A stretch of DNA of 64,000 nt, taken from NCBI GenBank assembly GCA_039096225.1, contig JBBPEB010000002.1, positions 868,001 through 932,000 on the forward strand, in the 5' to 3' direction. The translations under genes and the position numbers were made by a program. Below, one piece after another: positions 1-64,000 of the stretch. The DNA comes from Blastocystis sp. Blastoise (Eukaryota; Protista; Bigyra: Opalinata). Numbering within the stretch: position 1 is the stretch's first letter; every line of letters begins with the position of its first letter. The notes beneath the pieces were generated by a model. It was not told the origin of the DNA, ran no database searches, and worked only from the letters and a program-made list of their open reading frames with translations.

Positions 1-147
1 ATGTTAACAAATCATTTTTTATGAAAAAATGATAAATTCGCGCTAGGGAATCAATTTGTTCGTGAATAAAAAACACTTTTGAAAGACAAAAATTCAAAAT
101 ACAATTTTTAAAAATCTCCTCTTATTAAAGTCATCCAAATAAATAAG

Positions 148-2504
148 ATGGAATCAGATGAACAGAACAGTCGGCCACTGTCTCAAAGTTTAAAAAATGT
201 AGATATGCTTGGTCATCGTTCTGTCAATTCTTTAAGAAGATCTCGAGTTATTCGTCCTCTTTCTACTACGTTAACAGGAGATATTGATCTAATTAAATCT
301 GAGTCGCTTCTTGAAGTTAAAACACACAAATATCTTTTGAAGAATGGATCCTTACAAGAAGCAGAGGAAATAAATAAATTATTTTCTGAAGGTTGTTGGG
401 TTTATAAAGTTCAAGCAAACAATATTTGGAAAAAATCAGTGAGTATTATGTGTATTAAGTTATTAATTTCCTTCTTTTATAGAATAATTTACAGAAGCGT
501 TATATAAAGATCGATAACGACATACTCCTTTATGATCACAATGAAAAAATGCAAAATCCTCAGTATTTTATATGTTTTTAATATTTATTTATTATTATAT
601 TTTTTTTTAGGAAGATAAATTTGTTACAAGTCTCTGCTTCTACATATCCAAGCACGTTCCTTCCTAAAGACTATGCAATAAAAGATACAGTTGATGTTAT
701 AGCACATAATAGGACGTATACATTTGTTGGAAAATCAAATTTATCAAAATCAATTGAATTTGTTAATTATGTATTTTTTTAAACTTATTATGTATAAAGT
801 CGTTTTATTATATACATTACATAATCTAGTTGGGCAGATATTGTGAAAAGGTATTATCGCTAACTCAAAAACCTTCAGATCCAGTTATGATTGATGACTT
901 GTATATATATATATATAGTATACTTTATTCTTTTTTACAATGTTTATATATATGTATATAGGTATAAAAAAGGTTTGCTGTTAGAGAGTTGCCCTGTTGA
1001 AACCATAGAAAATCGTGTTCATTCGATATCTGTAGATGAGAAATGGAAATATATACAAGAACATAATTTACATTTAGAAAATGTGAAACTAAATGAACAA
1101 ACGGATTTCCTTATTACTACTTTATGTCATGTATATATATATATATACAAATAAGAATATTAATATATATAAAATTATTATTTATTCTATTTATTGTTCA
1201 TATCGTCTTTTTATGTTTTCTTTTTTTATTCATTATTATGTATATTTTAGAAAATATATTTTATGATTATTAATAACATATCTAGTTTCAATTTCTATTA
1301 TTATGTTATATATATTATTTTAATATGATATATAAATAGTTTGAGGGACAAGATCCTGAGTCGATATGGAAGTGTATTACTATTATAGAAGAAGGAAATA
1401 ATACTGTTCTAGAACCTTTCTATAATAAAGGAGGTATTCAACATATATTAAAGGTATATATATATATAATCTATTTGTATTAGTAATTTGTATTAATAAT
1501 TTATGTTTTTAAAATAAAAACAATATCTATATATAATATACTAATATTATTATTATATAATTATATATATATATAACTATATATAGAACATTGAATCTTA
1601 TTCATTAGTAGATAAACCAACAGATACCGAGTTACAAGTGATTATTCAACTTCTAACGTGTATACATACTATTATTAATACACCAAAGGGATTAGTACGA
1701 TTATTAACTATTGATAAATCACTATCTTCACTTGTTTTAGCATTATTCCCATTGGAAACAGACTGTATTCTCTGTTTAATTAATATTCTTCTTTCTATAA
1801 TCACATTAGGAAAAGATATATATATTAATCCTGATATTATTAATGTTAAAGAGAATCCAAATGTAATTCGTGTTGAAGATCGTGATACTATATTATATTA
1901 TTTAAAACCAGGTGTAGACTTTGTTATAGAAGCATTAGATAGCTTTCGTAATCGAACAAGAGAACAAATATGTTTTCAAAGTTTAGCTGAAATCTTAGAA
2001 GCTAGTGATGATATTGACATTTCCTGCTCTGTAATGAAATTATTTAATGCTATTTTAGAAAATATTGATAATCTTGATTATAGACTTGTTGTATATATAT
2101 TATATATATTATATAGACTTTTTTGTTTTTATTGTAATTGCTATTCCATATTATTATAAAATGATCTATTAATAATCTCACTATATATATATATATAGAT
2201 AAATAATGATTTCATATCTCTTGATGTTATTGGTATCTGTCAAGATTCTCTTCCTGAAATTCAAGAAAACCTCGAATTCCAACGGTTATTACAGTCATTT
2301 ATGATTAGTATACAAAGAGATAAAGAAGAAGCGTCATCACAAGGTCTTTATCTAGGAGATATGAATGCACTTATCAGTATATTCCCACGATTATTATATT
2401 TTAATATATTTTGGTTTTAGTTTTTTTTAATTATATATATATTTCTCTTTTTCTATAATATATATATTTCTTCTTTTTATGATTTTTGTCTCTGTCTCTC
2501 TCTA

Positions 2505-2538
<34 letters not shown>

Positions 2539-2777
2539 TCGTATTATAACAGATGCTCAAGAAGGTGGTAATGAATCCAGTTTCTTAACTGTATTACGAT
2601 GTTTATTATGTATTCCCTTAGATGCGTCATTAGGACGAAAAATGTGGGAAAATATAGCTATTCAAGCACAGAAAATCGTTCAAATTGCACCAGTTCCTTC
2701 TCAATCTGTTAATGATATTGATTATTTGAAAGTATATATAGATTATAGTTTTCATAATGAGTATAATAATAATAATA

Positions 2778-2834
<57 letters not shown>

Positions 2835-5602
2835 TATAGGAATTAATGGAGAAGAAGATGGATATAGAGAATGAAATAATGGGTACAAAAATAGAAAATG
2901 AACGAACAGAACAGCAGGTAGAGGAACTCTATAGAATACAGGATGAACGAGATTTATTGAAGAAACGAGTATATATATATATATATATATATTCTTTAAT
3001 CATTATCTACATTTTTTAAAAATCTATTAATTATTTCTATATATATTTTTTATAAATATATATTATTTTTTGTTATTTCGATAGTATATCTAGACTTATA
3101 GTTTTATTCTTATTAATAATAATACGAATACTTATATATATATAGTATCAAAATATGAATGACCGTTATATTTCTCAATTACAATATTTACAGAATGAGT
3201 TAAAAAGTCACGTATATATAGCAGATTTAACAGATGATGTTGAATATGGTGAATATTTTAAAGATTATAATGCAGGGTTAAATATAGAGGATATAAAGAA
3301 ATCATGTGAAGAGAATTCTTTGAATCCTGATGTTCTTAATAATTATAGTTATACTGTTATACGTAAAGGAAATGAATTAGTACCTCTATCTTATCCTCTT
3401 CCTAGTTATACTATTGATACTATAGGAGATAATGCTATGAAACTTATGGATCAATATATTAAAGGAGGAGATATTATGACTATTACTATACCTGATCCTG
3501 ATTATGAAGATTTATTTCATCAAAAACAAAAAGGTATTAATATTGAGGAATTAAAAGCTATTGCTAAAGAAAATGGATTAGATGAAGAAATATTAAATCA
3601 AGATGAATGTCCTATGATTACAAAAGAAGTTATTAAACCTATTATTTTATCGGATAATAGTAATTCCTCTATATGTACAGATGTAAGTACGGGTATTACT
3701 GATGGTTCTACTAAGATTCAAAAATTACCTGTACCTACTCTTTCTATTCCTACTCCTACTATTCAAAATAAACCTTCTCTTATTCCTGATCCTAAATATG
3801 CTGCTCTATTTAAATTGAAAAAGATGGGAATGCAATTAGAACAAATTAAAATAAAAGCTGAAAGAGAAGGTTTAGACGCTTCTAAATTAGATAGTGATGA
3901 ATGTCCTATGATTCCTGATCCTAATGCTACTACTACTGCTACTTCTTCTTCCACTGCTATTCCAATGATTCCTGATCCTAAATATGCTCCTCTATTTAAA
4001 TTGAAAAAGATGGGAATGCAATTAGAACAAATTAAAATAAAAGCTGAAAGAGAAGGATTAGATTCTTCAAAATTAGATAGTGATGAATGTCCTATGATTC
4101 CTGATCCTAATGCTACTACTACTGCTACTTCTTCTTCCACTGCTATTCCAATGATTCCTGATCCTAAATATGCTCCTCTATTCAAGCTGAAAAAGATGGG
4201 AATGCAATTAGAACAAATTAAAATAAAAGCTGAAAGAGAAGGACTGGATTCAGCTGTATTAGACAAAGATGAATGTCCTATGATTCCTGATCCTAATGCT
4301 TCTGTTCCTAGTACTGTTTCTACTCCTACTCCTCTTATTCCTGATCCTAAATATGCTCCTCTATTCAAGCTGAAAAAAATGGGAATGCAATTAAAACAAA
4401 TTAAAATAAAAGCTGAAAGAGAAGGACTGGATTCAGCTGTATTAGACAAAGATGAATGTCCTATGATTCCTGATCCTAATGCTACTCCTTCTACTGCTAC
4501 TACTTCTCCTGCTATTCAAACTAAACCTTCTCTTATTCCTGATCCTAAATATGCTCCTCTATTCAAGCTGAAAAAGATGGGAATGTCCTTAGAACAAATT
4601 AAAATAAAAGCTGAAAGAGAAGGTTTAAACCCAAGTTTATTAGATAGTGATGAATGTCCTATGATTCCTGATCCTTCTGTTTCTACTCCTTCTACTACTC
4701 CTTCTTCTCCTGCTATGCCAATAAATGGACAATTATCACCTATTTCTCGACCTCCAATATCTTTACCTCCATTAAAACCAAGTCTTCCTAAAAATCCATT
4801 AGTATCTGCTATTTCTCAAGGTAAATCAAGTTCTATTTCTACTACTGGACAATCAAATGAACAAAACAAGAATACTACTACTACTACTACTACTAATAAT
4901 AATAATAATAATACTGCAGAAATTAAAAAAGAATTAGAGTTTATTCCTCCAGAGAAAGAAAAATATAAATTATCTAATAAAGTTAAGTCTATATATTGGA
5001 ATCCTGTACAAGGAAATGCTTTAAAAGACAGTATTTGGATGAAAATGAATGAAGATGAAGTTGCTATAGATATAAATAAAGTAGAAACATTATTTAAAGC
5101 TAAACAAACAAAAAACATGGATGTTATTTTGAAACCTGTTATTGGTACAGGAGATGATTCTGTTAGTATCCTAGATAGTAAACGCCAACATAATATGGGT
5201 ATTTGTTTATCTAGACTTCGTTTACGACCAACACAATTACGTATTGCTATTTTAAGAGCTGATACTGTTACTTTGAATAAAAATACAATACAAATGTTAG
5301 AAGATATTTTACCTAAGCAAGATGAATTAGATAAATTCAGTACTGTTACAGATCCAAATATATTAAATGATATAGATATGGTTGGATATACATTATATAA
5401 GATACCAAATGCTTTAACAAGATTAAAATGTATGCATATAAAACTATTTTTTAATGATAGTTATGATGATTTGATAACGAAGAGCGAAAGTGTACTAGAT
5501 GCTATTCATGTTATTCAAAATAGTAAAGAATTTATTTATATATTAGAAATTGTATTGAAAATAGGAAATATGCTTAATGGTATAGATATATTTATAAATA
5601 AT

Positions 5603-5658
<56 letters not shown>

Positions 5659-7254
5659 ATAATCTTTATATGGTGTATTTTATATAATGAAATATATTAT
5701 TATTATTATCTGAAATATGATTATGATTATGATTATGATTATGATTATGATTATGATTATGATTATGATTATTATATATATGTATGCATATATAGGAACA
5801 ACATCTAGAGGTGGAATATATGGATTTCAGTTTGATATTTTACCTCGACTTAAAGATACGAAGGGAGAAGATAATTATAGTTTTATAGAGTATATTGTTA
5901 ATACTTATTTCATTATTATATATACTTATTTAATACTTATTTATAATTATATATATACTTATTTAATACTTATTTATAATTATTTATATACTTATATATA
6001 TTCTTATAGATTTATTTAAATACTTATATATAAACTTATTTAATAATTACTTAATACTTATGTAATACATGCTTGTTATTTTAGAATAATATTTTATATT
6101 ACATATAATTTTAATTGTTTTAACATAATATATTATATTACATATTATTTTAATTGTTTTAACATAATATATTATATATATAGTTTTGCTGTTGATATTA
6201 TTCATGAACAAAAACCTTCTGTTTTATCTATATTAAATTCTATATCTCTTCTTAAGACAATTGGTTATATTAAATATCAAGATTTATTAAATGGATTAAA
6301 AGATATTAAAACACAAGTGAATATGATTCGAATCGCATCAAAATCAAAGCCTACTGAACAAGAAGATAAGTATATATATATATTAAAATACTAGTTGTTA
6401 TGTATTGTTTCTGGTTTTGTTTTTTATATATAACTATTATAAATTGATATTTGAAATAATACTAATTATTAATAATATATATATATATTATTATTATTAT
6501 AGATATGGTGATGTTATGAGTGAGTTTTACGATACGATACTTGATTTACCTGCTAAGGCTGAAGAACTTATCCAACAAATACCAAAGGAATATCAATCAT
6601 TATCTAATCTTTATGGTATACTATTCTTTATATTTATATGTTATATATATGTTTATATATATATATATAGGTAATGATTCTAAGAGTGTTTCTTATAATG
6701 AATTTTTAGGGCTAATTACTGTGTTTTTGACTGATTTGAAGAATGCTGATGATAAACGTACAAAGAAACTCGAAGAAGAACAAAAAGTGTGTACTATATA
6801 TATATATTATTATTATTCTTATTTATTATGACTTATTATATATACTGATTATTATATATTGATTATTTTATATTGATTATTATTTATTGATTATTATTTA
6901 TTGATTATTAATAATTATTAAACAATATTAATTATTGATTATTTATAGGAATTAGAGAAACAACAAAAGCAAGCTTTACAGAAGTCAAAGGTTACTACAA
7001 AGAATACTGCTTCTATATCTACTACTAATACTAGTACAAATATCCCTGTTAAATCTACTTATTCTTCTTATGCAAAGAAACAAGATATAAATAAACAATT
7101 GAATCAAAATATGATATCGAATAATTCAACAGACCAAAATGATATTGTTACTGCATTTTCTACATCTTCATCAACATCCAATCAAAATAAATCATTCTTA
7201 TCTCATCTTTCAAATCTTAGAAGTGTTACAAATAATTCTATAAATCCATCTGAT

Positions 7255-7347
<93 letters not shown>

Positions 7348-8931
7348 TCTGTTACACCTGTTACTAAGCCAATTTCTCTTCTTTCTCAATTAGATATTTC
7401 TACTCCTACTACTTCATTACAACGAGGCGTCTTTCAACGTCCGAAACTCAATCGAGTTTCACGGGAATCCACTGTTTCTACACGTAGTAGTAAAAGCCGT
7501 GATGATCTTCCTAATGACCCTCCCCCGCCAATTCCTGATACTATACCGCCACCTCATTTATATGTTGGATTACCACCTGCTATGAATAGAAATAAATTCT
7601 TAAAAAGAGAACGTTATTCTATGCTTGCTAATAGTAATCGATATAGTTATATACCTAAAAGATCAAGTATTTTTTCCGTTAATACTAGTAGATTAAGTGA
7701 CTCAGATCATCCTGAATCATTTACTCATAGTTTATCAAGTTTTGAAAGATCTTCAAATGATTCTATTTTAGAGAATAATAAACATCTAGGGTCCAGTAGT
7801 CTTTCTAGAGAAGAAGAAGGTAGTCTTTCTAAACTTATTCATGGAGATATATCAAGTATTAGTAGCAGTAATAATACAAGTATAATAGATCTTTCTTCAC
7901 ATAGTATAAATGATAATAAGAGTGAAGACAATAGTATTATCATACAATCTACATCAACAACACCTGTTGTGAATCCTATATTATTCTCTCCTATTCTTAA
8001 ATCAGATAATACTCATTATACTTTTGATGATAATAATAATCATAATGTATATATATTATATTATATTATATTATATTATATTATATTATATTATATTATA
8101 TTATATTATATTGTTAAATAAATAAATATATTTATTCAATTGTATTTATTTTGAATTTATATTTATATTTTTCTTTCTATTTATCTATATTTCTATCATT
8201 ATTAAAATATTTATATACATATTTTTTAAATATTTCTATTTTTAATATTTCTATCTTTATTTCATATATATATCTATATACATATATTTCTTCAATATAC
8301 ATATATATTCCTATATATCTAGTCTTTACTTCATAAAGGTAATCATAATTTGAGTTTCTTGGAACAGGATGAGGCTGCTAGTGAAGAAGATAGTCCTTTA
8401 GATTATTCATTAACCGCGGAAATTAATCAAAAGAAAGTGAATAAATTATCATCTTCACCCGTTTATAAATCTTATACTATAAATCATTCTCAATTAAATA
8501 CTTCTTATGATTCTAAGGAGTTATATAATTCATATATAACACCAATTGATTCCTCTGTATATATACGTCCTTCAATACAGAAAGGAACAACTCGATTGTC
8601 TGTAATGCCGATGTCAGATATCGATGAAGATGCTAGTTCTACCGATAACGAGGAGAATAATCCTAATGATTTAAATAATAATACAAATGATGATGATGAT
8701 GATGATGACGCACTTGATAGAGAATTATTAGGACACAGTATTCTAGAGAAAACACCAAAAGCTGGTTATTCAGGAAGACCTTCTGCGTTCCGTCGTGTAT
8801 CTTGTTTACCTGGAGAAGAAAGTCCCGTGAATATATCACATAGACCTTCAATAATGGCTAATAAAGGTAGTGTTGCTAAACGTCTGACACTTCGTTTCCA
8901 AGAACGAAAAGCGCTTATTAAAGAAGAATAA
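148..8931 (+). CDS. Multi-exon formin: N-terminal PH domain, GBD/FH3 region, tandem CCDC53-like helical repeats, FH2 domain, long Ser/Asn-rich tail
   Basis: FH2 hallmarks: KVKSIYWNPV..SIW, ILDSKRQHNMGICLSRL, ILEIVLKIGNMLNG|TTSRGGIYGFQFDILPRLKDTKG. PH-like N-terminus: EGCWVYKVQ..WKKS|NNLQKRYIKI..RTYTFVG. FH3-like FLTVLRCLLCIP..MWENI. The introns I checked splice in frame with GT-AG. Confidence 0.9.
3780..4680 (+). repeat. Five near-identical coding tandem repeats (about 186-200 bp; IPDPKYAPLFKLKKMGMQLEQIKIKAEREGLD..LD.DECPM), with two degenerate copies upstream at about 3230-3620
   Basis: Directly visible in the DNA and in ORF 3155..5662. Confidence 0.95.
7258..7347 (+). repeat. (AAT)n coding microsatellite (about 30 Asn) in the formin tail
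   Basis: Seen directly in ORF 7099..8121. Confidence 0.95.
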
Positions 8932-9796
8932 TTATATATATATATATATTTATATATAATAAGAATTACTCCATTTTTATTGATTTATGTATGTATATTA
9001 GAATATTATTTGTAGTTCTATTGTAATTATTTCAAATATATTTTTTACTTCTTCTTATCAACTGTTATGATATATGTTTTTTTATTCACATAATTCTTTC
9101 TTTCTTTTCCACTTTTTCTTGTTTATCTCAGTAATACTTTTATTTATAAATGATTTTTTTTTGAATATATATATGTATATAATTAAAATATATATTTTCA
9201 TTTTCTTTTTTAGTCTTATTTATATATTAATTACATAGCTTATAGTGTATTATATATATATATATATTATATATTTCTTCCTCAGTTTCAGTTCATTTTT
9301 TTCATTTCATGTTGACCTTTTAGTTTTAATATATATTGTATTGTTTACATATCGTTTTTTTGTAAAAGAAATACTAGTTATTGATGATTATCATGGATAG
9401 ATATGATTCTACGTTCACGAATAGATAGTTCCAACTACATGACTAACAATATATTCTTATATTTCCCCTTTTAGTAGTTGATAATAAACATTCTTGAATT
9501 TTTCATTATTAAGAAGAAAAAAACATATCTAATATATCTAAGAATGTGTATATCATGTAATAGAGGAATTAAAGCGAATAATGGATATAGAAGTTTTCAA
9601 TAATTAATAAACATTTCAATAATAATTTGACTGATAATGAAGATCATAAACTAATACACAAAAACATTCAAGTTAGCAATTAATAAAATGAAAAGTATGC
9701 AAGATTACGATTAAATATTGATTTGAAAATACAAAGCGAAACTGAATATTTTGATCAAACAGTTTTTTTTTGAGAAATATTTCTGATTATTTAGAA

Positions 9797-9869
9797 TAGA
9801 GATTTACAAAAAACCGTATATGAATAATACGTTTTTTTGTAAATCTCTAGTTTTTTTGTAAATCTCTAG
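9797..9869. repeat. Inverted repeat (about 23-bp arms, 7-nt loop) plus a tandem duplicate of the right arm, upstream of YJU2
   Basis: TAGAGATTTACAAAAAAcCGTAT-atgaata-ATACGtTTTTTTGTAAATCTCTA, followed by a second TTTTTTTGTAAATCTCTAG. Confidence 0.85.
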
Positions 9870-9936
9870 TAAATTTCTATTATTTAGAAAAAGTCAAATA
9901 ATATTTTATTTTTATAATACTTTGATATAATTCGAT

Positions 9937-10852
9937 ATGGCTGAAAGAAAAGTATTGAATAAGTATATACCATGGGATTTCGATCCAGAGAAGTTGGATA
10001 ACTTTCATTTGGAGAGAAAACGTACTATGGTAGTACGTATGATGCTTCCATTTACTGTCCGATGTAATCATTGTGGTGAATTTATGTATGCTGGAAAGAA
10101 ATTCAATACAAGATATGAAGTTGCTAAAGGAGAAGATTATTTAGGTCTACGAATTAGTCGTTTTTATTTCAAATGTACACGTTGTGGTATTGAATTTACA
10201 ATCAAGACAGATCCAAAGAACTCTCAGTATGTTGTAGAAGCTGGAGCAACAAAGAATTACGATATGTTCAATGAACAAAAGAAATTAGTAGAAGAAGATA
10301 AGGAGAAAGAAGAAGAAATCAAACAACAAGATTCTATTAAAGATTTAGAAAATAGAATGGAAGAGTCTAAACGAGATCTTAATATCTTGGATGCATTAGA
10401 TGGTATCCAAGCATATAATCAACAATACAAAAATGTAGATGCAGATGAAGTAATTCAAAAATTAAAGGAAAAAGATGAAAAGGTATATTCTTATTTGATT
10501 TATATTGTTTATTGTATTTTTATTTTTATTTTTATTTTTATTTTTTTTAAATTTTAAATATGATGATATTTTATATGGAAACTTTATATTATAATATATA
10601 TATATATTTATAATTCTCTATCTAAAGAAATTAAACAAAGATATTAAAGATATTGATGAAGAAATTAATAAAGAATTTGAAGAGAATCAAAAGAAAAAAG
10701 AATTAGAAGCCAAAAAAGCCAAATCTGTATCAGATACAATATCTTTCGATTTCTCTGTTCCTTCGAAATCATCTGTACCTAAAGAAAAATCAAATATGAC
10801 AAAAAAACCTATTTTGATAAAAAAGAAAAAAATTATTCCTTTGAAAAAGTAA
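9937..10852 (+). CDS. YJU2: Splicing factor YJU2/CWC16 (CCDC94), 2 exons (intron 10483-10627, AAG acceptor)
   Basis: MAERKVLNKYIPWDFDP..VRMMLPFTVRCNHCGEF..KKFN..YLG..FYFKCTRC..IKTDPKN; second exon is in frame to TAA at 10850-10852. Confidence 0.93.
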
Positions 10853-11511
10853 TTGTTTGTGTATATTAGAGTATTATATATTGATTGTTTTTGATTATTT
10901 ATTGTTGTTTCATTTTTTGTTTTGCTTTATATTTTGTATTTCTTATAACTAATGACACTAGTTGAAAACAAATAACATTCTAAGAATTGAATAGAGACTC
11001 AGTTTATTGATCATTTAACTTGAAATCATTTTAACTCACTTATATATCATTTATTCAATATTTAAAGTATACCAACATATTAATCTGTATCTCGTTTTAA
11101 CTAGACTATATTTATATTGAAGCTAGAACGATATACATATAAATTAGAATACACTATTTTGACTTTCTCAGTATATTTTCAAGTTTCTCATTATCTAGGC
11201 TCTATTTCTATATAATAATAATCCATAACTAAATGATATATTTCTTCAAATCACTATTCATTGACTGAATTTGTTATTATTTATTATTCTATTCTTTCAA
11301 GAAGAACAATCTAAGACTATTAATGCATATTATCAGACTATCAATGCATCCTTTATTTAATAAAAAGAAAACAAAATATTTCTAGAGTATTCATGGTTTT
11401 TTAATTATATCAAGTCAAAAATTGTCAAAAAACAAATAAATTCTATACTCTTGTTTCAAGTTGTTTTTTTTCATTTGTTCAAGTATTGCTATTCAAGGAA
11501 GTTTCATTAAG

Positions 11512-12631
11512 ATGTCTTTAATACAAGGAACAACGGATGAGGAACAAGTGATCAACACTACAGATACCTCTAGCATTCTTAATACAAATATTTCCGGTAT
11601 AACTATTCAAATTCAGTATATATTTTTATGTTACATTATTTCCTCTATTAAATCATAATGAAATAATAGAAATGTTGTGGCTACATCAGATTTTGGTTCT
11701 AAGATAAACTTAGAAACTATTCCAAAAAAAGTCCGTAATGCAGAATATAATCCTAAGGTATTTTTTATAATTGAACTACCAAGTAGTTTTTCATAAAGCT
11801 ACCGAATTCATTTCATTTTTCATTTTTTCAATAAAATTCTCATAATTATTCTTTATTTATAGAGATTTGGAGCTGTCATCATGAGAATCAGAGATCCTAA
11901 ATCAACTGCTTTGATTTTTTCTTCAGGAAAAGTTGTTTGTGCTGGAACCAAGACAATAGATGATGCAAATAAAGCTTTATTGAAATACAGAAAGATTATT
12001 AATGTATATATTTCATATTTTAAAAAAATATAAAATATTTTTATTATGTATACTATTTTTGTTCTTCTTCATTTTTAATAATTTTTTAAATATTTTTTAT
12101 GGTATAGAAATGTGTTAAACTTCATAATACTGGTAATACAAAGATTAATACTACTATTCATAATATTGTTGGAGTTGCTGATTGTAGATTTCCTATTAAA
12201 CTAGAAGGTCTCTCTATTGATAATATTGAATCATGTACTGTATGTTTATTATTATTATATATATTTATTATATATATGTTTATTAATATATTTATTATTA
12301 TATTTATTATACTTATTATTATATTTATTATTATTATTATACTTAAATTTATTATACTTGTTTATATAGTATGAACCTGAGTTATTTAGTGGTTTAGTAT
12401 ATCGATTAGCAAATCCTAAAGTTGTTGCACTTGTTTTTGTTTCAGGAAAAGTTGTTATTACTGGAGCTAAAGTATATATATAACTATATATATATATAAT
12501 TATGGAAGATTTAATCATATTATTTAACAACATTTTTTTTCTCTATTTATTTATTTATATAGACTACTGAAGATCTTAAAAAAGCATTTAATAGTTTATT
12601 TCCACTATTAAAAGCTCATCAAAAGTTATAA
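11512..12631 (+). CDS. TBP: TATA-binding protein, 6 exons
   Basis: Spliced product reads [96 protein letters not shown]. Confidence 0.95.
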
Positions 12632-13449
12632 ATAAGCAAATCATATATGTATTCTTCTCTTCTCTGTATGTTCTATTCTCAGTTCTTTCATTTTTCTTTT
12701 TCATCTTTTCCATTTTTTTTGTCATTAACATTGTTTTCATTTGAATATCTTTAACTCAATTGTTTATTTAATTGATTATATTATGATAACAAATTAAACT
12801 TATAACATATTTTTCAATTCATTTCAATTTTTTATTCAAAGAAACATCTATTAAATTTAGCTAACACATAAATAGTAATTATTTAAAAAATCACCATTGA
12901 ATCATCACCAAATTGAATAAAAATGCATAAATAGAATCTACTAGAACATAAAAAGACTGATATCTTGATAAAAATCAAATTTGGATCACATAACTCACTA
13001 AAATATCCGATTCATTTGAAACACTCATTTGAATTGAGTCTTTCACACACCATCAATAGCAAACTTTTATATAAATAGGAAATCATGTATATTTATGTTA
13101 TTACATATAAAAAATCAAAAAAACACATTAAGAAAATCAACAGTTTTGAAAAATCATTACTATTTAATGTAGATTAGATCTTTCAAAAAGAAATATAATT
13201 CAATAAGATTCAAATAGAATATTAATAATTATAAAATTGACTCAAACAGAATCTTGACTTTAAAAAGAAGAAAGAAAACGAATCTTCATTTTTTAATTGA
13301 CCAATCAAAATATTCCATCTGTCAATAGAAATCATATAATTGATAGGTTCTAAGTAGATCACTATACATATTAAGAAATTCTTTGTTTTTTTTTCTGTTT
13401 TTTTTTTCAAGGAAAACTTATCTTATTTTTGTTTTGCATTTTTCTACTT

Positions 13450-13917
13450 ATGTCTTTTATTAATCCTGGTAACAAATTTTTTGATGATGATGATTTTGCC
13501 TACAATTCTATTGCTAAGGCTAGAATCAACTATCTTGAAAAGCAACCTTTAGCTTTCCATCTTAATGTAGATCTCATTGAAACTCCTGATTCTTATGTTC
13601 TTCTTGCTGATATCCCAGGAATTAGTATTGATCGTATTAAGGTCACCGTTAAGGATAGCAAGATTTGTATTGAAGGAAAGAGAAAGAGAAAGGTTGTGTC
13701 TGATAATGATGTGTATCTTATTACCGAAAGATCCTCTGGTCCTTTCAGAAAGTTTATTGATGTTCCTTTCAATTGTGATGCTGAAAATATGAAGGCTAAA
13801 ATAGAAAATGGTCTTCTTGTTTTAACTATGAATAAAATTGAAGGAAAAGAAGCTGGTATTGTTGTCAAAGTAGAAACTGAAGAACCTAAAGAAGAACTCA
13901 CTGAAAAACTCTTATAA
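13450..13917 (+). CDS. Small heat shock protein (HSP20/alpha-crystallin domain), intronless
   Basis: VDLIETPDSYVLLADIPG..IEGKR..ERSSGPFRKFIDVP..KAKIENGLLVLTMNK, with a C-terminal VKV (IXI-like) motif; first ATG is at 13450. Confidence 0.93.
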   Translation: MSFINPGNKFFDDDDFAYNSIAKARINYLEKQPLAFHLNVDLIETPDSYVLLADIPGISIDRIKVTVKDSKICIEGKRKRKVVSDNDVYLITERSSGPFRKFIDVPFNCDAENMKAKIENGLLVLTMNKIEGKEAGIVVKVETEEPKEELTEKLL

Positions 13918-14275
13918 ACAATATATAAATTATAATTACTATTTATTGTTTATATATCTTTCTCTTCTTTTTGCTTTGTAGTTGTTGTATTTATTTGCAT
14001 ATTCTTATCATTATAATTTCATAAATTTTCATATTTATATTTTTGTTATGTTTCTTTTATGTTGTTTAATATATATATATAAAGGCTATATATTTTTTAT
14101 ATATAAAAAAAAACAAATAATATTTTTAATAATGGCAAAAAAATCAGTAGAAATGACAATTAATAAATAATAAAAAGTAATCTGGAAATAAAAAGTAGAA
14201 AAAAAGGAAGAAATACTGTTGAGTAAAAAAAAAAGAAAATTATATATGTATGAAACAAATGATAATAAGAAAGAA

Positions 14276-14474
14276 TTATTCAGTTTCTTTCATTAAGAAT
14301 TGAACCCAAAGATCAGAAAGTGAAGCATTTTCATCGATATCTACTGAATCTTGAAATGAATCTTCTAGATCACCCCATAAGAAACTAAAGAATGATCTTT
14401 TCTTAGGTTTTTTAGGAATAGATCTTTGTATTTGTGCTTGTAAACAAACACGCTGTTCATCTGTTGAAAGATTC

Positions 14475-14506
<32 letters not shown>

Positions 14507-15524
14507 TAATCATTTAATTGAATGATTTTAAAAGAAAAAGTATTTTATAAAAGAAATATATTTATATATATTATATATACTAATTTTTCCATTAATATTT
14601 TTAGTGAGGGTCCTCCTTCTGTAGCTGTCATATACGTGATTAGTAACTGACGCAGCATGCGCATCTCACAACGAGTACGTTCATTGGTTGATTGAGATAT
14701 AGATTGTTGTGATTTTAATATTTTACGTAATTCAAAAATTTCACTTTCCAATTTTCTTAATGCTATATTTTGCTGTTCATTACCGTTACGAATCATATCT
14801 TGGTACTGATTCTTTAAATTTGATATTTCTCCTTCACGATCATATTTAGATTTTTCAATTGTATGTTCTAGTTCAGCTATTTGTTGTTTGAGTGTTGATA
14901 TTTGTTGTTCATATTTACTAGTATTACAATCCACAACAGAATTCTGAATAAGAAGTTGTAAGTTTTTGATTTGATTATATGAATTATCTAAATCATCTTG
15001 TGTCATATTAAGTCTATCGTTAACATCTTTATTTTCAATTTCTAAATTTTGATACTCTAATAATAATGTATTATATTTATTCATGGCTTCTGCTAGAATC
15101 TCTTGTTTTTCTGTTTCTGCCAAATTAACCATAGAAGCACTTCGCTCTGATTTAGAGATATCCCCGTGGTTATTTGACACTAATGAAGCAATATGCTGCT
15201 TTAAACTCTCATTTATCTGACGAGAACTTAATATATTCGCTTTTAATCCTTCAATTTCGTTATTCTTCTGTTTTCCTTCCATCTCATACTTTTCGATCGA
15301 ATTCTTAAGTACCTGAATCTCCTTCTGAAACTGTCTCTTTTCGGTATCTAATTCCGTTTGTTGATTCTCTGCTTCTTGAACAAGTTTTAGTTGTTTATTA
15401 AAATCCGATTTTAATGTTTCATATTTTCTCTCAAGGGATTCTATATATATATCATTTCTATCTTTCTCTTTTTCTACCTGCTCCGCAAGTGATGAATATT
15501 TATTAACTAATGCCTTCTTCTCCT

Positions 15525-15557
<33 letters not shown>

Positions 15558-15795
15558 CTATATACATGATATAATAATAATCATTTTATATATATATATA
15601 TACTTCCAATATAAGTACTTTATTCTTCATGTCATCCATTTCTGTTTCTTTCTTTTTCCCGCCACCAATAATGGCGGCATAAGTATCTCCATACGAGAGA
15701 ATCTCTGTTGTGGCACGTGACAGATAGGATGGAATATCCTATATATATATATATAGAATGAATTTAATAAATCTTAAAATAGAATAAATAATAGT

Positions 15796-15829
<34 letters not shown>

Positions 15830-16096
15830 TTCGAAATTAACAGTTTCATCTTGTTCCAATATCCCAATAGCGCCAAATAATTTGGCGGCAGTTTCACATA
15901 TAGACGTTTCTTGTGATAATTTTTCAGATAATGACGCACGGAGGGATTGCATTGCTGCTCCAACATTTTCAGCTTCTTCTATATGATTTTGACACCAGTC
16001 TTTATTTTTGGCGCCAAGTGCTGAGGGTGGTGGCGGGAAAGGTTGAGGTCTTTTTCCAAGGTATGTTAATAAGGTTGATAATACTTGTTCCATCCA

Positions 16097-16183
<87 letters not shown>

Positions 16184-16222
16184 GCAAAGTAAAGGACAAT
16201 CACTACATTGATACATATAAGT

Positions 16223-16264
<42 letters not shown>

Positions 16265-17371
16265 AACATAATAATAATAAATATAATAAACATAATAAAT
16301 ATAAATATAAATATATACAGTTCCTGATTTGAATTCATTTAGTTGTCTTAATACTTCTGCCAAATTACTTTGAGAAGTCGCTAGTTGTTGACGATAAGAA
16401 GATAATTCATTCTATATACAACCAAATAAGCAAACCAAATAATTATAATAATAATATATACATAGATAAAAAGCTATAATAAGTTAAGAAAATAAAATAT
16501 ATAATTAATAATCATAAACATTAATATGAAAACATACATTAAAAAAAAACAATATTTCAATAAAATACTAATAAAAATTAAAATACCTGTAAATCATCAT
16601 TTTCTGCGGTTATTTCTTTTTCTTTCATAGAAGAATTTTCTTTATATATAGTAAATTCTTTTTGAAGAGAATCAAATTCACCTAGAATAATATAGAATAG
16701 AATACTAGAATATTATTATAAATAAAATGAATTTATATACTTTGAGAAACTAAGGATGTATTTATAGTTACAGAATTCAATTGATCTTCACATTTCTTTG
16801 TTACCTATGAATATAATTATATAATAAAAAATAACAAATAATCATTAAAAATATAATTAAATAATATATATGAAAATATCAAAAAAAAAATCATTAAATT
16901 ACACATATTGAAACAATCATAAATAAATATATATACATCATCGAGTTTAGTGGTTAATTCAGAAATTTGCTTGTCTTTATCTGAAATTTGAATTTGATAC
17001 GCTTTCTGAGCGTCAATCAACTTATTATCATTTTCTCTTAACTCTTCTTGAAAATTAATCACTCTTGATTTATACCTAAAACAAATAATATATAGATATT
17101 AATAGTCTCACCTATCCAACTCATCTTTATAAGCTGCTAATTTCGCTTTACATCTATAATAACATAGTTAAAAAGTGATAATCATAAATAAATTAAGATA
17201 CAGCTCTAATTCATCATTTGATTTTGAAGGCTCTTCCTTGAGAACATCTTTTGCTCGTAATGGTGACGGGGGTCTATTACTTTCGATATCACCATCAACT
17301 GCTTCGTTGAAAGCATTATTCAAATCGCCTGCAAATGATTTAAAAACACTCAAAAACTGCAGCGAAGACAT
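14276..17371 (-). CDS. Golgin of the GMAP-210/Rud3/TRIP11 type (coiled coil, GRAB domain, GA1 motif)
   Basis: Long coiled-coil exons; C-terminus [18 protein letters not shown]|[30 protein letters not shown] matches the GRAB plus GA1 (LWVxFL) pattern. Confidence 0.72.
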
Positions 17372-17808
17372 TTATAGCTTTAAATCGTATTCTTTTTGTT
17401 TCTAATAATCACATTATCAATTAAATTATTACTTATAAACTTACCAATATCTTATAAATCAATCACTTGAAGAATACCTATCAAATATAGACGAGCGTAA
17501 TGAATTAAAACACCCAAATCGTATGAATTATACACAGGACACTATTCTTCGGTTTCTATCCGCAGATGGCGTCAAAAACAAAAACCCAATAATTACGGGA
17601 AACTCGTTTAAAAACAAAAATTCTGTTTTTATAAACATGTCCGCAAAAGGCGACAAAAAGAGATTCTTGTAAATATTTTCATTATTACAGTGAATCGAAA
17701 AGAATTATCGCTGTTATTTCAGTTTTTCTAAATTCAAAAGAAGAATTTTTAATTCTTTTAATTCTTTCAAATAAGATTCATTTATTAAATCTTTATATAA
17801 ATAACAAC

Positions 17809-18860
17809 ATGAACACTATTTCTTCAACATTCTCTACATTCTTATCCGGAGATGAATCACTCATTTCTTCAACAATCAATCACATGAAAGTATATTCATA
17901 TCAATTACTTCATTTTTATGTTCTAAGGGCAAAATACTAAAAAACGATATATCAAATGAAGAAGCAGGTATTTTAATTCTACAGTTGTTATCAATCTTCA
18001 TAAAAATATATAGCTCAATTTTATGGCGATTATTTAAACTATTGTGCAATTCATGATACTAGCAGTGTTGAAAGAAATTACAAGCAATATCGTGCTTTTT
18101 GCCCAAATGATTCCAACGAAGAACGTCGTAATCAATTAAAAACCATCTATTTAATGTCACTCTTATCTGAAAACAAATTAGGTCAATTCCACTGCGAAAT
18201 TGAATTATTAAATGAAAAAGAGATGAATGACCCTTATATATCTTTCTCTCTTAATTTAGAACATGCAATATCCGAAGGAAATTATAATAAAGTATCTTGC
18301 TTTTTATTTATTATTATTAATATTTTATTAAAGAAAATTATAATATATGTATATGTATATATATATAGGTTTTATCATCATTTGATAATATTCCAATTCC
18401 CTCTCTTCGAGGATTTGTTGAACCACTTATTATTACTGTCAGGTATATATATATATATATATATTATTTTAATTTTATTTTATGAATAATATATATATTA
18501 TTATTATTATTATTTTATTATCATTTATATATATATATAGAAGTGAAATTGATGATTGTGTTCATTGTTCTTATCGTCAAATGAATATTAATACTCTTCA
18601 ACATTATCTTTATTTCAACACAAAAGATGAACTTCTTAACTATATACATGAAAAACACGTATATATATATATATTTATGTCATTACTATATACATTATAC
18701 TATTATTTTATGTATATATATATATACATAGCCTGAATGGGTACTAGAAAATGATATGGTTATATTTACAAAGAAACAAGAGAAACATGCTACAATTGAT
18801 ACTAAAACAAGTCTTAATAACTATCTATATTATTCTATGGAAACAGAAAATATTGTCTAA
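17809..18860 (+). CDS. RPN12: 26S proteasome regulatory subunit RPN12 (PSMD8), 6 exons
   Basis: LMSLLSENKLGQFHCEIELL..PYISFSLNLEHAISEGNYNKV..TVRSEIDDCVHCSY..YSMETENIV*. Confidence 0.9.
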
Positions 18861-19894
18861 TTACTATATTCATTTTATTATATATCCAACTTATTTTATT
18901 ATTATGTTCTCTGTAAGAATTATATTTTGCTTTGAAAGTATTTTTTTTTTGCTTAACATAACTTATAGAACTATTATGATGATGAGTCTTTCTGATCCAT
19001 TAAAAAGAATTTACTCATTGTATCTCTATAAATATTTAATTACTGAATAATAAAAACAACAATTGTCTTTTACGCCTATTTGAAAATCATTATTGATTAA
19101 CAAATGAAAAAAGACCTTTTTTAATAGTTTGTGTGTAAGAAGCATTTAAAAGGATATAGAAAGACATGAAGTATTCATAAAATACTCTATTACACAGTAT
19201 ACATGATTATATTCATAAACAATACATATCAGCAATTCTTTTTTAATCCCCAAAAGTACTTATTAAAATCTAATAAACGTTTTAATTGATATTATATTAA
19301 TTAGCAATCACTTTTTAGAGAGTCACAAAAATAATTTGAAAAGTAAATTGATATTGTAATTGTTCATCACTTGAATCATTTCTACTTTGTTTTATTTCTT
19401 CTATTTTTTATATTTCTTAAAACTACTCTTTATGTCTTCTATTCATTCAATAAATAAAACAGAGATATCTTGAATAAGACAAATCTTTTTAAAGAAATGG
19501 ATTTCAGTCATTTTTAAAAGTTCCATAAGATACTAGAAGAAGACCGTAACTAAGTACAAAAACAAAAAAGCAATCCTCTTCTAGAATGTATGCAGTTTGG
19601 AAAAGAATAAATTATTTGAAATCAAATAAACGTTATTACTTCAGTTTCTAAACTGTATAAAATATTAATAAGAAAAACGCATCAAAAGAAAACATTCAAC
19701 AAAAATATGAGTTTTTCTCGATTATTTCAGAAATTCATGTTCTTTTCGAATTCTATTGGGGATTAAGTGCTGAACAATTTTATCTTCTATACAGTTTATC
19801 ATTTCTTTTTAAATAATGTCAATTTCGTCATAAATTATTTATATTAATATATAATTATTAAATTACTTTTCTGTATTACTAAGAGAACATTAAG

Positions 19895-21080
19895 ATGAGC
19901 TATCAAAACACCATTTTCGAATTAATTAACCAAGCTAGAGGCGAATTTTCTTTCAAACGATATGATAATTGCATTCTAGCTTACAATTCAGCTTTGAAAT
20001 TTGCTGATTCCATTTTACCCGTATTATCGGATTCTGAGAAAGATGAATTAGAAAAGATGAGAAACGAATGTATGAATGAACGTGATTATGTTTTAAAGAA
20101 CATGAATGAAAAAATACTTGAAAGTTACCCTTCTGTTCTACCTTCTTCTGTTTTTGTTTCTTCTGAAAAGGATAATCATTCTGAATTAAATCAACCATCT
20201 CCATCCACTCATCAATCTTCAGAATCTATTCATTCTTCTGAATCTAATGGAAATCAAGAGAAACCAAATGATGATTTAGGTATATTTATATATTTAATTA
20301 TATTTTTTTAATTCATATATAACTTTTTATATATAGAAAAGAACATTAAATCTGCTATAAGTTCTTTCCAAGGTTTTTTATCTAATGCCGTATATTTTTA
20401 ATATATGCTATTTATACTATAAATACATTATATATATAGGCAGAGAAAACAATAGAAATGATCAATGAAACTAGTAAACAATATCAACAGAAGAAACAGA
20501 ATGAGACTACTACTACTTCTTCTCCTCCTAATAATGTTGACAGTAATAATACTACTAATGTTAATAACAATAATAATAATAATAATTCTGATACTATGAA
20601 CGATACTAAAGATAAAGAATCAAAGATTATTGATGCTCAAACTGCATTTTCAAATTATTTAAAACAAATTTCAGAAGTTGATAATAAATATCAATTAACT
20701 GAAAATACCTGTAAAGTATGTTTGTTTTGTATATTTATTTTGATTCATATTCTTATTCTATATAGTTAGCTGCTTCTGCTTTTCATGCATCAGCTGATTT
20801 CTTTTCTGAATCTCTCAAATTTATTAGTAATGAAATAGATAAGAATGTTGAAAAGAAGAAGAATAATCTGAATTCTTCTGAAAACAACCAAGAAACTGAT
20901 GAAAAAGAATCTCAATCTCCTAAAGATACTCATCCTATTTATTCTTCTCCTTTAGAGTATCCTCAACAACAATCAACTACTCAGAATAACTCTTCTCCTT
21001 CTACTTTTAACAATAGTACTACTCCTTGTCCTCAATCGAATCCTGATTCTATGCCAAATACTTATAATAATGAAAAATAA
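19895..21080 (+). CDS. Uncharacterised protein with an N-terminal MIT/TPR-like helical bundle, 4 exons
   Basis: Exons splice in frame (LG|EKNIK..NA|AEKT..CK|LAASAF..NEK*); INQARGEFSFKRYDNCILAYNSAL resembles MIT helices. The domain call is weak. Confidence 0.6.
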
Positions 21081-21553
21081 TCTCAAGAGAATAAACAATA
21101 ATTCTCTAGTTTATTTATAAAATTTATATTTATATTTATATTTTTTCTTTGAAATAGCGCAATCATTTGTGAATAGTTTCTAATAATCATCATATAAAGA
21201 ACGTTTAGTTATTCGATTATTTTCGTTAATAGTTTATCAAAGAAAAAAATATGTTAAAAAAAACCAAAATGAAATCAATTTAGAATATATAGTTTTTATG
21301 ATTCAAAAAATGATTCATAGATTCTTTTTAAAATAAAGAAATAAGTATTGAATCTTAGCATATCTTTTGAATCAAAACAAATATATACATTATCATTTAC
21401 ATATTCTACAAAGAAATTAAGTATGATATTCGTAAAATACAACATATTAAATAATAATATCTAAGTCAATAAAAAAACATAAATGAGAAAGTAATGAGCT
21501 TTAACGAAACTAATAATAAATGAAACATTATTTTAATTCTTTGGATTACATTT

Positions 21554-24500
21554 TCAGGATTCATTCATGGCTTCCTTTGTAGATAAACACATTGATTCTT
21601 CAAAAGAATCATCAGATGTCTCTTCTTGATCTGTTATATAATTTCTAGATACTATTTGAGAATAATTAGCATCTTCTTGATTCTCTATACTATTTCGTTT
21701 TTCTTCTTGTACAGTATATTTTTTGTTATTATCGTTAACTTGATGATTATCATGATCAGAAATCATTCCATTTGACTGAACACATAAGTCTTCATCAATA
21801 TCTATAAAACTACTATTATTTGAAGATGTAGAAGTATCAGAACACACAATAGTATTAGAACACTCTAATTTCGATATATTTGGCTCATTTTCATGATCTT
21901 CTTTCTCATCATTAATATCTATTCTATCTATTTCTCTATTATTACTATTATTACTTGAATCAATCATCTCATCGCTACTATCTTGTTTCTCTGAGTGAAT
22001 TATAGGAATACTTATAGCTTTCTTATTATTTTCTTCCTTATTACTATTATTATTATTTATAGAATCAGATAAACTATTTATAGAATCAGATAAACTATTT
22101 ACAGAGATAGAATCTCTTTTGTTATTTATACAATTCTCTTTATTATGATCATTTGATATATCACTACTAGCATTATCTTCAACAGAACATTCTTTAGAAT
22201 TCAATACATTATTTGCCAGTTTATATTTCAATACTAAATCTTCTAATTCACGATTTCTGAGAATTTGAGTTTCTAATTGTTCTTTGCATTGATCATATTT
22301 CATTCCTATATTATTCATCGCTTCTACACTCATATCATATTTATCGTCCATTTCTTGAGCAAGAATTGTATATTCTTCTTTATTATTATTTAAGGATATA
22401 TTCAAATCTTTTATTGTATCTTGTAAACGATCAATTAAAATCACTTTCTGTTCATTATTATCCATAACTCGTTTATTCTCATTAATTAATTCATTCTGAA
22501 TTATAGTAGAAAGAGATAATTGCTTACCGAGTTCTTGTTTTTCTTCTTCTAACACTTTATTCTGCTTTAAAAGTGTTTGTTTCTCAAGAATAATCGATTC
22601 ATTTAAAGAATTCAGTTGTTGTAAGGAATGACTCAATCGTTTCTCTTTCTCTTGAATATCATTATATTTATCTGATATTTCATTATATTTCTCTTCTTTC
22701 TCATAAAAGAGTTGCTTATAATGATCTATAAAAACATCTTTCTCTTTTATTTGATTCTCTAAAAGGGATATCGTAGAATTACATTCAAGAAGCTGTTTTT
22801 GACTATTTTTACACTCTTCACGAATATTGATTAATAAGATCTCTAATGATTTCTCTTTCTCTATATTCCGACGAAGAGACTCAAAGAGAGTAGATAAATT
22901 GGTAGTATTGTTATTATCGTTTTTTTCATTATTTTCATTATTTTTATTATTATCTTTATTATTATTTTCATTATCTTTATTATTATCTTTATTATTATCT
23001 TTATTATCTTTATTATTATCTTCATTATTATCTTTATTATTATCTTCAACATCGCTCTTCACATTACATAAATCATATTGTGACTTCATTTGATTATTCA
23101 TACTTTCTATCACTTCTAATTGTTTATATAACTCTTCATAGACTTCTGTTTTCCTTTCTAAATCATGCTGTAACTGATGATTATTAACTTGTAATATTTC
23201 AACTTCTTTTGCTTTTCTCTCTAAATCATTCTTTATGACAACTAGACTATTATTATATTCATCTAGTATATCTTTATGTTTATCAACAGCTATAAAATGA
23301 CTCTCTAACGATTCATGAAGATCTATTATTATTTGTTTATTCTTATTGGTCTCTTCATTTATTATCATTATTTGATCTTTCTGATCTTCTATTACTTTAG
23401 TTAAATCATTTATTTTATTTAATAGATCTACTTTCTCATCTTTCATGATCTCCAATTGTTCCTGACTATTATTATCTCTTATATAAATCTCTTCTTTCTG
23501 TATTCTTAAATCACTCAACTGTTTTTCATAGAATAAAGTTTTTTGATCATATTCTTGAACCTTCTTCTCATAATCACTTATTATTTGATTATGCTTATAG
23601 AGAGTATCATTCAATTTCTGTTTCTCTTCTTCTAAATCTGATAATTTCTGTTTTAATTCAATTATATCATTTGTTAATCTCTTATTGAGTTCTATATATA
23701 TAGATCTCTGTTGTGGTTCCTTTGTTAATTCTGAAGATAATTCAGTAAATGATAATTCTGAATGTATTTCTTGTGAAGAATCAAGAGGAGAAGAAGGAGA
23801 TTTATTCTGATTATTCATTGATATTGATTTTATATCAGAGATTAGTGATGAACTAGGAGTTGATATTATTGAAATATCATCATCTTTTGATAAAGAAATA
23901 GTATTATTAGATACATTATTAGATATATTATTATTAGATACATTATTAGATACATTATTAGATATATTATTAGATACATTATTAGATACATTATTATTAG
24001 ATATATTATTATTAGATACATTATTTATCCTTGAAATACTTTTATTATTCAATTCTTCAGTTACTATAACATTCGTATTTATACTACTTGTATTATCTAT
24101 ATTCAAACTATTACAATTATTATCTTCAAATTGATCTATTTCTTTTATTTCATATTGTTCATTATCATTATCATTTTCTTTATCACTACAACTCACATTA
24201 TCATCTGCATTTCTATTATTTATACATTCACTCTCATATTTATCTCCATGATCCTCTTTATATATTTCTATATCATTCTTATCATTCTTACTAACCATAT
24301 CTATGAATATGTTCTCGTTACTCAATATACTATTTTCATTTCTATTCTTCTGAAGTTCAGTTTCTAATAAATGAATTTCACTTCTTAAGGATTCAATAAG
24401 AACTGATTTACTATGAATATCATCCTTATATTCTTTCACTTGTTTCTCATAATCTTTATTCAATATCATTTTCTCTTCAATATTACTTTTCTCTTTCTTT

Positions 24501-27500
24501 ATTAACTCGTATTGCTTCTTTAATACTTCAAATGATTCTTCTCTATCAGTGTATTTCTTTATATATTCATCTCTCTTTTCTTCCACATTTTTCTGATTAT
24601 TCTCTTTTTGCTTAATTAAATCACATAACATATGATTCTTATTTTGAAGAGATACTATTTCTTCCTTTTTCACATTGATTTCATTATTCATTTGAATCAC
24701 AGTAGTACTCAATTCATTTCTTAATAATTCCTTCTCATTCAATTTTACTTGTAAATTGTTTATTTGATTTATATATTGTTCTTTATTCTCATTCAATCTA
24801 TTTTCTAATTCTGTATATGTAGATATCATTTCCTCATTTTCTTTCTTAAGTATTTGTAATTCATTCTTCAACTTATCATTCTCTTCAATCACAGAATCAT
24901 TAATACTTTTATTCTGTAAATGAGTTTTCTTAAATATTTCAATATTTGAAATTAATTGCTGATTTTCTTCTTCTAATTCTTTTTGCTTTTTCTCTTGTTC
25001 TATAATACTAGCTTTCTCATTAGATAATTGATTACTTATATTGACTAGCTCTTTATATTGATTAGTAATTAACTGAAGTTTTTCATTTTGATTCTTATTA
25101 TCTATTTCTAAAGATTGAGTATACTTTTGAAACTCAATACATCTAGCTTGGAGATTCTCGGTAGTTATTTCATGCTGTTGTAATTGCTCCCATAAATCGT
25201 TTATTTTTATATCTTTCTTCTTAGAACTATCTATATATTTATTTAATAATTCAGATTGAGATTCATATTCATTTCGAAGTTGAATATATAAATGCTTATA
25301 ATACTTTTTATTTTCTTTTACTTTTTCAGAAGATAAATCTACTGTTGTATTTCTATTTTCATTATCATAAGAAATATTCTGTTGTTTGTTATTTATATCA
25401 TTATAATTGTCTTGATTTAATGAAATATTACGTGTAGAGAAAGAAGAAGAAGAAGAAGAAGAAGATAATGATGATGAAGAAATATATGAATCTGCATATA
25501 AAGTAGGATATCGATTATTATATACTGAAGAAGATGTTTGTGATAATGATGACGAAGGTGTTGTCATATTATTCGTTGAATAATGATATCTTGGAGTTGT
25601 TTGTTTTATATTATTATTTATTAATGTAGATTTTGAGACTGGTTGAGATCTAGAATTTATATTAGTATTATTATCATTAGTATCAAATGATGAAGAAAGA
25701 TTCGTATTATTTTGAATAGATGCTGCAATAGATGGAGAAGAAAAGGATCGAATAGAATTCATATCATTATTGTTGATCGATTTATTCTTCTTTTTATATG
25801 TAGCTTCATTCTTATTATAATGGTTTATGTTGTCATTTGAATACATAGAATCATTATTATTTGGAGTGTTAATATCATTTTGATTATTATTATTATTTAG
25901 TGAGAAGAGAGGAAGAGAATTAGATGTTGTATACTATAGAAAAAAATATAATATAGAATAATTTATTAAATATAATAATAAATATACATTATTCATATTG
26001 TTTTTATATTGTTCTCTAGAATTAGTATTAGTTTGAGAGATACATGGAGCAGAAGAAGAAGATGATGGTGATGGATCATCAAATATTGAATTAATAGTTG
26101 TGGTAGTAGTTGATAATAAAGATGATTTCTGTGTAGAGGATGATGTTGGTTTCTGATGAGTGTTATGTATATCAATAATAGATAAAGGATCTATAAGTGT
26201 AGTTGGAGGAGGAGGAGGAGGAGAGGAAGAATAAGTAGAAATATTATTATATGTATCTAAAGATATATTTGAAGAAATATTCTTTCTTAATGATAATGGA
26301 ATAGAACTTATAGACATTGAAGATTGATTATTAACTATAGAAGGAGAAGGAGATGTATATGTATTCATAGATAAAGATTCTTTTGAATTATTCTTCTTTT
26401 TTTCTAGTTCTATTTTATTCTTTGATATAGTATTTTCATTCATTTCAATCACATCTACAGTTCCAAAAGATACTCTCTTTTGACTTGGTTTTCTTGTATT
26501 CATTAATGTTGGTGATAAAGGAAGAATAGATGATGAAATATTTACTGATGGTGATTGAGATAGAATAGTTGATTCAAGAGACTGAGAGAGAGTTGATGAT
26601 AATGATGAATTAGTAGTATTAGAAGAAGAAGAAGAAGAAGAAGAAGAAGAAGAAGAAGAATTCTTTGAGTGAATAGGTAATGGAGAAAAAGAGAGAGGAG
26701 GAGGAAGAGAAGAAGGAAGAGATGAAGTTGATAAAGAAAGAGATTGTGATGATTGCTTAGAGAGAGAAAGTGTAGAATCTTGAGATGATATATTAGTGAT
26801 ATTTGTTTGATTATTACTTGAAATGAATTGTTTCTGTTGATTTAATAATAATAGATTCGAAATATCCATAGGTAAAGATATACTTTGACTATTTTCTGAA
26901 TTTTGCTGATTATTTTGAATTGTAGATTCAGAAGATAATGAATTTCTAGTTAAAGAAGGAGAAGACAATGTTGAATATAATGAGTTCTCAAAGAAGATTT
27001 CATATTGCTATAAAAATGAAATAGGAAATATACTAGATATTATATATATATACATATAAGAATCCAGAAGATGTCATAAAATAAATAATATTATCAATAT
27101 AATTGATAGAAATAATCAGTTCATTGTTTTGAAATAAATTGGAAAAGATTATCTTATTATTCTTAAAATCAAATATCTATATATAGAATAAGATAAATTT
27201 ATAAATAGATAAACGTAAAATAATCATAAAATAATATATAGATATAAAAAAAGGATTTAAAAAAGGCAATTTAGATATTAAAAGTATTATTTATAAAAGA
27301 ATATATAGATAAAAAATATTTATAAAAAATATATAAAAAAATATTATATAAAAGAATATATAGATATAAAATAATCATAAAGACTACCTTAAAAGCAGTT
27401 TGATCTTGTATATATGCAAGATATCCGTGAATAAGACAAACTGTAGTGATTGATGATTCAATTGAAGATATTAAAATAGATAGACATTCACAATTATATA

Positions 27501-28501
27501 TGCATTTATATGTATTCACATCATATACCTATATAATATTATCCATAAGGGAATATTCATAATATATAAATAAAGAAGAGATATACTTGAAAATGATTCT
27601 CATTTGTCACTAGGATAAGAAGGAGTTCTGAACTAATTATATAATGAATACCTTCATTTATATGAAGAACTACTGATAAATCATTATATTCTTTGTTTAT
27701 TGTCTATATATACATATTAATTAAATGATTCTTATTAGATCTCTATTAAAATAAATATATGTATTTATATATATACATATTAATTAAATGATTATTATTA
27801 GATCTCTATTAAAATAAATATATATACATATATAATTCCAGAAGAAGTATATAGAATAAGAGAAGATAATGTTTGTTTAGAAGAGTTTTGATTGATTGAA
27901 AGAATCCTTTGAATACTATAATGTTCAATAGAAAATGAAAATATAACTTGATCCGTAACACAATTCAATCCCTATATATATATTAATAGTAAATGTATTA
28001 ATATATAGATATAATAAAGTGTTGTATATACTGTTAACCTAGAATAATTTTCATTTAATATCCGTATATTATTCTCATAGAATATTGATGTGCATTTGCG
28101 ATATATTTCTTTGAGAAGTCGAACAGAAAAGTTGTTTTTATAAGAAATGACCTAAACAACATATTAGTATTTATTAATTTAAAAACAATATTTTTATATT
28201 AGGAATTAATTTATATACCAGTATTTGCCCATTTCCTAGAAGAAACGAAGATTCATTTTCATTTATACAAAAACTTTTTATTGATTGATTGCAATCATAA
28301 GAAAAAAGTACAGAAAGATCACTTGCTTGTATAAACTATAAAGTAATTGAATAAATTATAAACTGAATAAGTAATTCAAGATATAAATACCTTTATAATT
28401 GAATGATCTCCAACACAAACCAAGTAATTCGCTACTTGTTGAGTTTCTAAGGAAACATCATTAAAAAATTGATTCTTTTTTATTTCTTTCCACGTAGTCA
28501 T
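21554..28501 (-). CDS. Very large (about 2100 aa) protein: beta-strand-rich, propeller-like N-terminus, Ser/Pro-rich linker with an RVxF motif, long coiled coil
   Basis: Seven short 5' exons from ATG 28501 (MTTWKEIKK..) splice in frame into ORFs 25934..26968 and 21554..25846. Confidence 0.75.
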
Positions 28502-29270
28502 GATGTTCGAATAATAAATAAATAAACACTAAATAGAATAGATATCATCTTTTGATAAAAGAGATTTCATAGATCAAAAACATGGAGATTATTTTTTATT
28601 GGATATTTTACACATGCAGAAAAAAACAATAAATCCGTATTTTTGTTATCTACTTATTGTCATTTATGACATTCATTAAAATGACTTTTATAAGCAGAGA
28701 AATACTGATGAAAGCAAGTACAATATACTAGAGGAGAATTATAATAACGCAGAAAGAAAAAAAACATTTTTATCAATAATGAAGAGAATATATTATTCTA
28801 CTTATTGAGTAGATTTGAAAGATTCTGTACAGTATGATCTATTGTTTTTGACATAAAAGGAGAACAACTAAGATAGTATTTGTTGGAAAATATTTAGAAT
28901 AGGTGTTTTAGTATCTGTATCATTCTGTATTTATCAAGCATTTCTTTTGGAACTCTAAAAACTATAATAGAACATAAATGAAAATGAATTATATATATTA
29001 AGAAGGTATAATAGCATTCATATTCGTTTTAAGATACTCTTACAATTACAGGCATATGTATTTATCATTAAAAATAGAGAAGACTCTCTAGTCGAGGAAT
29101 AAAAAGAAGAAAAGTCAGTTTCTAAAAAAATGGAAACAGTTTAGAATTGTGATTATTTCTCTTTTTGACAGTGAAAATCGTCGAATTCTCAATAATAGAA
29201 TATTCTCCTTCCTGAATACTTTTTTTATACACCTTCTATATTTTACTAATTATCATTCTAAATAAGCAAT

Positions 29271-30689
<1,419 letters not shown>

Positions 30690-30914
30690 AATAATTTATA
30701 TATATTTAAATCATAATATTATTCATTATTTCCAATGAATTTAAGTTATATTAGTTCCTCAATCTTTTTTTGTTTACATCATTCTTCTTATCTACACAAG
30801 TTAAATACTAGAATTGTTCATTTATTCACAGTTATGTTTTTTTTAATATAAAAATACAAAACAATATAGTTTTACACAATTATTTTGGTATATAAAATGA
30901 ATATAACTATAGAA

Positions 30915-32391
30915 TCAAATCTTAGGTTCTGAATTATTCGCTTCATCTTCTTCTTCTTTTTGTTTCTTTAAATTCTCAATATATATCTTTGATTCTTCAT
31001 CTAATTTATTCATCATTTGCTCTATTTCTTCTTGACCTACACATCGTTGCTTCTCTATATCCTCAATAAACGGTATCAATTCTGTAGACTCAATAAAAAC
31101 ACCACAATTCTCTAATTTCTTTTGTAAAAATGGATCTTTCACGGTTAAACCCTATTTATAAATTTATTATTTAGTAAAGAAATATTGTTATTATTATAAG
31201 CATAGTAATGATACTATGTATAATAGTAATGATTATTATAACTATAATAATATGTATATAATAATTTTTTTTTAAATAATAATAATAACTACAATAATAT
31301 GTATATAATAATTAAAATAATAATAATAACTACAATAACTATGTATATAATAATTAAAATAATAATAATAACTGCAATAACTATGCTAATAATATTAATA
31401 TATACATCTTCCATCGAAGATACGATTCCCTCCGTGATCCCCCGACAAAGTCCCCTACTGTCAACGACAGGACCCCCACACATGCCTTGGGTCAGATTCT
31501 CTTCAGTCTTCGCAAATATACGGTGATTAGAGGCCGCTAATAATTGACCAGGCACTTTCTATATAGATATAGAATATATTCTATTTTAGAATATACATAA
31601 AGTATAGTATACTATATTATACTATACAATAATAATATACTTCAGTATGAATAATTATAATCATATATATATATACTCGTGGTAATAAGATACTAACATC
31701 TTCTTGTTTCTCTTCATCATATTTCTCTTTTAAATCATGACCTAAAAATAATACTTTCTATATAAGTTAACACATATATATAACATAAAAACTAATTAAA
31801 ATACAATAAAAACTGTTTTTATTTAATATATAATAATGATAATAATGATAATAATATATATATATATACTTCTCCTTTTTGAACGGGTTGTTTTGATAAT
31901 TCTAATGGATTTATACTTATACCCATTTCCTTTAATTCACTTAATGCCTGACCCTCTTTATTCAAATGAATCACACACACATCTCTATATTTATATATAT
32001 AAAATTGAGAAAATAAAAACACAAATATATATAGAATATACTTTGAAGGATGAGAATACAACCTATTATCTGCTCCAAGACGCTTTATAATTTGTCCATT
32101 CATCATATCTCGTAATTCTATTGTAAAAATGACATGATTCTCATGAATTGCCTGTAACCAAGGATATTTATCCGTTGGATAGTAACCAGGAAAAAGATAA
32201 GGAGCTGTCACATGGAATGGCGCAAAGAAATGATAATTTGTCTCCCAACTCTTATCAGCCTTAACTGCAAAGGTTGATCCACGACTCAAAACCTCGAATT
32301 TTTCCATACCTAATTCTGGAACACGAAACCAAGATGTACATGATAAAACTATTTTATTCCAATTCTTATTTATCAAAGATATTGTACTCAT
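30915..32391 (-). CDS. Trypsin/chymotrypsin-fold peptidase with a Cys nucleophile, 5 exons
   Basis: Ordered motifs GSTFAV, FAPFHV (His), HPSKDVCVIHL (Asp), VLFLGH, LTQGMCGGPVVDSRGLCRGITEG. Confidence 0.75.
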
Positions 32392-32796
32392 TGTGAAAAA
32401 AAAAAAGAAAAAAAATATTGCCTTTCTTTACTTTTTTATTCTTTATATATGTGTCTATAATTTTAATAAAATAGTATAAAATTCTACATTGTCAATTTTA
32501 CATCGCTATTTATGTGTAGAAATTAATAAAATATGTAGTTAACATATGACAAAATGTGAATGTGGCAACAAAGTTGATATAGAGATGAGTTTATTATATA
32601 TATTGACTATAATGAATGAAAAAAATAATGAATGATTATTAGAACTATATACATTCGTTACACAAGAAAATAGGCGAGATAATTTACAAGAAAATAAAAA
32701 TTTGATTTGAATAAAATTCATTAGAATAGTAAAGCAAAAGAAAATAAAACAATAAAAAAAAAGAAGAGAAATATAATGAATTAAAATAGAATGAAT

Positions 32797-34529
32797 TTAC
32801 TTTTCTTTCTTTGTTTCTTCTTCTTCTCCTGTATGTTCTTCCTCTTCCTCTTCATACATATGATCAGGGCATTCTGAACAATAGCAAGTTAGAATATCAT
32901 TCATATTCTGTCCTTCTATAGGGAAAAACCAACGAGAACAAAAAGGTTCACCCATCATATTAACAAAACAATCATAACGATTTTGCTATAAAAGAATAAA
33001 CATCATTATATATATGATTAAGAATATATTATATTTGTAATATATAGAGAAATATAGAAATAATAATAATAATAAAAATAAACATACTTCTCTGTTTTCA
33101 AATCCACGTTGAGATAAATACGAAGCATAGGACAAATCATCTTCAATAGATTTTAACTATAAGTATATTAATAATAATAAATATATAATAATAAAAAATA
33201 TATAATAATAAAAAATATATAATAATAAAAAAAAATTAATAATAATAAAATATTTAATAATAATAATAAAATATTTAATAATAATAATAAACTATATACT
33301 TGATCATGAAGCATGATAGCTAAGAAGATGATAAATATAATACTAAAGAATACTTCTAATGCTAATAATATAGAGGGAAATAAAGACCAAGAAATGATAG
33401 GATAGTGTAAATTATGTTGCTTTATAAAAGGAATAGCGGCTAGCATAGGAAACACACGTTCAAATGGTACCCAATAAACATCATCAGACTAGAGCAATAT
33501 AAGTATTATAAGGAGAGTAATAATATTAAAATAATAACTATAAAAGAAACACTCTGGAATATATATAATACATAATAATAATAGAATAAAAAGAAATAAA
33601 AACAATAAATATTATTAACATAAAAACACACATCATTTTCTCTTATATATATTAATATATATATACATTAGTAACTAGAGAATAGATTTGATATAATTTT
33701 AATGTTCCCAGTATAAATCCATAAAGTTCTCCAATCAAAGCATATACTAAAAATAAAATAAAATATTTTTGATTTCTGGCACCAATACAATTATTAACCC
33801 AACTATATATATAAAATAATAATAATAAATCATATATATATAAATAATAATAATAAATCATATATATATAAATAATAATAATAAATCATATATATAAAAT
33901 AATAATAATAAATCATATATATATAAATAATAAAATAAATCATATATATAAAATAATAATAATAATAAAATATACGGGCAATGATGGTCTTGTTTTAATA
34001 CACAAACACCACAAGTACTACAATGATAAGCACGAATAGGTCTCAATGAATCACATTGTCTATATACATATATAAAACAATATTATTGAACAAAGTATAA
34101 ATATATTAATAAATTATAGATACTCGCAAATCAGACGTTCAGCACGAATTGCCTCATACTTGGAAGCAGGATCTAACTAAGCAATTGATAAGAAAAAGTG
34201 AATAATTGTTTATATTTTATCGAATTTACATGTAAGTCCACAACTGGTGAACCTGGATTTGTAAATGCAGTAGCAAATTCACACCAAAAAGTCATAACTG
34301 AAAAGAAAAGGAAAACACATATATGAAAGGCTGCCCATAAAGGATTTTCAAATTGATCAATAATAGCGTACTTAACTGTACAAAAAGCTACAAAAGAAAT
34401 TTGAAGTAATCCCTATATATATACACACATTAAAAATAATCGAAACGATAATAAAATATTAGATACAAGTGGAAATGCCATCCAACCCATAGGACTGTTA
34501 TATATACACCAGCATCGACTATTCGCCAT
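32797..34529 (-). CDS. DHHC-type palmitoyltransferase
   Basis: [57 protein letters not shown], with transmembrane segments. Confidence 0.93.
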
Positions 34530-35301
34530 ATCTATACGAATTAAAAAGAAAACAAGAATAGAATTATTTCTCTAAGAAGTTATTCTGTTTTATTTATCAT
34601 TTGTTGCGTGTAAATTGAAAATTAATTATGATTCTTTTTTAAAAATTTGCTTATCGTTTTTCTATTCGTTCAAAAGGTTAATAGAATATGATAAAGTTTG
34701 TTTTAGAGCTACAACTGTTTTAGAATTACTGAAAATAAATATTGATGAAAAATATATACTTTTATTGAAATCTCATTTGAATAAGGTGATTTACATTTCC
34801 AAAACATTGTTCAATGTGACTCATTATATTTTTGATATACCTAAATGACAAAATTAGCATTGATCAATTAAATTATTTAGTTCATGATTCAATTCATTCA
34901 TAATTATTGTCAATTTCACTTATTGTTGGTCACTTTCAGGAAGATTATTTTAAGTCTTCTTCAAGTGAAACGTAAATATTTTTTATGAAAACGAAAATTT
35001 ATATATATTCTTTATATTAAAAAAAGTTTTATATTAAAAACAGTTATAAAAGTATATATAAATATTGTTCATATTTGAATTATATATAATACTTGGAATT
35101 AAAAATTAAAACATACGGGTACTAAAAAATAATAGGAAGATAGTAATAAAAAAAAGTTATTAAAAGTAAAAATAGAGAAAAAGTGAAGAAAAATAAATTA
35201 AAAAAAAGAGTAAGAAATGATGATAAATATTGTTTTGTTATATATATATATATATATAAATGATAAAAATAATTAGAGTATAGGATAGTATGATATATAG
35301 A

Positions 35302-36916
35302 TTAAGCGTATCTAGAAGATCTAAAGAACGGATGACACACCGCATCTTCTAAACGCATTCTATCCTCTGGCTTTTGACGAAGTAATTTATATATATATAT
35401 GTATATGTATGTATTTTTATATTTAAAAAAATAGTATATGAGAATGATTCAATATATATATATATATAATATATATATATATATACTTATATATAATATC
35501 TTGAGCTTCTGGCGATACAGGTTCAGGGAACGGTAATTCTTCACCATCACGAAACATCATAAAGAGGGGGTCTGAGGGATTATTTTCATCTGCAACACCA
35601 GTTAATAATTCATAAATTAATACACCAAAAGACCATGCTTCAGCTCTCATATCATATTTCCCGCGGTTACCGAGTTCTGGAGCCATATAATCAATAGTAC
35701 CACAATAGGTAGTTCGTCGCTTCTTTTTCATTCCGTTGATTCGCTCATTCTGACAAATTGACCAACCAAAATCACCCAATTTGACAACTACATCACTACT
35801 CTATATATATATAGTTATATTGTTTATAAATATAATATATATATATAGTTATATTGTTTATAAGTATAATATATATATATATAGTAATATTGTTTATAAA
35901 TATAATATATATATATTCATATATATACACCAGTAGTAGAAGTCATTAATACATTTTCTGGTTTTAGATCGCGATGCATAATCCCAAATTTATGACAATA
36001 TATAAGAGCACTATATATATATATAATAATAATATATGAGTATATGATGAAAATAAAATTGATTATAATAATAATATATATATATACGCAAGCACTTGAG
36101 AAGATAGATATGCTACAATAGGTTCTGAAAACCTTCTGTCATCCTGAACAAAGAAATAATTATATAAAGTACCACGATTAGCCCATTCCATTACTACATG
36201 TACTATATATATATATATATAAGAGGAATTATAATAGTATAATAATAATGTGATGAATATTATAAATAACTATATATATATATATAACTATATATATATA
36301 CCTCTAGCGTCTTGGATAAATGCACCATAAACTCGAAGAATATTGGGATGATGCAATTTAGATTGTATCTATATATATATATACATTGATTTCATAATAA
36401 TAATAAATAATATTATAAAAAACACATAATAAAGAAAAAACATAATTATTAACAATTCTATAAATAACACATAATAATAAACACATAATAAAGAATAATA
36501 AAAACTAATGATCTATACATTAATTTCTCTGGCTAGTTGGTCTATGATCCCATCTTTATAAAATCGTTCGATATACATAATTTTCATGGCTACAACTTTT
36601 CCGGATTCTTTCTCTTTCACTTTATATACTTTTCCTATTTCCTTAATAAACATATATTTAGATATATGACATACCGTATTGGCCTTCACCCAAACATTTT
36701 CCAATAAAGAAATCATTCAAGATCCATCCACGATGAATTTTCTATAAGAAAATATGTATACTTATAAAACTGATAGTTATAGATTTCAGTAATATCATAC
36801 AAACAATTTGTGAATGTAAACAGTAAGAAAAAAACAAAATATAAATACTTGTTCGCCATTTGATTGATTTGCAGGGTTTTCTTTTGATGTCTCGCTTGTC
36901 GCATATCTCTATGCAT
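35302..36916 (-). CDS. Divergent Aurora-like Ser/Thr kinase (last intron has a non-canonical acceptor)
   Basis: WILNDFFIGKCLGEGQYGKVY..VAMK..QLAREINIQSKLHHPNILRVYG..HRDLKPEN..LGDFGWS..RRTTYCGTIDYMAPE. Confidence 0.85.
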
Positions 36917-37641
36917 GATTATAAGAGTGTTTTAAGATAATATACGTTTGGAAACCTTTGCTGCATTTGAACTGAACTTGGAATCGATACTATTTATCAA
37001 TATATTATTAACTGAATATCAAAGGTGATATGTATAGATAAGCACACGATAATAGAACAAATAAAATAAAGGCTAAATAGTAGCTAAAGAGAAAAATAAT
37101 TAAATTATTTAAAAAGAGTAACTGAAAATAATTTCAGTCGAAAAAAGATTTTGATTGATTCCTTTGTTTATTTCACTTGGATAGGGTAAATAGATTGAAA
37201 AATAGTTGCATCATGAATTAAATATCTATTATAGAAAAGCCTTTGGGTAAACTTGGGTGTTAAACAGGATTATTGATGAAAATTTGAATTATTTCGTTGT
37301 CTTTTCCAATTATTGAATTTGAAGAATGTTAAAAGAATGAAATTATGTACAAATATTTGCTACAATGTTATAAAATATAGTGTAAAAGTAGAAAAATACT
37401 TAATTCTCTTGTTTTCTAATTAATTTATGACTTTATGCTTTTTATTTTATGTGAGGTTGATGATAATTAGCACATGAAGAGAAGTCTATAGAAGAAACAA
37501 AGAGAGATTGCTATTGAAGAGTAAATGTTTTGAAATGAGTTTCTTATTTCAATAATAAGTAATAAAAATAAAAAAAAATAATGAATATAGTATGGAGAAT
37601 AGACTAAGTTTTATTTAAATAGATTTATAAAGAGAATAAGT

Positions 37642-38130
37642 TTATATATTCCAATTTGGTTTTCTCTTTTCAAAAAAAGCGCTAATCCCCTCTTGTGCTT
37701 TTTTTCCCTGTCGAATATCTGTTAACATATCAACAGATATATTCATATTCTCACTATATATATTTATAATATAAATGAAAAGATTTTATGAATATATAGA
37801 ATAATGTGAGTGTAATGAAATAATAATAATATTTATTATTGAATAATTATATATATATATATACTCAGTAATTATAGAGTTTGAAATTCTATTCACAAGT
37901 TCTTTTCCTTTTCGTATCGATTCTGGAGAATTATTTCTATGTATATAATAATAATAATAATAATAATAATTCTTTATATATATAAGTATATATATACAAT
38001 ATCATGTGAATCCATTTTTGTTTAAATTGTTCTAAATCACTTTCAGATGGAACAATTTCATCAATGAGACCAATATTTTGTGCTTTTTCTGAATTAATCT
38101 TTTCACATGTAATAAAATATCTTCTATAGA

Positions 38131-38167
<37 letters not shown>

Positions 38168-39193
38168 TTTATATAACAATATAACAATATATATTACTTT
38201 GCCTTTATTGAGCCTATACGGTTAATAATAAATGGCGAAATAGTCGCGGGAATTAATCCTAATTTAGCCTGTATATATAAATAGTATATATATTAATAAT
38301 ATTTATATATAGAATACCATTAATAAATATTCTATATATATATATATATACTTCAGAGAACATAAACCATGAGGACTGAGTGACTACAGATAAATCACAT
38401 GAAGCGATTAATCCTAACCCTCCACCTAAAGCAGGTCCCTATATATATAATATATATATATATATATAAGAAAAATAATTATAATAATAGTGTATACATA
38501 TAAAAACATCATAATATATTAAATAAAGAATAAAAATAATTAAATATATATATATATAAGATAATAATAAAAGCTATATATATATATATATATACTTGAC
38601 ATAAACATAGAGTAGGAAAAGGAGAAGAATATAATAGATATAACATATGAGATAATCTATATGCATCTTCTTTATTCTCTTTATAGGTATATCTATAGAT
38701 TTAATAATATAATAGATAATATAGTATAGTATCTATATATAGCATATAGATATATTAATACAAACTAATATATATATATATATACTTTGCTGTTTGTTTC
38801 ATCCAATTTAAGTCGGCTCCAGCACTGAAATGAGTACCTTCACTTGATAATATTAATCCTCGAATATCTACATAAATATGAGAAATAAACATTGAAATCT
38901 ATTCATACAATAAAGAAGGATTCCAAAAATATATTAATAAGAGATATACTTTGATTAGCATGTAATAATTCAAATAGATCAGTTAAATCAGTGATAGTTT
39001 TATCTGTAAATGCATTCTTCTTTTCAGATCTTGTTAACACAATGTTAGCCATAAAATCATCAGTAATCTAAATGTTTATCTTGATAAAAAAAACAAATAC
39101 TGTTAATCGCGCATATTTTTTTGAAACTGTACTGACTGACATACAGAATGGACTTAGTGTCCTTCTAGTAATGGAATGACAAAGAGAAAACAT
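37642..39193 (-). CDS. Crotonase-family enoyl-CoA hydratase, probably a methylglutaconyl-CoA hydratase (LiuC-like), with a mitochondrial presequence
   Basis: KKNAF..HFSAGADLNWMK..GPALGGGLGLIASCD..FSEAKLGLIPATISPFI..QEGISAFFEKRKPNW. Confidence 0.88.
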
Positions 39194-39326
39194 CACTTAA
39201 ATGAATAAATAGATGCAAAATAAGAAAACGTTGAAATTTTTTAAACTAGTTGAAACAATCTGAAAACAGGTTGTTCTTTTTTTATTAATTTAGCTTCATT
39301 TTTTATTATTTTTGAGAAGAATAACT

Positions 39327-40477
39327 ATGTCGAAAGGAAAGAATTCAAACCCTGCTGATCAGTATAGAAAAATGCAGAAGAAACGAGTATCTTTAGTGAT
39401 TCATTAGTATGTATTGTCGTAGGAAATCAAAAAATGTAAGATGCAAACGATGCAAAATAGAAAGCTTATGAATGAAGCAAGAGATCCTCATAAATTACGT
39501 GAACGTGTATACATTTTTATTCTTTTGTTTCTTTCAAATCATGTTTTTATTGAGTAATTATTTTTGTAGATTAAGAATTTAGATGAAGAAGAGAAAAAGG
39601 GTAGAATTACAGCTGAAATGAGACTGGAAAGAAAGAATGTATACTTTTTTAATTCGCTTTTATTATATATATATTTTTTGTATTTTTTAAAATTTTCTAG
39701 CTTAAGATTCAATTATCAAAAGTTATGGAAAAGGAAGAAGAACATGATCGATTAGAAAATGAAAGAAAAAGAAAAATATTAGAGTATTTTTTTCTATTCT
39801 CTTTTTTTAATATTTATTTGAAAAAATAATTTGTTTGTATATATAGAAAAGCTTTGAAAGAACCTCTAAATCAATTAGGTATATAATATATATTATATAA
39901 TATATAATATATATAATATATAATATATATAGATTCTTCTTCTTCTTCTATTCCTTCTTCTTCTTCTATTCCAGGAATGAATCCTTCCTATACACCTGTG
40001 AATGCAAATAATAGTTTTAATCTTCCTTATTGTGCTCCCTATGGTACATATATGTTTCCTACTAATTCTCTTCCTTATAACTATATGAATATACCTCCTC
40101 CTCCACCTCTTCCAGCCAATCAGATGCCAGCCGTTCACTCTCTAACCAATCAAATAATGACATCCTCAGAATCTGCTGTTAAATCATTAAATATAAAAAA
40201 ACAGAAAGAATCCGAAACATTTGATGGATTTGTATATATGATTATTTTAATATTATTCTTATTAATATTATATATATTATAGGATTCTTTTAGGAATAAT
40301 AATGATATAAAATCAGAAAATAAAGTATATTGATGTTATGTTTATTATATATATATATATATATTTATTTTTAGGATAATTCTTCAACAGAGATTTCAAG
40401 TATATATATAAATATAATTCTATATAAATATAATTCTATAGCCACATCAGTTACTCCATCAGTACCAACTGCTATTG

Positions 40478-40511
<34 letters not shown>

Positions 40512-41280
40512 TCACTCTTTTTGTTTATTTTAGTTTATTCTCTAGTCAACATAAATAAGTCTATTAATATATATATAGCCATTTTTACCATCAAAATCTA
40601 CAGTTTCAGTTCGTAAGCAAACAATTATTATAGCAGAGTCACCTATTGCAAAACCTACTTTTATTCCTACAAAGAAACCAGTAGTAACTCCATCCGTTAC
40701 AGTCCCTCTTCCTTCTGTTACAAATAACGTACAATCTGTACCTTCATCCAGTACAACAGAGACTAATTCATTGGATAATTCACAAAATTCTGTAACTGAG
40801 TCTAAACTGAAATCTTCTACATCTCCTTCTTCTTCTTCTCTATTCTCTATGCTTGGTAATTATGAAGAAGATGAAGATAGTAGCGATAGTGATGACAATA
40901 AAAATAATAATACTATTAATAAGGAAACAATATCTTCAAATTCCCCAGAAACACAATTATTTTCTACATTTCAATATGCACCTGGTCCCAAATTACGTAA
41001 ATTAGGTCCTATTGTTCCTGTTTCTACTCCTACTACTGGTAATAATAGTGATAATAATAATAATAGTAAAGATAATAAAGATAATGAAGATAATAATAAA
41101 GATAATAATAAAGTTAATGTACCAGGTATATTTTTGTCTATATTATTCATTTTTTTAATACTATTTTTATTAAATAACTATTCTATATGTAAAATCATTC
41201 TATTATGCAATATATATATATATATAGAAAAGGATTCAAATGAAGCATTTAATAAGTTTATGGCTGATCTTGGGTTTTAA
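39327..41280 (+). CDS. WBP11: WW domain-binding protein 11 (splicing factor), many small exons
   Basis: N-terminus NPADQYRKMQKKREIKK..RDP matches the Wbp11 domain; Pro-rich middle; C-terminus DSNEAFNKFMADLGF*. Confidence 0.8.
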
Positions 41281-41720
41281 ACATTATTCTAAATCTCTAT
41301 ATATATATATATATATATTTATTTATCTTTTATAATAGATATCTTATTTGTTAAATAACAAATTATATGGTTCTTGAATGATAATAAAAATCTCTATAAA
41401 TAATAATAATTAGAATACTTTATATATTTCTAGATATTACTAATGAATTAAATACATATGAATTCATAGTGTTTACTACAAAACTTAAAAACAACTAAAC
41501 AATTATCTTGTTGAATATTAATAAAAAAAGTCTATATACTCAATCAAAAGACTTCATATATGGATAATAAATAAAAAAAAATTAAATAAAGAAACCAAAA
41601 AAAAAAAAGAAGGAGAAGAAAATTTTATATAATACAATAAACTACAAAATTAGAAAAAGAAATATAATAAAATGTATTTTATAAAACTGAAATAATTTAA
41701 TAATAGAATGATCTATTTGT

Positions 41721-42001
41721 TTATCGTTGGAACATATTTTTATCAAAAGGAAGAAGTTCAGTAGGTGTTTGGGAATAGTATTTCGGTGACGCAGTTAATA
41801 CTTCACAACCATGTTTAGTAACAAGAAGAGTATGTTCAAATTGTGCACTTCTCTTACCATCCGTAGTAGATACAGTCCAATTATCAGGCCATTGCATATC
41901 ATTAGAATTACCTTCATTAACCATAGGTTCAATAGTAAATGTCATTCCTTCTTTAATTACACCATAAGTCTTATTATCTATATAATAAAAATAAAAATAA
42001 A

Positions 42002-42050
<49 letters not shown>

Positions 42051-43406
42051 TATATATATATACTTCTAAAGTGTTGAATAGTAGGATTACAATGAAATAA
42101 ACGTCCAATTCCATGTCCACAATAATGTTTATCCACTTTAAACCCTGTAGGATCTATGATATCACTGATATAATTACCTATATCCTTTGCCTTCATACCT
42201 GGCTTAACTATATATATATATAATAAATATAATAGAATACATATAATAATAAATATAATAAATATAATAAATATAATAAATATAATAAATAAAATAAATA
42301 TAATAATTATAAAATATAATAAATAAAATATAGAATACATATAAATATACCTTTACTAATAGCATATCGAAGACTTTCATAAGTAGCTTCAACAAGTTTA
42401 ATAGAAGTTTCATCCACGTTTCCTACAAAATAAGTTTCATTAACATCTCCATGAAATCCATCTTTATATATAGTAACATCTAAATTAACGATATCCCCAT
42501 CTTCTAAAGGTCTTGAATCAGGTATACCGTGACATACTATCTCATTTACGGAACTATATATTGATATATATATAATATTAAGGGATTCAATTATATTGAG
42601 AAATAAGATGTAAAAGAATAAAAACAAAATTTAAAAAAATAGAATAATAAATATAAAAAAAAATATAATAAATTTACAAATAAACAAAAAAAAAACTTAC
42701 ACACAGACACTTTTGGGGAATAAATAATAATTTAATGGAGAAGGGTATACTTTACGTTGCATGCATGCTTCATGAACAATTATATCTAATTCTTCACCTG
42801 TTACACCTACTTTTACATGTTCTCCAGCTATATCTAAGACTTCACGAGCTACCTATATAGATATATATACATAGAATAATATAAATAAAATAAATGAAGA
42901 ATACTGAATATTATTAATTATAAAATAAATACTCTGCAAGCTTCTCTCATTCCTTCAATTTGCTTTTCATTTTTAATTTCAATGGCAAATCTATTTTCAG
43001 TCTCTTCACATAAAGAACTACCATCCTCTATAAATTACAAAATAAAAAAAAAAAACAATAAAAATAGATTTCATTCAGTAAAAAATATAAAAAAGAAGAA
43101 AATCATTATTCAATAGATACTTTTATCAGCGTAATCTGGACGTTCAATATCTTCATCAACAGGTCGTATAGGAGAAATCTTACCTGGTCTGATATCTCCA
43201 GCAAATTTAAAATTATGAAACATTGGATCTAAAGACTTCATTCTCTTATATTCTTCTACTTCATGGATAATTTTATGAGTCTTCCAAGCTTTAGAAAAAC
43301 ATTCCTTACTACAAAAATAGGCAGCAGGTAACTCTAATTTGAGACAAGTAGGACACTGAAGCTTACTCTCTTTTCCACAACCAGGAAATGAACAAATATG
43401 TGACAT
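41721..43406 (-). CDS. METAP1: Methionine aminopeptidase 1 with N-terminal zinc fingers
   Basis: [25 protein letters not shown]; [56 protein letters not shown]. Confidence 0.96.
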
Positions 43407-44063
43407 TACTTATATATATATTATATTAAATAAAAATAAAAATTAATTAAAAACGGGTATTCTTTTTCTGCGGGCAGTTGTTATTCCAAAACGGAAATTG
43501 CTAAATTGAGAAATATCTGTGAATATTTTGGTTTTTATAGGTTAAGTTCTCATTTTACCGTTATTCACGTATATTCGATAAATTAATTTTATAAAAAAAT
43601 GACATTTTTGAGGCATTAGAAGAATATAAAAAATATATTAAAGCTTAGGTTGAGTAATCAAGTCTTGGTGGTTAAATATTTTGATTCTTTCATCAATAAG
43701 AAAGTAATTATTATGAAAACAAATTATAATTATGATTCAAATAGTTTTTTACTATTGAAGAATAGTTGACAAAGAGAACTAATGATAGAAAAAAAGAATA
43801 TGAAATATATATCATACAAATTGTGCAAGAAAAGATAAATGATAAGAAAACGAGAGAATACCGATGAATATCGACTAATTGTGGGAATAAGAACAAATGG
43901 TCCTTGTTATTCTAGTTTTTTAATGATTTTTCGAAGGGAGAAACTTTCTGAGAACAATGTGATGATGAAACTATGATCTTTTTCTGATAAATAATTATTT
44001 TCATTTTGGCTTCATTGCCGTTGATTTTCTTTTGGTTTATAAGGCCTACAGAACTAGAAAAAA

Positions 44064-46354
<2,291 letters not shown>

Positions 46355-47407
46355 TATATCATTCATTTTTATATTCTATTTCTTTAATTTCTTTATAGTT
46401 TAATTATTTTCAATATCATTTCGTTTATTTCTTATTTCATACATATACTACTTTTTTAATTGTTACCTCTTCTTTTCTCTACTTGTTTTATCATATATTT
46501 ACTTTATATCATTATCATTAAGATAGATTATATTTATTTTTAATTCACTTGTTATATATATATATACACGTTATATGAGTTATTATTTTTGTTTGAGAGT
46601 GTATATACATATATATATATATATTTAATATTAATATTTTATTCTCATTTGAATTGGCTTTTATATATGATTTATCTTGGTATTTGTGAATGAAAATAAT
46701 ATACAGTAATATATACATAGATTCATGTGTTTTGTTGTATTTCAAATTATATTTAAACATTATTATTCATTCATTTTGATACAATGATTGTGTTTAGATG
46801 TCTATATAAATAAAAGTGACTTATATATTGTATCAAATATTTTTTTATTTAAAAGTAAGAATATATTTTTATATATAAACAATTATATTAGTACTCAATT
46901 ATTAATTAAACAGTGAAAAGGGATTAAATGAAAATTATTTATTCTATATTTCTTTGTAATGAAAACATATTTTTATCATATATAATACATAGAAAACTAT
47001 AGAATAGAAATGATTAATTCAATACTAAAATTAATATTTTCTTTTGCATCCATTTCTTATAACATTATATGAATTCTATCTTAGTATGCTTTATTTAATG
47101 ATAATGATTATTCTATTAAATTTTCATTCGATTGACATTTATATATATATACGATATTAATTTTTCTATTTTTTCTTTTTCTATATAGACAGTATAATAG
47201 AATATTCCTATCCTAGATCATTTTCATTCATTCCTTTGATTTATTCTTATCAGTAATATACGAATTATCATACACTAATATATTTATATGTTATTACAAA
47301 ACAATAAATAAATATAATATAAGATATAAAATAACTTTAAAATGAATAAATTATCTATAATTTTAAATAATAAATATCTTTGTTTCTTTCTATTTTATAA
47401 TTCCTTT

Positions 47408-48112
47408 TTACTTTTCAGTACCTCCAGCTAACATATCTTTTGCTTGATTGATTTTAGAAGCAATAAAAGGACTACCTCCCTTATCAGGGTGATTCTTTAA
47501 TAATAATCGCTTATAAGCAGCTTGAATTCTTTGAGGAGTTGCATTCACTCTATTTATTGTGTAGACTTATTATATATTGTTTTTAATAAATTAAAATAGG
47601 AATTAATTTAATAAAAATATAATAAAAATAGAATAAAAATAGAATAAAAATAGAATAAAAATAGAATAAAAAACAAATAAATATAAAAAATAAACTACAT
47701 ACCGAACGCCAAGAATAAGAGCTGCTTCACGTTTGGTCATATTATCTTCAAAACCACCTTCATAAAATTTAGAAAAAGCTAACGATGATTTTCCATCAGT
47801 TCTATTCTTATAACTATCAGCAGCAAGAATGAAATATCTAGCAACTAAGGCACCACCTGCTACAGCAAGACCAGCTACAAGAAATATACTATCTTGTGGT
47901 TTTGTCATGTGATAGGACCTTGTCTATGGATTTAATGAAATGTAAGTGATATAAATATGATGCAAATCATATGTTAATAATGAAATAAATTGAAGAATAG
48001 CGAAGTATACAGATTGGAAGGTATTCATTACAGGTGAAACAGCAGGAACTGTTCTTGTGAATAGAGATTTTGCTAATAGAGGTGTTGTAGATAATGCTAG
48101 TCTGGAAAACAT
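47408..48112 (-). CDS. PAM18: Mitochondrial import motor J-protein PAM18/TIM14, 3 exons
   Basis: TM segment, then FYEGGFEDNMTKREAALILGV..KNHPDKGGSPFIASKINQAKDML. Confidence 0.93.
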
Positions 48113-48395
48113 GTCTATATATTCAACAATGACCAGAGAATCGATAGAAACGAAAAATGAAATGGAAAAACGAGAAAACCGTTGGGATTTTCTAAAATGG
48201 AAAAAATGGGAAAAAAGTGGAAAACGAGATACTATTCCTTTGCGATTTGCTAGCAAGTTTCTTTAAAAAACAAGAAAGATAGAAAAGGAAAAAGGAATCA
48301 ACGATGCTTGTTGACAATTGTTCGCTTAGGAAACCAGCTCTTCTTTTTCTATTTCATTTCTAAATCCATTATTTCCGAATTGATTCTATTAAGCG

Positions 48396-49478
48396 ATGAA
48401 TACTTCATTGATTTTATTAAAAAACAGTTCTTTGCGTAGCTTGAGTGTTTTGAAAACAAGTTCTTCATTGATTTCAAAGAGATTTATGTCGTGTATGTTA
48501 GAAAATGAAGATGCTCCCGTTCAAAAATCAGAGAATCCATTGACTAGAGTTCCAGCTGTTCATTATGATTTATCAAATATCATATATATGGATTCTGGTG
48601 TATATGTCAATTTTTATTTAATTCTTATTTTGATTCTTTTATTGATTTTAATAATGATGAATTGTTCTCTGTATTTATTCTAGGCAACAACAAGAATGGA
48701 CCCTAGAGTATTAGATACAATGCTTCCGTATTTTTGTGAAAATTATGGAAACCCTCATTCTCGTACACATGCATATGGTTGGAATGCTGATGCAGCTGTA
48801 GAGAATGCTAGAGAACAAATAGCTGATGTTATTGGTGCTTCTTCTAAAGAAATTATATTTACTTCTGGTGCTACAGAATGTAATAATTTGGCTGTTAAAG
48901 GTGTAGCTCAATTTTATAAAGAAAAAAATCATGTTATTACTAGTCAAATTGTAAATTTTTTTATTTATTATGTTTTTTTTTTATTTTTATTTTATTATTT
49001 ATTATTTTTATTATATAATAAATAATAAATATAGGAGCATAAGTGTGTATTAGATAGTTGTAGATGGTTAGAACAATGTGGCTATAAAGTGACTTATTTA
49101 CCTGTAAAGAAGAATGGATTAATTGATTTAAAAGAATTAGAAAATGCTATTACTCCAAGTACTAGTTTAGTTAGTATAATGGGTGTTAATAATGAAATTG
49201 GAGTGAAACAAGATTTAAAATCTATTGGTAATATATGCAGAAAACATAAAGTATTCTTTCATACCGATTGTGCTCAACTGGTTGGAAAATTACCTATTAA
49301 TGTCGATGAATGTAATATCGATTTAATGTCTATGAGTGGTCATAAAGTATATGGACCCAAAGGAGTTGGTGCCTTATATGTACGCCGAAAGCCTCGTGTC
49401 CGTTTAGTTCCGTTAATGTCCGGTGGGGGTCAAGAAAGGGGTCTTCGAAGTGGTACTCTACCTACACCTCTTTGTGTA

Positions 49479-49510
<32 letters not shown>

Positions 49511-49532
49511 TTATTATTATTATGATTAATAC

Positions 49533-49570
<38 letters not shown>

Positions 49571-50263
49571 CTTATTATTATACTTATATAATTATTATTA
49601 TTATTATTATTCTATATAGGGTATGGGTCGTGCTTTTGAGTTATGTAAATTAGATATGGAAGAAGATTTAAAACGTATTACGTCACTTAGTAATTATTTT
49701 ATTGATACTATTATGAAGAATTTAACTCACGTGATATTGAATGGTGACCGTACATCTCGTTATCCTGGTATCGTCAATCTATCCTTTGCTTGTGTTGAAG
49801 GTGAATCTCTTATTATGTCTATGAAGAATTTAGCTGTAAGTAGTGGTAGTGCCTGTACTAGGTATATATATAATAATAATAATAATAATAGTAATAATAC
49901 TTTCTATATCTAAACAATAATAATACCCTCTATTCAATTCTATTAACTATTACTATATCTATATATAGTGCTTCTTTAGAGCCATCTTATGTATTAAGAG
50001 CATTAGGAGTAAATGATGATTTGGCACATACAAGTATAAGATTCGGTATACATCGATTTACTACAAAAGAAGATATAGATAAAGCTTGTGATATGATTAT
50101 TAAAGTATATATATATTATAATGTTATTTCTATATATTATTATCATTATAATCATAATAATATATATATATAGAGTGTGAATCACCTTCGAGAGATCAGT
50201 CCCCTTTGGGAAATGTTACAAGAAGGAATTGATATGTCTACTATCAAATGGTCAAATCTATAA
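48396..50263 (+). CDS. NFS1: Mitochondrial cysteine desulfurase
   Basis: Presequence; [45 protein letters not shown] (PLP Lys), [29 protein letters not shown]. Confidence 0.97.
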
Positions 50264-50526
50264 ATATAATATAATTATATATATTCATCTTTATTTTTCA
50301 TTTTTCTATTTTTATTCATTATTTTAAATGATTTCACTATTTATTCTTCTAAAAGTTATCTATTTAAAACAAAATGTTAATTTTTTTTATAATGAGTTCT
50401 CTTCTTATTCTATATCAGTTATATGTATAATATTAAAAGAATTCTTTTTTTAACTAAAAAAATAAAATAACATACAACACAAAATATATATGTATATATT
50501 TAATTATAAAAAAAAATTGAATTCAT

Positions 50527-51048
50527 TTAAACTTCATCTTCATTAAGTAACATATTGGGTATGCCTTCTTCTATAGGATATTCACGATGGCAATGAGCAC
50601 AAATTAATTTTCCACTTATAATATCAACTTCATTAATAGCATGATGAATTCCTTTAAGAATTTCTTCGTTATCTAAATCAGTAGGTTTCTCTTGAGGAAT
50701 CTGAATACCAATCTATGTATAATATATATAATATATAATGATATGTAATATAAAAATATCATAATAAAATAATTTCTTAAAGAACAAGAATAAAACGAGA
50801 TTAACATATATATATACAGAAGAAGCTCCTTGATATAAAGCATCCCAATCTAATTTGTTCATAATATGTTTAATAAATTCAGGATTCATTTCCTCTTCTC
50901 TGATCACAAGTCCTTCAGGAGTTGTTTCAATGATTAATGGAAAATTCTTTGTTTCATCAGGTTGTTGACCCTCTTCAGGTTCAAGACCTACTGTGGCAAC
51001 ACAATTTTTTACAGTACACATCAAGAAATTATGGGTTATGAGTCTCAT
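50527..51048 (-). CDS. TRM112: Methyltransferase activator TRM112, 2 exons
   Basis: MRLITHNFLMC..FPL..NPEFIKHIMNKLDWDAL..IHHAINEVDIISGKLICAHCHREYPIEEGIPNMLLNEDEV*. Confidence 0.93.
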
Positions 51049-51800
51049 AGCGCTTCCTTTAATAGATAAACAAATAAATAATGTTTTCTTTCTTTTTTTA
51101 TGAATACTTTTAAAAACCACGAATAAATGAATTTTTTGACTGGAAAATTGAAATAAAACGTTTGTCAGAAATATTTTTTTTAAAAAGAATGAAAATAAAT
51201 TTTTCCGTGAGTATTTTGGTGTTTGACACACAAAAATTATAAACATTCTTGAGAAAGAATAAATGTTCTTTTATCTCTAATATTGAACGATTTATATCTT
51301 CAAAAATATGAAATACGATTTATTATACATCAATCATTATTAAAAAATAAAATTACACACTTTCACTCACATAAATGTGTGAGTTATACAAAATAAATAC
51401 GTATTTTAAATCAAATTCTAGTTCTATATTAATAAGAAGAACATTCAAGAAACAGAAACTACTTATTAACTAATCCTAACATGAATAAAATGAGTAATTG
51501 AATGACTAGAGAATTTAAACATAAATAGAAACACACAAATGCGATATCCATGAGAATACGTTATTTCATGGTGAGAATCTTCAATTTTTCATGGGTTACG
51601 AAAAAGACTATATTTTTGTTTCCATTTGTTTTATTACTTAACGTATTTCTACATTACATTTGTCTTTTACTGGTATTTTATTTATGATTTCATTTCTAAA
51701 TTATCTCTTCTATCTTAATCTAGGCTGTTTTCCAAATATATTCAAAGTAGTTAGAATATTATAATTATCTTTCCTTCTTCGTTGAATCTTCAATAATAAA

Positions 51801-54266
51801 ATGTACTCACAATACAAGCAAACTTCTGAACAAATCAGTATCTATATTAAATTTTGTTTTTTTTTTAGTGTTTTAATGATTTATTTTTCTAAAGTGTATC
51901 CAGATACTATGAATTCTTCAAATTCAAATAGTGATAGTATTCCTATGGGGCAAATACCAAAAATGAACGATGATCTGTATTTTATTATTCCATTTTATTT
52001 ATTTTTATTTTTTAAAATAGTCATTCTATCGATCAAATAAAATCTGAAATAGATTCAAATCATTTTTCAGCTCAAGGTATATAGCATGCTTGATTATTTC
52101 ATTTTATTGTCATTTATTTAGACGATGTAGTAGTAGATTCTTATAATCATCCTAAAGTAGCTATTCCCTCTTCTATTCCTCAAACTATTCCTAAACAACA
52201 AATTCAGTATATATATATGTAGATATATTTATAAATTGATACTGTGTTTTTTTAATAAATAAATATTTATATATATTCTATATATACATAGGTCTCAACC
52301 TCTCTATAATGATTACCACGGGGATCGTCGTAATCTTTATGATATGAATACAACAAACACAATGAATAATGCAAATATGAATATGAATATAAATAACTCT
52401 ATAAATAACTCTTCAGGAGTAATACCTTCATCCAAAAGACGTATGACGACTAGTTTTGAAGATTATATGGCTGGTATATATATATATATATATAATTTTC
52501 ATTTAAAAGAATTATAAAATTTACTTTTCTTATCATTTTTCTTTTAATTTTATATATATAAATAGCAAAAAATTATCCAAGAGCTGAAGAACGAGAAATT
52601 GATAATGTTCTCACACGAGGTATACATATAATATTATTAATAATAATAATAATATAACTAGAAAATAAACATAATATACTAATGATATAACTTATAATAT
52701 AACTTATAATACTATAGCTAATAATATACTATTAATAACCTTCTTTCTATAGGTCTACCAAATCCAGGTATAGGGTATCCTTCTCACCCCTCGGGTTATG
52801 AAGAACGTATTATGCAGAATACGTTACCTGCTTATACTGCTAATGATACTCGTTATTCTCTATATAAGAAACCTTCTCTTAATAATACTTCAAGGATGAA
52901 TAATACAAATATAAATACTATTCCTTCTTCTTCTTCTACTTCTTCTTCTTCACTTCCTCAAACTACACAAAATCTTTATCCTTCTCGTAATGTTATGAAT
53001 TATAGTAATATACATACATCCATAGATGATCTTTCTCCTCTTGTACGACGTACAAATCTGAATGGAACACAATCACAAGTAGTTCCATCTTCTGCTCCTT
53101 CTTCTTCTTCCCTCCAAAATCCCTCTATTCCCTCTCAAATCCCTCATACTCCTCTTTCTTCATCTCTTCATCCATCTATGCCTCCTGTACCTTCTGTTCC
53201 TTCTTCTATTCCTCCTATTCCTTCTACTACTATGACTCCTTCATCTATGTCTTCTGTACATTCTATGTATATGTCACAATATCCTTCTTCTTCTACTACT
53301 ATGTCTCATTCAATGAATCCATCATCAGGTTCATTAAATACTATTCCAAATCATCCTCCAAATATACCTATAACATCGACTATATCGACATCATCATCTA
53401 TAATAGATCCATTATCTTATCAATCTCCTTATCAAGATATACCTGTTAATAGTGTAAATACACCGGTATATCAATCGATGGGATATCCTATGAATCCATC
53501 CTATTATAGTCCACAAATAACCACGGGGAACTCGATAGAAAATTCACGTTATTCATGGACAAATAATACAAATAATTCTAATATGAGTAATTATAATAAT
53601 TATAAGAATAAACAGAAAGCAAATCGATATGATAATTTAAGTATAAATCATATTCATGAATCTCAATCTTTTGGTACTCTTGTTATTGATAAGAGTACAG
53701 ATAAATTAGATTATGTACGAAAATGTTTAATGAAACATTTTAATAATGAAGTTAACGGTAAACACTTCTTCTTTCTTAGTAAGGATGGTGTTATTATTAA
53801 ACCCTCACAAGAAAAAGATATATTAGCTTGGTCACAAACACAAGAAAATGTATTATTTATATTTATTTTATTTTTTAATATATTATTATATATAATTATT
53901 TTTATTTTATATTCTATTTTTAATAATTCTATATAATAATAATTATATAATTAACATTTTAATAATTCTATATAATAATTATATAAATAGGAATGGAAAC
54001 ATCATACGTTTAATACTGTTACGATTCGTCATCATTTATTTATCAAATTAGATAATAATGATAGTAATAGTATTACAAACAATGATTCAACACCTGACAT
54101 GACTTCCGAAGTGAATACTTCAAATCAAGAATCAAATCCCCACGGGAATAGTACTAGTGTATCTCCTGTTCCAAAGAAAAGTACGGAGAACGAAAGAAGT
54201 ACTGCAAATGAACAAAAATCGTTGGACAACGACAGTAGTAAGATTTCTGATGATAGTGATGAATAG
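51801..54266 (+). CDS. Uncharacterised low-complexity (Ser/Pro/Asn) protein with a small C-terminal globular domain
   Basis: About 8 exons splice in frame from ATG 51801 through ORF 52812..53936 to TAG 54264-54266. Confidence 0.7.
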
Positions 54267-55358
54267 ATATAGTAGTTTTATAATATATTATTGTTTCTAA
54301 TAAAAAATTAAGAGATATTATTTATCTTTATGTTATATATATACTTATTTAGATAGATATATAGTCATAAAAAGATTTATATATTTTTTTAATTTTATAT
54401 TTATATATTTATATTTTTTATATGTTTTTCTTTATACTTTTATGTTATTTTTATATTCCTCTATTTATGATCTTATAATATATAAACACACGTTTATATC
54501 TTCTCTTAAGTGTATAATACTATATATCTATGTAACATATATACTATTTTAAAAAATTTTCTTCAGTTATTTATTTAGATATCTTATATATATATCACAT
54601 TATCTATATATATTACACTATATATGTATATACATTCTATTCTTTTTTTGTTTCGTTTTATTTGTTCATTTTCATTGTTCTTACTTGTATTTCACATTTT
54701 TCTTTAATTCTTTTCATTTTTCATTTTTCTTGTGTGTTTTTATTTCTATATATATTATGTTTTATTTATATATTTTATTTATATATTTTATGTATGTATT
54801 TTATTTATATTTTTTATTTATGTATTTTATTTATATATTTTTTATTTATTTTTAAGAATTATCCTTTGATTCTGTTATATATTTAGTATCAATATATACT
54901 ATATATTTTTATTCCCTTTATATTTATTAAATTTTATATATATATTTAGTTTTTTGTTAATATTGATAAAATTTCATGTATATATATATGTTTCTATTTT
55001 TTATATATATTTAATAAAAATATAGATATTTTATGTATTATCAGACTTTCCTACTCTATTTTCTGTCTCTCTCTCTGTTTTTTTTTACTTGTATTCATTT
55101 TTGTACTTTTTAATATAAGTATCGTTTCATGTTTAATATATTATATTTTATTTTCCCTTTTTTTTATTTGTATTATTATATTCTTCCTCAATAAAAACCC
55201 TTTTCTATATATTTACACTTGTTTTGTTATCTATTCAACTGGAATAGATTTCTATATTCAAAAAAAATATCTACAATTCTTTATACACCATGATTTTAAT
55301 GTAAAAAATATATATATAATAATTTATAAGTTCATGAAAAATATGTAAAGAAAAATAT

Positions 55359-55430
55359 GGGCCTACCGGGGAATCGAACCCCGGACCTCACGCACCCAAA
55401 GCGCGAATCATACCACTAGACCAGCAGGCC
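55359..55430 (-). tRNA. tRNA-Pro (anticodon TGG), intronless
   Basis: GGCCTGCTGGTCTAGTGGTATGATTCGCGCTTTGGGTGCGTGAGGTCCGGGGTTCGATTCCCCGGTAGGCCC folds as a cloverleaf with A and B boxes; a T5 Pol III terminator follows. Confidence 0.97.
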
Positions 55431-56562
55431 ACATCTTATTTTTCGTTCATATATAACTATGAGATCAGTTACGTTTTCAAATAGTAATCATTTTTGCTCC
55501 TGCTTTAATCAAATTATTTTATTACATGAAAGGAGTGCATTATATGTGAAATATATATTATTTCGATGAATTACACAATTTCTAGAACATAATGATTATG
55601 TTTTTTACAAGTATAATCTTGTTTTTGAAAATCAATTATGAATTTCAAGAGATTATTGATAAAATAATGATATCTAATTTTTATTCAAGTATAGGCCACA
55701 ACAGATCAAATCATCATTTACTAAGATAGATACATTAATTTTGAAAGATTCCTTGAAATTAGTTGATAATGATACATAAATGAAATGAATTGCTTTAGAT
55801 AAGATTCTCGGAATAATATATACTTCATAGAAGAGTTATTTGTTGATTATATGTCATTTTTAGCTTTAATGAATCATCTGCTTTGTAAATAACATGGTTT
55901 ATAGAATTATTTTTTTTATTATGAATCAAGTAAGTTAAGATGATCGTTTTCATGCTATATCCAGAGTGATTTACTAAAAGAAAAATGATATATATAAAGA
56001 ATTGTAATATTTTTCTTCTATAAAGTATATATATGAATGAATAGTATTATTGAATTAAATAAACACTATTTTTCAATTAAAGAAAGATACACAACTTGAT
56101 ACAATAAATGGAATTGATATCATACGAATATATAATATATATATATAAACAGAAAAACATACAAGAGAAGATAGAATTATATATATTATTAAGAAGAATA
56201 GAATAACAACAAAACGTATATAAATAATACTAAAAAATTCTATGATGTTAATAAAAGTAATATATATATATAATATATATATATCAATGGCGTGTAGCAG
56301 AATAAAAAAGAAAAGTGAAAAAAAATATATAATAATAATATAATATGATATATAAATAGTATATATATATATAATACTATATCGAAAACACAATAAAATC
56401 CGTATATATTAATTAAAAAAATCTATATATATATATATATAAATTTCTATATAAAAATATACAACCAAAGAAAGAAAATCAGTGCGAAAAAAGAAAGAAA
56501 GAAAAAGATAATAGGAAGATAAAAACTTTAAAATAATAATATATATAATAATATATATATAT

Positions 56563-57073
56563 TTATGTATATTTTTGTATTGACGCGTAAAGAATGGCTC
56601 GCATGAAAGAATCTTCGTCATGTACAGATCCCTCTTTTACCGCGAAATAATAACTGTCATTATTCTCTAATCGTAATTCAAAAGAATGTTTTCTTATTTC
56701 TGGTGTTTTAAAAACTAATATACTTTGAAGAGAAATCGTAAATGTATATTCCTATATATATATATATATATATATAAACTTATACTCATTATTATTGTTA
56801 TTATATATATATATATATTCAACATCATGATGAGATTTCATCCTTAATTTGCCTCGTTCTATTAGAACTTCTCTTTCTTTCCATATATATATACCCAAAT
56901 AATTAGTTGTACGGAAATATATTACACCACAAAAAGGTAACTATATAATTATGTATATATATATATATATATATAATTATATATATATATATATATATAT
57001 ACTTCAATAGCTTCTCTTTGTACATAGTTTTTAGTTTCAACTTTTTCTTCTTCTTCTTCTTCTTCTTCTTCTG

Positions 57074-57115
<42 letters not shown>

Positions 57116-57477
57116 GTAGATTTGTTAATGTTTGTATATAACTATCTTGTTCCTATATATAGTAATATTTATAGATATATATATATATAATATAACTATA
57201 TATACTTGTATATATTCATTAGCTAAGAAATCCAATAAATCCTATATAATAATAACAATAATAATAATAATAATAATAATAATATATATATATATATATA
57301 CGGGTTTATCATAGCATGGATGTGTCCAATCAGAATGCGAGGATGTCGAGTTTATGGACAACGCACTTACACTATTGGATAATAAGTATTATTGTTATTA
57401 TATATATATATATATATATATATACTCATCATCTGATTGATATTTAAATCCATTTGCTTTAAAATAAGGATGTTCCT

Positions 57478-57543
<66 letters not shown>

Positions 57544-57823
57544 CAAGAATATTATAAATATACTAATATTTGTTTAATTGTATATCTATATTCAAAACTA
57601 GGATGAAACACGTGATGAAATAGATCCCTCAATGACGCACTCACATTTGGGAAATCAATTATATCCACATAATCATTATGTTCGTCTAGAGGTATTTTAT
57701 GATAGTCATTCAATTGATCCGTAGTAAAAGGGGTATGGCCATATAACATACAATATACACTTATACCTAATGCCCAAATATCACTACTCTGAGGGAAGAA
57801 TAACTCTCCTATATATATATATA

Positions 57824-57885
<62 letters not shown>

Positions 57886-58492
57886 TATAATATACCAATA
57901 AAACATTCAGGTGATTTAAAGAAAAGGTTTTTCCCGGGTAATTTCATTCGTAGCCCGCCCATAGGATCAGCAGATATACAAATAAGATGTTCCATCCCTG
58001 AGAGACGTACTTCACCATCCCGAGAAAGTAAAATATCATAAGGTCGAATATTCATATGAATAATACCTTGTGAATGTACTATATAGAATATAGAATAAGA
58101 ATTATTATTATTATTATTATAAATACAAATAGGATTATCAAATCTAAACAAAAAAAAAATTTATATATAAAACAACAATAATAATAAATATATATACAAT
58201 AATCAATAGCAAGTGCAGTTTTAAAGAAAATAGGAATGATTTCACTTTCAGAGAAAACGGTTGGTTTCCTTCCAAAAATAGATGTATTAGACATGGATTC
58301 AACAGTAGCATTGGTTTGAAGGATAGCAGAAGAGGAAGAAGAGGAAGAAGCAGAAGAAATAGAAGATAAGAAGAAATGAGATTTAGAGGATGAATAGTGA
58401 TTACTTGTAGATTTAGTAGGAGAAGTCGTAGATTTAGAAAGAATACTAGCATTATTATTATTATTATTAATATCTTTATTATTATTAATATC

Positions 58493-58524
<32 letters not shown>

Positions 58525-59413
58525 AAGGAGTAGGTGTAGTAGGAAGAGGTGTCGAAGGAGCAGATTTCATCATATGATTACTACTTCTACTATTAGCACT
58601 GGAATTCCCATAATTATGACTATTATGACTACTATTACTACTAATAGAAGAAGGAGAAACAAGAGATGGAGGAGAAGCAGGATAATAAGGAGATAAATCA
58701 GAAGTTGACGCGTAATACATATTATTATCAGCATCATGAATACAAGCAGGACCAATATCCATATATTTCTGAACTATATTAATATATATATATATATCTA
58801 TTATGAATAAAAAAAAATCTAAAAGCTACAAAAAAAAATAAAATTTTTAAATTAAAAATAACAATTCTAACATACAAGTAAATATCTTGTTTTGTCGCAC
58901 ACGGACACCTATCATATTTAATATATTATCATGATATAACTCTTTAGAAATAGCAATCGAATTATTCAATTGCTCAACTTTTGTCATGTCTCCGATATCA
59001 AAGACACGTGATGTGTCCTTCGACATTAAGTCTGCATCATGAATGCGTAAAACAATTCGGCTCTTTTGATTTTCAGAAGCAACCAAACAAGCTCGAACTA
59101 ACTTATCAGGTAAATGTTTCAAGACTTGTGTCTCAATAATACGATAATTCTTTCTTGAATTTCCACTTATTGAAGCTCTATAACACTTAGATATATAAAT
59201 TATAAATATATATATACTGTCCTTTGTTGATAGCACATTCTTTAGGAATGTCTATAGAAGAATATATATTATTTAAAAGTAATATGAGCATTTACCTTCT
59301 TCTACAATCAATTCTGATGGATCCATCTATACGAAAAAATCAATACAAACAACATACAAAAAACTATTTACCTCACTCTGCTCGTTAGAAGCCATTTTCG
59401 GATCACTTTGCAT
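56563..59413 (-). CDS. CaMKK-like pseudokinase with a C-terminal PH domain
   Basis: LYHDNIL..KYMDIGP..LAIDYLHSQGIIHMNIRPYDILL..SPEC..VDIWALGISVYCMLYGHTPF..RYTIKQILEHPYF; the tail GVIYFR..WKEREVLI..RKHSFELRL..YYFAV..DEDSFMRAI is PH-like. The start could be 59395 instead. Confidence 0.8.
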
Positions 59414-59991
59414 AAAGATAATGAATTCTTATCAAGGAAGAACGTCAAAAACGTATGTGAAAAAAACAAAAATCATAAAAAAAAAATAAAACGTTGTTCG
59501 CAAAAGTATTTCACGGGGATTCCAATCGTTATCCAGAAATTCTTCTGTTCTTTTTTTTAGTATCTACTTCTATTCTTCACTGAATGCTTATTTAAAGTTC
59601 TTTAGAACATAGCTTTTACGATGACTCCTATTCATTCTAATACTTTAGAGAACTTTATTTTGTTCACAATTATAATTTGAGATTGAAAAACAGTATATAT
59701 TATTCATGTATAGGACTTCAGAATAGATGAGAGTTATTTTTTAATAACGAATATCTCTGTATCTATTTTTTTATTTCCTTTTTTTTTGAAAAAGTTAAGA
59801 ATAATTGAAATAATATAGATTTAAATGTTGATCCCAATTAAATTATGTCATGGGTTATTTAGTAATATAATTTTGAATGAAATATACTGAATAATAACAA
59901 GAATGAGAATGAATAATCCTTTTAATTGAGAAATAAAGTATATATAAGTAATATTTATTTTTTAGTAAAATCATAGTATTCCTCATTTATG

Positions 59992-61230
59992 TTATTTAGT
60001 CTTTATTTGTTCAGTTGAAACTTGAATCATCTTTTCAAAGTCTTCCATTAATAATAAGATTTGTTCTAATTGATAATCTATCTTTGGATTCTTCGAGAAC
60101 AATAGTTGATTTTCTAATAGAGCCGTTTGAACTAAAATAGAAATGAAAATGAATTAAAAATGAATACACAGTGCTGATTATGTATTTTATATCTTTTTAT
60201 ACAATACTAAATACCTTCTAATTCCATGAGTTCCTGTGTTTTCTTCTTAAAATATAGTTGCCAATTATTCACATATTGTTCACTATAATTAAATAATAGT
60301 ATAAAGAAAGATATATTGGGTTTATAAAACATAATTAGTATAAAGAAAGATATATTAGGAATATAAAACGTAATTACTATATAATAGATATACATATCTT
60401 CTCGTTTTGTTTTAAATTGTTCAGTAGTAATTTGAATATTTTTATCATCTTCAACATTTGTCTATACAATATATCATATATTATATTATATTATATATAT
60501 ACATCGTATTCGCAAAAGACATCTCGATCATATTCTTCTTTCTTTATTTTTTCGTCTTCCACTTCTTTCTGTAATCGATCAATTACAGATGATTTTTCTA
60601 TTTCTTTCTCTTTCTCGTAACTATATACACATATAAAATACTTTTTGTGTATACATTTCATAATAAATATATATACAAATAAGTTTTATTCTTTGAAGAA
60701 ATATCCATTAAATTAGTTGTATGATTATTAATTTGATGTTTATTATTATTTATGGTATTTACTCTCTTATTACCATCCTATATTTTATCAATAGAAACTT
60801 TATCTATTCGTAAATACATGAAAACTAGAACTCTTTTGTATATATTCTATATGCATAAAGATATAATGATAATGAACAAGAAAAGCATATATACCTTCAT
60901 CAGAGTCTGTATTATTATTATGTTCTATCTTTAGTGTTGAACCATTCCTTATCAATGTTGTAGTTTAGAAAAGAGAATATATTATATAAATAGATACTTT
61001 ATAGGATTGGTTGACAAAGAATTCGATTTTTGAAGAGTAAATACTTTTTTAGCAACAGGCTCATCTAGACAGAAATCAATGTGATATACAATTTAATAAT
61101 ACTATTCTCTGAGTTATTTATTGTTCGTTTCTCTTTTAAAGATTTGAATGAGAAATACTTCTTCTTTCTAATTTCATTAAAAAAAAATAATTGATTTATA
61201 TATAATTATGAAAACAAACCCATTGTCCAT
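59992..61230 (-). CDS. Uncharacterised multi-exon protein with a coiled-coil C-terminus
   Basis: About 10 short exons splice in frame (..YEKEKEIEKSSVIDRLQKEVE..EQYVNNWQLYFKKKTQELMELEVQTALLE..KTK*). The first junction is uncertain. Confidence 0.6.
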
Positions 61231-61449
61231 GATCTTTATCAAATGTATTTTTTTAATGAAAGAGTATGTATTATTTAACTTATAATATCAAGAGTAGTTT
61301 ATAGAACATAGACAAACTAAACAAAAATTAATATTCAATATAATTATATCCAAAAAAAAAATAAAGAGGGAAAAAAAGTTCATCAAATCATTTATTCTTA
61401 ATACTATGAATGTAACGAAAGAAATATACTTGTTTAAATGATTCAATAA

Positions 61450-62063
61450 TTAAACGAGCTCATATTGAAGATCTAAGATACTTACGGCCTCACCAAGATT
61501 CTCTATAGATATATAAAATAATTTGGAAACAAAATGTTGAAATGAAGAAAAATATCATAATTAGAATAACTAGTAAAATACCATCAAAGTCTGCGAATTC
61601 TTCAGATAAGTCAACGTCTTCAAAAACAGTTTCTCCAGTAGAAACAACATTAAAACCATTCTAAATAGATAAATAAATGTAGTTCATATGTATATTTTAT
61701 ATGTTAATAATAATCATATAGAATCTATCATACTGCAGGTTGCCATTCACAAGGTTCAATACCTCTGCAATCAAATTGAACAATTGGAGTTTTCTTTTCA
61801 AATGATTTAACAGGAACTAAAGACTTTTGATCTATACTAAGCGACCCAACTCTTTTACAAAATTTACAAGAGTAAACACAATTAGCTACACCTCTACCTC
61901 CAGGAATTTGTTCTTCATTAGATGCATCGATCTCAAGAAATTTAGGACTTGGCTCACCACATGATGTGCACTTCACTTTAACACGCCAAATAGTGTCTGG
62001 TAAAGGAACAATGCTATCAATGTTTTCAGTTTCAGCAGATATTTTTAAAGTAGTAATAGGCAT
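61450..62063 (-). CDS. CZIB: CXXC zinc-binding protein (UPF0587/C1orf123), 3 exons
   Basis: LKISAETENI..WRVKVKCTSCGE..IPGGRGVANCVYSCKFCKR..FDCRGIEPCEW..F.DVDLSEEFADFD..VSI. Confidence 0.92.
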
Positions 62064-62365
62064 TTTAAACACGTAAACACAAAATAATCAAGAATTACCA
62101 GTAATATAACAAAATAAAATGATCTATTTTTGTTTTTTGTTTTTTTAGATCATTTAACTGAAATGAAATAGAATTCCCTCAAAACTATTCATTTTCTTTA
62201 AACAAAGATCAACATCAGTATCCTATTTCAAATTGATGAGGATACCATTCTTAGCTTACCTTTACAACAATGAATTCAAAAATATGTTATATGTAAATAG
62301 AAAAAGATCCTGTTTCGTATTCATTACACTTTTTTATTCTTTCTTTCATTTGAACTAATTCAACT

Positions 62366-62810
62366 ATGGTATGTAGACACTCTACATAGTCTAATTATTA
62401 CGTATTGATGATAATTTTGATTCAATATACATAGTCTCTTTATGAATCTTCCAAATTAATGCCTAAAATCGTTGCTTATGGCTTTCCATCAATATATACT
62501 GAAGAAATGGTATTTAGAATAATGTTTATATGTTTTATAGCTTTAATAACATGCTTTTACTATGTATATTTCCATTTATAGGTTCACACAATTCTATCAA
62601 CATATGGCACAGTTTTATCAATAGATCTTATAAATACAGAATCTATTCAACTTACATTAAATCCAATAACTGACCAAAGTATATATTTTCAATTTAAAGT
62701 ACATTCAATAATAAGTCTTTAGATTGTTTATCATTCATTATTTTATATTCTTCCTTTGAAGAATGCGAAGAAAGTATTTATAAATACAATAACTTTGACA
62801 AAGTAAATAG

Positions 62811-62841
<31 letters not shown>

Positions 62842-64000
62842 GACTGTTCCTAATACTTATTTATTATATATGGATGATATTCAAATGGGTATATATTATT
62901 ATTTAATATATTTTATTTTATTTTATTTTTTTATTTTTTTTTTTATAATTATTTTATTTAATATATATTTTGTATTATTAATATATAAAGAGAATAAGAT
63001 ATTTATGGGGATGATTCCTTCAATGATTACAGAAAATGATATATATACATTATTATTGGTTTATGGAGATATTGAAGAACTTGTATTGGTTAAAGATCCG
63101 ATGACGCACCTTAGTAAAGGGTATAAATATTAATATATAATATTCTTGTATTTTTATTATAATTATTATTATTTTCAAATTTAATAATAATTTGATATTT
63201 TATAATTAATTATAGTATCATTATTTTTCTATTATATTTATATTTCGTTCTATTATATATAATCTAGATGCTGTTTCTGCAGATACAAAGAACGTATTTC
63301 AGCACTAAAAGCTATCTATTCTCTTAATGGACAATTCAGATTTCCTGTATATATTCATATATAATACTATATGTATTCATCTCATTATCATATATATATA
63401 TTCTATTTCTATTTTTTTTATAAACTATTAGAATATAATATTATTATTTATAATAATATAATTATTAATATTATAACTATTAAAGAAATTGCTATAAAAA
63501 TTAATTAATTATATAGTATGGCAAACAAACCGTAATAGTTCGATTTGCCGATACATTTAAACAGCGATATATAAAACATAATAAAGATCAGCCTTCCTCT
63601 CCAACATCAATTACCGCCACTTTTCCCGCCAATTCAAACACATATTCCACGAATACTATAAATCATAATAGTAACACTAATAATAATTATACATATTCTA
63701 CTCAAACTCCTTTTCCTTCTCCTTCTCCTCTTTTCTCTTCTTCCTCTTATATTCATCCTTTAAGACCTTTCTCCTCTACTATATATATACCCTCCTACCC
63801 AACCTCTTATATACCTTCATCCTCTACTATGTATTTGAATATATATTATATTATAATTATTATATACTATTAATTATATTATATTATATTATATATTCTA
63901 GATGTGATCCATTTCTCTATTCGCATTCATTTCTACCTTATTATGCAGATCAGTGTATATACATTTATAACTAGTTCATGTCTATTATTATACATATATT
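62366..64000 (+). CDS. CELF/BRUNO/FCA-like RRM RNA-binding protein (runs off the window end)
   Basis: ENKIFMGMIP..YGDIEELVLVKD..SKGCCFCRY..AIYSLNG..VIVRFADT; a degenerate first RRM; an ATG-only first exon is inferred. Confidence 0.78.

What the first reader, a model, noticed from the sequence alone, without database searches (positions are those of the whole stretch)
30915..32391. Cellular trypsin-fold protease with a His-Asp-Cys triad (3C-like cysteine protease)
Seen in sequence: the spliced protein carries chymotrypsin-clan (PA) motifs in the right order and spacing. His lies in APFHV (codon about 32212-32214) and Asp in KDVCVI (about 31981-31983). The nucleophile elbow reads GMCGGPV, with Cys (TGT, 31478-31480) where Ser sits in GxSGGP. 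Established: PA-clan proteases with a Cys nucleophile are known mainly from RNA viruses (picornaviral 3C, potyviral NIa, coronaviral 3CL), while cellular members are typically Ser enzymes. The gene has four host-type introns and no obvious signal peptide, so it is a resident cellular gene. Inference: it is an uncharacterised intracellular eukaryotic 3C-like cysteine protease.
Basis: partly seen in the sequence, partly recalled or inferred. Interest (0 to 1): 0.85.

Follow-up and report, generated by a model that had tools for sequence, protein, structure and literature searches.

The report
Cellular HtrA-like protease using cysteine
A gut protist (tortoise Blastocystis) expresses a trypsin-fold, HtrA-like protease whose catalytic serine is replaced by cysteine. 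The same cysteine is kept in a large uncharacterised protein family spread across many protist groups, which goes against the usual rule that only viruses use cysteine in this fold.

Summary
A five-exon gene on the minus strand (32391-30915) encodes a 311-aa protein, identical to NCBI KAK8815367.1 (hypothetical protein, Blastocystis sp. 'Blastoise'). RNA contigs from two studies join all exons as modelled and end in a poly(A) tail.

The best reading is a PDZ-less HtrA-like thiol endopeptidase. It belongs to a new cellular Cys-nucleophile family of the PA clan and is not a 3C relative. Activity, substrates and localisation are untested.

The genome holds a near-identical paralog on contig C4. 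The scan appears to have noted that copy separately (s1-741218).

The parts
30870..32391 (-). Whole transcribed gene from the start codon to the poly(A) site. It encodes the 311-aa protein P0151 (NCBI KAK8815367.1).
   Evidence: Gene model, identity with P0151, spliced RNA contigs and a poly(T) loose end at 30870.
32042..32391 (-). Exon 1 (residues 1-116 plus 2 nt). It carries the conserved N-terminal SWF..PE.GM segment and the catalytic His.
   Evidence: RNA joint 31984/32042. The C4 paralog lacks the intron exactly.
32212..32214 (-). Codon of His60 (CAT) in APFHV, the general base of the triad.
   Evidence: Invariant in 150 of 150 sequences that cover the column. It aligns with the His of HtrA 'TNSHVV'.
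31985..32041 (-). Intron 1, 57 nt, GT-AG, in frame and free of stop codons.
31870..31984 (-). Exon 2 (residues 117-155), with the catalytic Asp.
31981..31983 (-). Codon of Asp118 (GAT) in KDVCVIHL.
   Evidence: Invariant in 145 of 145 sequences. It aligns with the Asp of HtrA/Deg5 'D[IL]AV[IL]K'.
31758..31869 (-). Intron 2, 112 nt, GT-AG.
   Evidence: In the RNA contigs, exon 3 (31677-31757) adjoins exon 2 with the full 115 nt.
31677..31757 (-). Exon 3 (residues 156-182). Its KVLFLGH strand holds the near-invariant Gly161.
31559..31676 (-). Intron 3, 118 nt, GT-AG.
   Evidence: RNA joint 31558/31677.
31406..31558 (-). Exon 4 (residues 183-233): the nucleophile elbow and the following G..EGIV strand.
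31469..31486 (-). GMCGGP motif (residues 207-212). This is the oxyanion-hole and nucleophile elbow, equivalent to GNSGGP of HtrA.
   Evidence: G207 and G210 are invariant, and P212 is kept in 119 of 132 sequences that cover the column. The motif aligns with GNSGGP.
31478..31480 (-). Codon of Cys209 (TGT), the presumed nucleophile.
   Evidence: 130 Cys and 2 Ser among 132 sequences that cover the column. The same codon is present in the RNA contigs and in the paralog.
31152..31405 (-). Intron 4, 254 nt, GT-AG. It holds an AT-rich tandem repeat whose copy number differs from that of the paralog.
30915..31151 (-). Exon 5 coding part (residues 234-311 plus TGA): the last strand of the barrel and a long Lys/Glu-rich helical tail.
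   Evidence: helices 255-282 and 285-305.
30870..30914 (-). 3' UTR up to the poly(A) site.
   Evidence: A run of T precedes 30870 in the contigs of both runs.

Best explanation
The gene encodes a stand-alone, PDZ-less protease of the chymotrypsin (PA) fold. Its closest relatives are the cellular HtrA/Deg (S1C, Pfam Trypsin_2) serine proteases, but its nucleophile is cysteine. Inferred mechanism: His60, oriented by Asp118, activates the thiol of Cys209. The backbone amides of the GMCGGP elbow form the oxyanion hole. The peptide bond is cleaved through a thioester acyl-enzyme, as in viral 3C-type enzymes. The protein is one member of an old, uncharacterised family found across several protist supergroups, in which Cys is the ancestral and conserved state. 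In some species the protein carries an N-terminal extension that looks like a mitochondrial presequence. The Blastocystis protein has none, so its compartment is open.

Shown: gene structure, expression, fold, triad conservation and taxonomic spread. Inferred: catalysis, thiol chemistry and localisation.
For: - Gene and expression: the model is identical to NCBI P0151. Spliced, polyadenylated RNA contigs come from two studies. The second strain differs at 12 listed sites, 11 of them synonymous. The C4 paralog differs at 12 exonic sites, 11 of them synonymous, while the introns carry 16 substitutions and 128 gapped positions.
- Sequence: Trypsin_2 matches P0151 at E 1.9e-4, and 68 of 102 family members match it, with best E 2e-12. 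The PDB profile search aligns H60, D118 and C209 with the His, Asp and Ser of HtrA.
- Family: 434 cluster representatives at E<1e-3. Triad tally: HDC 129, HDS 2, the rest truncated. The two Ser members sit apart in the tree, each sister to a Cys member, so the position behaves as a working nucleophile.
- Control: the same genome has a canonical HtrA-type gene with GNSGGP.
Against: - No biochemical evidence exists for any member, and every named member is 'hypothetical'.
- P0151 itself scores below the Pfam Trypsin_2 gathering cut-off (22.6 against 27.6 bits).
- Trypsin-fold pseudoproteases and binding proteins exist (for example scabies SMIPPs and haptoglobin, seen), although they have lost the triad.
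- A Cys in this fold could serve a different acyl-transfer reaction.
Confidence: 0.72

Rival explanations
1. It has the same fold and triad but is not a general endopeptidase. It could be a specialised thiol acyl-transferase or processing enzyme, for example a highly specific maturation protease, a peptide ligase or transpeptidase, or an isopeptidase.
For: Cys nucleophiles in this fold are otherwise tied to very specific processing enzymes (established knowledge of the viral 3C, NIa and 3CL proteases). The family has its own near-invariant residues absent from HtrA: P64, Y71 and E225 in 'EGIVP'. It has no PDZ domain to tether unfolded substrates.
Against: Nothing in the data points to a particular substrate. 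The neighbouring genes (DHHC palmitoyltransferase, MAM33-like) give no operon-like clue in a eukaryote. The closest structures are quality-control proteases.
Confidence: 0.15
2. It is a catalytically dead pseudoprotease or binding protein that merely keeps the scaffold.
For: Inactive trypsin-fold proteins are common, and several appear among the structural matches. No member has been assayed.
Against: His, Asp, the nucleophile and the G.CGG elbow are conserved in every full-length member, at pairwise identities of only 23-37% to the window protein. The only substitutions at the nucleophile are to Ser, the other competent residue, and they arose twice independently. There is strong purifying selection.
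Confidence: 0.07
3. It is a domesticated viral 3C-type protease, captured from an RNA virus or an endogenous viral element.
For: It shares the Cys nucleophile and the G.CGG motif with viral PA(C) proteases. Six of 102 members give marginal Peptidase_C3 hits, with best E 0.072.
Confidence: 0.03
4. The Cys is an artefact: a sequencing error, a private TCT-to-TGT mutation or a wrong gene model.
For: None found.
Against: TGT is present in the genome, in the paralog and in RNA contigs of two studies. Cys is present in 130 of 132 homologues. The gene model is confirmed by RNA and by NCBI's own model.
Confidence: 0.01

Closest known systems
Deg/HtrA proteases (MEROPS S1C; DegS, DegP/DegQ, plant Deg1/2/5/9, human HTRA1-3)
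   Different: The nucleophile is Cys, not Ser. There is no PDZ domain, and a helical Lys/Glu-rich tail takes its place. The family has its own conserved N-terminal 'SWF..PEQGM' segment and an 'EGIVP' strand. Sequence similarity is too low for a significant single-sequence hit (PDB phmmer E 0.21). Trimer formation was not established.
Viral chymotrypsin-like cysteine proteases (MEROPS clan PA(C): picornain 3C, potyviral NIa/TEV, coronaviral 3CLpro, calicivirus 3C-like)
   Same: Both have a PA fold with a Cys nucleophile in a G-x-C-G-G elbow and a His general base, so the chemistry is presumably the same (thioester acyl-enzyme).
   Different: There is no detectable specific kinship. This is a stand-alone spliced cellular gene, not a polyprotein domain. 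The strand after the nucleophile has no conserved His; the family consensus there is G-x-x-E-G-I-V-P.
PDZ-less Trypsin_2 proteases of bacteria and phages (for example M. tuberculosis Rv3671c/MarP, staphylococcal V8/Spl glutamyl endopeptidases)
   Different: All of them use Ser and are secreted or periplasmic. This family appears to be eukaryotic and has no signal peptide.

Membership tests
PA clan (chymotrypsin/trypsin fold peptidases) | Two-beta-barrel chymotrypsin fold | tested here: met
PA clan (chymotrypsin/trypsin fold peptidases) | Catalytic residues in the order His, Asp, nucleophile, with a G-x-Nuc-G-G elbow | tested here: met
   H60, D118 and C209 in GMCGGP. They are conserved family-wide and align with the HtrA triad.
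PA clan (chymotrypsin/trypsin fold peptidases) | Triad side chains within hydrogen-bonding geometry | not testable with these tools
   Model coordinates are not exposed. The only support is the superposition on active proteases.
Deg/HtrA (MEROPS S1C) | Serine nucleophile | tested here: not met
   Cys209. The family has 130 Cys and 2 Ser.
Deg/HtrA (MEROPS S1C) | One or more C-terminal PDZ domains (absent in a few members such as Deg5) | tested here: not met
   No PDZ hit in P0151 or among the listed family-level Pfam hits. The C-terminus is two long helices.
Deg/HtrA (MEROPS S1C) | Trimer as the basic unit | not testable with these tools
   No usable result; see Tried and rejected.
Pfam PF13365 Trypsin_2 | Score at or above the gathering cut-off (27.6 bits) | tested here: not met
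   P0151 scores 22.6 bits, E 1.9e-4. Of 102 relatives, 68 match at E <= 1, with best E 2e-12. It is therefore a distant relative that the model does not formally capture.
Picornain 3C-like viral cysteine proteases (MEROPS C3/C4/C30 and others) | Cys nucleophile in a PA fold | tested here: met
Picornain 3C-like viral cysteine proteases (MEROPS C3/C4/C30 and others) | Sequence or profile similarity to a 3C-type family | tested here: not met
   P0151 has no Peptidase_C3 hit. Only 6 of 102 members hit it, at E >= 0.072. No 3C-type chain is among the 50 best structures.
Picornain 3C-like viral cysteine proteases (MEROPS C3/C4/C30 and others) | Encoded as a domain of a viral polyprotein | tested here: not met
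   It is a stand-alone five-exon nuclear gene with its own start, stop and poly(A) tail. IMG/VR holds no relative.

The most novel reading that the evidence does not exclude
This gene represents an ancient, eukaryote-wide family of cellular PA-clan proteases that use Cys as nucleophile. It would be the first such cellular family. It branches from HtrA-like serine proteases, not from viruses, is possibly organellar in many lineages, and shows natural Cys-to-Ser reversions. That would overturn the rule 'cellular chymotrypsin-fold proteases use serine; cysteine occurs only in viruses', and it would give a natural system for studying nucleophile switching.
Probability: 0.5. Interest if true: 0.8.

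Novelty: new variant of a known kind. Interest (0 to 1): 0.7.

Why it matters
[quoted passage not shown] PMC4576821 states this in those words. Here a conserved, expressed family found in at least five major protist lineages keeps His-Asp-Cys on an HtrA-like scaffold, with two natural switches to Ser.

If the enzymes are active, three things follow:
- A new cellular peptidase family would be added. It has no Pfam model of its own and no named member.
- The Ser/Cys switch would be shown to have happened in cells, independently of viruses.
- Natural Cys/Ser sister pairs would become available for studying how an active site tolerates a change of nucleophile.

The family is also present in gut and free-living protists of medical interest (Blastocystis, Balamuthia). 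A thiol protease there with no counterpart reported in animals could be a selective target. That absence was not tested here.

Tried and rejected
- Pfam on single exons and on the 190-aa read-through ORF gave nothing useful. Pfam on the paralog's NCBI model P0001, which lacks 11 residues, also missed Trypsin_2. Only the correct 311-aa protein gives the hit.
- The search for homologous proteins with the family alignment returned only 2 proteins, a limit of its word index. The taxonomic picture therefore rests on 30 cluster look-ups.
Presence in bacteria and archaea is therefore untested. The first viral attempt failed for the same reason. The second scanned IMG/VR and found no relative.
- Complex prediction with three copies of P0151 gave no answer (score 0.00, controls not run). 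This is no evidence for or against a trimer.
- The PMSF mixture-model tree did not finish in two runs. The LG+G4 quick tree was used instead. It is unrooted and its deep branches are weak.
- Five full-text literature searches found no description of a cellular Cys-nucleophile PA protease or of the GMCGGP motif. The single 'GMCGGP' hit is unrelated. A sixth search on Deg/HtrA proteases with Cys in place of Ser returned only canonical Deg/HtrA papers.
- The 'private mutation or read error' idea was rejected.
- The joined spliced model was never typed into or sent to a search or fold tool. It was assembled only inside a script, to check the frame and to compare it with a database record. Searches used exon or ORF references and then the database's own identical protein, P0151.

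Full report
**Where the window comes from.** The window is AT-rich (23.6% G+C). It is G000:C15:868001-932000 of a 33.3-Mb genome in 34 contigs. The encoded protein is deposited as a hypothetical protein of Blastocystis sp. 'Blastoise'. The only paper that mentions that name describes tortoise Blastocystis genomes of 21-23% G+C with long, variable introns. One of them, Rus-B, has 33.3 Mb in 33 contigs at 23.1% G+C (PMC10690189). That paper does not mention proteases.

**The observation.** On the minus strand I read five exons: 32391-32042, 31984-31870, 31757-31677, 31558-31406 and 31151-30915. All four introns are GT-AG, and the exons give a 936-nt CDS and a 311-aa product.
- APFHV begins at residue 57 (His60 = 32214-32212).
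- KDVCVI begins at 117 (Asp118 = 31983-31981).
- GMCGGPV begins at 207 (Cys209 = TGT, 31480-31478).

The operators ask that a spliced model be searched exon by exon. I therefore searched the exons and the 190-aa open frame that reads through the in-frame 57-nt intron 1, all by reference. That search led to P0001, and a cluster look-up of P0001 gave P0151 (NCBI KAK8815367.1, 311 aa). P0151 is letter for letter the same as my splice model. All later protein work used P0151 by id. The joined model itself was never typed into or sent to a search or fold tool.

**Expression and splicing.** Contigs of two runs from two studies were laid on the gene. One is from the organism itself and one is a poly(A) gut metatranscriptome. 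Both join 32042/31984, 31677/31558 and 31406/31151. Both place exon 3 (31677-31757) directly after the full 115-nt exon 2. Both end in a poly(A) tail at about 30870. These are contigs, so they show presence and structure, not level. The second strain differs at 12 listed positions, of which 11 are synonymous and one gives S48N.

**A paralog.** Contig C4 carries a second copy.
- It differs at 12 exonic positions, 11 synonymous plus S48N. The introns carry 16 substitutions and 128 gapped positions. Both copies are therefore under purifying selection.
- It lacks the 57-nt intron 1 precisely, which independently confirms that splice.
- Its intron-2 acceptor reads ATATAA where the window copy has ATATAG. 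NCBI's model for that copy (P0001, 300 aa) therefore uses a later AG and drops 11 residues, among them the near-invariant Gly161.
- The duplication runs from 15 nt upstream of the ATG down to at least window position 29463.

**Fold.** With a 102-sequence family alignment, AlphaFold2 gives mean pLDDT 93 and pTM 0.88. Residues 15-254 are the beta-rich barrels, and two long helices follow at 255-305.
- Foldseek against the PDB gives the same picture.
- Against viral models it finds a mixture of giant-virus Do-like proteases, phage and RNA-virus serine proteases, with no preference for 3C.
- The ESM Atlas neighbours are Trypsin_2 clusters.

**Sequence kinship.** P0151 hits Pfam Trypsin_2 at E 1.9e-4 (22.6 bits, under the 27.6 cut-off). 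Of 102 family members, 68 hit Trypsin_2 (best E 2e-12), and only 6 hit Peptidase_C3, none better than E 0.072. The family profile against PDB sequences finds only HtrA/Do, Spl and similar serine proteases at marginal E-values. Those alignments put H60 on the His of 'TNSHVV', D118 on the Asp of 'DIAVIK' and C209 on the Ser of 'GNSGGP'. The same genome has a canonical HtrA-type gene with GNSGGP on contig C20. The Cys is therefore not a genome-wide oddity.

**The family.** An exhaustive phmmer search of 1.84 billion cluster representatives finds 434 proteins at E<1e-3 and 211 at E<1e-10. I aligned the best 150 plus P0151 to the family HMM.
- 129 have His-Asp-Cys and 2 have His-Asp-Ser. The other 20 are fragments that miss one or more columns.
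- No other residue occurs at any of the three positions.
- G207 and G210 are invariant. G222 and E225 ('EGIVP'), P64, Y71 and G161 are invariant or nearly so.
- In an LG+G4 tree the two Ser members lie apart, each next to a Cys member (SH-aLRT 99 and 86), which needs two changes. The tree is unrooted and weak at depth. On a background of about 100 Cys members, the simplest reading is two Cys-to-Ser reversions.

Named members come from:
- Stramenopiles: Blastocystis, Nannochloropsis, Tribonema, Chrysoparadoxa, chrysophytes and the diatom Fragilaria.
- A cryptophyte (Geminigera) and a glaucophyte (Cyanoptyche).
- Amoebozoa: Arcella, Planoprotostelium and Balamuthia.
- A heterolobosean (Willaertia).

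Every name is 'hypothetical' or 'uncharacterized'. One metagenomic member lies next to an OPA3 gene. IMG/VR viral contigs hold no relative. Prokaryotes could not be tested.

**Localisation hints.** P0151 has no signal peptide, and its first 22 residues are modelled as part of the fold. Of 147 members that start with Met, 27 have extensions of 15 or more residues before the conserved N-terminal segment. Many of these are Arg-rich and acid-poor, like mitochondrial presequences. This is only a lead, and the Blastocystis protein has no such extension.

**Surroundings.** Upstream on the same strand is a DHHC palmitoyltransferase gene. Downstream, convergent, is a weak MAM33-like gene. Neither bears on function.

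**Interpretation.** The label '3C-like' should be read as 'same catalytic type', not as kinship, because the scaffold is HtrA/Deg-like.

The most likely mechanism is thiol proteolysis through a thioester intermediate, with the GMCGGP backbone as oxyanion hole. This is inferred from conservation and homology, not shown.

I found no description of a cellular PA-clan cysteine protease in the literature searched. [quoted passage not shown] I therefore rate it a new variant of a known kind. The caveats are that the library is not complete and that MEROPS could not be queried.

The scan's first stage appears to have flagged the C4 copy separately (s1-741218).

Noticed in passing
G000:C4:2399012-2400389 (L001/L003), compared with window 30915-32391: The near-identical paralog precisely lacks intron 1. 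Its intron-2 acceptor is mutated from AG to AA, so NCBI's model (P0001) skips 11 residues, including a near-invariant Gly. Whether this copy splices at AA is open. Another first-stage note reports a GT-AA intron in this window.
   Followed up: partly
window 29463-32406: The segmental duplication shared with contig C4 (92-99% identity) starts abruptly 15 nt upstream of the protease ATG. It extends downstream over the convergent neighbouring gene, and its far end was not reached.
   Followed up: partly
window 29271-30336 (+): Convergent neighbouring gene with an N-terminus like a mitochondrial presequence (MFARSLAYRTLPLVSRL...) and a weak MAM33 (mitochondrial glycoprotein) match at E 7.9e-4. One of its introns holds a long TTTA-type microsatellite that reads as an (LFIY)n ORF at 29936-30136.
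   Followed up: partly
window 32797-34046 (-): Upstream neighbour on the same strand is a DHHC palmitoyltransferase. Two adjacent ORF pieces both match overlapping parts of the DHHC profile, separated by AT-rich repeats.
   Followed up: no
G000:C20:281505-282477 (L010): Canonical HtrA/Trypsin_2 gene of the same genome, with the ordinary GNSGGP serine elbow. It serves as an internal control.
   Followed up: partly
window 31152-31405 (intron 4): AT-rich tandem repeat of about 50 nt inside intron 4. The window copy has about 50 nt more of it than the C4 paralog.
   Followed up: no
Family members P0045, P0083, P0107, P0129, P0132, P0143: A subfamily of longer proteins (440-520 aa) has the elbow P-[EDG]-G-L-C-G-[GA]-P. 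It includes a diatom (Fragilaria) protein. Its extra domains were not examined.
   Followed up: no
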